A DNA stretch of 64,000 bases from a virus, in the IMG/VR virus record IMGVR_UViG_3300009177_000720. One strand, written 5' to 3'. Under the pieces are notes generated by a model that was not told where the DNA came from, did not search any database, and saw only the letters and a list, made by a program, of their open reading frames with translations. This document shows positions 1 to 64,000 of the stretch, piece after piece. The position numbers were made by a program, and so were the translations under genes. Position 1 is the stretch's first letter, and every line of letters begins with the position of its first letter.

Positions 1-566
1 GGAACGAAGCTTTCAATCTCTCGCTCGCGGTCTATAACCATACGAGTTACCACTGATTGGACGCGACCCGCAGAAAGTTTTGGTCCAAAAAAGTTCATTA
101 GGAATGGTGAGGCCATAAAACCTACCAAACGATCAAGAATGCGACGAGCTTCTTGAGAATGGAATAGATTCAAATCAATATCTCTAATTTCCTTGAGAGA
201 TTTTTGAAGAACATCCTTTTTGATCTTATTAAAAACCATTCTCTTAATGGGCTTGCCCGTATCGGCCAGACGAGCCGCCAAATGCCAGGCAATGGCCTCA
301 CCCTCACGATCGGGGTCGCTTGCAACCAAAATACGGTCTACCTTCTTGGAAGCTGCCAAAAGGGCATCCAGAGTCTCTATCTTGTCTTCCATTAAGACAT
401 AGCGGGGGCGAAAGTCGTTTTCAATATCAACTCCCAAACCAAACCTGCCACCTTTAGCTAAATCGGTAATATGACCTTTACTAGCCATTACAATATAATC
501 TTTACCGAGAATGTCTTGAATCTTATGAGCCTTAGCGGGCGACTCAACTATAACTAATGTTTTCAT
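1..566 (-). CDS. topA: DNA topoisomerase I, N-terminal part (runs off window)
   Basis: Manual translation MKTLVIVESPAKAHKIQDILGKDYIVMASKGHITDL... is the type IA Toprim signature; missing from the ORF track because it is truncated. Confidence 0.95.
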   Translation of the reverse strand, partial: MKTLVIVESPAKAHKIQDILGKDYIVMASKGHITDLAKGGRFGLGVDIENDFRPRYVLMEDKIETLDALLAASKKVDRILVASDPDREGEAIAWHLAARLADTGKPIKRMVFNKIKKDVLQKSLKEIRDIDLNLFHSQEARRILDRLVGFMASPFLMNFFGPKLSAGRVQSVVTRMVIDREREIESFV

Positions 567-601
567 GAAAACTCCGATGTCTTTCAATATTTCTGTATAG
601 T

Positions 602-1012
602 TTGATGGATACTAGTCACAGAAACATCATAAATTTTTTTGAAGAGTTACTAACCGACTTAGAGTGTCACCGTGATACTAAAGCCTACATTGTAAGTATT
701 TACGGAAAATATAAGTCCTCACAATTTGATCTGTCTAAAGATAGTGTCACGATCCTGTTTGCGCAAGCCCGCAATAATCAAGATTTTTTAACCTACCAAA
801 ATTTGGGAGATTGGATTTTTTTCGCTAATACCTTGGCACCATCTCATCTTCGATTTGCTTCTAAAGACTATTATGATACTGTGGCCCGTTTATCTTATTA
901 TTCCTGCTACAAGCTCATTAATAGACAGTGGAAGTTGTTTGAAGAACTATCAGATAACTTCTTAAAGTTAGAATCCCAGGTTAAAAACAAATTGGGTGTG
1001 TTGACCTTTTAA
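602..1012 (+). CDS. hypothetical protein
   Basis: 136-aa ORF filling the gap between minus-strand genes. Confidence 0.7.
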   Translation: MMDTSHRNIINFFEELLTDLECHRDTKAYIVSIYGKYKSSQFDLSKDSVTILFAQARNNQDFLTYQNLGDWIFFANTLAPSHLRFASKDYYDTVARLSYYSCYKLINRQWKLFEELSDNFLKLESQVKNKLGVLTF

Positions 1013-1467
1013 TCCTCGAATTTGTGCGGAAATCTGCCCCTAGCTTTTCTATTAGTAATTTCGGGGCGATGGGCGGATGCTCTCTCAGAGAAAGCCCACC
1101 GAGTGGCACCACATTCACAGCTTAAATACTCTACAGTATCAAAAATTGGATTAGATCCACGTGTTCTGTGAAGCCTTGGTCTATAGGACGTATAGCTGAT
1201 ACCATGCGTAAATGTACTAAGCTTAGTGAAATACTTAGGATCGTCCCAGTAATAATGATCGCCAACAGCTCGTTTAATAAGGTGCTTCAAACTATCAAAT
1301 CGGGTAACTACCCTGCGGGCATCGTACCAGAGAGTAGCATTTCGTGTATAGTAGTATATTTTGGGGGAACCTCCACACGCTTTACACTTAGTACGAACTA
1401 GGAAAGGTGTAGATAGTTTAACACGAACCCACCTGGGCTTATAATTCCTATTTGAATCATCAATCAT
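1009..1467 (-). CDS. hypothetical protein with two Cys pairs (possible Zn ribbon)
   Basis: CKAC and CEC motifs; overlaps the upstream gene's stop. Confidence 0.7.
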   Translation of the reverse strand: MIDDSNRNYKPRWVRVKLSTPFLVRTKCKACGGSPKIYYYTRNATLWYDARRVVTRFDSLKHLIKRAVGDHYYWDDPKYFTKLSTFTHGISYTSYRPRLHRTRGSNPIFDTVEYLSCECGATRWAFSERASAHRPEITNRKARGRFPHKFED

Positions 1468-2809
1468 TGATTTCTTTACTCAGTAAAAGTTTAGCACGGT
1501 CTATGATCTTTTTTCTTACACGATTCACATAGACCATGCCACCCATTTGATAATGGGGCGGCACCCTTAAATGGGTAACAATAACCTCTGTCCCAGGTAC
1601 TATATCCTGTACTTTAATTTTGGAAAAAGTATATTCGGTCACCTTGTCGATTAGGGGCGCTTTGGTATTTTTCTCCATCACGCTCAATAACTTACCAATG
1701 TAATAAGGCTTTGTAATTGAAGCCTTCCTACCACCAATATAAAATTCCTGAGTATTGTTTTTGATATCGAATTTATCTGTAACCATTGCCTCGAAAGTAC
1801 TAATTCCAGCAAAAAGGTTCAAATTAGGATCTAGTAGAGATGTTATCTTGAATTGCTTATTATTCTTCTTAAAAGAAAAGGGAAATGACTCCTCAAGCAA
1901 CCTAATATACTCTTGAAAAACCTTATGTTGAAATCCTCCTGAACGACTAGAGTTCAGAAGATAATCTACCATTTCAACCGGATACCTTTTAAGTAAATTT
2001 GAAAATGATTGGTAGGTTAAACACTTATGCTTAATGGTGAAGTCGGAGCTACTATACGGAACGTTATTGGTTTGATAATCAATAACATCCCTTAGAATCT
2101 TAACCTTATTTTCTAGCTCTTCTTGAATCTCAAGCTGAGACTGAGCATCAACCGTTTTGGATGGTAGGGCATCCTTGAATGTTGTGCCGCTTTCTTGACG
2201 CATATCCAATGTTAGAATTTCGGCGTTACTTTCAGAGGTTGGGTGGTGCATACGCCTTAGAGAAGACCAGGGACCAACGAAGTAACAGTCAAAATATGGA
2301 CATGTGACTATTGGAGATTCGTCCAATGGATGAGGAATAAATCGCTCACAATCATTGCAACGATATCCCATTTTGTTGTGTTTAAAAAACGTCCTGAAAA
2401 AGGAAATCTTTTTCGGGTCAATGGCGTTTCTTAACTCTTCTTCACAATCATCACACCTGAAGAATTTGTTCACAGAGATAACTAAATTTTCTTTGTTCAA
2501 AAACAGACAACCGGGACATAGGTATTCTGTCTTCTTTTTAATTTGCGGAGCTGCCTTCTTTTTGCAGAAGGCATTCGCAATATAAAACAAATAAGAGTCC
2601 AGCTCTTCAAGCGGGGATTCTTTATTCAAAAATGTAACGCAGCCCGTTCTCAACTCATCCGTAAGCTCACTAACGACAGCGCGAATGGATAGCGGATCAC
2701 TATTATGGAAATAGATCTTATGAATGGTAACAATACCCTGACTGTGTTTTTCTAAAAACTCTTCAATCAGGGTATCGACATCAACTAAGCTTGGAGATTG
2801 TTTTTGCAT
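1460..2809 (-). CDS. multi-Zn-ribbon protein with sigma70-like segments
   Basis: Four Cys pairs (CPGC, CDDC, CNDC, CPYFDC); LTLDMRQESGTTFKDALP...QEELENKVKILRDVI resembles the sigma region 3.2-4 linker. Confidence 0.5.
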   Translation of the reverse strand: MQKQSPSLVDVDTLIEEFLEKHSQGIVTIHKIYFHNSDPLSIRAVVSELTDELRTGCVTFLNKESPLEELDSYLFYIANAFCKKKAAPQIKKKTEYLCPGCLFLNKENLVISVNKFFRCDDCEEELRNAIDPKKISFFRTFFKHNKMGYRCNDCERFIPHPLDESPIVTCPYFDCYFVGPWSSLRRMHHPTSESNAEILTLDMRQESGTTFKDALPSKTVDAQSQLEIQEELENKVKILRDVIDYQTNNVPYSSSDFTIKHKCLTYQSFSNLLKRYPVEMVDYLLNSSRSGGFQHKVFQEYIRLLEESFPFSFKKNNKQFKITSLLDPNLNLFAGISTFEAMVTDKFDIKNNTQEFYIGGRKASITKPYYIGKLLSVMEKNTKAPLIDKVTEYTFSKIKVQDIVPGTEVIVTHLRVPPHYQMGGMVYVNRVRKKIIDRAKLLLSKEIND

Positions 2810-3822
2810 TTGTTACCGAAAATAGAACATACCTCAGCCGCATCTGTATAGGCTATCTGGAACCTTTCCATGAATCTAAGGTTGTCTCGCACAAGCGAGT
2901 CGCCTTTTCCTAGAAGATTCTCAGCTCCCGTAGCATCCAAAATTACTTTAGAATCCACATGGCTCGCTACCCTGCAAGCAATGCGGGCCGGAAAGTTAGC
3001 TTTGATTGAACCGTTGATGATATCAGCCGAGGGGCGCTGAGTTGCCAAGATAATATGTATCTTGGCAGCCCTGCACTTTTGGGCAAGTCTACAAAGACCA
3101 AGATAGAACGCTCCCGCCTTATCTTGCATTATCAGGTCAGCAAATTCATCAATAATAACAACCATACTCTGAAAAGTAGAGGCTGGTTGACCGGCTCTCA
3201 TTAAAGAGTATCTGTACTCCATAATCTCAATAAATGAGTTGATTCTCGCAACCGTATCATCATAGGTATACAATACGTTGATGGAGTCAAACAATCCATC
3301 ATAAGCAACGAACTCAATATTCTTTGGATCAATCAAAGTAATATCTACATCATTGTAGTTTAATAGATTGGCTATGATGTTGTGAAGTAACGTACTCTTA
3401 CCAGAACCAGTAGTACCAGCAACAAGTAAGTGAGGGTTTTGTGCAAGGTCCATCCACAACTTGGTACCATTGACAGATTTGCCCAACAAACAATTGATCT
3501 CCCCTTTAGGGATTCCTCTGTTCGAGAATAGATCAAATAGCTTGAGAGAAGTATTGCGGGGCTGAATAAATTCTAACCTCACCACACCTTCGTTGTGGAG
3601 CACCTTCACACTTGGCTTACAAGGCGTCTTCAGGGCAAGAGAAATCTCATCGCTATACTTTTGAATGTCCTTCACCCGAGCGTTGGGGTTCAGCTTCAGG
3701 TCATAATAAAAATAGTTGTCCACCTGCTTGTGGTCCACGCAGGAAGCCTTAATCTTGAACGACTGAAGAATCTGATTGAAATCTTGAATGAGTTCCATCT
3801 TGATACTCACCAACGTAAACAC
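2785..3822 (-). CDS. FtsK/SpoIIIE-family DNA translocase, motor domains only
   Basis: PHLLVAGTTGSGKS Walker A, VVIIDEFADL Walker B, LATQRPS, GAENLLGKGD. Confidence 0.93.
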   Translation of the reverse strand: MFTLVSIKMELIQDFNQILQSFKIKASCVDHKQVDNYFYYDLKLNPNARVKDIQKYSDEISLALKTPCKPSVKVLHNEGVVRLEFIQPRNTSLKLFDLFSNRGIPKGEINCLLGKSVNGTKLWMDLAQNPHLLVAGTTGSGKSTLLHNIIANLLNYNDVDITLIDPKNIEFVAYDGLFDSINVLYTYDDTVARINSFIEIMEYRYSLMRAGQPASTFQSMVVIIDEFADLIMQDKAGAFYLGLCRLAQKCRAAKIHIILATQRPSADIINGSIKANFPARIACRVASHVDSKVILDATGAENLLGKGDSLVRDNLRFMERFQIAYTDAAEVCSIFGNKCKNNLQA

Positions 3823-3845
3823 TAAAAATAAATTGGCAAGGGCTC

Positions 3846-4253
3846 TTAAAGTTTTACAATTCCGCGATATTTCTCGGCAATTATTTTTTTCAATTCAGCA
3901 AACGTAGGTTTAACTAAGCCTACCTTGTGACCCAACTTGATGCCAGAGGATACCACGGTGCCATGTGGAAATTCTACAATTAAATCGCTCAACTTATTGT
4001 CGCCAATCATATCTGTCGAATAAGGTTCACCTTTACAGATCTGAGTGACAGCTCCCTGGTGACAGAAAACGATATCTAGCGGGCTAGGCGTGTTCTTCAT
4101 CCAAAACTTATTGTATCTCGGATAAGTATAAAGAAAAGACATAACTGGAGGCGGCCACTCTTGACCCATAAGTCCATGAGATTGTTCTTCCTCAGAAATA
4201 GCTAATAGAGTAGGGAATACATTATTGTGTACGTAAATGTAGCCGGATTCCAT
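3846..4253 (-). CDS. DUF192-family protein
   Basis: EEQSHGLM, FWMKNTPSPLDIVF, VEFPHG motifs. Confidence 0.85.
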   Translation of the reverse strand: MESGYIYVHNNVFPTLLAISEEEQSHGLMGQEWPPPVMSFLYTYPRYNKFWMKNTPSPLDIVFCHQGAVTQICKGEPYSTDMIGDNKLSDLIVEFPHGTVVSSGIKLGHKVGLVKPTFAELKKIIAEKYRGIVKL

Positions 4254-6157
4254 TATTTCTTCCCCTTCATAACACGATGTGTCATGTGTAGGTTTCTAGT
4301 TAGACCACGAATAGAGGACAATTGATTATTGACTTTACCAATCATAGGAGTCAATTCATCTATGTTGATATCTTTTTCTAGATGGTCCATAATTTGATCT
4401 ACTGTTTGTCTCATCTCTTCAGCCACATCATAGACTTGTAGACGTTGACCAGAAGTACCATCGAACATGCTTAATTGATGTCTTGTCTTACCAATCCATT
4501 TCTTTAGAAATGCCTGGGCGGTTACTTCTAACTGGTCCGTAGAGGTTAAACTATCAGATGGTGAAGATGACACCGGAGTAGGAGGAACCGGAGTAAGCGG
4601 AGCTGGTGGGCCCGTTACTACTGGAGGTAAAGCTAGGACTGGAGCTGGGGCAGGAGGAACGATAGGTGGAACGTTGACCAACTTCTTCTGTTTTTCTTTC
4701 TCGTAATTCTTCTGTGCCTTTTGACGTTGTTTCTCTTGAAACAAACGCTCCCTTTCTTCAATCTTTTGATTTCTTTCTTGTTCTTTCTCTTGAAGTTTTT
4801 GAGCCTTCTGCTTTTGCTTTTGCTCATGTTCTTGAAGTTTTTTTCTTTGCTTATCAAGACGCTCTTGAAATTTCCTTCTTTCAACAAGTCTATCCAAAAC
4901 TTCTTTTAATGAGCTTTCACTAGTATCAAGAGTTTCATTTAGTTCATTAAGAAGCTCACGATGAAGTTTGATGACAGTATCGGCCCACTTATTCTTTCTA
5001 AGTGAGAACCATCCTAGAGCCTCATTAAGCTTAGTAAAAATAACTGGATCAACTCCATTGTGGATAAACTCAAGTCTTTTAGCCGGAGACATAATCGATC
5101 TATAGTCCGTAAAAATTCTATTGGCAACATTAACGGATTCATTCTCGTTAAGATTATCAATAAGATTCTCGGCACGTTCTTCCCATCTTGGCTTATCACC
5201 AACAATAGCATCGAAAGGAACTTTTGATCGTTCGCTTTCTGGCTTGTCGTCCAATATTCCTTCATGGTCTGGATCACCAGGCTCGGCCTTACCCTCTTCT
5301 TGGGCACGGTCAACCTTTTCCATTTCTTGCTCGACTAGCTTAGCCTTTCCTTCTTCTTCCTTCTTTTTAGATTCCACTACTTCTTTTGGTGGAGCGATAT
5401 CACCACCAGCATCCGGAACCTTAGGAGTCATCATGCCTTTGTACGTAGAAAAACCAGTACGGACGGTTTCCCAATCTCTCCAGACTTGATGCATCATTTC
5501 ATTAGATTCTTCCAAACTTTTTTGGGAAGATTTAACGACGCTAACTTGTAAGTCTTCTAGCTTCTTGTATACCTTAGCACAAGCTGAAAGCAATTGCATA
5601 CGAACTCTACGTACACGAGCGGCTTCACTGAAACCTATGCCTGGATTAAGAAGTTTGGTAAAGAAACGAGTAATAGGATTAGAAGCTTCAGCCACTAAGC
5701 TATACTTCTCTTCAAATGCGCCAGCTACCTTCACCAAGTCCGATTCAGAAGAGGCTACGGCTGGCAAGCTAAGCTGTTGAGATAGATCTGGTGCTGGAGG
5801 CGCTGGTGCGGCAGGAGCAGCAGGAGTTTGTGTATGTGGCAGGTTAAGTTGCTTAGGTTGCTTCTTACGACGGTTTTTTGAATAGTCTACCTGTTGCTGA
5901 ATGATAGAATTACCACGTTGGGCGATTTCCTGGAAATCTCCAGCTAGGGAGCCGATAATGGTGGCCGGATCAGCAGGGATTGGGTCAACAATCCTAGAAC
6001 GTTCAGGGTGGAACTTGGACGGCCATCCGTTCATCATCTTCTTTAAGTGAATTAAATCATTGACAAAAGTGGAAACCTCTTTATTCCACAAAGACTTAGC
6101 CTGGCGCAACTTTTCTTGCACCGGGTCTGCGGATGGTTTTCTTGCAACTTTTATCAT
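4253..6157 (-). CDS. large coiled-coil, Pro-rich protein (possible virion/internal protein)
   Basis: 634 aa; K/Q/E-rich coiled coil, Pro tracts, recurrent KVA/TAQ motifs. Confidence 0.7.
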   Translation of the reverse strand: MIKVARKPSADPVQEKLRQAKSLWNKEVSTFVNDLIHLKKMMNGWPSKFHPERSRIVDPIPADPATIIGSLAGDFQEIAQRGNSIIQQQVDYSKNRRKKQPKQLNLPHTQTPAAPAAPAPPAPDLSQQLSLPAVASSESDLVKVAGAFEEKYSLVAEASNPITRFFTKLLNPGIGFSEAARVRRVRMQLLSACAKVYKKLEDLQVSVVKSSQKSLEESNEMMHQVWRDWETVRTGFSTYKGMMTPKVPDAGGDIAPPKEVVESKKKEEEGKAKLVEQEMEKVDRAQEEGKAEPGDPDHEGILDDKPESERSKVPFDAIVGDKPRWEERAENLIDNLNENESVNVANRIFTDYRSIMSPAKRLEFIHNGVDPVIFTKLNEALGWFSLRKNKWADTVIKLHRELLNELNETLDTSESSLKEVLDRLVERRKFQERLDKQRKKLQEHEQKQKQKAQKLQEKEQERNQKIEERERLFQEKQRQKAQKNYEKEKQKKLVNVPPIVPPAPAPVLALPPVVTGPPAPLTPVPPTPVSSSPSDSLTSTDQLEVTAQAFLKKWIGKTRHQLSMFDGTSGQRLQVYDVAEEMRQTVDQIMDHLEKDINIDELTPMIGKVNNQLSSIRGLTRNLHMTHRVMKGKK

Positions 6158-6202
6158 ACAAAGTATGAAGAATTATTGATATTGTTCAGATTTTGAATCC
6201 CC

Positions 6203-6232
6203 AAAACGACAAAACCCCTGAAAAGGGGTCTT
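6203..6232 (-). terminator. intrinsic terminator after clpP
   Basis: ACCCCT/AGGGGT hairpin followed by a U-rich tract on the minus strand. Confidence 0.65.
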
Positions 6233-6254
6233 GCCTCTCCACAACAAACGATTT

Positions 6255-6851
6255 TTATTCAATAATATGATCGATAATTCCGTACTCTAAAGCTTGCTTG
6301 GCATCCATCCATACATCCGCTTTGCAATCAGTTTTAACCTTTTCTAGGTCGTGGCCGGTATGGTGAGCTAACATCTTCATAATATTATCATTATTATTAT
6401 CTATAAATTCATAATAACTTTGAGAAGTGGTCATATCATGGCCAGGAATTGGGAAACCAAATTGGATTCCATGAATCATTACGCTAGAATTCTTAAAGGC
6501 ATAGCGCTGACCTTTGGTTCCTGCGGCCAATAGAACGGCAGCAGCCGAATAACACTTTCCAATGCAGATAGTCTTAATGGGGGCCTGAATCATTTGCATG
6601 ACATCGTAAATGTTAGATAGTCCAGTAACAGCCCCTCCATTGGAGTGGATGTACATCTCAATCATCTCTTCATGGTCTTCGTTGTCGAAGTAGAGTAACA
6701 TAGCTGAAAGCTCAGCCGCCATTACGTCAGATACGTCCTCAGAAACAAAGATGATGCGATGTTTGGCCAGTTTAACGTAAGTATCTGCGTATCCGGTAAG
6801 AAGCGGGGCGCGCATCTGCTCATGATTGTGAGCATTCTTGTCTTTCTTCAT
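6255..6851 (-). CDS. clpP: ClpP protease subunit, catalytic triad intact
   Basis: YIHSNGG, CIGKCYSAAAVLL (Ser), VMIHG (His), ADVWMDAKQALEYGIIDHII (Asp). Confidence 0.93.
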   Translation of the reverse strand: MKKDKNAHNHEQMRAPLLTGYADTYVKLAKHRIIFVSEDVSDVMAAELSAMLLYFDNEDHEEMIEMYIHSNGGAVTGLSNIYDVMQMIQAPIKTICIGKCYSAAAVLLAAGTKGQRYAFKNSSVMIHGIQFGFPIPGHDMTTSQSYYEFIDNNNDNIMKMLAHHTGHDLEKVKTDCKADVWMDAKQALEYGIIDHIIE

Positions 6852-6859
6852 AGCATACC

Positions 6860-7444
6860 TTACTTGTTAAAACTAACAACTTTGTCAATTAAATTGTACT
6901 TAGCAGCCTGAAAAGCCGTCATAAAGACCCTTCTCTCAAAATCTTCGGTGACTTTCTTTAACGTCTTTCCAGTAGTCTTAGCTAAGATTTCCATCATTCT
7001 CTTATTGTCGGCCAATGCCAAATCCAAATACTTCTTAGCATCAGTTAAATTGGCATGAGTAATCCAATCATGAGATAACTGATTAACTGCGATTACTGAA
7101 TTTCTGGTTGCAAATCTCATCCCAGGAGTTCCAGAGGCAAGAATGATGGCAGCCTCATCCATGGCAGCGCCAATGCAAACCGTTTCAATCGGCGCATCAA
7201 TCATAGCCATCATATCACAAATCATAAGCGTGTTACGAATATCACCACCCTGAGAGTTAATGAAAAGAGTTATCTTTTTCTCCGAATCTTCGGAATCCTT
7301 CAAAAGAAGGGTTGCCGTAATATCGGTTGCTAGACTATCACTTATTTGATCGCAAACAAACAAAATACGATCATTGGATAGCTTTTGATAAACGTCAATC
7401 GGCATCTCGCCATGATCAGTAGTTTCGGTTACAATGGTATTCAA
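6860..7444 (-). CDS. ClpP paralog lacking the catalytic triad (ClpR-like)
   Basis: LFINSQGG fold motif; Ser->Asp (GAAMDEAA), His->Asn (IAVNQ), Asp->Arg (ERRVFM). Confidence 0.88.
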   Translation of the reverse strand: MNTIVTETTDHGEMPIDVYQKLSNDRILFVCDQISDSLATDITATLLLKDSEDSEKKITLFINSQGGDIRNTLMICDMMAMIDAPIETVCIGAAMDEAAIILASGTPGMRFATRNSVIAVNQLSHDWITHANLTDAKKYLDLALADNKRMMEILAKTTGKTLKKVTEDFERRVFMTAFQAAKYNLIDKVVSFNK

Positions 7445-7446
7445 AA

Positions 7447-7797
7447 TTAATGTCTCTTTCTTTTATCTTCAAGTTCGCGCTCTTCTGCGCAGGAAACGCA
7501 AGTTAAGAAATATGGATTGACAGATAATCTTTTCTCAGGAATGTCGTCTTCACAATCTTGGCAAAGACCGTACGTATTACTTTCGATACGTTTCAGTGCA
7601 TCACTGATTTGATTAAGTTTAGTATGATTTCTAGTATTGAGCTGATTATGTATCTCAATGATCAGGTTCCCTTGAATCTCGTCGGCCTCGTCCCCATCCG
7701 TGTCTATATCGGGATGTTGAGAAGACTTCTGGAGCAATTCATTTCTCTCATTTAACAATTGCTCTTTAATTTTCTTTAAAAAAGATTTCGTAAGCAT
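7447..7797 (-). CDS. dksA: DksA/TraR C4 zinc-finger transcription regulator
   Basis: DEADE coiled-coil tip, ALKRIESNTYGLCQDC...IPEKRL...CVSC. Confidence 0.92.
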   Translation of the reverse strand: MLTKSFLKKIKEQLLNERNELLQKSSQHPDIDTDGDEADEIQGNLIIEIHNQLNTRNHTKLNQISDALKRIESNTYGLCQDCEDDIPEKRLSVNPYFLTCVSCAEERELEDKRKRH

Positions 7798-8177
7798 TAT
7801 ATGAACCTCAGATCGGAAATGGGAACCGTAATGGTTCCCTTCGGTGGTGGTAGCTTTTTATCGTCTACTCTTCTGATAAAGACTAAATATGCCTGGTTTT
7901 CAGGTTCTTTAAGCATAAAGGCGTTAACGTACCATTCATTGTAAATGGCTTTTTTGTTTTGATTCGTGAACTTAAGAGATCTAGTGTTTTCCAGCACCTG
8001 AGCCCTTTTCTTGAAAAAGGGGCCAAGCACGGATTTCGGAGAGCAAGAGAATTTGTCACTAAATACTTGCGTTGCTTCGGCCGGTGTATTAGCGGAAATA
8101 ATCTCTGTAATCAAGTTCCCGTCATCGGTTACACTAGCGCACACAAAAACTAGCGGTCGTGGTCCTTTTCTAGTCAT
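7797..8177 (-). CDS. hypothetical protein
   Basis: 126-aa ORF tightly packed in the operon. Confidence 0.7.
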   Translation of the reverse strand: MTRKGPRPLVFVCASVTDDGNLITEIISANTPAEATQVFSDKFSCSPKSVLGPFFKKRAQVLENTRSLKFTNQNKKAIYNEWYVNAFMLKEPENQAYLVFIRRVDDKKLPPPKGTITVPISDLRFI

Positions 8178-8510
8178 TTAGTCATCCTTCAAAGTTTTGT
8201 CAACATCTAAGTTATTTACTAATTTTTTTCGTAACGCAGTCGCCAGCGTGAATCTCAAAATCTTTCGACCAGGAGATAACATTACCTTCTGATGTCTAAC
8301 ATCAAAATATCTCCTAGGTTTCATTTGCTTTAATGATAGAGTTCCAAAATTGAAAATTTTGATTGCACGACCCTGTTTCAAATCTTTAATAATCTCATCA
8401 AAAAGAATAGTAATAATACCTAGCACATGATAGTGGTGTACTAATCGATGAATCTTTCGATTAATATAATGCCACAACTTTCTTTTACTAATAGATAAAA
8501 CATTACTCAT
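8178..8510 (-). CDS. HU/IHF-family DNA-binding protein
   Basis: IIKDLKQGRAIKIFNFGTLSLKQMKPRR...RKILRF. Confidence 0.88.
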   Translation of the reverse strand: MSNVLSISKRKLWHYINRKIHRLVHHYHVLGIITILFDEIIKDLKQGRAIKIFNFGTLSLKQMKPRRYFDVRHQKVMLSPGRKILRFTLATALRKKLVNNLDVDKTLKDD

Positions 8511-8884
8511 TTCTTTTTGTATCTATCTTTATAGATGATTCTATATTTCCCAAGCTTGCGCCAAATTTTGTATTCTAATACTTCTTCGTATTTAGCTTTA
8601 GGCCCCTGCACATTACTGCGATTAAACCTTACTATTCCAAACCACTTCCATTGCCCTTCGTTGCGAGCCATCTCGGGAAAGTGGTTTAAATCAGCATGAT
8701 ACATTTCATCGTAATAGGCTTTACAGTAAGAACAAAGGCCAGGGAAAGTGTCATCAGCCGCCAAGGTATTAGTCTTCATATTCCTTGGAAAAGTTTTTGC
8801 ACAAATAGTACGATAGCTACCATTACCTAAACGATAGCTAACAATATGCATCTCTTTATCTTGCGGCATAATAACAACAAACAT
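8507..8884 (-). CDS. hypothetical protein
   Basis: 125-aa ORF with H/C/CxxC residues. Confidence 0.65.
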   Translation of the reverse strand: MFVVIMPQDKEMHIVSYRLGNGSYRTICAKTFPRNMKTNTLAADDTFPGLCSYCKAYYDEMYHADLNHFPEMARNEGQWKWFGIVRFNRSNVQGPKAKYEEVLEYKIWRKLGKYRIIYKDRYKKK

Positions 8885-9363
8885 TAACTTTCCTTTAAAA
8901 CAAATTTCAGATACTCTTCAAATAACTCTCCACGTAACAAATGGGATCCGGATCTAAAAATTACCTTATACTCTAATAGTTGCTTAATACAGAATAAAAC
9001 GTCAGCACTTGAATAATTATCTTGCTTGATTACGTCTTCAGCCGTAATCACTCCGTGCTTAATAGCGTTACAGATTACGTTACAGATTTGTGGGTGTTGA
9101 ATCTTGAAGAATGACAGGGCCCTAGCTTCTTCTGACTTATTTGGTTTAACCGGTTTTTCAAAAGTAGCTATTACATCCAATAGTTTAGATCGTAACATTT
9201 TCTTGGATTCAAGTCTCTTAATCTCTTCATCAATATCTTTGATGGTATTTTGTGCATGATTCGCAATCTTCTCCGGCGTATCATATCCGAGCATAACGCA
9301 GTCAGATATGAATTCGCTTACGAATTGAGAATCAACTTTCTTGCCCTTCATATTGATCCTCAT
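8884..9363 (-). CDS. hypothetical protein with possible C-terminal winged helix
   Basis: Coiled coil then ADVLFCIKQLLEYKVI. Confidence 0.65.
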   Translation of the reverse strand: MRINMKGKKVDSQFVSEFISDCVMLGYDTPEKIANHAQNTIKDIDEEIKRLESKKMLRSKLLDVIATFEKPVKPNKSEEARALSFFKIQHPQICNVICNAIKHGVITAEDVIKQDNYSSADVLFCIKQLLEYKVIFRSGSHLLRGELFEEYLKFVLKES

Positions 9364-9877
9364 AAAGAGTGTGATGAAAATTAATAAATGCCATCAGTTT
9401 CTCGAATTCATCTTTGTAATCGGAACACTTCGAATAGCCCAATCCAACATCCTTAATTTGTTCCATTCCAGCTAGAAAAGTAGCTTGTAGATAAGTGCTG
9501 CACTCAATCCAACTTTTACCATCCATGGAAACTGCGATTAGTGGCTCGGAATCAATTTCATCGCTAGAAACTAAATAAACACCATAAGTTGGTGCGTTTT
9601 TAAGGTGCACCAGTAGCGCGTATTCACGAATGGACTTATCTTCAGAACAATCTCCTAAAAGAATCTTAATTTCTTGTTGTTCTGCTGAGATTTGACAGCC
9701 CCAAACTTTATTTTTCTGAGCGTTACCATTTTCATCTGAAAATGAGATATTTTCCGAAAGTAAAAATCCTTTATCCATCAATGACTTAGTTTTATCGAAA
9801 TTGATAAATGCCGATGGAATAATCGCAAATCTTGCGAAAATGTGTTTAACAATAGCCTCCATCAGTTGTTTATTCAT
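9332..9877 (-). CDS. hypothetical protein
   Basis: 181-aa ORF with overlapping start/stop packing. Confidence 0.7.
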   Translation of the reverse strand: MNKQLMEAIVKHIFARFAIIPSAFINFDKTKSLMDKGFLLSENISFSDENGNAQKNKVWGCQISAEQQEIKILLGDCSEDKSIREYALLVHLKNAPTYGVYLVSSDEIDSEPLIAVSMDGKSWIECSTYLQATFLAGMEQIKDVGLGYSKCSDYKDEFEKLMAFINFHHTLYEDQYEGQES

Positions 9878-17947: not shown

Positions 17948-18524
17948 TGTTACTCCTAAATAACTTTTGGCAAATAGCTTTGCCACGCTTGTTGATTTGA
18001 TTCCATTTGATTTTAAAGGAGGTGGAATCGGTACCCCCAAACATCTTAGCGTTGGCATGAACTTCAGCCAGCCCAGCTAGAAGAAGAGTGCAAGCTTCAG
18101 GATAAGTAATGAACTCATCGATGTCGCAAGCCTTCATGGTATGAATCATCATATCCATCTTCATAAGCTTGGCAGCCGCACAACTACCTCCCACTTCCAG
18201 CCATGTCTTGGATGAGATGTCAGCATGGTTAGGAAAATGAGTTCTACCATTCTCATCGATTGACTTACAATAAGGCTTACCACAATCGTGATAAATTGTA
18301 TACTCCTCGATGATATCCTGAGGCAGGAGGGCGCTAAGAATTTGTTGATTGTATTCCGAAAGCCAATCAGGCAATCTCCAGTCTCCTGTGATTTGACCGG
18401 TTTTCAAATAATCAATCAATTGAAAAATATGCTCTTTAACCGAGAGACCATGCTGGAAAATAGACTGGCCTTTGGCTTGTTCACATTGTTGCATGTCTTG
18501 GATGAGTTGAAGCTAGGAGGGCAT
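17931..18524 (-). CDS. HD-domain phosphohydrolase with in-frame TAG at codon 4
   Basis: QSIFQH...YHDCGKP...HFPNHA; GGAGG-9nt-ATG CCC TCC TAG CTT CAA is in frame with the ORF-track ATG at 18494. Confidence 0.82.
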
Positions 18525-18525
18525 G

Positions 18526-18891
18526 TTAGAGTGCCTCCGATAGCCAAGCATTAACATCGGCTAATGTTGGGTTGTAGCTTCCAAGATGGGGTGCCCACTT
18601 TGGTGCATGTGCCTGAATAATTTGAAAGACCAAATCGGCTCTTGGAAGATTATCCTTAGCACATGCTCGCTCCACTGCATGATATGCCACGCCTCTCAAA
18701 AAGGCATAGGCTAGCAAGTGATGGCGGATATCAATTCCAACAACACGCTTGCGGGAAGCCAAGTTCCAAACGGCTTCTTCCTTCTTTGCTTTAAGAATAC
18801 GGTTCCTTGCTTTCCTTGATTCAATAGCAAGTCCCTTAATTTTACCAATCAATACAAACTTCGAATAACTGTGTTTCAGTGCGTTTTTCAT
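18526..18891 (-). CDS. basic hypothetical protein, first gene of the amber-gated operon
   Basis: AGGAG-7nt-ATG at 18891; RHHLLAYAFLRGVAYHAVE motif. Confidence 0.8.
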   Translation of the reverse strand: MKNALKHSYSKFVLIGKIKGLAIESRKARNRILKAKKEEAVWNLASRKRVVGIDIRHHLLAYAFLRGVAYHAVERACAKDNLPRADLVFQIIQAHAPKWAPHLGSYNPTLADVNAWLSEAL

Positions 18892-18995
18892 TTTACATCT
18901 CCTATAGTTACAAAACAAACAAATACGGTTAAGGTTTGTTTTAAACCAGGAGGTGCACGTGAACCAATCTATAGATAATCAGATAGCGTCTTCAT
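18888..18995 (-). promoter_or_regulatory. leader ORF with internal TAG, RAPP arrest motif and SD-sequestering hairpin (putative translational attenuator)
   Basis: MKTLSDYL*IGSRAPPGLKQTLTVFVCFVTIGDVK*; TAG 18971-18969; RAPP 18959-18948; hairpin 18952-18899; TGA overlaps the next ATG. Confidence 0.75.
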
Positions 18996-19017
18996 CTTGT
19001 TCTTATATATCCAGTTA

Positions 19018-19602
19018 TTAGTGGAATAGAATTAGCGTAGCTAATCGTTTGTTTAAGTGGGCCAAATCTTGAAATTTATTTAAATCTAACGGCATAGGTG
19101 GAAGAAATTTATTATTTAATCGGATAGTCGCTGACTCTCCTGTTAAATTTCCCGTTTGATTATAGTATTTAGTAATCCTAATATCTTTGCCACCTTTAAG
19201 GGTATAATGTAACTCCTCTTGCTGGATGGTCAAGGGCGGGAAACTTTTTTCTTTTTTAGTATTTCCTTCCTTGTAAATAGTAGTAATTTTAAAATGACAA
19301 GTGGCACACATCTTATGAACATAAGTCCAATTAGTTGTTAATCGATTAATTATGTCTTGTCCGTCAATAATTAAACCAGTACTAGCATCAATGCTGACAC
19401 TATGATTCTTGTGCTTAGAACGCAATACTCCATCCTTTAATATCATTCTGAGATGAATATTTTCCTTCCCGCTACCCCAGCGAGGTTTGGATGGCAATAC
19501 AGGGGCTAACATCCCATCAATGACAATATTCATGGTCTTACCACAAACTAAACAATTGGGGATGTAGTCTAGTAGTTCATTTGGTGTTTTGAACGTGTGC
19601 AT
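19018..19602 (-). CDS. hypothetical Zn-ribbon protein
   Basis: CLVC and CATC; C-terminus LNKRLATLILFH. Confidence 0.7.
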   Translation of the reverse strand: MHTFKTPNELLDYIPNCLVCGKTMNIVIDGMLAPVLPSKPRWGSGKENIHLRMILKDGVLRSKHKNHSVSIDASTGLIIDGQDIINRLTTNWTYVHKMCATCHFKITTIYKEGNTKKEKSFPPLTIQQEELHYTLKGGKDIRITKYYNQTGNLTGESATIRLNNKFLPPMPLDLNKFQDLAHLNKRLATLILFH

Positions 19603-20086
19603 TAAGAATGTTCTCCAAAAGCTCTCTAGGATTCAATAGTTGGGGAGGTTTGACCGTGTCCAAAACCCAAGTAACATGCTCGCGGGTTCCAGGAGCATAT
19701 TGTTCCAAATGTAACATAGTGGTTCCATTGCCCTTATCTTTTTTAAGGACAGGGATAATAGCCCCAATTATCTCTCCTGCCGAGACTTGATTGCCGACTT
19801 GCCACCTAGAATCTGGCTGTAACTCACAGTATCCAATTACACCAGATTTACCTTCAACCATAATGGACCAGGTGTCATTCCACCATGGACTTGGTGGGTT
19901 AGCATTGGCACCAGTAAAATGTTCAATATTTACGACTTCCCCATCCTCGATGGCTTCTACAATTGTATAAATTGGGCAATAAATATCAATACCTGGATGA
20001 TGGTAGAAAGAGCGCCTAAAGGCAAAGTCTCCCACGTGACCTTCTGGGGGAATGGCAGGTAATTTGTCTTTAAGGGGCCATTTCAT
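19577..20086 (-). CDS. M23-family peptidase
   Basis: HPGIDI, VEAIEDGEV, VGNQVSAGEIIG, MLHLE. Confidence 0.85.
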   Translation of the reverse strand: MKWPLKDKLPAIPPEGHVGDFAFRRSFYHHPGIDIYCPIYTIVEAIEDGEVVNIEHFTGANANPPSPWWNDTWSIMVEGKSGVIGYCELQPDSRWQVGNQVSAGEIIGAIIPVLKKDKGNGTTMLHLEQYAPGTREHVTWVLDTVKPPQLLNPRELLENILNAHVQNTK

Positions 20087-20128
20087 ACTAAAATTCTCAC
20101 ATATTATTAGATAGATAGGAGCGTTAAC

Positions 20129-20875
20129 ATGACAGCAAGATTAGTACCAACAGTTAGAACCAAATATACCTTGAACCAATTGATTGGTGGATTAGTAGAG
20201 GGTTGGTTTAAAAAGTTTGGGGTTATTCCGAGGAAAGAATCTATTGGTGTTCTTTACGCTCAGAATGCCCTAGAAACGGGCGGCACGGTCTCCATGTGGA
20301 ACAACAACATTGGTAACGTCAAATACGTTCCTACGGCAGGTGATGACGATTGGGAATATATGATGCTAGCCAACGTTTGGGAAGTCGTCAATGGACAAAA
20401 AATTACTTTTCAACCACCGCACCCTGCAACTTGGTTCCGCGCTTTCCCAACCCTTGCCGATGGTATTGCTTGGCATTTTGATTTCTTAAAGAATCACCGT
20501 TATGCTAAAGCCTGGACCGCTGTAGAAGCTGGTAACCCAGCAGCTTTTGCTCACTTGTTAAAGGTCGCCGGATACTATACTGCACCTGAAGCAGATTATG
20601 TTAGACTTATGAATACTTACTTCAATAGGTTCATGAGAGACCCAACCTATGAGCAAGAAGTGGCTAGATTGATGCCGCCTCCACCAGAGCCGGATCCAAT
20701 TCCAGAACCAACTCCTGAGCCGGTTCCAGTTCCACAACCAGATCCTGGATCTGACCCACAACCAATGCCGCCTCCAGTTCCACAACCTCCAACTGCTCCA
20801 GCTAGAGATTGGGTACAGATAATTTTGAATGCGGTCTTCCCATTCTTGAGACTTTTCAAGTTGTTCAAGAAATAA
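20129..20875 (+). CDS. GH73/glucosaminidase-like peptidoglycan hydrolase with Pro-rich tail
   Basis: AQNALETG, NNIGNVK, FRAFPTLADG, RY, GYYTAP..Y. Confidence 0.78.
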   Translation: MTARLVPTVRTKYTLNQLIGGLVEGWFKKFGVIPRKESIGVLYAQNALETGGTVSMWNNNIGNVKYVPTAGDDDWEYMMLANVWEVVNGQKITFQPPHPATWFRAFPTLADGIAWHFDFLKNHRYAKAWTAVEAGNPAAFAHLLKVAGYYTAPEADYVRLMNTYFNRFMRDPTYEQEVARLMPPPPEPDPIPEPTPEPVPVPQPDPGSDPQPMPPPVPQPPTAPARDWVQIILNAVFPFLRLFKLFKK

Positions 20876-21235
20876 TCAACCTACCCAAAAGTAAACGGTC
20901 CGATCCAAACTTTTAGGCTTCTCACATAGAGAAACCGTTGGTTCATTGGGATCGCCATCTTTTGGATTGGCGAAATCGGCATAATACCACCACTCTCGCG
21001 GCATTCCAGAGAACTGACCTTCGAGAGGCGGATCATTTTTATCAATTACGTATGTCTCTTCGATTAGGGCGAAGTTGTAATAACGCTCAAAAATGTCTCC
21101 CCGATTTTGGAGAACACATTGTTCCGCTTCATCAAAATTGGCAAACAAGTGCCATAAGCGGGTACGTTTAATAGGATAATTTTTGCTATCTGGGCTATCT
21201 AGTTGCATAACCCCAACTGCATATACTATATTCAT
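20876..21235 (-). CDS. hypothetical protein
   Basis: Start moved to MNIVYAV just downstream of the tmRNA. Confidence 0.7.
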   Translation of the reverse strand: MNIVYAVGVMQLDSPDSKNYPIKRTRLWHLFANFDEAEQCVLQNRGDIFERYYNFALIEETYVIDKNDPPLEGQFSGMPREWWYYADFANPKDGDPNEPTVSLCEKPKSLDRTVYFWVG

Positions 21236-21240
21236 TAATT

Positions 21241-21596
21241 TGGTGGAGATGAAGGGAGTCGAACCCTTGTCCAAGATTTGTTTGAAAGAAACTCATTCAC
21301 AAACTTAGTCAATATTAGAGTCATTGACAACTCTGAGAGAATTCGCTCTCACGGGCTAGTTACTGTTTGTTTCATTGTTAAACCCGCAACCGAATTAACA
21401 ACTAACCTTAGTGGGTTTGGTGTCCTTTGATTACCAAGATTATCTTATCTCGGACACCCAGTCAAGCTGCTAGAGCAACTGGAGCAAATGCGTTATCGTT
21501 AGCATTTATACGTTGATCACTTTTTACGAGGTTGCAATCATCCCCGGTTTGTATCATTTCCTTGAAATTCCACCCTGTCGAAACCATGACATCCCC
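21241..21596 (-). ncRNA. ssrA: tmRNA, tag peptide ANDNAFAPVALAA*
   Basis: 5' GGGGATG..GGTTTCGAC; 3' GGTTCGACTCC..CATCTCCACCA with G3.U; resume codon GCT after TAAAT. Confidence 0.96.
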
Positions 21597-21789
21597 ATGA
21601 TGCATATTCTTTTTCTTGACGTTCCATTAGTTTAGCATAAGCAATTAAGATACGAAAACCATCCCTAGCTTCAGCCTGAGTTGGCATTGCTGGATTTTCA
21701 AAACAATTCTTTAATTCAAGTGCACGAATCTCTTCGTAAGAGTGTGGCGCATCGCAATCAAATACTTCACAAACAATACAGTGCGTCAT
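21538..21789 (-). CDS. hypothetical protein whose 3' end overlaps the tmRNA 5' end
   Basis: 83-aa ORF between tRNA-Thr and the tmRNA. Confidence 0.5.
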   Translation of the reverse strand: MTHCIVCEVFDCDAPHSYEEIRALELKNCFENPAMPTQAEARDGFRILIAYAKLMERQEKEYASWGCHGFDRVEFQGNDTNRG

Positions 21790-21790
21790 G

Positions 21791-21864
21791 TGGAGCCCAA
21801 AGTCAGAATCGAACTGACGTAATCTCGTTACGAAGGAGACATAATACCACTATATGATATGGGC
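21791..21864 (-). tRNA. tRNA-Thr(CGU)
   Basis: Loop TTCGTAA; G1-C72, C2-G71; CCA. Confidence 0.9.
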
Positions 21865-21944
21865 TTAAATGAGGGTTATTACCTTTCGGGTTTACCCCAC
21901 CGTTCTGCAACCCTCTTAACAGATAGTTGAGTAATGGTTAAATA

Positions 21945-22020
21945 TGGAGCCCGCGATTGGAATCAAACCAACGACATCCTCGTTACTAGTGAGGTGCTCT
22001 ATCAACTGAGCTACACGGGC
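21945..22020 (-). tRNA. tRNA-Thr(AGU)
   Basis: Loop CTAGTAA; cloverleaf; CCA. Confidence 0.9.
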
Positions 22021-22024
22021 TTAC

Positions 22025-22098
22025 TGGAGCTGAAGTCGAGGATCGAACTCGATTTTCGTCTTTACCAAAGACGGGTAATACCATTATACTACGTCAGC
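22025..22098 (-). tRNA. tRNA-Thr(GGU)
   Basis: CGTCT-TTGGTAA-AGACG; CCA. Confidence 0.92.
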
Positions 22099-22104
22099 GT
22101 AATC

Positions 22105-22178
22105 TGGAGCTAGCGCCGGGAATCGAACCCGGTTCACCGCGTTACAAGGGCGGAATAATACCATTATACTAAGCTAGC
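22105..22178 (-). tRNA. tRNA-Thr(UGU)
   Basis: Loop CTTGTAA; CCA. Confidence 0.92.
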
Positions 22179-22192
22179 TTGCTATGGTAAGT

Positions 22193-22220
22193 AATATAAC
22201 CCATTATTGCCAGGTGTCAA
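22193..22220 (-). promoter_or_regulatory. sigma70-like promoter for the Thr-tRNA/tmRNA cluster
   Basis: TTGACA-N16-TATATT. Confidence 0.75.
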
Positions 22221-22345
22221 GGTATTTAATTTTTTAAATTTCAGGACTTGAGGTTAAGTGCCAACCACTGCACGACCCGCATTTGTAAACGCGCAAATCC
22301 TTTTTGTCAAGGAGCAAGATGGCGGTTTCCGCATCCCTTTGCGTA

Positions 22346-22753
22346 TTATATCTCTTCTTGTTTGGTTGTTCGAAGCATTTCTTCATGATATTCTTTCATA
22401 GCCTTTTCATGAGCATCTAACCAATTTCGAAGAGCCGCATAACCGAACGGCGCCAGATAGGCCCATAGACCTACTGTATCTTTGTAGTGGCGCCAATCCT
22501 GGTCACCTTCCATCCAGACCATAGCATAACCGTAAGCGTCAACATGGACACTCTTAACAGGAGAAACCTCTTCATACCAAGCTACAATGTAATTCGTAGC
22601 ATGTAAGTGTGATAGTCCACCAGGCTTGTCGCCTACCCACTCTTCGGTTAATTGTTGGGCTAACTCGGCAGCTTTTTCAGCCTGTTCATTTGTTAATTCA
22701 GACTCGGGCCCTTGAATACCGGAAGTCATGCTAATATAAAACTTAATACTCAC
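22346..22753 (-). CDS. hypothetical protein
   Basis: 135-aa ORF. Confidence 0.7.
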   Translation of the reverse strand: MSIKFYISMTSGIQGPESELTNEQAEKAAELAQQLTEEWVGDKPGGLSHLHATNYIVAWYEEVSPVKSVHVDAYGYAMVWMEGDQDWRHYKDTVGLWAYLAPFGYAALRNWLDAHEKAMKEYHEEMLRTTKQEEI

Positions 22754-23535
22754 AGATTGCCCTTTCGGAAAATGTCTACGCCATTCTTGAAGATGTTAGA
22801 TAAGAATGATTGGTCTTTGGTAAAGATAGGTAGTTCTGGATTAATAACCCATTTGTTCTTGACACCGCCGTCAGTCGCCTTAGGCACTTTGTAACAAGCA
22901 GCTCCACGCCTAAAATGCATCGGGTAATTATTGAAGTCTACACCACACTCTTGATTAAGCAAATCAATCTTCTCATCTATACTAAGACCAGACAACATAT
23001 CTTTAATGGCATGCTTATCAAATTTCTTAAGCAGCTCATAGAAGCAGGCAAACTGAATAGAAGTATGGAAATTGTATTGTTGTTTGTACACCATAGTATT
23101 GATGGCTTCCATAATATTGGGGACCGCAAATACTTGGGCTGAGAAGATGGGCTCGCCGACCAAATTCAAATCAATAGCAGTAGAGCAATCATTGAAGTGC
23201 TTGGTAGCAATGGAGGAAGTAACGGAGGCAATTTTTTGAATCTTGTTGTCGTACCAAGGAACTGTTTCTGGGCTTTGATCGTTCCGGGCAACAATAACGA
23301 TTTCATCATTGTACTGAAATCCAAACAGGGCCCCATCAACTTCGGTGCATAGTCTTAATGTCGTGGATAGAATACACTCTGCAAATTTATTGCAATAGGG
23401 CTTCTCCAGCAATTCCGTTCCCTTACCAAAGGCACGCCCGTTCAAACAAATAATGATGGGTACTCGGCCCATCATTTTGTAGTCGGTCGCCTCCTGGTAG
23501 GACGCAATCCTATCTCTTAACTTCATATTTGACAT
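22750..23535 (-). CDS. Thg1-like 3'-5' nucleotidyltransferase (TLP)
   Basis: IICLNGRAF, QYNDEI, IQKIASVTSS, PIFSAQVFAVP, FRRG; first catalytic Asp appears as Asn. Confidence 0.88.
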   Translation of the reverse strand: MSNMKLRDRIASYQEATDYKMMGRVPIIICLNGRAFGKGTELLEKPYCNKFAECILSTTLRLCTEVDGALFGFQYNDEIVIVARNDQSPETVPWYDNKIQKIASVTSSIATKHFNDCSTAIDLNLVGEPIFSAQVFAVPNIMEAINTMVYKQQYNFHTSIQFACFYELLKKFDKHAIKDMLSGLSIDEKIDLLNQECGVDFNNYPMHFRRGAACYKVPKATDGGVKNKWVINPELPIFTKDQSFLSNIFKNGVDIFRKGNL

Positions 23536-23550
23536 AATACAGAATATAAC

Positions 23551-24102
23551 TTAAGCTAGAGCTGTTGGTGCTTTTGGATTTAAGCTACTTAACAATCTTC
23601 TAACTTCGCTTTGCAAATTACTAGTAATTTTGGTAGCAATCGGTCCAGTCGGGCTGACTTGCGATAAATTTCTAAATTCCTGGGACTGAAGCAAATCTTC
23701 AGCCTTTTCGGTCAACTGTTCGGAAGTTAACTTCTGTGGGAAGGCTTGTCCATTGTTAAATAATGAAATAAATACTTTTTTGAAAAACATGGCCAGATTT
23801 TTCTGGTCAGGGGACGGAAACTCATCCGGAGTGATTTGCCAGGACTTATTTCTAAGTGATTGAATATTATACTTTCCAGCAGTGGCTAGATTAATAGACT
23901 TATTTAATAAGTCGCCTAAAGCGAATACAATGCGAGTCCTAGCATCATCATACCCAGAGCGAGCGTTTGGATAAGCAGCCTCCATCGTGACGGTAGGGGC
24001 CGAAACAGTCATAGTTTGAGCTACACCAGAGGTAGGGGTATCACCTGTCGTCTGGGCTATCTTTTTCAGGATTCTTAGGCGGAGTTTGCTGTTCATGTCC
24101 AA
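23551..24102 (-). CDS. hypothetical protein (possible virion protein)
   Basis: N-terminal RILKKIAQ motif. Confidence 0.7.
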   Translation of the reverse strand: MDMNSKLRLRILKKIAQTTGDTPTSGVAQTMTVSAPTVTMEAAYPNARSGYDDARTRIVFALGDLLNKSINLATAGKYNIQSLRNKSWQITPDEFPSPDQKNLAMFFKKVFISLFNNGQAFPQKLTSEQLTEKAEDLLQSQEFRNLSQVSPTGPIATKITSNLQSEVRRLLSSLNPKAPTALA

Positions 24103-24225
24103 CTATATGCGAAATGAATAATAGGAAAAAGACCATTATCCACATTAGTCCATAGATAGCAAATCCACCTTCAACAGTTTCGATCCAATTACATGGGCTC
24201 ATATTACTCCTACTATTATGTGTAT

Positions 24226-25224
24226 TTACTTCCTATTAGGACGATAAAGCCTTTGTATTTCTTTTATTTTTTGAATCCTGTCTTCATCCATAATTTTCTT
24301 TCGTCTAGCTTCCCTTAGCATTCGCTGCTGCTCCTGCTTTGCCTCATCAGATAGATTAGGTAAAGGGGGTGGAGGAGGCTCTTTAGCAATAGGGGTGACC
24401 GGAGGCGAAACTGGAGGTGGGGGTGGAGGGTCAACAATAATAGCTGAGGATGGGACAATCATTGGCCTTTTGGGCTTAGATCTTGGCGGTAACTTAGGAA
24501 TGGTTAACCTAGGTGGTAATAATCCTTGGTTAGGTTTACCACGAGCCTCATTATCCGGAAGTAGATTGAAATTATCCCTAGCTAGCTGATAAAGGATATC
24601 AGACCTATGAATTGGCAATTGAATCTTGTCCCAGTGGTGTTTAAGAAGAGCTTCAGGATCAAGAAGTAGCTTTGGAGTCTGCCGCAAATATGGAACAATG
24701 AAATCGTATACTCTAGAATAATGATCCATATTAGCGGAGCTTGACCAAGCCATTTGGTCATTGATTCCTCCCCAATCTCCATGATTGGGAATGTATAATG
24801 CATTATCGTTGTACTCGAAATTTATTTTCGATTTAAGAAACGTATCTAGCCTAAACCTAACTACCAAATCATATTTGAATCCATTAGCCTGTTCATGTTC
24901 TTTCTTTAACTCATTTGCTAGTTTAATCTTATTGAACATGGATAAGACATTAGAGATGTTTCGTCCATTAAAATTACGCTGAGATAGAATGCTAGGGAAT
25001 CTGTAGTGAACTGACGGGACTATACTGTGTTTGACAACTTTAAGTCCCGACTTCAACATCCATAGCTCATCATCGATGCTGTCTAGTGTGTGCCAGTCTC
25101 TAGTGGCACCAGTGCACACAAACGCATCAAACTCATGGTTTGGATCTAGTAAAAATTGTTTCCAGGTGGGAAAACAAATTTGGAAACCTCTGAAGTACCC
25201 AGAAAGACACAAAGCAATTTTCAT
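24226..25224 (-). CDS. glycosyltransferase-like protein with Pro-rich C-terminus
   Basis: MKIALCLSGYFR, KYDLVVRFRLD, GINDQMAW pattern typical of viral glycan clusters. Confidence 0.7.
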   Translation of the reverse strand: MKIALCLSGYFRGFQICFPTWKQFLLDPNHEFDAFVCTGATRDWHTLDSIDDELWMLKSGLKVVKHSIVPSVHYRFPSILSQRNFNGRNISNVLSMFNKIKLANELKKEHEQANGFKYDLVVRFRLDTFLKSKINFEYNDNALYIPNHGDWGGINDQMAWSSSANMDHYSRVYDFIVPYLRQTPKLLLDPEALLKHHWDKIQLPIHRSDILYQLARDNFNLLPDNEARGKPNQGLLPPRLTIPKLPPRSKPKRPMIVPSSAIIVDPPPPPPVSPPVTPIAKEPPPPPLPNLSDEAKQEQQRMLREARRKKIMDEDRIQKIKEIQRLYRPNRK

Positions 25225-25227
25225 ACG

Positions 25228-26601
25228 TTACTCTCGGGAGTAATGCTTAAGAAAAAATTCCAAATCTTCCGGGGTTCCTAGTCCCCACATTTTGTCAGCT
25301 CTAAATATCTTTACACGATGCCGTTCGGCGAAAGCTTCATTATAAACGGGGCAAACATAAAATTCATTGTTGACTCTAATGTTTTTGGAAATCATTTGCT
25401 CGGCTAACCTTACATATTCGGAGCCCTTTTTCCAATAGTAGATGCCTACAGTAGCTTCATTGCTGATTACTTTCTTTTCAGCTACCTCACAAGCATAACC
25501 GTCTTCACCCAAACGAACGTAACTCCATTTTGGATCATCTGCCAGGAATGTGAGTATTCCGCCGTCAGCATCATCACATAACATAGAGTACATAAAATCA
25601 CAACTGCTCCATTCAACAAATTGATCAGAATTAGCAATTAATAAATGCTTATCATTATCAATAAATTCTTTAGCCAACAAAGTTGTGCAGGCCGCACCTT
25701 CCGTCAAACCATCGGTCAAAACAACTGAACAACCGGGAGCCATCAATTCCAAATAAGCTTTAACGTTATACTTCTCGGCATGTTCTTTTTGTACCACGAA
25801 AATGTAATGAGCATCGATATTAAGGTTATCCACTACATGTTGAATCATAGGTTTACCATTCACATCGATCAATGGTTTTGGTAACTTGAAACCTACTTTG
25901 CTGAATCGGCTACCAGCTCCCGCCATTGGAATCAAGACATTGACATCAGACTTGCCAGCCCATTTGATTCGGTCTGGTTTCGCCTGGGCGATGACACGCT
26001 TAATACGCTCCAAAGTAAAATCGAAACTATTATCTACTCCACAGACGTAGGCGCCAGAAAGAACGGCAGCCTCACGACCATGTTTAGAATCTTCTACAAT
26101 GATTGTTTGGGAAGGACTAACGCCCGCCTCAGCCATACAGGTTAAGTAAATTTCAGGATTAGGCTTGGAGTTTTTAACATCCTGATTCGAGTAGACCTTA
26201 TCTACCAAATGAGCAATGCCCAATTTTTGGAGCCCAAGTTCAACGGTAGCCCTAATGGCATTAGATGCCACGTAAAACAGATAACCTTCTGCCTTAAGGG
26301 AGGCAATGACGTTAACGATGTCGTAATTAACCTTATTGAAGGATTCTAATAGTTCAACAGTGAACTTTTGCTTAAGTGTGTTTACTGTATCAGATTCCTC
26401 TAACGGGAACCCTTTTAGTTCGGATAATAGTTTTAGTTTACGCTTAGTAGATAACCCATCGAAAGTCTTGACATGTTCTTCGGGAGAAATGACATATTGT
26501 TCGCCTGTAGGTCTAAGCGCTCTATTTAAGGCTTCAAAGTGGATTTCTTTCAAATCCAAGAGAACCCCATCGAAATCACTGATAATAAGCTTAATTGGCA
26601 T
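25228..26601 (-). CDS. HAD phosphatase fused to sugar-phosphate nucleotidyltransferase
   Basis: DFDGV, KPNPEIY, VEDS then LIPMAGAGSRF..PKPLI, TEGAACT, AEKKVIS, GLGTPEDL. Confidence 0.9.
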   Translation of the reverse strand: MPIKLIISDFDGVLLDLKEIHFEALNRALRPTGEQYVISPEEHVKTFDGLSTKRKLKLLSELKGFPLEESDTVNTLKQKFTVELLESFNKVNYDIVNVIASLKAEGYLFYVASNAIRATVELGLQKLGIAHLVDKVYSNQDVKNSKPNPEIYLTCMAEAGVSPSQTIIVEDSKHGREAAVLSGAYVCGVDNSFDFTLERIKRVIAQAKPDRIKWAGKSDVNVLIPMAGAGSRFSKVGFKLPKPLIDVNGKPMIQHVVDNLNIDAHYIFVVQKEHAEKYNVKAYLELMAPGCSVVLTDGLTEGAACTTLLAKEFIDNDKHLLIANSDQFVEWSSCDFMYSMLCDDADGGILTFLADDPKWSYVRLGEDGYACEVAEKKVISNEATVGIYYWKKGSEYVRLAEQMISKNIRVNNEFYVCPVYNEAFAERHRVKIFRADKMWGLGTPEDLEFFLKHYSRE

Positions 26602-26602
26602 C

Positions 26603-27049
26603 TTACTTAAATATCTGATATTTGATAGGATGATCCGTACAAACGCCTCCCGCCTTAGAGATGTCCCAGCCGGGCACCCTCTCTGGCATAACCGCAATTG
26701 AACGCCATCCCAAGACGGGCTGGCCAGGGTAGGTCCAAATCCATTTTTGGGTGGTTAGGACACAAGCATCAGTATCATGAAAAAAGGCGTGAACAGGGAA
26801 GCCAGGATCTATAAGTGCCGTAATTGCCTCAATGTTTTTGGCATGGCACCAAAACTTGTTATTTTCTAAAAAATAATCGGGCACTTCATATTGAGGAGCA
26901 TCATGGCCTAAAATGTATTTACCATTAATTAGCCAAACATCTAATTCGACATCATAGCCTTTACGGACTGCATCCCTAAGATAATCTGGATGATTTTCTT
27001 TGTCTGGGTTAGGTCCCTGAGTATTGCCACGATGAGCGATGTAGATCAT
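26603..27049 (-). CDS. GDPD-like phosphodiesterase
   Basis: IAHRGN, EN, DVELDVW, LGHD, GVCTD. Confidence 0.85.
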   Translation of the reverse strand: MIYIAHRGNTQGPNPDKENHPDYLRDAVRKGYDVELDVWLINGKYILGHDAPQYEVPDYFLENNKFWCHAKNIEAITALIDPGFPVHAFFHDTDACVLTTQKWIWTYPGQPVLGWRSIAVMPERVPGWDISKAGGVCTDHPIKYQIFK

Positions 27050-27822
27050 TTATTAGCCTGTTTCCAAAGCTCTAATACTCGATTCTCTTGTTCTGCGTTA
27101 CAAAACTTATCATGTTCATCAAATAGGTTGTACGGCATTTTGGCCCCAAAAATATCCGCTCTCCCCTTAGAATTTTTGAAATCCCACTCTTCTCTAGATT
27201 TGCTAATATAATGGGCGACCCAAAGAATATCATGGTGAGGCGGACAATTGAATGGACCACTAACAACAGCTTTGTTAGTATTAACCGATACTTCTCCAGG
27301 AGGTAGTCTTGGGTGATGCGGATCATCTGTTCTTTGAGCTAGCGTTCTATCTGGCTGACAAATGAATTGTGTATGATTATTAATCCCTGCCTCTGGTACA
27401 GCGCGCATTAAGAATCTTTCATAAAGAGGCTCACCGGTATTCTTTAAATGACCAGAAGAACCGAAAGTGTGCCAGTTACACTGTAAACAAGCATACTGTT
27501 CATAATTTCTAAGAATTTCTTTAATATCTGTCGTTTGTGATGGTACTAATATTTGATCGGCATCGATAAGCGCCAACCACTTGGTTCTACCCTTATTGTG
27601 ACCAATCAGTTGGGCCCAGGCAATAGCATGAACATTTTCCGGAACATCTGGAAAATGGACGATCTCCACATCAGGATCATCTTTAAACATTTCCTTCATC
27701 TTATGATATTCTCTATCAAAGAAAACAAACTTTTCAACTCCTACATGTTTATGGTACTTAACAAAGTCCTTCATATAGGGTTCTTCATTTTTCAGACAAG
27801 ATCCGAGTGTAAGGTAAGTCAT
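27046..27822 (-). CDS. glycosyltransferase (GT92/GT2-like)
   Basis: KNEEPYMKDFVKYH..VGVEKF, WLALIDADQ, HYISKSREEW. Confidence 0.85.
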   Translation of the reverse strand: MTYLTLGSCLKNEEPYMKDFVKYHKHVGVEKFVFFDREYHKMKEMFKDDPDVEIVHFPDVPENVHAIAWAQLIGHNKGRTKWLALIDADQILVPSQTTDIKEILRNYEQYACLQCNWHTFGSSGHLKNTGEPLYERFLMRAVPEAGINNHTQFICQPDRTLAQRTDDPHHPRLPPGEVSVNTNKAVVSGPFNCPPHHDILWVAHYISKSREEWDFKNSKGRADIFGAKMPYNLFDEHDKFCNAEQENRVLELWKQANK

Positions 27823-28493
27823 TTCTTCAGCTCCCAGACAAATTGATATAAAATTCCATCTGGTCTATCTTGTAATACTTGAGAGACCCCTTCTGGAACA
27901 TCTGTTAGATTATTTTTGAATTCTGTATGCTCAACTGCACAATATGTGTTAATTTCTTTAGCTACATAGAGCCCGGCCTCTTCGACCATCTTAGTTAGGG
28001 ATTCCCTGGTGAAAAATCTGAGATGTGTGTTATCCAATAATCCAGTTTCTCTATAATTGAACTTACCATTGATTAAATCAATAATAACAGAATTATGACC
28101 AATATTAGGAATTGAAATTAATATGGAACCATCTTCTTTAAGGAGATCCTTAGCCTTATTGAGCGCTTTCCAAGGGTCTCGAAGGTGCTCCAAAACATCA
28201 GCAAATATAATATGGTCAAAAGGGCCGGTCCAATAAATCCACTGGTAATTTTCGATATCTCCGATGGATGGACCAACCATATAATGATCGGCATACTTAG
28301 ATGCTTCCATGCCGTCATCATAGTCAAATTCTACTATATAGGTTTTGCAGTTTAATATTTCTTTCATGTATTTGGTCATGTACCCACTGGCTGGACCAAA
28401 TTCTAATACAGTGCTATTCGGCGTGACATTCCTAAGAATTTGGGCAGCCGAGTTATCACTATTCATATCAACTTCATGAGTATATTTACCCAT
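27819..28493 (-). CDS. class I SAM-dependent methyltransferase
   Basis: VLEFGPASG, FDHIIFADVLEHL, GLLDNTHLRFFT. Confidence 0.92.
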   Translation of the reverse strand: MGKYTHEVDMNSDNSAAQILRNVTPNSTVLEFGPASGYMTKYMKEILNCKTYIVEFDYDDGMEASKYADHYMVGPSIGDIENYQWIYWTGPFDHIIFADVLEHLRDPWKALNKAKDLLKEDGSILISIPNIGHNSVIIDLINGKFNYRETGLLDNTHLRFFTRESLTKMVEEAGLYVAKEINTYCAVEHTEFKNNLTDVPEGVSQVLQDRPDGILYQFVWELKK

Positions 28494-28650
28494 TGCGTTT
28501 CCTAATAATTACGACTTCAGGGCTCTTACGTTCCTGGTCGTTTTCGTTACTATAACCACACTGGCGACATTTAACTTTTTTGTTGATGGCGCGTTCGGCC
28601 CCCACAACATCCATCTCGCCACGACAAAACTTACACCTTAATAACTTCAT
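28486..28650 (-). CDS. small Zn-ribbon protein (54 aa)
   Basis: Manual translation: CKFC...CRQCG; GAGG SD. Confidence 0.65.
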   Translation of the reverse strand: MKLLRCKFCRGEMDVVGAERAINKKVKCRQCGYSNENDQERKSPEVVIIRKRNG

Positions 28651-28826
28651 TGTTCCTCAATCTTAACTTTATTTAAAGCCCTAGTAACGGCGTTGCGCAG
28701 GATTGTTATTCCAACACCACATAATATACCAACCCATATACTGTTAGCTACAACAGCAAAGAACCCAATGTAAAGGGCGAGTAATACCGCTTCACCTAAA
28801 TACCAATATACTTGCAGCTTTTTCAT
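28647..28826 (-). CDS. small two-TM membrane protein (59 aa)
   Basis: Manual translation MKKLQVYWYLGEAVLLALYIGFF... Confidence 0.6.
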   Translation of the reverse strand: MKKLQVYWYLGEAVLLALYIGFFAVVANSIWVGILCGVGITILRNAVTRALNKVKIEEQ

Positions 28827-28832
28827 AGTACC

Positions 28833-29309
28833 TTATGTAAATAATAACAATTTTTTAAGACGAGGCTCCAAATGCTTGTCGTCTAACTGGTATCCCGGAT
28901 TGGCAGCAATAAACTTCATGATTTCGGCTCGACAAGCATTCAACATATCATCTTTGAACTTATTGTTCTTCAAGTTGATAGCTAGTCGACTGAATCTCAT
29001 TACTTTCTTATTTTCTCTATACAAATGCTGTAAATAAACCAATCTATTAGCCCTTGGAGAAGAATGAACTTTAATTAATTCTTCTTGACCATTATGTTCT
29101 AATTTAACTGGATAGTATGGTAGAACAAATAATCCACCATATCTGGTTTCAAATCCAATATTTGAATATCTTTTATTAACAGACTTAGCAGTGAATTCCA
29201 TATAGTAATTCACTCTAGCATCTGGAAATTCTGCTTTAACAGCATTATACTTCGCTAAAGCATATTCAGTTTCTTTAATATGATCATCAATGGAGCGGGA
29301 CCTTGCCAT
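28833..29309 (-). CDS. hypothetical protein
   Basis: 158 aa; C-terminus PRLKKLLLFT. Confidence 0.72.
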   Translation of the reverse strand: MARSRSIDDHIKETEYALAKYNAVKAEFPDARVNYYMEFTAKSVNKRYSNIGFETRYGGLFVLPYYPVKLEHNGQEELIKVHSSPRANRLVYLQHLYRENKKVMRFSRLAINLKNNKFKDDMLNACRAEIMKFIAANPGYQLDDKHLEPRLKKLLLFT

Positions 29310-29327
29310 ACCCCATAATATATCTGA

Positions 29328-29843
29328 TTATTCTTCGTGATCAAATGATACGACAGTAAATCGATCATCTAAAATTTCTTCAATAGCGGGCTTAACTTCA
29401 GCCCAAGAAAGACCACCGATACCAACTCCTGGCCTTGGGACCATGATGCCAGTTAATCCGAATTGCTCTACATAATCCTTAAGAAGAGTAGCTGACTGTT
29501 TAATCAGTTCTAGATTAGAGCCATGGATGATATTGTGAATGGTTGGAAAGCTAAAGATAAGACACTTAAACTTTCTCTCACGAATCATCTCTCGGTCAGG
29601 TTCTAGATACTCCCCATTCTCATCCAAAGCACCAATGACGAAGGGAACATTGGACCCAAAGGTTTTGAGCATGCGGCCTAGCTTCCTAGCCGTCTCTGGC
29701 CAACGCTTGGCACAAACTCCTGCACAACCACCGCCCATGGCCGCAATACCCTGCATGGTATATTGCCCGTTGGTGGTAATACAAATGGCATCGACATCAT
29801 CTTCGTAGATGGTCTCAAACAAATCAGTTTTTCGTTCTTTCAT
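29328..29843 (-). CDS. macrodomain (ADP-ribose-binding/hydrolase) protein
   Basis: DAICITTNG, MGGGCA, FSFPT, PRPGVGIGGLSW. Confidence 0.88.
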   Translation of the reverse strand: MKERKTDLFETIYEDDVDAICITTNGQYTMQGIAAMGGGCAGVCAKRWPETARKLGRMLKTFGSNVPFVIGALDENGEYLEPDREMIRERKFKCLIFSFPTIHNIIHGSNLELIKQSATLLKDYVEQFGLTGIMVPRPGVGIGGLSWAEVKPAIEEILDDRFTVVSFDHEE

Positions 29844-30193
29844 GGCAGCTCTTCAAAATCCCGTAACATGGTCTTAGCATAATCCTTCAGGGTTGGTGAA
29901 GGGTCATTGGTAGACATGACTTTTAGCCTATCCAATATATCTTGTGGAGGCTTCTTTTCTAAATAAAAAGAGGAAACCCCTATACAGGCTCCCTCTCGGA
30001 CAATCGCATTTACATGCTTTAGAAGTTGTCTTAGGACGGGTAGGACCAGGGTTTCATCGGTTACCTCTCCTCCTAAAATTTCAGCCCCAGATGTCAACAA
30101 TCTAATGTCGGCATTGGGGCTGGTTAAAATTCGTGATAGTTCTTTTGGATTGGTCTTTGCAAGGCTAATTAATTGGTTGTCAGAGTAATTCAT
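29840..30193 (-). CDS. HEAT-repeat protein
   Basis: LRQLLKHVNAIVREGA, NDPSPTLKDYA. Confidence 0.75.
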   Translation of the reverse strand: MNYSDNQLISLAKTNPKELSRILTSPNADIRLLTSGAEILGGEVTDETLVLPVLRQLLKHVNAIVREGACIGVSSFYLEKKPPQDILDRLKVMSTNDPSPTLKDYAKTMLRDFEELP

Positions 30194-30915
30194 CGTATGT
30201 CATAGTCCGATTTATAGTATGTCCGCTTTGCTTGGACCTGAACAATCTCCTTGGTTTCAACAACCATAGCAGTTAGCCTGCCACCGAAGCAGCAGCCAGT
30301 ATCCAAACCATAACACGTAACACCGGGATACAATTCTTCTATAAGCGGATTTTCAAACGAATGTACGTTGTGCCCGTACACTACTGATTCTGGACCATAC
30401 CAGAACTCAGTCCAGAAGTGTGCCCCTGTAGCTTCCTTACCGAGTCTACTAATCTTTTTTAAGCTCAGAAACTTTTTATCAGCATCTGTATACCTAAGAT
30501 AATACAAATCATCTTTGCTTTGGTTACGCAAAGGAATTCCTGGACGCACACCTGCATGAACTACAATCATATTATGATTCGGTAATTCAATGTAAGGAGA
30601 CATCCTTGCAATATAATTTACGTCTTCATCCGAAAACTGGGTGTAGTGGGCTCGACGGTCATAGACATCATTCTTAGAACCAAAACTCTTGTACCATTTC
30701 ATGAACTTATGCTCATGGTTACCCATGACACACTCTAGGTCCATCTCTCTGGCCTTCTTGACTACAGCCACAGAGTCCGGTCCACGATCAACTAAATCGC
30801 CTAGTAGGATGAGTCTATCTGTTTCTTTATTATAAGAAAGAGTCTTAATCAACTCATTAAACTCATCGATACAACCGTGAATATCACCAACTACTATTGT
30901 TCTCTTAATTTCCAT
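30190..30915 (-). CDS. calcineurin-like metallophosphoesterase (PrpE/ApaH-like)
   Basis: GDIHG, GDLVDRG, GNHE, HAG, GH, DTGC. Confidence 0.93.
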   Translation of the reverse strand: MEIKRTIVVGDIHGCIDEFNELIKTLSYNKETDRLILLGDLVDRGPDSVAVVKKAREMDLECVMGNHEHKFMKWYKSFGSKNDVYDRRAHYTQFSDEDVNYIARMSPYIELPNHNMIVVHAGVRPGIPLRNQSKDDLYYLRYTDADKKFLSLKKISRLGKEATGAHFWTEFWYGPESVVYGHNVHSFENPLIEELYPGVTCYGLDTGCCFGGRLTAMVVETKEIVQVQAKRTYYKSDYDIR

Positions 30916-31162
30916 CCTTCTTAATTTCTTCTTTCCGCGTTACTTCAGCAGGGTCATCAAATACGATCTTTGTCTTTCCATTGTGACCATGAATGAATTC
31001 AACGTCAGCTAGACAATCATAAAAAGCAGTGCTGGAGTGAGCACTAAGCCATTCAAGCGCGACCTTACCATTTGAAAACACAACACCCTCTGCTACTCTT
31101 CCGCAACCACTTACCCCTGACGCATCTTCCAATCTCATGAAATGAAATCTACGTATTCCCAT
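30905..31162 (-). CDS. hypothetical protein
   Basis: DASGVSGCGRVAEGVVFSNG...HGHNG. Confidence 0.75.
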   Translation of the reverse strand: MGIRRFHFMRLEDASGVSGCGRVAEGVVFSNGKVALEWLSAHSSTAFYDCLADVEFIHGHNGKTKIVFDDPAEVTRKEEIKKDGN

Positions 31163-31253
31163 ATTAACGATCCTTGTTATTCCCCTCGCCTCAATGTCTC
31201 GTTATTCACATAAATAATAACCATGTAATTAACGGTTGTCAAGCTTCCTTGAT

Positions 31254-31919
31254 TCAAAACTTTAGCTTATTCTTAATGATCTCTTGGTCTTTCCAATGAT
31301 CTGATGTTTGAACATGGTTAGCTCGCACACACTTCATAATACATTGTGAAAAGCTTTCATCTGAAAATTCATGGGCGACTCGAACTACTACGCCTTCCCT
31401 TATACCACCACACATAGATGGTTGATTCATAAAAGTTTCAACTAATTCTTTTAGTTCGTCTTTAGAATTAGCCACACCTTTGAATAATACAGGAACAGTA
31501 GGAACGCCTACTTCTTCGGCCCACATTTCTACTTCGTCCCAAGACGCCCACATTGGAGGGTCTCTAACAATCAAGTCTCTAACATTGAACAAAAGAAAGT
31601 ATCCTGGTAGTTCATTATACTCAATAGAGTGGCGAGCAAAGCACCACTCACCAAAGAGTTGAATGCCTTCTGGTATCTTATACTTGACAGCAGCGTGCAG
31701 GGCTTTTAACCCATCAAAAGATTCATGGGATGGTGGGCCCGAATGAGTCCTTGCAAAGCAACCATTGGCCTCTAAAGAAGTATTAGAGCCATCAACCTTC
31801 TCCGTAATGACAATTGGGGTCTTAACCAAGGCAATTGTAGAAAAGCCTATTTTGTCATCGTTGGTGGCTCCTGGGCTCCAAGGAAAGTGAAAAGTTCTAT
31901 TATATTTGGGAGAATCCAT
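31254..31919 (-). CDS. RNA ligase family protein (Rnl2-like nucleotidyltransferase domain)
   Basis: KYNRTFHFPWSPG, EKVDGSN, FGEW, EGVVVR; start at MDSPK. Confidence 0.88.
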   Translation of the reverse strand: MDSPKYNRTFHFPWSPGATNDDKIGFSTIALVKTPIVITEKVDGSNTSLEANGCFARTHSGPPSHESFDGLKALHAAVKYKIPEGIQLFGEWCFARHSIEYNELPGYFLLFNVRDLIVRDPPMWASWDEVEMWAEEVGVPTVPVLFKGVANSKDELKELVETFMNQPSMCGGIREGVVVRVAHEFSDESFSQCIMKCVRANHVQTSDHWKDQEIIKNKLKF

Positions 31920-31986
31920 GGTGCACCGTATATTTTCGCATATTCTTTTTAAACGTCTCGTTATAGAGCCAAGAAGGGCCGCCCTG

Positions 31987-32613
31987 ATGAAGCTATCCAA
32001 TTTAATTAATTATTTATCGTTTTTGACATCTCTGGCTATGCTTTTCGTACTGTTTTGGACTGTAAACGATATGTACGACAAAACGAAAGTATATCCCGAT
32101 CACGTTCATGTCACTATCTATCTTGAGCGTAATTTTGATGATTTCGAACAAGAAACTATAACATCAGCAGCTCTAAAATGGTCGGCGGCCACCAATCATG
32201 TTGTAGAGTACGATGTAGTACAATTACCGACTCGTGAAAAGATTAAGCATGAAAACGCTTTATTCTTTATCAAAATCTCCCCCGACAATCCAGTTATCAT
32301 CTTAATGGATAACACAAGAAAAAATACTACGCTAGCATATTACGACGACAAGTACAGCCTGCCAACCATCTCCCTGGTTACTGATCGTTTAACCGATGAA
32401 AGGTACGAAGAGGTAGTAATGCATGAGTTAGGTCACTCACTTGGGCTAGATCATTTAGAGGGGCTTGAAAACATTGATACTTTGATGTACCCCTACACTA
32501 GCATTGTGATCGATGGCATCACCATTCCGGCCGGGTCTGACCATGTAACAGAAAAGGATTTAAAGCAATTCTGTAAGCTTTATCACTGTGATGTTAATAA
32601 ATTAAAGCACTAA
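31987..32613 (+). CDS. matrixin-like metzincin protease with N-terminal membrane anchor
   Basis: HELGHSLGLDH, Met-turn LMYP. Confidence 0.88.
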   Translation: MKLSNLINYLSFLTSLAMLFVLFWTVNDMYDKTKVYPDHVHVTIYLERNFDDFEQETITSAALKWSAATNHVVEYDVVQLPTREKIKHENALFFIKISPDNPVIILMDNTRKNTTLAYYDDKYSLPTISLVTDRLTDERYEEVVMHELGHSLGLDHLEGLENIDTLMYPYTSIVIDGITIPAGSDHVTEKDLKQFCKLYHCDVNKLKH

Positions 32614-33342
32614 AAAGAATTTCTTCATCTTGGAGCGCTTCACGTATTTGGCGAATTTCTTTATTTCGTTAATGTTGTCTGAATCCAAAACAGCTTGCTC
32701 AATCTTCTCTACGTTAGCTAATTTGATTTTTTCAGCCATCAATCGCATATAAGTAAAGGATTGCGAATCAATAATTAAATCTTCTATTTGTGAAAGCTCA
32801 ATTAAATCACTGGTATGCTTAGCTAATTCAAATAAGTATCTCGGCTTTTTAGAGGTTAGGATTAAATCTTTGAATTTAGACACCTCTGACCCCTTAATAT
32901 GTTTCAAAAGCATATGAGCATATTTAACATTGTTAGACTTAATTATAATAGACTCTAATGGCTTGCGATCAGCACCTTTAACAAAGCAAGCAAATTTACA
33001 TATATATTTAATCTTTTTAGAATCAACTACTAGTTTCTGAAGTGCTTTAATATCACTATTCTTTATATTTTGTGCAAACAGAAAAGCATATTTAGCGTCC
33101 CTATTATCCAGAACTACCTTTTGCATTCGGTAGGGTTTATAAGCAAATTCGGTTGCAAAGAAGTAAGCTAGGGCAGAATCATTATCCCTAATTATTTCGT
33201 TTTGTAAACGCTCTAAATCCTCGGGATTATAGCCAGATTCGTCCTTACTATATGGATTTAATTTAAGCGGGGCGGCTTCACGTTTCTGGAGCCACCTTAG
33301 AGAGTCGGCACTAAAGTCACTCTCAAATAAGTATTTGTTCAT
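32602..33342 (-). CDS. helical repeat protein
   Basis: ~25-aa repeats (KYA..FA..IK..D...L...I.DS). Confidence 0.72.
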   Translation of the reverse strand: MNKYLFESDFSADSLRWLQKREAAPLKLNPYSKDESGYNPEDLERLQNEIIRDNDSALAYFFATEFAYKPYRMQKVVLDNRDAKYAFLFAQNIKNSDIKALQKLVVDSKKIKYICKFACFVKGADRKPLESIIIKSNNVKYAHMLLKHIKGSEVSKFKDLILTSKKPRYLFELAKHTSDLIELSQIEDLIIDSQSFTYMRLMAEKIKLANVEKIEQAVLDSDNINEIKKFAKYVKRSKMKKFFLVL

Positions 33343-33369
33343 ACTTATTTATATATCATAAACCACTTG

Positions 33370-33918
33370 CTATGATTCAATCCATTCTCGCATATATTCA
33401 AGGGCGGCTCTATGATTGGATTGATAGAAATGACCACCATTTAATCGATATGGCATAGCTAAAAAGTGTGATGCTAATTCATTAGCATGGCCATTAGGCG
33501 GGACTATTAAATCATCCTTGGCCGAAAGAACTAGGACACGATGAGGCCCTGAGTTACTGGTCACCGGCTGATGGGGCGGGTGATAGCGTGGAGTGACATT
33601 AAAAATTGGGTAGTACCCAGTATCACCCAGCGGAGTCCATAAGACGGTCTTCCTAATTATAACTTTGGGACGGAGGGCTAAATTGGATGCCCACCATCCA
33701 CCTAGCGAATGGCCCGCTACAGTGGCTTCTGGATAGGCTCTAATTAGGTTTTGTAACCTATCCAACTCTCGCTTAACCATCCCATCAGAGGTGGGCGTTT
33801 TACTGGAAAGCCAAATACAATTATAGTCAGACCAGAAAGACTTATCCCATACCCACTTGCTTTTAGCAATAAGAGGGTGAACTGCCCAACCTGAAATAAA
33901 AATAATAGTTTTCTTCAT
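33370..33918 (-). CDS. alpha/beta hydrolase
   Basis: GHSLGG nucleophile elbow, DDLIVP, GGHF. Confidence 0.88.
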   Translation of the reverse strand: MKKTIIFISGWAVHPLIAKSKWVWDKSFWSDYNCIWLSSKTPTSDGMVKRELDRLQNLIRAYPEATVAGHSLGGWWASNLALRPKVIIRKTVLWTPLGDTGYYPIFNVTPRYHPPHQPVTSNSGPHRVLVLSAKDDLIVPPNGHANELASHFLAMPYRLNGGHFYQSNHRAALEYMREWIES

Positions 33919-33927
33919 AGTGAAAAG

Positions 33928-33959
33928 AAAAAGCCGGACCCTTTTAGGAGTCCGGCTTT
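33928..33959 (-). terminator. intrinsic terminator
   Basis: AAGCCGGAC/GTCCGGCTT inverted repeat with U-tract. Confidence 0.85.
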
Positions 33960-33962
33960 GTA

Positions 33963-35174
33963 TTATTGAGCTACAGAGTTTTTTGAAATTTCAAGAAACT
34001 TATCCAAAAAGCTGTTACCCCAAGTTCCATCCTTACGATTTTTTTGTATGAAATCCTTCATGTTCTGGGCTTTACCGTCGAACATTGCAAAGAAAGGTGC
34101 GGTCCATAACTTTTTGTTTTGAGTTACCAAAATAGCAAAAGTCTTCTTGTCGCCCGGTGCCTTAGCATTAGCTTCCGCCAATGCCGCTTGATAAGCGATG
34201 TCATGTTGCTTGATAGCAGCCTGAACACCAACCTTGATTCTCTGAAGGTTCTTGACAATTTCTTCTGGCAAGAAGGGAACAACATCGTCATCCTTTTCCG
34301 CCAAAATCAATTCAACACAATTACGTTCAGAAGTTGCAAGAGTATCTCTAACCTTGTTGTAGGCTACATAAGCAGCGTTCTTGACCTTAATTCGATTGAA
34401 TTGAGAGTCTCGAACTACAACTCCTTCATGTTCCATTGGATTAAGGGTAGATACCCAATCTACTAGTTCATTGATGGAATTGAATCTATAAGACTTAACA
34501 AGTGGTAAATCAGAGGTGCATGGAGCATCACCCGGATCAACTTCTTGTAATGTATCTAAGCAGCGAGCTGCCAACAAAGTAATACCGTTGTTCGGATAAT
34601 TAACTACAATACGGTTGTACGGAGTAGTTAATTCAAAACAATAAGTATAGTTCTCGTAAACCTCAGCGCAAAGCTGATCAAAAGTAAAGTCGAGGGTGTC
34701 CTCAGTTGCCTTTTCAAAAAGTGTACGGAAGGTAAACAAGCCATTGTCCATGAGCAAATCTGCTTCAGGAACGGAACGGGTTGCAACGCACCATCTGTTA
34801 ATGAACTTGTCAAAATACATGATGCACAAGGTACCATCCAATTTTTCCAAGACAGCCAGCCTTTTATCAGACCAGTCGACCTGCGCCGCTGAGCCCTGGC
34901 CATGATTGAAGAATCTCTTCATTGGATAGGCTAGAATGACAGTTTTTCCTGGTACCACACCATCCTTAGGAGATGGAATGATGGATCCGTCTTCACGGGC
35001 CAGAATAAGTCCACGGCATTCTTGAGCCAAAGGATCATGTTCCTTAGCTTCAATTTGATCATAGTTCAAAGAAAACTTATGTCCAGACTTCGACAAAGAA
35101 GCATAGACTCCATGTTGTTCTTCCAGTTCCTTAAACGAATGAGTTTCCAGGAACTGCTGTACTAACAGCTTCAT
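33963..35174 (-). CDS. T4 Rnl1-like RNA ligase
   Basis: ECRGLIL, RFFN, EKLDGTL, FELTTPYNRIVV, EGVVV, RIKVK. Confidence 0.9.
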   Translation of the reverse strand: MKLLVQQFLETHSFKELEEQHGVYASLSKSGHKFSLNYDQIEAKEHDPLAQECRGLILAREDGSIIPSPKDGVVPGKTVILAYPMKRFFNHGQGSAAQVDWSDKRLAVLEKLDGTLCIMYFDKFINRWCVATRSVPEADLLMDNGLFTFRTLFEKATEDTLDFTFDQLCAEVYENYTYCFELTTPYNRIVVNYPNNGITLLAARCLDTLQEVDPGDAPCTSDLPLVKSYRFNSINELVDWVSTLNPMEHEGVVVRDSQFNRIKVKNAAYVAYNKVRDTLATSERNCVELILAEKDDDVVPFLPEEIVKNLQRIKVGVQAAIKQHDIAYQAALAEANAKAPGDKKTFAILVTQNKKLWTAPFFAMFDGKAQNMKDFIQKNRKDGTWGNSFLDKFLEISKNSVAQ

Positions 35175-35189
35175 TTTATTCTACTTTTC

Positions 35190-35618
35190 TTATTTAAATC
35201 TTAAACCACGATCAATAACCATTGGAGTGCATCGCTCTGCCTCGGCTCGGGCTTTATGGCCTTCTTCTAAAGCAGCTTCAATTTCTTCTTTAGAAAGGCG
35301 CGGCAGTCTCTCAAATTCTTCATTGTTAAGCGAAACAAGCATCCATTTTTCGCCGTATCTATTCTTAAGATGGGCGTAGAAATCATCATCAGACATGGCA
35401 GCAAATTTGCTGGCCAACTCTCTTTTGGCTTGGGTTCTTTCAGAAATGGCATCTCCGACAATTTTCTGAAGGGCTCCGCCTAGTGTGCGCAGCTCATACT
35501 CTGAAAGAGCACGAATATCATTGTGAAAAAGAATTCGCTGAAGAGCATCCTTGAGTGGGTACGTTACATTTTCGCCATGCTCAGAGAGTAATCCATTTTC
35601 TTTATACAGCTTATTCAT
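35190..35618 (-). CDS. hypothetical protein
   Basis: 142-aa ORF. Confidence 0.7.
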   Translation of the reverse strand: MNKLYKENGLLSEHGENVTYPLKDALQRILFHNDIRALSEYELRTLGGALQKIVGDAISERTQAKRELASKFAAMSDDDFYAHLKNRYGEKWMLVSLNNEEFERLPRLSKEEIEAALEEGHKARAEAERCTPMVIDRGLRFK

Positions 35619-35854
35619 CAGTCATCCTTTGTCGTAACCATCGCCAGCAGCACTATAATAGTTGGAATAATGGTCGCCCAACTCATGAAGTTATCTTTAA
35701 AGGGCGACTCTTGATCTAAATGCCACTGAGTGGTAAGGAATACATATATCCCGAACCAGCCGAAAGCTCCTAAGGTTAACTTCCAGAGTGCTCCTTTTAC
35801 CAAGAGCACCCACAGAAGATATAGCACGATTAACATGCAAATTCCGAATACCAT
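35618..35854 (-). CDS. small membrane protein
   Basis: Three hydrophobic segments. Confidence 0.7.
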   Translation of the reverse strand: MVFGICMLIVLYLLWVLLVKGALWKLTLGAFGWFGIYVFLTTQWHLDQESPFKDNFMSWATIIPTIIVLLAMVTTKDD

Positions 35855-35857
35855 TTC

Positions 35858-36607
35858 TTAGTCACCTACCAAACTATTTGTTACTGGAGTCCTATCTATT
35901 AAATGAGTGCCTGAATTAAGAATACATTGAAGGAATTCGTATCTAATATATTTGTAACGATTAATAACCTGAAAATCATCTTCCTGCTTAATATATAAAC
36001 CTTCCATCATTCCAGTTTGATCTGTTTCTTTTAAGACCGTCTCTAATTTTGCCCCTCTTACCTGAGCATTGGCTTTAAGAGTTTCTTTCCAATCTTTTGA
36101 TTGGTAACTAGTTTTTCCAACTAAATTAGTGATTTGCCAAAGGGCAGATGGTTTGAAGGCGGCAATGACGGGAACTTGCTTGATAAACTTGTGACCATTC
36201 AAGAGGTTATTGCGGGCGCTGGTTGAAAGCCAGATTCCACGTTCTTGGTCGTAAATATCGGATTCCAAAAAGAAATGAGGAAGCTTATCATAAAAGATGG
36301 TATGCTTATTGAGCATCCACTCTCCGAATAGAGTATATCGTTCTCCTAATAAAAGAACCAAATCTTCCCAATTGGCTTCGGCCCACTCATGTAATGGCTT
36401 AAACTCTCGACCAACCGCAGGAGATCCTCGATGATTGATTTGGAGATTGAGGTGGGTGTCCATACTAATGGATACGCCGCTCCCATCCACCTTTTCCTCG
36501 ATTACGAGAAATTTCCCGTTTAATTTATCGAATTCTATTGCTTCCGGGTCCGTCTTCCCGGCTGGAAGGCGAGAGCCTTCAATGTGTAAAGTTCTTGGTA
36601 GCTTCAT
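35858..36607 (-). CDS. RNA ligase family protein (second Rnl2-like)
   Basis: KLPRTLHIEGSRL, EEKVDGSG, FGEW, MEGLYIK. Confidence 0.88.
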   Translation of the reverse strand: MKLPRTLHIEGSRLPAGKTDPEAIEFDKLNGKFLVIEEKVDGSGVSISMDTHLNLQINHRGSPAVGREFKPLHEWAEANWEDLVLLLGERYTLFGEWMLNKHTIFYDKLPHFFLESDIYDQERGIWLSTSARNNLLNGHKFIKQVPVIAAFKPSALWQITNLVGKTSYQSKDWKETLKANAQVRGAKLETVLKETDQTGMMEGLYIKQEDDFQVINRYKYIRYEFLQCILNSGTHLIDRTPVTNSLVGD

Positions 36608-36653
36608 GATACAACTCCAGTATAAACATCCGAAATTGGATGTCAATATAATA

Positions 36654-36681
36654 AAAAGCCGCCCGATTAGTTCGGCGGCTT
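36654..36681 (-). terminator. intrinsic terminator
   Basis: AAGCCGCC/GGCGGCTT inverted repeat with U-tract. Confidence 0.8.
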
Positions 36682-36702
36682 CAAGGTAGAAATAAGGTCA
36701 CT

Positions 36703-36966
36703 TTATGCCCTGGGTCTTGGTAAAGTATAAGCTTCTGTTAGCTCTTCTTTAGCTAGCCCATTGATATTACTAACCCTATATTCCATTACCTGAATATAAC
36801 TCAAGTCTGGAGATAACGTAAAAGAAGCCACGTCAATACACTCATCTGGCTCTAAAGCTACAAGCTTATTACGGCCGGTAACTTCAGGAATATCCGAATG
36901 AATTTCATACCCCGGCAGCGCCATTTGATGCTGCCGGTTTTTGGTAAGAAGAATATAAATTTTCAT
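36703..36966 (-). CDS. hypothetical protein
   Basis: 87-aa ORF. Confidence 0.65.
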   Translation of the reverse strand: MKIYILLTKNRQHQMALPGYEIHSDIPEVTGRNKLVALEPDECIDVASFTLSPDLSYIQVMEYRVSNINGLAKEELTEAYTLPRPRA

Positions 36967-37223
36967 TGTTCAGTAGCAGTAATAACAGGCACCACAGTGT
37001 AACCGTTAGCCTGAAGTAGCGCAACCGCTACTTCATTCGCCTCAACCGTAGCTATACCAATAGATTGTTGTCTATCAGTAATGACAAGCTGATCGGTAGG
37101 GTCCATACTATTAGCTAATACCTGAAGAGTGGCGAACAAATGATCTTCCCAGTATTGGTCAGCTTCATCTGTAGTTACTACGTGGTCAGGTGGATCAAAT
37201 TTATAAACTTGATAGGCAGGCAT
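36963..37223 (-). CDS. hypothetical protein
   Basis: Likely start MPAYQV overlapping the PNK stop. Confidence 0.65.
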   Translation of the reverse strand: MPAYQVYKFDPPDHVVTTDEADQYWEDHLFATLQVLANSMDPTDQLVITDRQQSIGIATVEANEVAVALLQANGYTVVPVITATEQ

Positions 37224-38194
37224 CAGAAATTCCCTGGGGCAACTTGAAAACAGGTAAGACCTTTGGAGCGCCAAAAGTCTACCACTTGATTCCTATCATC
37301 CAAAACTAGGAATACATTATAGTATGGTACAATATGAGTATGGTAAATTTCTTCCTTTACCACCGAGTCTTTACGCATATCGCCCGACTTACGCATATGT
37401 AATTGATAATGAAATCCCAAATGCTTCTTCAAGAAACGCTCGGTCTGTTCACGATAACAATCCTCTCGGCCTGAGCAGAAAACGATACTGTAGCCTTGCT
37501 TATGTAGCGACTCTACAACGGCTGCTACTTGTTCGTTTAGTGTATCTTCATCAGACTTAGAGGCATCGTATGGGCTACGAGTATGAGCGTCATGATGGCG
37601 CACATCCACAGACCCATCACTTCTCTTTGAGTTGAAAAGTGATAGAGTGCCGTCCAAATCACAGATGATAGCGAATGGTAATGTATTATTGACTTCGGGC
37701 TTGGTTGCAGCTACTGATTGTTCAGTTTGGCGTTGAATGATTTCAACACGAGCCTTGTAGTGCTTGTGTTGTGCTCCTCCAGCCTTTTTCCAGAACTTAC
37801 GAACCACATCCTCACCAACACAACCACTGCCCACCCTTGCCGCATCTCTAGCGATAGCCTCATCCAATTCGATGTAGAATGGCTTCTCCATGACCATACA
37901 GTCAAGGTTCATCTCTCGAACGAGCTTGCAGATATCATCAAAATTACGACGGTTCAAGTTGGTTTCATCAATGACGATGTCACGACCATAACGCAAAGCC
38001 TCACGAATCATGTAGGTTTTGGCAGAGGTCACCAGTTTCTCGTTACTATCAGAGAAATGGTAATTGCTCATCATATTGCGCAGATCGTCCCTGTTGATTC
38101 GGGTCACCTTCTCTGGGTTTTTCTTGACCTCTTCCTTTGCCCACGTGGACTTGCCACTAGCCGGAATACCAACAGTTAGAGTAATCTTTAACAT
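37223..38194 (-). CDS. pseT: polynucleotide 5'-kinase/3'-phosphatase (T4 PseT-like)
   Basis: GIPASGKST, INRDDLR, DLDGTL, SGR, DDRNQVV..WR. Confidence 0.93.
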   Translation of the reverse strand: MLKITLTVGIPASGKSTWAKEEVKKNPEKVTRINRDDLRNMMSNYHFSDSNEKLVTSAKTYMIREALRYGRDIVIDETNLNRRNFDDICKLVREMNLDCMVMEKPFYIELDEAIARDAARVGSGCVGEDVVRKFWKKAGGAQHKHYKARVEIIQRQTEQSVAATKPEVNNTLPFAIICDLDGTLSLFNSKRSDGSVDVRHHDAHTRSPYDASKSDEDTLNEQVAAVVESLHKQGYSIVFCSGREDCYREQTERFLKKHLGFHYQLHMRKSGDMRKDSVVKEEIYHTHIVPYYNVFLVLDDRNQVVDFWRSKGLTCFQVAPGNF

Positions 38195-38203
38195 AACTTC
38201 ACC

Positions 38204-39214
38204 TTAAATAAACAAACGGAAACATGTCATTGAGAGATAAGCTATAAGAGCGGTTGCTGGTAATGTCAAGACCCATGCCGTCAGAATGTTCCCGGCTACG
38301 CCCCAACGTACAGCAGACACCCTCTTACTCATACCTGCACCCATAATACTACTATTAATAGCATGAGTGGTAGAAATAGGGATAGCAAACTTACTTGCTA
38401 ACAAAATAGTAAAAGCTCCACTGATCTCGGCAGCAAATCCTTGTAATGGAGTAATTTTGATAATCTTGCAACCCATAGTTTTGATAATCTTCTTTCCTCC
38501 GGCTAATGTTCCTAGAGCCATCATTAAGGCACATAGAATTATAACCCAGTAAGGAACTTGTCCAGCTTTCGCGGGCAACATGTAGGCTGGCACAGCAGAT
38601 CCAAAGGCCAACAAGGCTAGCGTAATGATTCCCATAGATTTTTGAGAGTCATTGGACCCGTGAGACACCGCCATAATACAAGAAGATACTAGCTGCATCT
38701 TTCTAGATATACTAGAAACAAATTGTGGTTTTGCTTTCTTGAAAATCCACATAAAAACAATCATTACAAAGAATGCAAGAGCAAAACCAACCAATGGGGA
38801 GATAACCAAAGGAATTAGAAACTTTTGTGTTAAGGCGCCCCATTTAAAGGCATGAATACCAGCATTAGCCACAACTCCGCCCGCTAATCCACCGATGATG
38901 GCGTGAGAAGAGCTAGAGGGCAAACCTAAATACCATGTAATTAGGTTCCAGATGGAGGCTCCTAGTAATGCCGACAATATCACATATTGTGTGACATTGG
39001 TAGGATCGGCAAATCCAGTTGCAATAGTTTTAGCAACAGCAGTACTTGTAATCGCACCTATGAAATTAAAGATGGCCGCCAGAATAACCGCATTCCTTAG
39101 TGAAAGAACTCCAGTTGAAACAACTGTTGCAATTGCATTGGAGGCATCATGAAAACCATTAATGTAGTCAAAAATAAGTGCAAAAACAATTACACAAATA
39201 AGTAGACTAAGCAT
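38204..39214 (-). CDS. pit: PiT-family inorganic phosphate transporter
   Basis: NGFHDASNAIAT, PSSSSHA, HGSNDSQK, PISTTH. Confidence 0.95.
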   Translation of the reverse strand: MLSLLICVIVFALIFDYINGFHDASNAIATVVSTGVLSLRNAVILAAIFNFIGAITSTAVAKTIATGFADPTNVTQYVILSALLGASIWNLITWYLGLPSSSSHAIIGGLAGGVVANAGIHAFKWGALTQKFLIPLVISPLVGFALAFFVMIVFMWIFKKAKPQFVSSISRKMQLVSSCIMAVSHGSNDSQKSMGIITLALLAFGSAVPAYMLPAKAGQVPYWVIILCALMMALGTLAGGKKIIKTMGCKIIKITPLQGFAAEISGAFTILLASKFAIPISTTHAINSSIMGAGMSKRVSAVRWGVAGNILTAWVLTLPATALIAYLSMTCFRLFI

Positions 39215-39845
39215 GTTTCACTACCAAACTAATTAAGAACTGAGTAATATCCTCACAGCGATCGACTGCGTTCTCTAGCTTGTCGAGCACTTCCTTCTGA
39301 GAAACGAAAGCTTTGGCCGACGCTTCATTCTTGAATAGAGAAGAAATTTCTGATCGGTAGATACTATCGGCCTCTTTCTCTAAGACCTTGATAGCCCCCT
39401 TAACTACAAAGAACTGATTGAAGTCATGCTTGCGAAGCGCCGGAAGTGTATCACTTAACTGCTTGGTACAAGAGACTAGGATATTAAAGAGTTGGGTCAT
39501 AGCGGGGGTTGGGTGTTCAATACCGAACAACACACATGCCCTTGCTGCCTGATTGCAAAAGTCAATGACATCATCCAATTCAACTGAAAGCTTATGCAGG
39601 TCTTCACGGTCGATAGGAGTCACGAAGGTCTTGGCCAATTCTTCTTCCAAGGTAGTAACTAAGGTATCTCCCTGGTGTTCAAAGGACTGGACTGATGTTG
39701 CCACTTCCTGATTGTTTTGTGCAGGATCAGAGAAGGCCGCTAATGCTTTAGCCGTCTCGTACGTGAGACGACCTTGGTTTTCTAAGATGGCGAAAAACTT
39801 ATCTTCTTTGGGAAGAAGAAAATTAATAATGGATTGAAGTTTCAT
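39207..39845 (-). CDS. DUF47 phosphate-transport regulator
   Basis: EHQGD, TFVTPIDREDL, EKEAD, LENAVDRCED; adjacent to pit. Confidence 0.92.
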   Translation of the reverse strand: MKLQSIINFLLPKEDKFFAILENQGRLTYETAKALAAFSDPAQNNQEVATSVQSFEHQGDTLVTTLEEELAKTFVTPIDREDLHKLSVELDDVIDFCNQAARACVLFGIEHPTPAMTQLFNILVSCTKQLSDTLPALRKHDFNQFFVVKGAIKVLEKEADSIYRSEISSLFKNEASAKAFVSQKEVLDKLENAVDRCEDITQFLISLVVKHA

Positions 39846-39866
39846 TTCATATCTTTCTATAAGAGT

Positions 39867-40802
39867 TCATTTAAAAAAATCTGCTTGGTCGACATACTGA
39901 ATGCCTGCTCGGGCAGCCATAGTTTTGTCCGTTGTCATATCTCCAACGAAGATGCAATCTTTACGAGACAGCTTATACTTTAACATGAAATTCACAAAGA
40001 TGCCACACATTGGCTTCCTGCAATAGCAAGAAATTGGAGCGGACTGATGAGGGCAAAATTGATATTCAATATCCACTCCCAACAATTTATTAGTATGCTC
40101 GAAAAGCTCTACTGCCGTTTCATGGGCAAGTTCTCCCTTGTGAACACCACTTTGGTTCGAAATTCCTAGAAGGCGGTATCCCTTTGCCTTGTACGCCTCT
40201 AGCACTTTAGTACGACCAGCTTTGATCTCAATCTGTTCTTTGGAGACCGGGAACTTCTCATTGCCACCAATACACTCACGAAGGGTGCCATCATAATCTA
40301 CGAGCAAGGCTTTGTTGGTAAACTCAGGATTATCCTTACGGGTAAACTTGACCGTCTCAACCTTTGAGAAACCTTCCTCTACGGTTGGCTTTTCAAATTC
40401 CTTTTTGTATTTGAATAAAACCAAGGGCGGGAACACATTAGTATGCTTTGCCTTCTTGATAACTTCCGGAGAGGGAAATTCTCCTACCAACCCAATAGCT
40501 CGTTGAACTACATTGAATTGAGCGTCTTCAATGGAAGTTCCCATCAGTTGGCAGCTAATATCTGCGCTATGCTTCTTGGCAAGGTCAATAAAAGGACGGC
40601 GGGTTACCTTATTGACAAACAAGTTGTCTAAAACCACGTCTTTGCCTGATTGGAGCAAGGCTTCCATTTTGGGCAAGAGACCTGCGATAGTGCCGCCTTC
40701 TGTGTCGCGATTGAGCGCAATGGCACCCCTTTCAACCAAACTTTTGGTGAGGGTGCTCTTACCAGAGGCCGGATATCCAACTACCATTGTTACTTTTGAC
40801 AT
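39867..40802 (-). CDS. P-loop kinase fused to HAD-IIIA phosphatase (PNKP-like)
   Basis: GYPASGKST; DYDGT, SNQSG, CYCRKP, VGDMTTD. Confidence 0.88.
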   Translation of the reverse strand: MSKVTMVVGYPASGKSTLTKSLVERGAIALNRDTEGGTIAGLLPKMEALLQSGKDVVLDNLFVNKVTRRPFIDLAKKHSADISCQLMGTSIEDAQFNVVQRAIGLVGEFPSPEVIKKAKHTNVFPPLVLFKYKKEFEKPTVEEGFSKVETVKFTRKDNPEFTNKALLVDYDGTLRECIGGNEKFPVSKEQIEIKAGRTKVLEAYKAKGYRLLGISNQSGVHKGELAHETAVELFEHTNKLLGVDIEYQFCPHQSAPISCYCRKPMCGIFVNFMLKYKLSRKDCIFVGDMTTDKTMAARAGIQYVDQADFFK

Positions 40803-41089
40803 TGTTCTTTCTTCCACTTAGCGAGTTTCTTTTCGTACTTCTTCAATTCTTTTTCATAATTAGGATTATCAATGACCTCTTCCCATTCCAATTGAAGATA
40901 GGTGATACAGTCATCATACATCCATTCCTCTACTAGCTCCAACGTCACGTCTTTAGCGTTGGCTGGAGTGGTGTCTTTGACCCAGTCCAGAAAGGAACCC
41001 AAGGCAACTTTCTTGCTTACCCAATTGAAATCATAGGTAGCGCTGTTACGAACGGTAATTCTTTTCTGAGGTTTCTCTGGCTGGGTCAT
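40790..41089 (-). CDS. hypothetical protein
   Basis: 99-aa ORF. Confidence 0.7.
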   Translation of the reverse strand: MTQPEKPQKRITVRNSATYDFNWVSKKVALGSFLDWVKDTTPANAKDVTLELVEEWMYDDCITYLQLEWEEVIDNPNYEKELKKYEKKLAKWKKEQCQK

Positions 41090-41098
41090 GACTTATCC

Positions 41099-42316
41099 TT
41101 ATGGCTTAGCGTTGACACCAAGGTCACGAGCCGCTCTCACAGTCCACATCTCCATAAGTTGCGCGGCATTGGTTCCACCACCGCCTCCACCTAACACAAC
41201 GTCAGGCGTAGGACGCTGAGCGCCTGCTGCGGCAGCCCATGCCTTTTGAACTTCCACATAAGCGTCCAATCTCTTCTGAAGGGCGTTGTCTGCTTGAATT
41301 GCCAATCTCTTAGCATCAGATTCGGCTTTAGCCTCTGTCATAGTCTTTTGTGCTTCAAGCTTTGCCGTTTCTAGGTCCAAAGCTGCAACTTCCTTGTTCT
41401 TTGAAGCTTGAAGGGTAGCAACGTCTTTTTCCTGTTGAGCCTTAGTGATTTCGGTAGCCTTGATAACTTCCTGCGCCCACTTGGCTTTGGCGGCCTCAGC
41501 CTCACCTTGCTTGGCTACCGTAAGGGCATCCTGCTCGGCCTTCTTGGCGTTGACCATGGCCTGCTGGACGGCCATAATGGCTTGCTGTTGCTGCTTGATT
41601 TGTTCTTCAACCTGAGCATCGTATTCGATGTTGTTGATAGTGATATTGCTAGCGTCCATTCCATACTTCTGGATGGGAGACTCCTCTTCACGCTCAATAC
41701 CGTTAGCAGCCTTGTCACCTGGCTTGGGTTGGACAAAATCAATCACCTTCTTCTGCCCAGTTACTGGATCAACGCTCTCGACTGGCTTGTGCTCGGTTCG
41801 ATAGACACCATTCACTACCTGGTCAGTAATGTACGTGATTAGGTCATTACGTCTCTCTGCGTATGACTCGCGGCTGCTCATCAAAGGACCGGTCATATAA
41901 ACGGACTTGTTGACAACCTGTCTGATCAGCTCATGGTCAATAGCATTCATTGAGCCGTAGGTGGAATGTAGCAAAATCATTTTCTTTTCGTCCAAAGGAA
42001 GGCTGTATCGAAGAGATCCAGAAACCTTACCATGACCACCATCATTGAATCTCACTTTGATAGACTCGTCGGTTGGCTTACCCTCATTGTTCTGAACGGA
42101 GAACCAATACTGGGCGCTCTTCTTGTAGCGGGTCACCTTACCAAAGTTTTGCCAGTGAACTCCAGGCGTATTCCACACCTGAAGCTGTCCGTCCAAGAAA
42201 TTCTGCTTCACAACAATTTCATCAGCAGCTACGGTAGTAACCGCATTGGCAATGAAAAACACAACCAACAGCAAGAGGATAACTCCTCCTACAATCTTCG
42301 CAATAAACTTATTCAT
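41099..42316 (-). CDS. SPFH/band-7 membrane protein
   Basis: N-terminal TM, band-7 core, Ala/Glu/Lys coiled coil. Confidence 0.85.
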   Translation of the reverse strand: MNKFIAKIVGGVILLLLVVFFIANAVTTVAADEIVVKQNFLDGQLQVWNTPGVHWQNFGKVTRYKKSAQYWFSVQNNEGKPTDESIKVRFNDGGHGKVSGSLRYSLPLDEKKMILLHSTYGSMNAIDHELIRQVVNKSVYMTGPLMSSRESYAERRNDLITYITDQVVNGVYRTEHKPVESVDPVTGQKKVIDFVQPKPGDKAANGIEREEESPIQKYGMDASNITINNIEYDAQVEEQIKQQQQAIMAVQQAMVNAKKAEQDALTVAKQGEAEAAKAKWAQEVIKATEITKAQQEKDVATLQASKNKEVAALDLETAKLEAQKTMTEAKAESDAKRLAIQADNALQKRLDAYVEVQKAWAAAAGAQRPTPDVVLGGGGGGTNAAQLMEMWTVRAARDLGVNAKP

Positions 42317-42568
42317 TTACAATCTCCTATGATCTTTCTCTGAATCATTCAATACGTCATCGTACAAATTTTCGTACACTTTAGAAGCTTCTTTATTTAG
42401 ACGGGCAGCCTCTGCTTCTAGACGAGCCTGCTCCAGCCTTTCTCTAGCTTCATCCAATGGATTGCGCTTAGGAGGATTTAACGATCTATATAGTTTGATA
42501 CATGGTATTCCAATAAAGAATACACCAATGATCAGTGCAACTGCTATCAATAAAACTTCAAATGCCAT
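42317..42568 (-). CDS. small membrane protein
   Basis: TM plus coiled coil. Confidence 0.7.
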   Translation of the reverse strand: MAFEVLLIAVALIIGVFFIGIPCIKLYRSLNPPKRNPLDEARERLEQARLEAEAARLNKEASKVYENLYDDVLNDSEKDHRRL

Positions 42569-42570
42569 AA

Positions 42571-42798
42571 TTATTCCTCTTCGTCAGAAGGGGGCTCTTT
42601 GTATTTAACGGTAATACCTGAATCATCAATCATATCACGAAAATCAATTTCCCAATCTGTCGCCAATAGCTCTTCCAAAAGGAAGGGGACAGAATGAAGA
42701 AAGCTTTGATCAATCCAATCGAATTTTAGTCCACGCAAACCTGGTCGCGTTATTCTATATCCGCTCTTCAAGTAATGAGCGGCGGTATGTATATCCAT
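42571..42798 (-). CDS. hypothetical protein (DUF2829-like)
   Basis: LKSGYRITR...EELLATDWEI. Confidence 0.6.
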   Translation of the reverse strand: MDIHTAAHYLKSGYRITRPGLRGLKFDWIDQSFLHSVPFLLEELLATDWEIDFRDMIDDSGITVKYKEPPSDEEE

Positions 42799-42804
42799 GA
42801 TGTT

Positions 42805-43134
42805 TCAGACACCGACCTTTTCAAGTAACATATTGTCAAGGGAAGCCATGGTGGTTAGCCCAACTTTAGCATCAACCTTCTCTCCCTTATGAAACAAGAA
42901 GATGGCAGGGACGCCTTTGATTCCAAACTTGGCTGTAATGCCCGGAGCCTCATCGACATCAACGGTAACAACCTTAACCCTATTCTTATTATCAGTGGCA
43001 AACTTTTCCATAATAGGAAGCTGTCTCTGACAAGGGCCACACCAGACTGCACTAAAGTCAACTAGTACTGGTAAGCTAGATTGAAGGACTTCTGATTCAA
43101 AATTATTATCATCTACATAAACTACGTCACTCAT
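42805..43134 (-). CDS. trxA: thioredoxin
   Basis: VLVDFSAVWCGPC. Confidence 0.95.
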   Translation of the reverse strand: MSDVVYVDDNNFESEVLQSSLPVLVDFSAVWCGPCQRQLPIMEKFATDNKNRVKVVTVDVDEAPGITAKFGIKGVPAIFLFHKGEKVDAKVGLTTMASLDNMLLEKVGV

Positions 43135-43193
43135 GGCGCCTCACGATTGGTTATAACATAAATTTTTCAAAATAAGTGTCAAGGGCGGGCGCG

Positions 43194-44306
43194 TCACTTC
43201 TTCATCGTAACATTATCGCTAATCTTAGTGAAGAGATCAAAAAACTCTTTACATGCATATAGTTTATGCTTGGCAATCATATCAAAATCGAAAGAGTTAT
43301 ATAGGCCCATTACTTGAACTTCATGATCCACTTGGTAGTGGATAAAGAACTTACATAAGTTCTCTAGATATACAAATCTATTCTTAGATTTCGAAGACTC
43401 CGAAAACACTTTTTGTTTAGCGTAGTAACATGCTGAAACTACAAAGATAACTTTCTCAGTTGGGGCTAAAGTATGAAAGTCAAGCGTCATACTTCCGCCA
43501 TCAATCAAAGAATGAACAAATGATTCGAACTTGCGATAATGTTCATACCAAATCTTGAATCGAAGCCCGGCCTCGAATCCCACAAACCCGGAAATGATTT
43601 GTGTGACGGTCTCTATATCAACAATCTTGAGGTCACGAGCCTTTATCAGAGCGTCAGACGCCAACGTCCAACCTCTTGGGGACGGACTGGCGTAACAACT
43701 ATCTTCTACTTTTCCACACGAAAATTCTGGATCACTTCGCAAAAATCCAAGTACTAAGTCATGAACCGAATTGGCCTTGGCCCAATCAACCCACTTTTCA
43801 AAATTAAAAGAAAGAATATATTTGGCACCTCTATCTAGAAGAGCACTACTAATTAGGTTGGAGTAAGCTCCTTCGCTAATTAGATTGCCGGTCAAGATGC
43901 AGCCGGCAACATTCAAAGGTATTCCATTAATAGTTTTGAATTGTAGAATTTCAAGTAGCGGGGCCGTCACTTCAGGAGGCGCCTTATCTACTTCATCGAA
44001 AAGAATTATGCTATCAGCTTTTGATGACTCTAGTAACTTGGGTAGAAAGGCTGGAGACTTAAAAGTTATTACGTCACCAGGAGCGTTCATATTGGGATAG
44101 CCAGCCAAATCAGGGCGCTCGATAACACTCAGGTTAATATAATTGACATTCAGCCCACACTCGGCTGCTGCTTGCAAAGCGATATGCGTCTTACCAACAC
44201 CACGTCTACCAAAGAGAAAAAGGTTCTGTTGGGACCTAATAAAAAATTTACTTAGGTGTAGTGCTTGTTCTTGATCAATTTCCTGTAAGTTTAGCGAATT
44301 ACTCAT
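43194..44306 (-). CDS. MoxR-like AAA+ ATPase, paralog 1
   Basis: GRRGVGKT, ILFDEVDKA, TGN, LLDR, SPRGW. Confidence 0.9.
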   Translation of the reverse strand: MSNSLNLQEIDQEQALHLSKFFIRSQQNLFLFGRRGVGKTHIALQAAAECGLNVNYINLSVIERPDLAGYPNMNAPGDVITFKSPAFLPKLLESSKADSIILFDEVDKAPPEVTAPLLEILQFKTINGIPLNVAGCILTGNLISEGAYSNLISSALLDRGAKYILSFNFEKWVDWAKANSVHDLVLGFLRSDPEFSCGKVEDSCYASPSPRGWTLASDALIKARDLKIVDIETVTQIISGFVGFEAGLRFKIWYEHYRKFESFVHSLIDGGSMTLDFHTLAPTEKVIFVVSACYYAKQKVFSESSKSKNRFVYLENLCKFFIHYQVDHEVQVMGLYNSFDFDMIAKHKLYACKEFFDLFTKISDNVTMKK

Positions 44307-44342
44307 GCTTTCCTTCAATTACCACATGAGTATATAACATCT

Positions 44343-45344
44343 TTACAACATTGGTAAAAGTGCCTTATATTCCGGAAAGTGCTTAATAAATTCAACTAAA
44401 TTCTTTTCGTCCCTAGCCTGATCTCTCATTTGGACTAAGCGCTTCAGTATTTTTCGTTTATTGCTCTTTTCTACTTGAATTGCGTACGTCAAAAGAATAT
44501 GGCTCTCTGCTTTTTCTAAAAAGGCAGATTCAAACCCATCAACCTTCTCTGGATGATACTCCCAAAGATAATCATTCATCCTTTGAATGAGAACGGTACT
44601 TCTGATAAAGTTATTAATTAGGAAAGTTCCAAATAAATCTACACAATGAAATTTTCCATAATTTAATAGGTTATGAGTATGATCATTGTTAGGTAACATG
44701 ATCTCTGTCACAATCCCCATATAATGGGTGACATCTCCGTCATATTGCGTGATAATAATTGGAACTACTTCTTCTAACAGGGAAGGAAATTTCTCTCCAA
44801 TTTGTTGTAGATATCTTCGTAGGGTGACAAAGATTTTGCTGTGTAGAAGTTGCTCAACTAGAAAGCGATGGTCTTTGCCTATAATATCTAAAAACTTATT
44901 AATTACTTCAAGTTCATATTGATGAATACCCATCAATGAAATAAATAAGTTAATTGAATTAGTAATATCTTTTCCGCACTTAATTTCTTCTTCTAAGAAG
45001 ACAAGAAAATAACTCGGGTCTTTATCTTTGGCCAAAAAGGTTTCCAGAGCATCCGTCAGCTCTTCATCATTGATATTAAGAATGACTCTTAACAATTTTC
45101 TATATGAAGCGGCTTTAGTAGTATCACTTGGTTTAATGCGATGAAAAATCTCCTGAACCTTATCATAAAGGACAGTTAATACATATTGGCGTAGGTCAAT
45201 AAACTTTAAAAAGGTTCTCACGGTTTCCGTAAAGATAACTATATCATTTTCCGGAAAATCAGACCTCACTAATTCATTAATTATGAAATCTATTTTCTTA
45301 GTGAAATCAACCTCTAGCTGGGACCTTTCCCTATCATCTATCAT
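44343..45344 (-). CDS. hypothetical helical protein
   Basis: 333 aa; C-terminus FPEYKALLPML. Confidence 0.7.
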   Translation of the reverse strand: MIDDRERSQLEVDFTKKIDFIINELVRSDFPENDIVIFTETVRTFLKFIDLRQYVLTVLYDKVQEIFHRIKPSDTTKAASYRKLLRVILNINDEELTDALETFLAKDKDPSYFLVFLEEEIKCGKDITNSINLFISLMGIHQYELEVINKFLDIIGKDHRFLVEQLLHSKIFVTLRRYLQQIGEKFPSLLEEVVPIIITQYDGDVTHYMGIVTEIMLPNNDHTHNLLNYGKFHCVDLFGTFLINNFIRSTVLIQRMNDYLWEYHPEKVDGFESAFLEKAESHILLTYAIQVEKSNKRKILKRLVQMRDQARDEKNLVEFIKHFPEYKALLPML

Positions 45345-45592
45345 ATAAAAATGGGTAACCCCATCATGCGCTCAATTTGCTCAGTAGAATACCAGGAGCC
45401 TTTCAATAGCCATCGCACCGTGATGCCGTCTAGCTCTTCATACTTTTCAACACCCAGGTGTTCCGCATACTTGAAAAGCAAGTCAACCAGCTCAGGTTTT
45501 TCGCAGAAAAAGAAGCCTGCATACGAAGGCATGCAGTGGCCCCGCTCTTTGACGTAATGGGTCAGATAAGCTGACGATGTTACTTCGGACAT
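45341..45592 (-). CDS. hypothetical protein
   Basis: 83-aa ORF. Confidence 0.65.
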   Translation of the reverse strand: MSEVTSSAYLTHYVKERGHCMPSYAGFFFCEKPELVDLLFKYAEHLGVEKYEELDGITVRWLLKGSWYSTEQIERMMGLPIFI

Positions 45593-45593
45593 G

Positions 45594-45818
45594 TTAATTA
45601 TATAATGGTTTTTGTTCTTTGACTTCGTTCAAGTAATGAGGAATCCAGAAAGCAGATTCGAACACTTGGGCAACCGCCTCAGCTTGTTCATTGCCTTCTT
45701 CTTTTGCTTGCTTCAACACATCATTAATGTCCTGGTTAGCAGCTTCGATAGAAACTGCAATAGATACTAATTGCCACTTGCTCTTGGGGCGGCTTTTTAA
45801 ATAAATTCCATGGATCAT
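45594..45818 (-). CDS. hypothetical protein
   Basis: 74-aa ORF with AAGGA SD. Confidence 0.68.
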   Translation of the reverse strand: MIHGIYLKSRPKSKWQLVSIAVSIEAANQDINDVLKQAKEEGNEQAEAVAQVFESAFWIPHYLNEVKEQKPLYN

Positions 45819-45830
45819 AATGTGTCCTTA

Positions 45831-46178
45831 TTAAACTGTAAAAGAATGTCCACATCCGCAAGAAGACTTTTCATTTGGATTGACAAATTTGAAACCATGA
45901 TTCATTAATGTCTTTTCCCAATCCAAAGTAGATCCATTTAAATAAATAATGGATTTACAATCTACTATAACACGAACACCCTCTATTTCAAAGAGTATAT
46001 CTTTTGCTTTAGGAGGATTATCCTCAAATTGCAGCACATAACTGAAGCCCGAACAACCGCCACCTTTGACACCTAATCTAAGATAAGACTCAGGCGTACC
46101 CCTCTTGGTAAGCTGCTTTTTTACTTCTTCGGCCGCAGTAGCCGAGACAAAAATTTGGTAATCTTTCTCGGCACTCAT
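45831..46178 (-). CDS. IscA/HesB-family Fe-S carrier
   Basis: GVKGGGCSGFSY, NPNEKSSCGCGHSF. Confidence 0.95.
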   Translation of the reverse strand: MSAEKDYQIFVSATAAEEVKKQLTKRGTPESYLRLGVKGGGCSGFSYVLQFEDNPPKAKDILFEIEGVRVIVDCKSIIYLNGSTLDWEKTLMNHGFKFVNPNEKSSCGCGHSFTV

Positions 46179-46227
46179 TTATCTTTATTCCACTTTATTA
46201 GCTAATTTATAAAGCGATTTCAGGCCG

Positions 46228-46617
46228 TTATTTACGTCGACTTGCTCTTTTAACTACAGCAGGTTCTTCTTCTACTTCGATTGGCTGTTCCAATGCATCA
46301 ATCCTCTTTTTAAGGATGGTGTCAGCACTAATTATTTGATCGGTTTTGATAGCCTCAATACGATCTACTAATCGCTTAACTACTTCATTAGAAAGATATT
46401 GAGCATTCTTTGTAATAAAATCTTCAATATCTTTAGCGTCATCCGATACAAGTTTGACTTGAGCAATCTTATCGATGCTATCAAACTTGGCCTGGCTTTC
46501 TTTTACCTGAAGCCTTCTTGCCCGAACCCAATCAGACAAGAAGACTTGGTAAACAACAACAGCTAAACCAACTACAAATAAGAATTCTATAATAGAACTA
46601 AACAAATAAGCAAACAT
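46228..46617 (-). CDS. membrane-anchored hypothetical protein
   Basis: N-terminal TM. Confidence 0.7.
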   Translation of the reverse strand: MFAYLFSSIIEFLFVVGLAVVVYQVFLSDWVRARRLQVKESQAKFDSIDKIAQVKLVSDDAKDIEDFITKNAQYLSNEVVKRLVDRIEAIKTDQIISADTILKKRIDALEQPIEVEEEPAVVKRASRRK

Positions 46618-46621
46618 TGAA

Positions 46622-47728
46622 TTATCCCTTCAAATATTCTTCAACTAGATCAATACAAAGTTTGTCTAATTTTTCCTTGTCTGGAACTTTAGGTAGAACG
46701 TTCGTTGTGTTGTACAACTCATTCAGAGAAAGATCTTCCGTATCAGCAAACTCAATGAGCTGGTCATAAGTCCAAGCACCATTGCGAATGGCTAATAATT
46801 CTTCTCGGTCAGGTCTCTTGACGATGACTTTACCGGTTGTAAGAACTTCTCGACACATACGGATGAGTCTTACTAAGTGGTAAGCATGTTTGGTGTCATA
46901 ACCATACTTTTCTTCCAACTCAGAACGTTTAGCGTTGCGAGTCTTCTTCCAGTTTTGATACTGGTCGTATTCTCGTTTTGCGCTGGTATACTGACGCTCT
47001 TTCTGCATAATTTCAATGAAATTATCAGTGAGGCCAATTTTTCTGGCAGCAGCACCAAACTGTTCATCACCAGTGATTTTCATCTCAGCAAGCATAGAAG
47101 CCATGCTGTTACGAATTTCAATCTTAGTAGATTCTTCCAGGTTCTCCATAAAGTCAAACTGCATCCTATCCAATTCTTTCTGAACTTCAGCAAAAGCTGC
47201 CGTTAGTTGGTCTTGTGGAATGAGAGTTTGCTCGGGAAGTCCCAAATCCCCTCTGGTCGGAGGGGCAGAAGGTGGATTCATAATCCAGCGCTTATGAGTC
47301 TTGATTCTCTTAAGCTGAGAGACCGAATAGCCCAAAAAGGTATGCTTAATCTTTTTAGATAGAAAATCATCCTTATGGTCAAGAATTTTCTGACCAATTG
47401 GAGTAACTATAAAATGATCTGAAGGATCAGTGTGCAATACCTCAATGATATTAGGGTTGCAGTCGGCGGCCAAATTAAAAAACTTTCTGATGTCGTAGAC
47501 AACCGCATCGTCATCAGGAGCCTTCAATTCAGCTTGCTCAAACCTATGGGTGTATCCAAAAAAGTACTTCTTGGTTGGAATGGCTACGCCCTTGAAATCT
47601 TCATCAGAGGTTTCCGTGTTCGTACCATAGGCGTGAGAACCGTGGCGCACAAGCAAGACAGTACCCTTCTCAATCCAGTTAAGGTGAGGGCTGCGTTTCA
47701 TAATAGTTTGAATTACAGGATGCGTCAT
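46622..47728 (-). CDS. DNA pol-beta superfamily nucleotidyltransferase (RlaP/YcgL-like)
   Basis: GSHAYGTNTETSDEDFKGV, NPNIIEVL, GYDTKHAYHLVRL. Confidence 0.9.
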   Translation of the reverse strand: MTHPVIQTIMKRSPHLNWIEKGTVLLVRHGSHAYGTNTETSDEDFKGVAIPTKKYFFGYTHRFEQAELKAPDDDAVVYDIRKFFNLAADCNPNIIEVLHTDPSDHFIVTPIGQKILDHKDDFLSKKIKHTFLGYSVSQLKRIKTHKRWIMNPPSAPPTRGDLGLPEQTLIPQDQLTAAFAEVQKELDRMQFDFMENLEESTKIEIRNSMASMLAEMKITGDEQFGAAARKIGLTDNFIEIMQKERQYTSAKREYDQYQNWKKTRNAKRSELEEKYGYDTKHAYHLVRLIRMCREVLTTGKVIVKRPDREELLAIRNGAWTYDQLIEFADTEDLSLNELYNTTNVLPKVPDKEKLDKLCIDLVEEYLKG

Positions 47729-48147
47729 AATAGTCTTTCTAAATCTTCAGTGGAGACATAAATCTCTTCTGCGTACTCGGCAGCATTAATTAGTCGATAG
47801 GCAATATCTTGATTTTTGCTATACCGATAGTCAATCCAGAACGTTTCTGGTAACCAGATACCGTCTCCTCTTTCATTTTCGATAGAGTGAAGAATCTGCT
47901 CATCGGTAGGAAGTTGTCTAGCTTTATAACCAAACAATCTTGACCACCAAGAGTTTTCTCGCTTCTTTTCTCTTTCAACCAGTTCTTTTCGACGGTCATC
48001 AACCAAGCGTTGCGTTTCTCTCTTTTTACGCTTTTCGATATTGGCTAAGCTGGCTCTAGCTTTTTCAATTATAATTTTAGAATTAACTTTGACGAAAGAG
48101 CCGTCACATTTTTTATCGTACGACATTTGAGGAATAACAGTAACCAT
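47725..48147 (-). CDS. hypothetical protein
   Basis: 140-aa ORF. Confidence 0.68.
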   Translation of the reverse strand: MVTVIPQMSYDKKCDGSFVKVNSKIIIEKARASLANIEKRKKRETQRLVDDRRKELVEREKKRENSWWSRLFGYKARQLPTDEQILHSIENERGDGIWLPETFWIDYRYSKNQDIAYRLINAAEYAEEIYVSTEDLERLL

Positions 48148-48151
48148 TAGT

Positions 48152-48487
48152 TTAAAACTTTACAGAAGAGCCGCAGCCACAACTGCCCGTCACATTTGGG
48201 TTAATAAATTTGAATCCAGCCCCAATTGGACCATCGACCCAATCAATAGTTGTCTCATCTAAATATTGAAAAGAAAGGGGATCAATTACTACTTTAACTG
48301 TTCCATAATGGTCGGTAAACTCGGTTACCTCATCCAGCTCCCCAACCTTGTCATCGAAAGTCATATCATGGGAGAAGCCAGCACAACCGCCGCCAACCAC
48401 TCGGGCGCGCACCATATTATGTCCAATGCCCTCGGCATCAGCAATCTCAATAATTTTGATAGCAGCTTTTTCAGTTAGGTAGATCAT
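48152..48487 (-). CDS. second IscA/ErpA-family Fe-S carrier
   Basis: VVGGGCAGF, NPNVTGSCGCGSS. Confidence 0.95.
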   Translation of the reverse strand: MIYLTEKAAIKIIEIADAEGIGHNMVRARVVGGGCAGFSHDMTFDDKVGELDEVTEFTDHYGTVKVVIDPLSFQYLDETTIDWVDGPIGAGFKFINPNVTGSCGCGSSVKF

Positions 48488-48511
48488 GCGATACACTCTA
48501 ATTATTATAAA

Positions 48512-48730
48512 TTATTTGTCAAGGTCCCAGCCATTTTCACAGAAAGGATCTTTCTCTTCCTCGTAGATATTCTCCACGATTTCGCAAGGTGAATTGCTCC
48601 AGACCTCTAGCTCATGCACGGCAGCAATGATTCCATCCTGCATTAGCTCATCTTCTTCATCTTTTAATAAATCAACAATACGATCTATAACCTTGCACTG
48701 AAGGCTATAATCTAAATGGTTCCACAACAT
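48512..48730 (-). CDS. acidic hypothetical protein
   Basis: 72-aa ORF with GAGG SD. Confidence 0.65.
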   Translation of the reverse strand: MLWNHLDYSLQCKVIDRIVDLLKDEEDELMQDGIIAAVHELEVWSNSPCEIVENIYEEEKDPFCENGWDLDK

Positions 48731-48737
48731 AATTTCC

Positions 48738-49862
48738 TCACACGAATGCAGCTAATTTTCTAAGATCCGGAAAAGCGGATAATACATATTTAATATCCGA
48801 CATCTTATTATTAGATGATAAATAAGCTAAAATCTTCTTTGGCATTATCTGGGGAATTGTTTTTAACAATCTAATTAATCTATCAGCGTTGGCTTTTTTA
48901 TGGCCAGTACTGCGGTGGTATAGCTTATCTGCATAAATAATAGCTATCTCATCAGCGACAGTCGCATCTAAATCTACCAAATTTTTAACGTTACGAAGAT
49001 GATGTTCTTCGATTATTTGATAATCACAATCAGATATTAAAGCCATTAGCTTAGGATGATGAGAGGAATTATATATTTGCTTTAAACCATTTCTAATTGT
49101 TGGGTCATTAATTATAGTAAAGAAAGCTCGACGATTCTTGTCATTATGAGCGCGTTCAACGATAATTTCAAAAGCCAATCTGATAATTGGCCGCTTGTCA
49201 AACAAAATACCCTGCTGCTCTAAAGCTAGCAGTAAATCGAAATGTCGAGCGGATTGAGTTATTTTCTTGGTAATTATTGAGGCGTACTCATCAATATCAT
49301 TGAAAACGATTGGAATAAAAGAGTTAACAATTTTGATTAATTTGTCTGTGCTTAGGTGACTCGGCATTTCCGTCAAATAATTTTTGACTGGTACTAAGCT
49401 TTCTTTTCTAAAATGCTTTACTTTACAGAATTGTAAAAATTGTAGATATTCATTATCATATTTGATATCTATAGAGAACTTGGCCCTAACGGTGCTGAAC
49501 ATCCTTTTTTGAAGATAATCTTCTACGTATTTGGCCAAAGTCTTTTCGTTAAGAGAAAGTAAAAAAGATAAACGGTCAAACCAAAATTGTTCGCCATTTT
49601 CCCAAAAAATCTCGGTTCCCTTCTTAAAACGGTCCCAGAGATAATCAAAATGGGGATCATGATTTTCTTTTAGAAGCTGCTTGAATTCAGATAGATCTAA
49701 GTCCATTCTGTCTGAAAAAAACAGAAGGTCCGTTAGTTGTCTGAATTTTGGATTTACCTTATCCAATTGGATCATCATACTCTTATCTATATCATCTCTA
49801 ACATTTGCATTTAGAGGGGGTATTAAGATTAGGCCAGAGTATCGACTGAAGCGGCTTTTCAT
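48738..49862 (-). CDS. hypothetical helical protein
   Basis: 374 aa; C-terminus FPDLRKLAAFV. Confidence 0.72.
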   Translation of the reverse strand: MKSRFSRYSGLILIPPLNANVRDDIDKSMMIQLDKVNPKFRQLTDLLFFSDRMDLDLSEFKQLLKENHDPHFDYLWDRFKKGTEIFWENGEQFWFDRLSFLLSLNEKTLAKYVEDYLQKRMFSTVRAKFSIDIKYDNEYLQFLQFCKVKHFRKESLVPVKNYLTEMPSHLSTDKLIKIVNSFIPIVFNDIDEYASIITKKITQSARHFDLLLALEQQGILFDKRPIIRLAFEIIVERAHNDKNRRAFFTIINDPTIRNGLKQIYNSSHHPKLMALISDCDYQIIEEHHLRNVKNLVDLDATVADEIAIIYADKLYHRSTGHKKANADRLIRLLKTIPQIMPKKILAYLSSNNKMSDIKYVLSAFPDLRKLAAFV

Positions 49863-50986
49863 TACCAGCCTACTATATCTTTACCATCAGTTCCGGTAGA
49901 GACATAGCTGACAAAACAATGGGTTGCCCTTTCAACTTGCTGAATAAAGGGAGCAAGCTGGTCTTGATCCTTAGCGTCTTCCCATCCTGGAACCGTAATA
50001 TATTGCGGAGATGTCTCAAAGAAATCTTGAGAACAGGTGGGTGGCTTCTCATAGGCCACACACATCTTGACACGATCCATTCCATTCAAAATATCAAATT
50101 TTGTAAGAATAAGATTCGTAATCCCTCCTTTTTGACAAGCGTAATTCAAAGCTGGCAAATCTAACCAACCAACTCTACGGGGGCGACCAGTAGTCGCACC
50201 AAACTCATTACCACGCTGGCGGAGGTCTTCAGCCTCCTTGCCATGAATTTCTGTGGGGAATGGACCTTCACCAACCTTGGTAGTATAGCACTTAGCTACT
50301 CCATACACTTTTTCAGGGCGGGCAAAGGCAAATCCACTACCATAAATACCGCTAATAGTTGCATCGCTACAACTGACATATGGATAAAGGCCGTGGTTAA
50401 TATCTAATAGAACACCCTGAGCGCCCTCAAATAAGAGGGAAGAGCTTTCCATTTCACGACGTAACTCAAGCACACCTTTAAAACGTGTACCCATCTTTTT
50501 AATTTCTTCAATCCAATGCCTTTGTTCTGAGGCCCCGTTCATAAGGTCCCTGATACGCAACCCATGACGAGAAATCTTATCCCTATAAGCTGGTCCAATA
50601 CCACGGTTGGTTGAACCAATATGACCATTGGTCTGCTTATCTTCTTCTTTATGAGAGGGTAATACTACAAAAGCATCAGGATCAATATAAACTCTAGATG
50701 GAAGGGCAGAGTTGACATTCCAAAGTAAAGCTACTTCTTTATGTAATTGTTCTAAATCAATTACCATTCCTGAGCCAAGGAATGCTTTTGTTTCATCTCG
50801 GCGCCAATCGAAGGATGGCATAAGATTATGTACGTACTTGACACCATCTCTATAAATAGTGTGGCCAGCGTTGGCACCACCATTAAAACGAATCACCCAA
50901 TCAAAGGTAGAAGATAAACGGTGAGTAATATGACCTTTACCTTCATCTCCCCACATAGCGCCTAAAACAGCAATAGAGTAACTCAT
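49862..50986 (-). CDS. purA: adenylosuccinate synthetase
   Basis: WGDEGKG, GGANAGHT, GIGPAY, EGAQG, EFGATTGRPRRVGWLD. Confidence 0.96.
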   Translation of the reverse strand: MSYSIAVLGAMWGDEGKGHITHRLSSTFDWVIRFNGGANAGHTIYRDGVKYVHNLMPSFDWRRDETKAFLGSGMVIDLEQLHKEVALLWNVNSALPSRVYIDPDAFVVLPSHKEEDKQTNGHIGSTNRGIGPAYRDKISRHGLRIRDLMNGASEQRHWIEEIKKMGTRFKGVLELRREMESSSLLFEGAQGVLLDINHGLYPYVSCSDATISGIYGSGFAFARPEKVYGVAKCYTTKVGEGPFPTEIHGKEAEDLRQRGNEFGATTGRPRRVGWLDLPALNYACQKGGITNLILTKFDILNGMDRVKMCVAYEKPPTCSQDFFETSPQYITVPGWEDAKDQDQLAPFIQQVERATHCFVSYVSTGTDGKDIVGW

Positions 50987-51003
50987 AAATGACCTCAAAA
51001 GCG

Positions 51004-51043
51004 AAAAGCCCGCAGTGACTTTATATCCATCACTGCGGGCTTC
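51004..51043 (-). terminator. intrinsic terminator
   Basis: AAGCCCGCAGTGA/TCACTGCGGGCTT inverted repeat. Confidence 0.85.
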
Positions 51044-51059
51044 TATTTAAGAATGATTA

Positions 51060-52007
51060 TCAGTCGAGTTCCTCATCCCAAGGATACTCGTCCTCATCCT
51101 CTTCCTCTTCATCTTCTTCCTCTTCATCGAGATTGTCTTCACAATCCTGACAGACATCATAACCTTCCTCACACTCGCCGCCACACTCGGCGCATTCGTG
51201 GAAGCCGTCATCCTCTTCTTCTTCCTCTTCGCAATCATCTTCGTCATGATGAGAACAACACGGACTGGTAACTCGCAAGGAAAGATCAGAAGAATGCTCT
51301 CTGTCTACCGCGCCAAGCACCTTATACTTACACACGCGCATCTTTGCCTGATCGTAGTCAACCGGAATGGAAACTACGTCAGCCGGATTGACTTCACATT
51401 CCAGCATGATGCCGCCACTATAGAACTGGCTGGCATAGGAGTAATTGGCGACATGCAAGCCATAGCTGCAAGTTTGCGCAGAGTCTTCATTGACTTGGTT
51501 ACGTGGCATTTCAATCACGTTACCTGGCGAGTTATCGAAGGTACCGGAGTGAACGTCCATGTAATCATTGCGAACCTTCTTGTAAGCAATGAAACATCCA
51601 TTTTCGGTAATAGGGTGATCATTCTTCTCCAAGAATTGGAAAAGCTCATTCACTGCTCGGTAAGACGGATTCTTCTGAAGATTTTCTGCAAACTTCACAA
51701 GGGGCTCGCTTGGCAGCCCTTCTGCCTGGAATTTAAGAATCTTCCTGCTGAGAAGGTCCGGCACTGGCATTCCATTGATGTGAACGCGACCGTCCACAAC
51801 TTTGAATTCTCCCTTTCCGAACTTTTCGATCTTCTGCTTTGTAGCAGTAATCATATCGAAAATTTCGTCACGCCTTCCTTCCCTTAATGCTTTGATGACT
51901 TCATCAGCCAAAGCATCCGTACGAGATACGATATGGGTTTGCCCATTTTCGAAATTGAGTGTTACGTTATTATCCGTAATACCATGTGCTCTTAATTTGT
52001 TAGACAT
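51060..52007 (-). CDS. rIIB: rIIB-like protein with acidic, Cys-rich tail
   Basis: NPSYRAVNELFQFL, ITENGCFIAYKKV, MPRNQV, CSYGLHV, VNPADVVSIP, KMRVCKY. Confidence 0.88.
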   Translation of the reverse strand: MSNKLRAHGITDNNVTLNFENGQTHIVSRTDALADEVIKALREGRRDEIFDMITATKQKIEKFGKGEFKVVDGRVHINGMPVPDLLSRKILKFQAEGLPSEPLVKFAENLQKNPSYRAVNELFQFLEKNDHPITENGCFIAYKKVRNDYMDVHSGTFDNSPGNVIEMPRNQVNEDSAQTCSYGLHVANYSYASQFYSGGIMLECEVNPADVVSIPVDYDQAKMRVCKYKVLGAVDREHSSDLSLRVTSPCCSHHDEDDCEEEEEEDDGFHECAECGGECEEGYDVCQDCEDNLDEEEEDEEEEDEDEYPWDEELD

Positions 52008-54105
52008 TTTTCTCTCCTAGCTTTTCATCAATCATGTTAATATAACTGGCCACCGGCTCAACAAGTCCCTGGAAATTGTAAGTGTTCAAATGTTCCAGCA
52101 GCGGATATCGTTTGTGAAACTTCTTGTTAATAGCTTCAATATCATATTCGGGATGATCCTTTGCAAATTTGGCCAGATCAGCATCCGAAATATCTCCATT
52201 GACAGCTTCATAAATATGCAATAAGCCCAAATCCGCTTGGCAAATTTGCCTAACCTTATTGTGTAGAACGAATCTCTGAATGTAGAGACTGTCAGGATCA
52301 GACACACGCGGCTTCACCTGCGGGTACGTGCGCAACATTCGGTCATCTATATCGTGTCGATGAGAAGTCGCAAACTTAATTTCGAGATAATTAATCGTCT
52401 TTGTATGAAGAATATTATCTCGAATAAAGTCTTCAATGTCTTCAAAGTCTGAAAAATCTTCCGCAATTCGATCGGCTGGAGCGCTCGAATCTACTCCATA
52501 GAATGAATAAGCGGGGAACTTTTCCGCCAGATTTCGCAAACTACTCAAATCAAGATACTTCTTGTTCTTGAGGATAGGATGACGAGTGTTCGGATAAGAA
52601 TCCTTTGACAACTGACAAAGAACCTTTTTCGTGGCGTCATCCTCGATAGATGCGTAGCTAACCTGTCGGAAGGCAGTCGCCTGCTTATCAAACTTGAAAA
52701 CAATCAAGCGGGAAGCGGCAGGTGTATAAGCACGTGCAGATGCCTTCGTAATAGAAGACATAAACTGCGGATCCATCTTATCCAAATGAATAGTAGAATT
52801 CAATTTGTCAAGAGGGAACTTGTCGTTCGGACAGACCACATGTAGCGACTTCAGCTTCGGATTATCATCAAAAGCCTTTTTGACATGTCGGGGCGTTGGC
52901 TCTTTGATCGGCAAGTCATTGATGAAAAGGGCCGCATTCTCTTCAAAAGGAAGATGATTATTCAAACGACGGGTTAGCTTGTTAGGATCTAAGCCGTGTT
53001 TACGAGAGTGCTTGCCCTTGCTGAAAGTATACACCGAACAATTGGTGTAGACATAAGAATCTTGCAATTGGATGCCGCGCCAAGACAACTTACCAAGAAA
53101 GTCAATGTTGCTGAAAGCAGTACGCAATTCAGCACGATAATAAATGTTGGCAAGCCAAAGGTTGTCAAACAACTCAATCTTGTCAACTACCCTCTTACGA
53201 ATTTCTTTTTCGATTCCATCCAGACGCTCTCGAATAACCTTCTGAGTGCGCTCATCGAGGTAAACTTGCTCACGACTGGCAGAGAGACTCAGCTCTCCAA
53301 CACCAAAGTACATAACGATGTTACCCTTGGCAGCATCGATGAGTTTACCATCAGCATACTTACGAAGGGCATCAATATCCACAGGATATTCAATGCCGTC
53401 AACAATCATCTTAACTGAACGATTGTAATAATCATTCGAAGAAGTGATGGCCCACTTGTCTCCACTTAGGATGACAGTGGGATTCTTCCAATAGATGTCG
53501 CCACCTTTAATGATCGGCTTGACATCCCAATGACGACAAGCCTGCTCGGTCCAATTGATAAAATCACTAAAGTTCTTGGGAAGAACTGGAATAATAATCT
53601 CGGTCCCATTCTTTTCCTTGGTAGGAGTAGAAGAGGCGAGCATCAACTTACCAACTTTGGTTTCATCAATAAAACAGTTATAGTTATATTGAATACCTTC
53701 ATGAACGGTAATAATACTAAATGAATCGGAATAAGAGAAAGGAGTCTTAGCGCCTAGACCGAACCCACCAGTCTGAACGTTGTCTTCTCTCTTAGTGCTA
53801 GCCGTATATTTGATAAAAATGTTGGACATACGGTCTGGGCTAATGCCTGGTCCGAAATCCTTCACCTTGTAGTAAGGCTCTAGCGTGTTAGGCAAATGAA
53901 TGTGAACCGGAACTTCTGTAGCTCCAACTTCACGATGAGCGTCTCGTGCATTACACGAAATCTCACGACAAATAGCGAGAATGGGATTCGAATACATCTT
54001 GTTGCGCAAGATGTCGAAAATCATTCCCTGATCTTGGATGGAAAAGAACTGTTCCTCCAGCTCTCCCGACATCTCAAGATATGGCTTTGTCTCATTAAGT
54101 TTCAT
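52000..54105 (-). CDS. rIIA: rIIA-like protein (GHKL ATPase N-terminus)
   Basis: YSNPILAICREISCNARDAH, DFGPGI, STK, GGFGLGAKTPFSY; next to rIIB. Confidence 0.9.
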   Translation of the reverse strand: MKLNETKPYLEMSGELEEQFFSIQDQGMIFDILRNKMYSNPILAICREISCNARDAHREVGATEVPVHIHLPNTLEPYYKVKDFGPGISPDRMSNIFIKYTASTKREDNVQTGGFGLGAKTPFSYSDSFSIITVHEGIQYNYNCFIDETKVGKLMLASSTPTKEKNGTEIIIPVLPKNFSDFINWTEQACRHWDVKPIIKGGDIYWKNPTVILSGDKWAITSSNDYYNRSVKMIVDGIEYPVDIDALRKYADGKLIDAAKGNIVMYFGVGELSLSASREQVYLDERTQKVIRERLDGIEKEIRKRVVDKIELFDNLWLANIYYRAELRTAFSNIDFLGKLSWRGIQLQDSYVYTNCSVYTFSKGKHSRKHGLDPNKLTRRLNNHLPFEENAALFINDLPIKEPTPRHVKKAFDDNPKLKSLHVVCPNDKFPLDKLNSTIHLDKMDPQFMSSITKASARAYTPAASRLIVFKFDKQATAFRQVSYASIEDDATKKVLCQLSKDSYPNTRHPILKNKKYLDLSSLRNLAEKFPAYSFYGVDSSAPADRIAEDFSDFEDIEDFIRDNILHTKTINYLEIKFATSHRHDIDDRMLRTYPQVKPRVSDPDSLYIQRFVLHNKVRQICQADLGLLHIYEAVNGDISDADLAKFAKDHPEYDIEAINKKFHKRYPLLEHLNTYNFQGLVEPVASYINMIDEKLGEKNV

Positions 54106-54191
54106 TTGCTATTCCTTGGGGTTTGGGTGCGGCCAATCCGCTCCCGACCCCACTACCATAAGTTTTGGAATATAAAAGTCAACTCTCGACT

Positions 54192-54572
54192 TTATTTTAT
54201 AAATTTGACGGCAACGCCAATTCTTGACAGGAGAACTTTGGTTCTTTTGGACGGTTCTTTGGTCATAAACCCCTTGCCACGTCCTTCAGAATAATTAATG
54301 GGAGTATGGAATTGACTTGCGGTCAAATCTAGAATCTGGCCCGTCTCATGCTTTAAATACCAATGAGAGCGACCTATGTGCTTGATATGGTGAGGTGTCC
54401 AACCACTCTCTTTACCGCCCAATAAATGGTAAGCGGCTTCACTTACTACATAGCAGTGACCAAAAGTGCATGGCAAGTTAGGATTCCCTTTTCTCATCTC
54501 TCGATGAGTCTTATCCAAAAGATCATCACTCAAATTACCATGGATCAAAGTCCGAAACACTTCCCAGTTCAT
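54192..54572 (-). CDS. hypothetical protein (Cys-His-Asp arrangement, papain/transglutaminase-like)
   Basis: GHCYVVSEA, SHWYL, ILDLTASQF. Confidence 0.6.
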   Translation of the reverse strand: MNWEVFRTLIHGNLSDDLLDKTHREMRKGNPNLPCTFGHCYVVSEAAYHLLGGKESGWTPHHIKHIGRSHWYLKHETGQILDLTASQFHTPINYSEGRGKGFMTKEPSKRTKVLLSRIGVAVKFIK

Positions 54573-54581
54573 GAAATCACC

Positions 54582-55148
54582 TTACTTAATGTGGCTAACA
54601 AAATCGCCTATTGAGTGCCAGAGGAAAAAATTATCTGATTGAAAATGATGATGGTGATGGATAACCAACCACACAATTGGGAATAAGAAAGCCAAATGAA
54701 TAATTTGATCAATGGCAATCATCAGAATTTTTCCCATTGGGGTTTGTACCCACTCTACGAAACCTCGTTCTGCATCTGGTGCGTGTACTCTAACAGCTAC
54801 AGTGCCATCAGTACGGGTATAGGTTTCCTTCCAAGGTTCCGTCATCTCAGGCGGCTTACGAATGTACTTGGCCCAAAGGAAAACTGGAGTATAGGTATCT
54901 TCATAGAAATGAGACCAGAACAAAATATTGGCAGCGACTAACCACTCCCACCAATAGAGGCCAAAAGCCCAGAATAGTGGGGCGAATCCAAGAGTATAAA
55001 TTGCGCAGTGCTTGGCACGAATCCAGGGGCGATTGTGCTTGACCATGGCCTCTGAGTGGCTCTGGAAAATCCAATCCACGAAAAAATGCACAAAAGCTAA
55101 TACTGCAAACAATCCGCCCGCAATAGCAATCTCAATCGTTAGTCCCAT
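54582..55148 (-). CDS. DUF3307-family membrane protein
   Basis: HFFVDWIFQ, HCAIY, HFYED, IDQIIH. Confidence 0.85.
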   Translation of the reverse strand: MGLTIEIAIAGGLFAVLAFVHFFVDWIFQSHSEAMVKHNRPWIRAKHCAIYTLGFAPLFWAFGLYWWEWLVAANILFWSHFYEDTYTPVFLWAKYIRKPPEMTEPWKETYTRTDGTVAVRVHAPDAERGFVEWVQTPMGKILMIAIDQIIHLAFLFPIVWLVIHHHHHFQSDNFFLWHSIGDFVSHIK

Positions 55149-55440
55149 TTGACTTTCTCCAATACTTAGTCTTACCTAGCTTCTTTTGATACACATCAAT
55201 GATGTTCTTGAACACATCTTGCATGTCATCAAAATCCATATGAATATCTAATTGAAACGAAAAGATTACTTTTCGCTTCCGAAAAACTTTCTTAACAACC
55301 ACAAAGGTAGTGCCAGGATATTCGGAGGCTAACTTAATAGCAGCTTTTATCGCATTGACTCTTTTGTTAAAGATATCAAAATGATCGCCCTTTACGCTCT
55401 CAACTGCATAGCGTGGCGTAGCGATAGTAAATGGTTTCAT
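55132..55440 (-). CDS. hypothetical protein
   Basis: 102-aa ORF. Confidence 0.68.
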   Translation of the reverse strand: MKPFTIATPRYAVESVKGDHFDIFNKRVNAIKAAIKLASEYPGTTFVVVKKVFRKRKVIFSFQLDIHMDFDDMQDVFKNIIDVYQKKLGKTKYWRKSNGTND

Positions 55441-55517
55441 GAATTACTGGTCTTTAGATAAATTACAGAATAAACCAATTGTGAGTAACACGTCTAATAT
55501 GATAAAGCCGGTCATAG

Positions 55518-56060
55518 TCATTGTATCCTAGACACATACTTGGCAAGTTTATTAGTCTCTCTCCTAATAAAACTGAAGTCCTTGTAGGTCTGTCCTGATA
55601 ACATTTTATCCATATCTGGATCATTCTTTAAAAGCGGCATCAGATCCCCACCATGAGAAGTCTCGATACCTAACAACCACAAACCTTTTGCTTCTTCCTT
55701 GTATCTACTTGGCAATTTACCAGCAGTGCAGATGCCACCATACACAGATAAGAAAGCATCTATCATTGCTGGCTCCCTTAGAATTTCCTCAATCTTCTTA
55801 CCGAAGAAAGAATGAGTTGAGCTAACTCCTACAAACCCTTTCCAAACACCTAGAGACATATCTCTAATAGCTAAGCAGGGTAACCCAGAATTATACCACC
55901 TACAGTAGTCTGGCTCATTAAGCCACTTGCCAGGTGGAAAATTACTTTTATTGTAAAATGCGAGGAAGACTACATTATTCACTCTTATGAATATAACACG
56001 GAATATAAGGCGTAGCCCGAGCTTGTCAAGAGGTATAATTTTTAGGATTAACGATAGCAA
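55518..56060 (-). CDS. hypothetical protein (true start probably near 55970-55985)
   Basis: GKWLNEPD...WKGFVGV...; a predicted promoter at 56002-56029 lies inside the ORF-track N-terminus. Confidence 0.68.
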   Translation of the reverse strand: MLSLILKIIPLDKLGLRLIFRVIFIRVNNVVFLAFYNKSNFPPGKWLNEPDYCRWYNSGLPCLAIRDMSLGVWKGFVGVSSTHSFFGKKIEEILREPAMIDAFLSVYGGICTAGKLPSRYKEEAKGLWLLGIETSHGGDLMPLLKNDPDMDKMLSGQTYKDFSFIRRETNKLAKYVSRIQ

Positions 56061-56082
56061 TAACCCAACTGTCGGTAGACGT

Positions 56083-56571
56083 TCAGGAATACAACATATA
56101 CAGTTTTAATTTGGGAACTTGCCGCACTATCTGTGGATAGTGTTCAGCCACTCTAATGAAAGAGAGTTTGACGCTAGAAGGCAAAGCATCCAATAAAGGT
56201 TGAATAAGATTGGGATGATGACGGAAAATGTAATTATACATATCCTCTAAAAACATTTCTGAATGCTTTCCAAGGAATTCTGCATATCTGGCTAATCTAC
56301 GAATAATCTTCGTACGTTTTGATTTGCCACGACCAGATCTAAAACGATCTAATTGATCGTAGTAGTAATTAATGTGAAGCTTGCCATAATGGCTCTCAAA
56401 GATTAAATCTTGAAACAATTCAAAATCATCTAAGTTATTAGGCGATATGTCTGGATCAAAAAGAAACTGAGTTATGTACGCATAGTACTCAGTTCTGCTT
56501 TGAGAACGACAAAAGGCACCAATATACATTTGATGCCTTTTATGCTCACTTTTAGGAACGTACTCACTCAT
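56083..56571 (-). CDS. hypothetical protein
   Basis: 162 aa; C-terminus VPKLKLYMLYS. Confidence 0.7.
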   Translation of the reverse strand: MSEYVPKSEHKRHQMYIGAFCRSQSRTEYYAYITQFLFDPDISPNNLDDFELFQDLIFESHYGKLHINYYYDQLDRFRSGRGKSKRTKIIRRLARYAEFLGKHSEMFLEDMYNYIFRHHPNLIQPLLDALPSSVKLSFIRVAEHYPQIVRQVPKLKLYMLYS

Positions 56572-58304
56572 TAGCTTGATCGTAAATCAAACGCCCTTCC
56601 GAATGGAGGATTGAAGGAGCTTCCACTTGTAATCAACCAAATTACATCCTTGCCCGGATGTTTCATTTCTGCTACATCTGTATCAAGCAAGTAACCGTCA
56701 GTGATAACAATTAAGAAGTCACAATCACCAATATTCTGTTCATAATCAGTAAAGAACTCAGCGTACTTAGTTCCGCCTCGTCCAAAGATTTTCACTTTAG
56801 CTAACTCTTCAAAATTAGCTTTCTTGATTTTAGTAGCCTTGTCCCAATAGATGGTGGCGTCAGCCGGCACGATAGTGCCTTCAGAGCGCTCGTCTAATGC
56901 AGACAATTGAGAGAGACCAAAAGCCATATCCTCTTTGCTCATAGAGCCGCTGGTATCTAACAAACAACCAAAATGTGCATAATAGTTTTTACGCTTTGGA
57001 ACCAATAGTCCGGTGAACATTGGACGTGTTCTGAATCTGGTCCAATCATTTCGACCATTACCAGCTCTTGCTTTAAGCAATCTGGTTCTAATGATATCCT
57101 GCCAAGTTACCTTAGGAGCAGTTAGTTTACCAAGTTCGTCTTCAAGTGCGCCCGGAACATAACCTGCCATTTTCTTAGCAGCTTCCATAGCGTCAGAGAT
57201 TCTCTTAGCAAGTTTCTCTTCTGACTCCTCAGTGTCCATATGGTCGTCTAATGTAGACCCGAATCCGAAAATGTCGAACCCGCCCCCACATTCGTCACAG
57301 CAACCCTTGCCTTGTCCCGGAGAATTCTGGCCCTGGTCCTGTCCACCCTGTCCCCCTGTCCCCTGGTCCTGTCCCTGATGATTCGGGCAGTTACAAGGTT
57401 GGCCATCACCATGGTCATGTTGATCCTGTTGGTCCTGATCTTGCCCTTGTCCCTTGGACTGTTGCTTATCCTTACCTTTACCTTGGGTGTCGTCTTTGTC
57501 CTGACCTTTACCCTTATTTTTATCCTTACCTTTACCCTTGTTCTGGTTTGGCATCTTATAAATGCCGATACGACCACACTTCGGGCACTTGGGTAGGAGG
57601 TTGTAAAGAAAATCATAAATCTTCTCTGGACGCTTCATCTCCTCATCCAAATCAGGATCTGCATAGTAGAACTTCTGAACTTTTTCTCTACGCTCTAATT
57701 CCTTTAGTTCTTTTGGAGTCAGTTCCCTATCTTCATTAGGAGCTGGCAAATTAACGGAAGGATCTGCTACATCTTCTGCACCAGGCTTCAAATCCTCGAA
57801 TCCCTTGACAGGAGCAAAAGGATTTTTTAACATCTCAGCGTATTGGTTGAGAGTCATGTACTTGCCCAAGTGTTTAGTGAACATATCCTTGGGATCCATT
57901 TTGCGAGCTTTGAAGTCATCCATAACAGTACCATTGACGATAAAGTCAACGGCAATGTTCCAAAGCTTAGGTAACCTTGATCCTCTTCTTTGAGGATGCA
58001 TATAGATGGCGTGCCAAGCTTCGTGACCGCAAATGATGCGCAAACCAATTCTGGATTGTTTGAGAACGAACTTAGGGTTCCAGTAATATCTTTTGCCATC
58101 TGTAGCGGCCGTTGGCATGTTCAAAGTACAAACATGCTCCACCGGATACATTAGACCAAAGATAAGGGGATCTCCACCCATACCGGTTCCAACGTGTTCG
58201 TTGTTATAACGAGTGCCAAGCTCAAGAAATACTTGAGATAATTTCTCTTCCGCCTGGTGCACTAGTTTAGGATCAATTTTACCTATTACTCTGGAAAATT
58301 TCAT
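56571..58304 (-). CDS. DUF2201-type metallopeptidase-like plus VWA-domain protein
   Basis: TAATDG, HEAWH, WNIAVD..VN, MIDAS DTSGSM, RGGT, TDGY. Confidence 0.9.
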   Translation of the reverse strand: MKFSRVIGKIDPKLVHQAEEKLSQVFLELGTRYNNEHVGTGMGGDPLIFGLMYPVEHVCTLNMPTAATDGKRYYWNPKFVLKQSRIGLRIICGHEAWHAIYMHPQRRGSRLPKLWNIAVDFIVNGTVMDDFKARKMDPKDMFTKHLGKYMTLNQYAEMLKNPFAPVKGFEDLKPGAEDVADPSVNLPAPNEDRELTPKELKELERREKVQKFYYADPDLDEEMKRPEKIYDFLYNLLPKCPKCGRIGIYKMPNQNKGKGKDKNKGKGQDKDDTQGKGKDKQQSKGQGQDQDQQDQHDHGDGQPCNCPNHQGQDQGTGGQGGQDQGQNSPGQGKGCCDECGGGFDIFGFGSTLDDHMDTEESEEKLAKRISDAMEAAKKMAGYVPGALEDELGKLTAPKVTWQDIIRTRLLKARAGNGRNDWTRFRTRPMFTGLLVPKRKNYYAHFGCLLDTSGSMSKEDMAFGLSQLSALDERSEGTIVPADATIYWDKATKIKKANFEELAKVKIFGRGGTKYAEFFTDYEQNIGDCDFLIVITDGYLLDTDVAEMKHPGKDVIWLITSGSSFNPPFGRAFDLRSS

Positions 58305-58345
58305 TTAGACTCCAATACTTATATATCCTTTTAGAAATAGGTATT

Positions 58346-59470
58346 TCAGTCGTCAACTTGCTTATTGATCTTATTAAGGACCTGCTCCCAATCTGGGTGC
58401 TCATCTAGATTGAACTTGACGAGACGATCAATCTGAATTTGGCTTCTAACGGCCACCAAAACGTTCTCATAAGAAACCTTCTGTAAGAACTTGCCAACGT
58501 GCTTAATAGATGGCGGGGGCTCGTTTTCATTGGCCTGATCAAGCTGAGTAGCCAATCGAGCACAAGTAATCATGCAGGCAACCAATCTCTTGGTTGGTTC
58601 CAACACGTTGTACTTGGAAGAAACGTCCTTACCTTGATAGACTTCCTCAATCATAGGAAGTAGTTGCTGATAGTGTTCATAGTAGTTAGAGTACTTGATA
58701 CCAGCATCCTTACCAACGCAACCGCAAACCTTCTTATTGAGGAGATTGGTGCTCCAGCCACGCTCTTCACCCTTGTAGAGGATTTCAGAGGCCCTGAACC
58801 AACCACGAGGAGAAGGATCGGCATAACGGTCTTCCGGATCAACTGCACCGAACAAATCCTTTGGATGGTCAGTGATGTAGGCCGTAATAGAAGGATGGAT
58901 GTGTCCAGACTTACCAGCCCACTCCAACCAGGAAGTAGCATCAGCCTCAACCAAATACTTCTCAGCACGGTCAAGTAGTGGCAAGCTAGGTCTTGCGCCG
59001 CCTTCAGAGATTAAGTTACCAGTCATGATAACTGCTTGAAGGTTTTCAAGTTTTCTGCCGTTGATAGAACGGAATTGCGTGAACTCAAGAAGAGGTGCCC
59101 ACAAACTTGGGTCAGCCTTATCTACTTCGTCTAGAAGCGCAACCACCTTCTTCTTGCCTTCAAGCATCGGCTCGTAGAATTGGGGAAGCAAAAAATCAAC
59201 GAATTTCTTCTGTTGAGTAGATGCCATAATGTTTGGATAGCCGCCAAGGTCAACTCTCTCCATAACGGAAAGGTTGATGTAAACCTCGTGCATATCTGCT
59301 TTCTTGATTTCCTGCTTGGAAATTTCGGTCTTACCCGTCCCTCTTCGTCCAAAGATGGCGATATTGCCACCAACTTGGATAGAGGATCCGACGTGTTCCG
59401 ATAAATCCTTCGTATTCAATTTCTCCAGATTGAAATCTGAAGTGGTCATAGTCTGTTGTTGAGTCGCCAT
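58346..59470 (-). CDS. MoxR-like AAA+ ATPase, paralog 2
   Basis: GRRGTGKT, LLDEVDKA, TGN, LLDR, SPRGW; next to the VWA gene. Confidence 0.92.
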   Translation of the reverse strand: MATQQQTMTTSDFNLEKLNTKDLSEHVGSSIQVGGNIAIFGRRGTGKTEISKQEIKKADMHEVYINLSVMERVDLGGYPNIMASTQQKKFVDFLLPQFYEPMLEGKKKVVALLDEVDKADPSLWAPLLEFTQFRSINGRKLENLQAVIMTGNLISEGGARPSLPLLDRAEKYLVEADATSWLEWAGKSGHIHPSITAYITDHPKDLFGAVDPEDRYADPSPRGWFRASEILYKGEERGWSTNLLNKKVCGCVGKDAGIKYSNYYEHYQQLLPMIEEVYQGKDVSSKYNVLEPTKRLVACMITCARLATQLDQANENEPPPSIKHVGKFLQKVSYENVLVAVRSQIQIDRLVKFNLDEHPDWEQVLNKINKQVDD

Positions 59471-59540
59471 ATGTTTTCTCCAATAAGAGGAATCACACAG
59501 CAATATACGAACGAATCAGGCAGAGTCAACGACTAACTAT

Positions 59541-59945
59541 TCAAGAAAATACTACGTAAGTCTTTAATTTTTTGTACAATTTATTTTTGTTAGAAAAATC
59601 GACGGGAAAGGCCGGAATGAAATTATCAGGATTTTTTCCCACTGACCAATTGACATAAAGAAATTCTTTTCCACCAATTGAATAGCCGGAGCTATATCTA
59701 TTGAGAACAACAATGTCTTTACAAGTGAAGACAAAAGATAGATATCTGAATTCACCAGCATCATCAATCCAATGAATTTCAAATATCTCTTTACATTTTC
59801 TACATGTCAAAATTTCTAATTCATAATAAAGATTAGAAATGCCAGCAGGAAAAAATCCATCGTGTTTGAAATCACAATCAGAATTGCAATATAAGCATTT
59901 AGGATCTTCCCTGTCAATCAATTCATGCATCATAATCAATTTCAA
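59541..59945 (-). CDS. hypothetical Zn-ribbon protein
   Basis: CLYC, CRKC; C-terminus KKLKTYVVFS. Confidence 0.7.
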   Translation of the reverse strand: MKLIMMHELIDREDPKCLYCNSDCDFKHDGFFPAGISNLYYELEILTCRKCKEIFEIHWIDDAGEFRYLSFVFTCKDIVVLNRYSSGYSIGGKEFLYVNWSVGKNPDNFIPAFPVDFSNKNKLYKKLKTYVVFS

Positions 59946-60219
59946 ATTCTAGCTGATTGTTTTTATAAGCATCAAGCACTTCTTGGTGCACTGCCCATGG
60001 TTCATGTCCGAAAGACAAAGATCCAGCGGTAAACTGAATTCTTGCAGCTATCTCTGGAGGACACCCCAAAGAAAGCAAAGACTCGGCCAACCACATACCA
60101 GCATACATAACTTCTCGAATAACAGCCATTTTCTTAACTGGCTCTGGAACAAGGTCATCATTGTCAATGATATTGTCCCATCTGGAAATATCTTCATTAG
60201 AAACAGATTCAGGTCTCAT
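59923..60219 (-). CDS. hypothetical protein
   Basis: 98-aa ORF. Confidence 0.68.
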   Translation of the reverse strand: MRPESVSNEDISRWDNIIDNDDLVPEPVKKMAVIREVMYAGMWLAESLLSLGCPPEIAARIQFTAGSLSFGHEPWAVHQEVLDAYKNNQLEFEIDYDA

Positions 60220-61423
60220 TATTTGTCCTAAAGGTAAATCGACTAAATTTTTTCTTTCCTTTTCTAATAGTTAGATCCGTCCCAAATTCAGAACGAGTCA
60301 CTACCAAAAGAGGATTAGAAACCACTTGGTCATTAATAGAAATTCCGTTACCGCTAATAAGATGACGGCCATCTGTTCGAGACTTAGCAAATCCATTTTG
60401 GACCAGTAAGTCTAAAAGCTGAATGCCATCATCGATCTCAACGGCTTCAATAGTTGAGGTATCTTGTTGCTCAAACAAAGCTTCCGCCTGTTTGAGAGCT
60501 TCCTCCGCTAACTCTTTCCCATGAACTATCTTGGTAATTTCAAGTGCTAAACGTTTCTTAGCCGCATTGATATTACCCACGCAATCCATTTCCAATGAAT
60601 TAATCTCATCCATAGAAAGAAATGTTAACATTTTGAAACACTTCAAAACGTCAGCATCAGGTAGGTTGCGCCAGAACTGAAAAAAGTCAAACACAGTTGT
60701 TTTGTTTGGATCTAGCCAAACAGCTCCCTTTTCAGTCTTGCCCATTTTCTGGCCCGCCGAATTGGTCAGCAAAGGAATGGTGAGTCCGAAAACTTCCTTT
60801 CCCTTAACTTTATGAACCAAATCAATACCAGCCAAAATGTTGGACCACTGGTCATCTCCGCCCAACTGAAGGGTGCAATTCTCCCATTCGTTGAGCTTAA
60901 GGAAGTCAGTGGCTTGCATAATCATGTAATTGAATTCCATGAAGGACAAACCATGCTCCATACGAGATTTGAAACATTCCGCCCTCAACATATTGTTAAC
61001 GGAGAAATGAGGTCCAACCATTCGTAGCATCTCTAGAAAGCCAAGTCCGCTAAACCACATCATGTTGTTGATGGAGGTGAAAGCACCTGGCCAATTGAGA
61101 ATCTTATGGATTTGAGTTTCAATGTCCGAAGAATTAACTCGAACATCCGAGAAAGACAGCATCTTTCTCATCTCGCTTTTGCCGGTAGGGTCGCCAATCA
61201 TGGCCGTAGCCCCTCCAATCAAAATTATACAATTGTGCCCGGCTTCGATTAGGCGCTGGGCCGTCACCAACTGCAAAAGATGTCCTACGTGAAGGCTCTC
61301 CGCAGTGGGGTCAAATCCAATGTAAAAGGTAACTTCTCCATCATTGAGAAGGGAACGGATCTTCTCTGTGTTGGTTGTCTGTTTGACCAGCCCACGCAAT
61401 TCTAATTGTTCAAATAATCCCAT
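60209..61423 (-). CDS. tyrS: tyrosyl-tRNA synthetase
   Basis: YIGFDPTAESLHVGH, GDPTGK, QLGGDDQWSN, KMGKT, S4-like C-domain. Confidence 0.97.
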   Translation of the reverse strand: MGLFEQLELRGLVKQTTNTEKIRSLLNDGEVTFYIGFDPTAESLHVGHLLQLVTAQRLIEAGHNCIILIGGATAMIGDPTGKSEMRKMLSFSDVRVNSSDIETQIHKILNWPGAFTSINNMMWFSGLGFLEMLRMVGPHFSVNNMLRAECFKSRMEHGLSFMEFNYMIMQATDFLKLNEWENCTLQLGGDDQWSNILAGIDLVHKVKGKEVFGLTIPLLTNSAGQKMGKTEKGAVWLDPNKTTVFDFFQFWRNLPDADVLKCFKMLTFLSMDEINSLEMDCVGNINAAKKRLALEITKIVHGKELAEEALKQAEALFEQQDTSTIEAVEIDDGIQLLDLLVQNGFAKSRTDGRHLISGNGISINDQVVSNPLLVVTRSEFGTDLTIRKGKKKFSRFTFRTNNET

Positions 61424-61431
61424 GACACATA

Positions 61432-61752
61432 TTACCAACTTACATCAATATAGAGCATTGTCCTTTGAGCATGTTCACTATACGCACTATCTTCATGAAC
61501 TTTAGAGCAAGTAAACCCATCATTAGAAAGTTTTTTTGCCAAAGCCTTAGCAGTCTGAGAATCGCTTAGATTATCATGATAGATCTTAATTGTATAAGAA
61601 CCACTTTTGGCAGCAGATTTTGCTTCTTTAATTACCTGAGCATAGACAGCGTCTACCTTAGTAGAATCATGTCTGTCATTAATTTCGTTAGCTTGGGTAC
61701 GCAATTGCTCCGCCAATGAAGGCTGGCTATACATAGTTCTTGTTCCGCCCAT
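61432..61752 (-). CDS. hypothetical protein
   Basis: 106-aa ORF. Confidence 0.7.
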   Translation of the reverse strand: MGGTRTMYSQPSLAEQLRTQANEINDRHDSTKVDAVYAQVIKEAKSAAKSGSYTIKIYHDNLSDSQTAKALAKKLSNDGFTCSKVHEDSAYSEHAQRTMLYIDVSW

Positions 61753-61755
61753 GAC

Positions 61756-62049
61756 TTACTCCTCATTTGCAATCTTCAATAAAATATCGCCATGACAATC
61801 CAATGGTTTGCAATGACAGCCTAAAATTTTCCCTTTAAGTTCTTTCTTTGCGGCTTCCATTAGTTTGGCGTCAGCACGAATATATTCCTCGTACAATCTA
61901 ATGGCGTCTTCACGGCTGTCAACCGGCCATGGAGCGGCGCCTGGAATGTGGGAGTAAGGGTTACCCCATTTGGAAGGTCTGCCAATATAGACATCATAGG
62001 GTTCGACTTTACAGTGAACTACTCTTGGTACTTTAGGAGTATTAGTCAT
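61756..62049 (-). CDS. DUF4326-family protein
   Basis: YDVYIGRPSKWGNPY, LKGKILGCHCKPLDCHGD. Confidence 0.9.
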   Translation of the reverse strand: MTNTPKVPRVVHCKVEPYDVYIGRPSKWGNPYSHIPGAAPWPVDSREDAIRLYEEYIRADAKLMEAAKKELKGKILGCHCKPLDCHGDILLKIANEE

Positions 62050-62063
62050 TTCTAATCTACAAA

Positions 62064-62088
62064 TAAAAATAGCCCCTTGCGGGGCTTT
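62064..62088 (-). terminator. terminator after the tRNA cluster
   Basis: AGCCCC/GGGGCT hairpin plus U-tract. Confidence 0.8.
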
Positions 62089-62089
62089 G

Positions 62090-62164
62090 TGGCATGCCTG
62101 GAGGGACTCGAACCCACATGAAGCACCTTCGTAGGGTGCTGCCTATCCATTAGACTACAGGCAC
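62090..62164 (-). tRNA. tRNA-Arg(ACG)
   Basis: GCACC-CTACGAA-GGTGC; CCA. Confidence 0.93.
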
Positions 62165-62171
62165 ATAACTT

Positions 62172-62246
62172 TGGCATCCCCAACAGGAATCGAACCTGTA
62201 CTGATTGTTTCGAAGACAATCGTGATATCCTTTTCACTATAGGGAC
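62172..62246 (-). tRNA. tRNA-Arg(UCG)
   Basis: ATTGT-CTTCGAA-ACAAT; CCA. Confidence 0.93.
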
Positions 62247-62251
62247 ATATC

Positions 62252-62328
62252 TGGCGTGCCTGGAGGGATTCGAACCTTCAACCTTCGGTTTCGTAGACCG
62301 ATGCTCTATCCAGTTGAGCTACAGGCAC
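62252..62328 (-). tRNA. tRNA-Arg(ACG)
   Basis: TCGGT-CTACGAA-ACCGA; CCA. Confidence 0.94.
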
Positions 62329-62338
62329 ATAAACTTTC

Positions 62339-62413
62339 TGGCACCGCTGGCAGGATTCGAACCTGCATAATTCTGTTTAGAAGACAGACGCCTATCCCTT
62401 AGACTACAGCGGC
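62339..62413 (-). tRNA. tRNA-Arg(UCU)
   Basis: TCTGT-CTTCTAA-ACAGA; CCA. Confidence 0.93.
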
Positions 62414-62424
62414 ATAAACTTACT

Positions 62425-62501
62425 TGGCATGCTTGGAGGGACTCGAACCCCCAACTTACTGCTTAGAAGGCAGCATTTCTATCCAATTGAATTACAAGCA
62501 C
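62425..62501 (-). tRNA. tRNA-Arg(UCU)
   Basis: GCTGC-CTTCTAA-GCAGT; CCA. Confidence 0.92.
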
Positions 62502-62512
62502 ATAAACTTACT

Positions 62513-62587
62513 TGGCGACCCTACGGGGATTCGAACCCCGATTCTCAGCGTGAGAGGCTGGCGTCCTAACCATTAGACGATAGGGCC
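62513..62587 (-). tRNA. tRNA-Glu(CUC)
   Basis: Loop CTCTCAC; CCA. Confidence 0.93.
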
Positions 62588-62621
62588 AATTGTGTCTTCA
62601 TATATCAAGTTATTACCTGAT

Positions 62622-62696
62622 TGGTGACCCCTGCGGGTATCGATCCCGCTTTGCCAGGGTGAAAACCTGGAGACTTAGCCAGTGGTCGAAGGGGCC
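62622..62696 (-). tRNA. tRNA-Glu(UUC)
   Basis: CCAGG-TTTTCAC-CCTGG; T-loop ATCGATA; CCA. Confidence 0.9.
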
Positions 62697-62699
62697 ATT

Positions 62700-62775
62700 T
62701 GGGGTGTACGACGGGTGCCGCCCCCGCTTTAGCTGATTCACAGTCAGCCATCATTACTGAATGACAACGTACACC
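62700..62775 (-). tRNA. tRNA-His(GUG), G-1 encoded, atypical T-loop
   Basis: GCTGA-CTGTGAA-TCAGC; G-1:C73; T-loop GGCGGCA. Confidence 0.87.
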
Positions 62776-62785
62776 ATAACTTACT

Positions 62786-62862
62786 TGGGGTGATCGGCCG
62801 GATTCGAACCGAGCTTTTCCGGGGTCACAGACCGGAATCATTACCAAATGAAAACGAACACC
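62786..62862 (-). tRNA. tRNA-His(GUG), G-1 encoded
   Basis: Loop CTGTGAC; G-1:C73; CCA. Confidence 0.88.
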
Positions 62863-62899
62863 ATTTAATGGCAATAATAATGCTTAATTAGTAGTAGGT

Positions 62900-62927
62900 A
62901 TTATAACACTGCCTGCGAGGCTGTCAA
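62900..62927 (-). promoter_or_regulatory. sigma70-consensus promoter of the tRNA cluster
   Basis: TTGACA-N16-TATAAT with TGn extension. Confidence 0.85.
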
Positions 62928-62940
62928 ATAAAAACTTTAA

Positions 62941-63729
62941 GTGAGCGAAATTATGTGCTTTAAAAAATTTTGGAATTGGTTAACCGGCAAGTCATCCACC
63001 GCAACTCCTCCGCCAGTAAACCTTGGTCCAGATGGAAATATGTTAATTGTAGTTATTAACAAATCCGCCATTATTTCTAATGATGAAGTTAAATTAATGA
63101 CTTTAGGAGTTGCTAAACAGGCCCGTGAACAGGCCGCCCCTATTTGGGACATGAAGCCTCCAAAGGTAGAGTTTAGAGATTCAGAAGCCGTTACCGAAGC
63201 GAGCGCCTTCAAAATTTTGATTTTTGATGATGCTGATGTGGCTGGTGCTCTTGGCTATCACTCTGATGGTCCTGATGGATTACCATATGGTCGTGTTTTT
63301 GTTAAGATAACTCAGGAACATCACCTCTCCGTTTCGGGAGTTTTGTCCCATGAAGTTCTTGAACTTATGATGGACCCTCAAGCTAATTATTGGGCTGACA
63401 ACTGGCAAGACGGTTTAACCTATGCTTTGGAGGTTGCTGATCCTGTTGAAAGCGACCACTATATCGTTGATGTTGATGGAAAAAGTGTAGAAGTTTCTAA
63501 CTTCGTGCTTCCAGCCTGGTTCGATCCAAATCCTCCAGCCGGCTCAAGATTTGATTGGATGGGCAACCTAAATAAACCATTTGCTATGAATGCTGGTGGT
63601 TATGTTATTGTACGTGACCAAGGAAAAGATAGAACCGTATTTGGAGCTATGTTCCCTGAATGGAAGAAAGAATTAAAACTTAATTCTCCAAGTAGAACCA
63701 AGCGCCGCTGCGATAAGGGAGCCAAGTAA
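62941..63729 (+). CDS. zincin-like putative metalloprotein
   Basis: GALGYH, SHEVLELMMDP, EVADPVE, VSNFVLPAWF. Confidence 0.7.
   Translation: MSEIMCFKKFWNWLTGKSSTATPPPVNLGPDGNMLIVVINKSAIISNDEVKLMTLGVAKQAREQAAPIWDMKPPKVEFRDSEAVTEASAFKILIFDDADVAGALGYHSDGPDGLPYGRVFVKITQEHHLSVSGVLSHEVLELMMDPQANYWADNWQDGLTYALEVADPVESDHYIVDVDGKSVEVSNFVLPAWFDPNPPAGSRFDWMGNLNKPFAMNAGGYVIVRDQGKDRTVFGAMFPEWKKELKLNSPSRTKRRCDKGAK

Positions 63730-64000: not shown

Follow-up and report, generated by a model that had tools for sequence, protein, structure and literature searches.

The question raised by this locus is why a phage should carry a ribosome arrest motif behind a stop codon. The source phage is large and T4-like, and the data consist of a 64-kb window, i.e. 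the whole stretch of DNA analysed (64,000 nucleotides of the IMG/VR virus record IMGVR_UViG_3300009177_000720). The leader reading proposed in the initial annotation, MKTLSDYL*IGSRAPPGLKQTLTVFVCFVTIGDVK* from the ATG at 18995 on the minus strand, was confirmed from the sequence. Its codons are ATG (18995-18993), AAG ACG CTA TCT GAT TAT CTA, TAG (18971-18969), ATT GGT TCA, and CGT GCA CCT CCT (18959-18948), and the frame continues to a TGA (18890-18888) that, as re-reading of the sequence bore out, overlaps the ATG at 18891 of a 121-aa gene (ATGA). The leader region has the following parts.

18972..18995, minus strand: first part of the leader ORF, MKTLSDYL (direct reading).
18969..18971, minus strand: in-frame UAG, the proposed gate (direct reading).
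18960..18968, minus strand: spacer of three codons, I-G-S, between the UAG and the arrest motif (direct reading).
18948..18959, minus strand: R-A-P-P motif, CGT GCA CCT CCT, whose CCUCCU doubles as anti-SD (reading and relatives).
18888..18947, minus strand: remaining leader frame, to the TGA overlapping the next ATG (direct reading).
18899..18952, minus strand: predicted SD-sequestering hairpin, with outer helix CUCCU/AGGAG and inner stem AAAACAAAC/GUUUGUUUU (RNAfold).
19003..19019, minus strand: box AATAAC-N3-GATATATAA, probably a -10-like promoter element, directly before the leader ATG (relatives).

In our reading the leader is likely to be a translational switch, in which readthrough of the UAG by a phage suppressor tRNA would bring the ribosome to a stall on RAPP, and the stall would free the SD of the 121-aa gene. 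What the analysis shows directly is the sequence with its conservation, frame and codon statistics, the predicted fold and the agreement of stop and anticodon; that the stop is read through, that the ribosome stalls, that this uncovers the SD and that the effect is activation are our inferences. Because RAPP is reached only upon UAG readthrough, the leader probably reports whether stop suppression works.

Within the window, the loose pattern ATG..stop..R[AGS]PP has one match against a shuffle mean of 0.24, and R[AGS]PP is absent from the 10,267 residues of the window proteins. A single copy of the leader is weak evidence, not significant alone, and its significance comes from conservation in relatives. 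A nucleotide search of the window DNA against the phage collection gave no matches, and the upstream gene P0002 has no relatives among viral contigs.

Both the TAG and the RAPP motif, on whose conservation the initial annotation had made its reading depend, have been retained in frame by virtually all relatives whose upstream DNA could be read. In about 38 diverged phage loci the ATG, the stop and R-[A/G/S]-P-P all lie in one frame despite indels, and 38 of the 40 relatives whose leader was read have an in-frame ATG 2-13 codons 5' of the stop. The leader stop is TAG in 36 relatives and TAA in one clade. The codon preceding it is mostly Leu (CTA, CTG, TTG and TTA are all used), and a purine follows it directly in 32 of 35 cases. 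Most relatives have a spacer of three codons between stop and motif, and about 11 have one of 1, 4, 5 or 6 codons, its length in nucleotides always being a multiple of 3. The preservation of a single frame for ATG, stop and RxPP, with whole-codon indels, argues that the leader is translated through the stop.

Initiation at the AUU after the UAG was also considered and was rejected, as the post-stop codon varies among relatives (ATT, GTT, GTC, AAC, AGT, CTA and others). Pattern scans of viral contigs for TGA or TAA leaders gave a single real find, the L176 clade, among what were mostly chance matches in coding DNA of high GC content, and no example of a TGA leader with tRNA-UCA. One locus, L188, is a possible quadruplet-codon variant, a hint that other unusual tRNAs, too, can serve as the key to this design.

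The motif itself varies in an informative manner. All six Arg codons (CGT, CGC, CGA, CGG, AGA and AGG) are used across relatives, and the RAPP-class core, i.e. an irreplaceable Arg followed by a small residue, was found in 35 loci, with Ala at position 2 in 20, Gly in 10, Ser in four and Asp in one. CCT encodes the first Pro in 34 of these 35 loci, as compared with 31% CCT among the Pro codons of the window genes (p ~1e-16; the loci are phylogenetically related, so that this and the other p-values given here overstate independence). According to a mutagenesis study of RAPP arrest (PMC12992588), Gly at position 2 keeps full arrest and Ser or Asp partial arrest, and the Arg is irreplaceable. The spectrum of position 2 in the relatives (Ala/Gly/Ser, with Asp once) is thus that of the residues permitting arrest, which favours translation of the leader through the stop. 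In the RAPP stalls of ApdA and ApdP the P site holds the third motif codon and the A site the fourth, and EF-P cannot relieve the stall (PMC12992588, PMC10951233). The peptide 5' of the motif measures 9-19 residues and contains no hydrophobic segment or signal peptide, and the Pro-Pro codons keep a distance of 46-57 nt from the gene ATG.

It could be supposed that readthrough is needed but a long-lived arrest is not: mere transit of the ribosome would melt the helix, with RxPP causing a brief Pro-Pro pause at most, or termination would be followed by reinitiation at the ATGA. The leader stop does overlap the gene ATG in the window and in seven relatives, and the nascent chain at the proposed stall is very short, only about 10-15 residues; short peptidyl-tRNAs may also drop off. 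In addition, the N-terminal context contributes to arrest in known RAPP peptides, and arrest strength varies with it (PMC10951233). However, only 8 of the 34 tabulated leaders show the overlap, and translational coupling through ATGA, initially put forward beside stalling, must be given up as a shared feature. Ten of the 34 leaders have a stop codon immediately 3' of Pro-Pro, the remaining leader frame not being conserved. Stalling, rather than coupling, therefore appears to be the conserved route. Moreover, simple transit would not call for the strict Arg and small second residue, which match the arrest mutagenesis. We consider a switch without arrest unlikely.

The window contains two tRNAs that are candidates for reading the UAG.

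16451..16523, minus strand: tRNA with anticodon CUA, amber suppressor (ARAGORN; Rfam 60.5 bits).
16670..16741, minus strand: second tRNA with anticodon CUA and an unusual T loop (Rfam tRNA 39.9 bits; missed by ARAGORN).

The second tRNA has the loop CUCUAAA and is homologous to the first tRNA-CUA of L014. Both genes lie downstream of the leader operon in the same orientation, and a TAG leader with a linked downstream same-strand tRNA-CUA was found in 19 loci (the window and 18 relatives). A TAA leader accompanies a tRNA-UUA in three loci, all from one clade and thus counting as one evolutionary event, and there are no mismatches between stop and anticodon. No suppressor tRNA was found in 18 TAG-leader loci, about 11 of which have less than 1.8 kb of downstream DNA and seven 2.8-3.5 kb. 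The UAG of the leader would most likely be read by the phage's own tRNA-CUA. The original idea of a termination-fidelity sensor holds in so far as UAG, RAPP and helix are conserved, but such a sensor would not be a general one, being tied to phage suppressor tRNA genes that are downstream and co-oriented and whose anticodon co-varies with the leader stop.

The same arrangement could in principle measure how active the release factors are, for instance when infection depletes or inhibits host RF1, instead of the level of suppressor tRNA. Readthrough is always a competition between tRNA and release factor, and a precedent is offered by prfB, whose in-frame stop senses RF2, with a +1 frameshift within the gene. 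Nevertheless, the leader stop follows the anticodon of the linked tRNA (TAG with CUA, TAA with UUA), and since UAA is read by both release factors, a switch to TAA would not be expected of a sensor specific for RF1. We regard a release-factor sensor as quite improbable, and retain suppressor tRNA as the likely input.

The genes of the operon are the following.

18526..18891, minus strand: regulated gene P0001, encoding a basic helical-hairpin protein of 121 aa with an invariant RHHLLAYAFLRG (AF2 model, profile search).
17931..18524, minus strand: gene of an HD-fold protein, with SD GGAGG, ATG at 18524 and an in-frame TAG at codon 4 (18515-18513), then LQLIQD-M(18494) (sequence, fold).
17603..17947, minus strand: gene of a Pth2-type peptidyl-tRNA hydrolase, with SD AGGAG, ATG at 17947 and an in-frame TAG at codon 4 (17938-17936), then IKEGDKLYVIT (Pfam PF01981, E = 2.4e-6).

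P0001 gave 1829 clusters at E<=1e-3 in the profile search and no Pfam or PHROG match. Its AF2 model (pLDDT 92) has no convincing PDB match, with nothing from Foldseek at E<=0.001, and the best fold comparison (VIA, Z 7.3) is to generic helical hairpins and uninformative. The predicted complex of P0001 with Pth2 scored 0.00, which counts neither way. The 187-aa HD-fold protein was identified by fold comparison alone, as Pfam and PDB sequence searches gave no significant match: its model aligns with residues 260-448 of 3WFQ, a 'tRNA processing enzyme', with Z 13.2 and rmsd 3.0 over 147 aligned residues, and further matches are to HD-domain proteins with Z 8-9.

The stops in these two genes also appear to be meant for decoding. 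The layout SD-ATG-1..3 codons-in-frame TAG of the HD-fold gene is found in 21 of 21 relatives, and the Pth2 gene has its in-frame TAG at about codon 4 in 36 of 41, with no alternative start codon 3' of it in 17 of 31 loci. The Pth2 codons 3' of the TAG vary synonymously among relatives while the encoded residues are conserved, and in both genes the residues after the TAG are kept at the protein level. The context CTA TAG ATT is common to the leader UAG and the Pth2 in-frame TAG. The window reads in the standard code (91% ORF coverage), and 5 of its 90 selected ORFs, one of them a likely false plus-strand ORF, end in TAG; genome-wide reassignment (code 15-like) was not seen within the 64 kb. 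The two operon genes are the only cases in the window of SD-ATG-..-TAG-long ORF, apart from an ambiguous one at 15833. An in-frame stop in a conserved ORF together with a matching phage tRNA was found for the leader as well as for both of these genes.

The HD-fold and Pth2 genes would thus be gated more simply than P0001, by an in-frame UAG at codon 4. Taken together, the leader and the codon-4 gates suggest that the whole operon, with its two tRNA-CUA genes 3' on the same strand, would be expressed in proportion to amber suppression. On balance, although with less assurance than for the leader itself, we favour the view that these T4-like phages of standard code run a small amber regulon, in which their orphan suppressor tRNAs open three UAG gates in one tRNA-care operon, one of them an arrest-peptide amplifier turning rare readthrough into sustained initiation.

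The SD of the 121-aa gene is predicted to be hidden by an mRNA helix in this uORF leader. Both pairings described initially were recovered by RNAfold, CUCCU (18952-18948) with the SD AGGAG (18903-18899) and AAAACAAAC (18942-18934) with GUUUGUUUU (18920-18912). From the Arg codon to the ATG the hairpin has -19.5 kcal/mol and z = -3.3, and a wider 151-nt piece folds unremarkably (z = -1.0). The Pro-Pro codons are paired with the SD in the MFE structures of 31 of 34 leaders, and the predicted probability that the SD is paired is 0.98 in leaders vs 0.73 in 16 control genes (Mann-Whitney p = 3e-6). Interior-only dinucleotide shuffles gave a mean z of -2.17, below 0 in 34 of 34 (p = 8e-12). The covariation that had been proposed as a check was not obtained: RNAalifold on a MAFFT alignment returned only 4 invariant CUCC/GGAG pairs, and an ungapped test of flanking pairs and helix extension was likewise negative. 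Since the core anti-SD/SD pairs are invariant, no covariation could be obtained from them, and the support for the structure comes from the per-sequence folds and the shuffles. Because the Pro-Pro codons are themselves the anti-SD, a ribosome stalled on them would free the SD.

A stall after readthrough might instead act negatively, by triggering mRNA cleavage or decay or by blocking the message, so that high suppression would lower expression. Stalled or collided bacterial ribosomes recruit nucleases such as SmrB (PMC10897456), and a tmRNA is encoded nearby in the phage. The geometry, however, is that of activating leaders such as SecM and ErmCL, the stall site being the anti-SD and the SD, about 45 nt farther downstream, remaining outside the ribosome. 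That UAG acts as a positive gate in the adjacent genes also argues for an operon that is ON with suppression, and we hold negative control to be very improbable. That the UAG is a true stop of an 8-codon ORF, CGNGCNCCUCC being kept untranslated as an anti-SD or protein-binding RNA, agrees with the nearly invariant nucleotides of CCUCC and with a core helix devoid of covariation, but it is hardly credible in view of the CGN/AGR switches of the Arg codon, the free wobble in Arg and Ala/Gly/Ser codons and the whole-codon indels between stop and RxPP, which point to selection on the peptide, and of the match between stop and anticodon.

The AATAAC-N3-GATATATAA box precedes the leader in most relatives. 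When it ends 7-9 nt before the ATG there is no SD, and at a distance of 13-23 nt it is accompanied by a purine run resembling an SD. The window has five copies of GATATATA, all of them on the coding strand, and four are followed by an ORF start codon 6-15 nt later. We infer that a promoter role of the GATATATAA box is probable. Two other candidates were rejected: 18888-19020 contains no sigma-70 promoter or intrinsic terminator within the leader, and a palindromic operator at ATCTATAGAT is not conserved.

The proposed switch would work as follows. The operon mRNA probably starts directly 5' of the leader ATG, as the GATATATAA box suggests, and ribosomes would translate MKTLSDYL and then meet the UAG. 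If the release factor wins, the ribosome would leave about 16 nt before the helix, CCUCCU/AGGAG would stay paired and the 121-aa gene would be off. If tRNA-CUA decodes the UAG, four more codons would lead to arrest on R-A-P-P, with the P site on the first Pro codon and the A site on the second. The stalled ribosome would then occupy the 5' arm of the helix, exposing the SD about 45 nt downstream and permitting repeated initiation.

A literature search found no published description of a stop-gated RAPP leader, and a UAG-gated arrest leader is apparently undescribed as a natural switch. If the proposal is correct, the suppressor tRNAs carried by many standard-code phages would gain a purpose and a defined target, the role of RAPP-type arrest peptides would extend from secretion monitoring to the sensing of a decoding event, and a stop codon would become the input of a translational attenuator. 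The leader would be a compact natural part (~110 nt) reporting amber suppression, and the amber regulon, if real, would have its synthetic equivalent in the amber-suppression switches of genetic-code expansion. A link to suppressor tRNA biology would also be flagged for the large P0001 family, with its 1829 clusters, and for the Pth2 and HD-fold proteins that accompany it.

The closest relatives of the leader in design are ApdA, ApdP, ApcA, SecM (RAGP) and the Streptomyces RAPP/RGPP uORFs, with which it shares a C-terminal R-[A/G]-P-P core, a small uORF adjoining the regulated gene and the same residue spectrum (PMC7897499, PMC10951233, PMC10987492, PMC12992588). The ribosome stalled on SecM keeps an RNA helix from blocking translational initiation downstream (PMC10951233), and RAPP/RGPP uORFs are also reported upstream of functions other than protein localisation (PMC12992588). 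Unlike the ApdA/ApdP/SecM class, the phage leader encodes a peptide of only 10-20 residues and has no signal peptide or membrane segment, so that there would be no pulling force to relieve arrest; with the motif behind an in-frame stop, the input would be stop suppression rather than secretion. It is also a phage element, and its downstream genes are tRNA-related or of unknown function, not Sec/YidC.

ErmCL and ErmBL (erm and cat translational attenuation) are similar in that a very short leader is used and a stalled ribosome remodels an SD-hiding hairpin (PMC5118997). They differ in needing an antibiotic in the exit tunnel, whereas the condition for the phage leader would be that the motif is reached by readthrough.

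In recoded phages (Borges et al., bioRxiv 10.1101/2021.08.26.457843; Peters et al., PMC9523058), phage suppressor tRNAs and in-frame stops have been proposed to time expression, and the TAGs of the HD-fold and Pth2 genes are of this kind; an arrest-peptide leader behind a stop is not described in that work. Those phages recode many late and lysis genes, whereas here UAG is used at few sites in one operon.

As in prfB, the trpL and pheL attenuators and the bldA/TTA system of Streptomyces, one special codon near the start of a short frame would report the activity of one translation factor or tRNA. However, the trpL and pheL attenuators act on transcription and with sense codons, and bldA gates genes directly, with no arrest or SD-unmasking stage. 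Finally, in the 3' tail of mammalian AMD1 readthrough ribosomes likewise reach an arrest peptide and stall, but that system is eukaryotic, lies at the 3' end of a main ORF, represses by queueing and has no dedicated suppressor tRNA (PMC13025110).

The minus strand of the window carries, upstream of P0001 (the 121-aa gene 18526-18891), a short leader ORF which the initial annotation had described as an amber-interrupted peptide with an arrest motif placed over a hairpin that hides the Shine-Dalgarno (SD) sequence. Its elements are as follows.

~19018, minus strand: TAA TAA, end of the upstream gene, followed by a gap of 127 nt
18995, minus strand: leader ATG, within the gap, opening the sense codons MKTLSDYL
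18971-18969, minus strand: in-frame leader stop TAG, followed by the spacer ATT GGT TCA
18959-18948, minus strand: RAPP motif, CGT GCA CCT CCT, followed by 19 further codons and then TGA
18891, minus strand: ATG of P0001, overlapped by the terminal TGA of the leader

The frame MKTLSDYL-TAG-RAPP-TGA from ATG 18995 and the overlap of its TGA with ATG 18891 were confirmed on the sequence. Folding of the leader with RNAfold recovered both of the pairings that had been described, namely CUCCU (18952-18948) with the SD AGGAG (18903-18899) and AAAACAAAC with GUUUGUUUU, the hairpin piece having a free energy of -19.5 kcal/mol (z = -3.3); the description was therefore accurate. Neither a sigma-70-like promoter nor an intrinsic terminator was found in the leader interior. 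It should be noted that the loose pattern ATG..stop..R[AGS]PP matches the window once, with 0.24 matches expected, and that this lone occurrence is not significant.

P0001 belongs to a large family without annotation, comprising 1829 clusters at E<=1e-3 in a profile search; a word-indexed search returned 87 close relatives, many of them on contigs of 100-500 kb. Five viral and 44 metagenomic loci were compared, and several more were added later; these loci are mutually related, so that counts across them are not independent. The initial annotation had staked its reading on the TAG and the RAPP-type motif being kept in relatives, and both are present, as part of the same design upstream of a P0001-family gene, in essentially every locus with readable DNA. 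The shared layout consists of an AATAAC-N2-3-GATATATAA box, ATG with 2-13 codons, TAG, a spacer of 1-6 codons (usually three, most often beginning with ATT), Arg, Ala/Gly/Ser, Pro-Pro, the hairpin, AGGAG and the ATG of the gene, which lies 46-57 nt from the Pro-Pro codons.

The motif behind the stop appears to be selected as a peptide. Across 35 loci, the Arg is encoded by CGT (23), CGC (4), AGA (4), CGA (2), AGG (1) or CGG (1), and the following codon is GCN in 20, GGN in 10, Ser in four and GAT in one, while the spacers from ATG to stop (2-13 codons) and from stop to Arg (1, 3, 4, 5 or 6) are always whole codons. The same residue spectrum emerges from the systematic mutagenesis of ApcA, ApdA and ApdP, where Arg is irreplaceable, the change from Ala to Gly is fully permissive or gives a stronger effect, Ser, Asp and Pro are tolerated in part, and the most context-independent cores are RAPP and RGPP, which EF-P does not relieve (PMC12992588). 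In the published stall, the P site holds the third codon and the A site the fourth (PMC12992588; PMC10951233). The variety of Arg codons, the permitted residues and the whole-codon spacers therefore lead us to infer that the peptide past the leader stop is translated, which would require readthrough. R[AGS]PP is absent from the 10,267 residues of window proteins, which fits the reported avoidance of such motifs.

The same codons also carry a constraint at the nucleotide level that goes beyond the requirement for Pro. CCT serves as the first Pro codon in 34 of the 35 loci, against a share of 31% among the Pro codons of window genes (binomial p ~1e-16, the loci being related), a preference that is expected if its U pairs with the A of GGAG. 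In the minimum free energy structures of 31 of 34 leaders, the Pro-Pro codons and the SD are paired, and the mean ensemble probability of the SD being paired is 0.98, versus 0.73 for 16 window genes with a GGAG/GAGG SD (p = 3e-6). When only the interior was shuffled with dinucleotides preserved, the mean z was -2.17, with values below 0 in 34/34. The covariation across homologs proposed as a check in the initial annotation was not found in the relatives' leaders: the four core pairs are invariant, and a test of helix extension without gaps was negative. The inner stem sequences differ from clade to clade.

The leader stop appears to be matched by tRNAs encoded nearby. Two such genes are present in the window.

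16451-16523, minus strand: tRNA-CUA
16670-16741, minus strand: second tRNA-CUA, loop CUCUAAA, with an unusual T loop (Rfam 39.9 bits; missed by ARAGORN)

A tRNA-CUA lies 0.7-3.2 kb downstream of the leader, on the same strand, in the window and 18 relatives, several of which have two different types side by side; these suppressor tRNAs are of at least two unrelated types. None was seen in 18 other loci with a TAG leader, of which about 11 have less than 1.8 kb of downstream sequence and seven have 2.8-3.5 kb. A scan for leaders with TAA or TGA gave one real match, MTKSFTEHFW-TAA-LHN-RGPP (locus L176), which precedes a distant P0001 homologue and is followed downstream by a tRNA with anticodon UUA. 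In two relatives (62-64% identity), the leaders read MTNFLTEPFW-TAA-IPI-RGPP and MTKSMTEPFW-TAA-IFN-RGPP, and both again have a tRNA-UUA. Leader stop and linked anticodon thus pair as TAG/CUA in 19 cases and TAA/UUA in three, with no mismatches. The three TAA leaders form one clade and so represent a single evolutionary switch, albeit the one that the model predicts. In L188, which belongs to the family but is distant, the frames of the leader ATG and of RGPP (L188:2893-2990) are offset by +1, and the linked tRNA (L188:4437-4510) has an 8-nt anticodon loop, AGUUAUAG; the frames would become continuous (MHCHS-[AUAA]-CAAERI-RGPP) if AUAA were decoded as four bases, a candidate quadruplet-decoding form of the switch.

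The two genes that follow P0001 have a stop of their own. In both, a strong SD and an ATG are followed after two codons by a TAG in the same frame, with the conserved ORF beyond it (minus strand, 18513-18524 and 17936-17947). In the gene for a 187-aa protein, the SD GGAGG precedes ATG 18524 and not ATG 18494, and M-P-S-TAG(18515-18513)-LQLIQD-M is in frame; in the gene for a Pth2-type peptidyl-tRNA hydrolase, AGGAG and ATG 17947 are followed in frame by TCT CTA TAG(17938-17936) ATT AAA GAG GGC GAT AAG, the context CTA TAG ATT being common to this gene and the leader. This arrangement recurs in 21/21 relatives for the gene of the 187-aa protein and in 36/41 for Pth2. Past the TAG of Pth2, I-K-x-G-D-K-L-Y is conserved and the nucleotide changes are synonymous, and in 17/31 loci no ATG, GTG or TTG occurs from the TAG to the domain. 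Windowwide, an SD and ATG followed after 1-5 codons by a stop and a long ORF was found with TAG three times, with TGA once (on the non-coding strand) and never with TAA; the three TAG cases are these two genes and an ambiguous site at 15833. At the latter (15824-15833, minus strand), ATG GAA TAG ATG, with an SD ahead of the first ATG, precedes a 114-aa ORF (15480-15824) and is either a third UAG gate, at codon 3, or a trivial overlap. In the TAA clade, Pth2 is not gated by an early in-frame stop. The TAGs of the two genes may be taken as an independent sign of UAG decoding in the operon.

A mechanism can be proposed, of which we infer readthrough, arrest and the direction of the ON/OFF switch alike. 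A ribosome terminating at the UAG would cover about 10-11 nt beyond the stop, short of CCUCC, so that the helix and the OFF state would persist. A ribosome that reads through would arrest with its P and A sites each on a CCU codon, sitting on the anti-SD; the SD, about 45 nt downstream, would thereby be freed, allowing many initiations per single readthrough event. The operon as a whole would follow amber suppression, because UAG would also directly gate the next two genes. As for the start of the leader itself, no SD is present where the GATATATAA box is 7-9 nt from the ATG, and an SD-like run is present where it is 13-23 nt away; this dependence suggests that the leader is at or close to the 5' end of the transcript. 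Each of the other four GATATATA copies of the window (14849-14856, 16433-16440, 33350-33357 and 58320-58327, minus strand) lies on the coding strand and precedes the ATG of an ORF by 6-15 nt. The box is a candidate promoter of this phage, and the transcripts of several genes may be leaderless or have very short 5' UTRs.

The window appears to derive from a large T4-like phage: it has a RIIA homologue and a GC content of 41%, and 83 of its 90 long ORFs share one strand. The standard code reads well (ORF coverage 91%). TAG ends five of 90 selected ORFs, one of them a likely false plus-strand ORF, and the four minus-strand genes have a backup stop 4-12 codons further on. Downstream of the leader, all on the same strand, are P0001, the 187-aa protein, Pth2 (PF01981), two small ORFs and the two tRNA-CUA genes. 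A 37-aa hydrophobic ORF (16530-16643, minus strand) lies between the latter, and six bases separate its terminal TAG from the tRNA. An element weakly resembling a tRNA (17468-17590, minus strand; Rfam 28.2 bits, slightly below threshold) lies between Pth2 and the following ORF; it has a possible 8-nt anticodon loop, and an acceptor-like 5' strand is found some 50 nt upstream of the part matched by Rfam. Close to the leader, about 2-3 kb upstream, are a phage tmRNA (tag ANDNAFAPVALAA) and four clustered tRNA-Thr genes (21241-22178, minus strand), a neighbourhood kept at the same positions in L001, L002, L019, L028, L034, L036 and L050.

The model of P0001 (pLDDT 92) is a basic helical hairpin with a small domain, and fold comparison gave no informative structural match. 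The 187-aa protein (17931-18494, minus strand; pLDDT 89), which had no match in Pfam or PDB sequence searches, best matches residues 260-448, the C-terminal half, of a 'tRNA processing enzyme' (3WFO-3WFS; Z 12.6-13.2, rmsd ~3.0-3.3, 147-150 aligned), some 4 Z units ahead of the matches that follow: GlyRS (Z 9.3), HD-domain hydrolases (PPX/GppA, PhnZ, PgpH; Z 8-9) and small alarmone hydrolases (about Z 6). His and Asp residues of the kind typically seen in HD phosphohydrolases are invariant in its alignment. These proteins, along with Pth2, the tRNAs and the tmRNA close by, appear to form a module that cares for tRNAs and translation; its proposed dependence on suppression might serve timing or dosage, or might help to cope with side effects that readthrough brings.

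The element would function like RAPP-type arrest leaders and erm-type attenuators. Unlike Sec/YidC monitoring substrates, which combine a targeting segment with control of a localization gene, the leader has neither. Gating of in-ORF stops by phage suppressor tRNAs was proposed earlier (Borges et al., bioRxiv 10.1101/2021.08.26.457843), and full-text literature searches found no paper in which a phage suppressor tRNA is linked to a leader or an arrest peptide. The proposed geometry is that of the SecM-secA and erm leaders, and its input is new.
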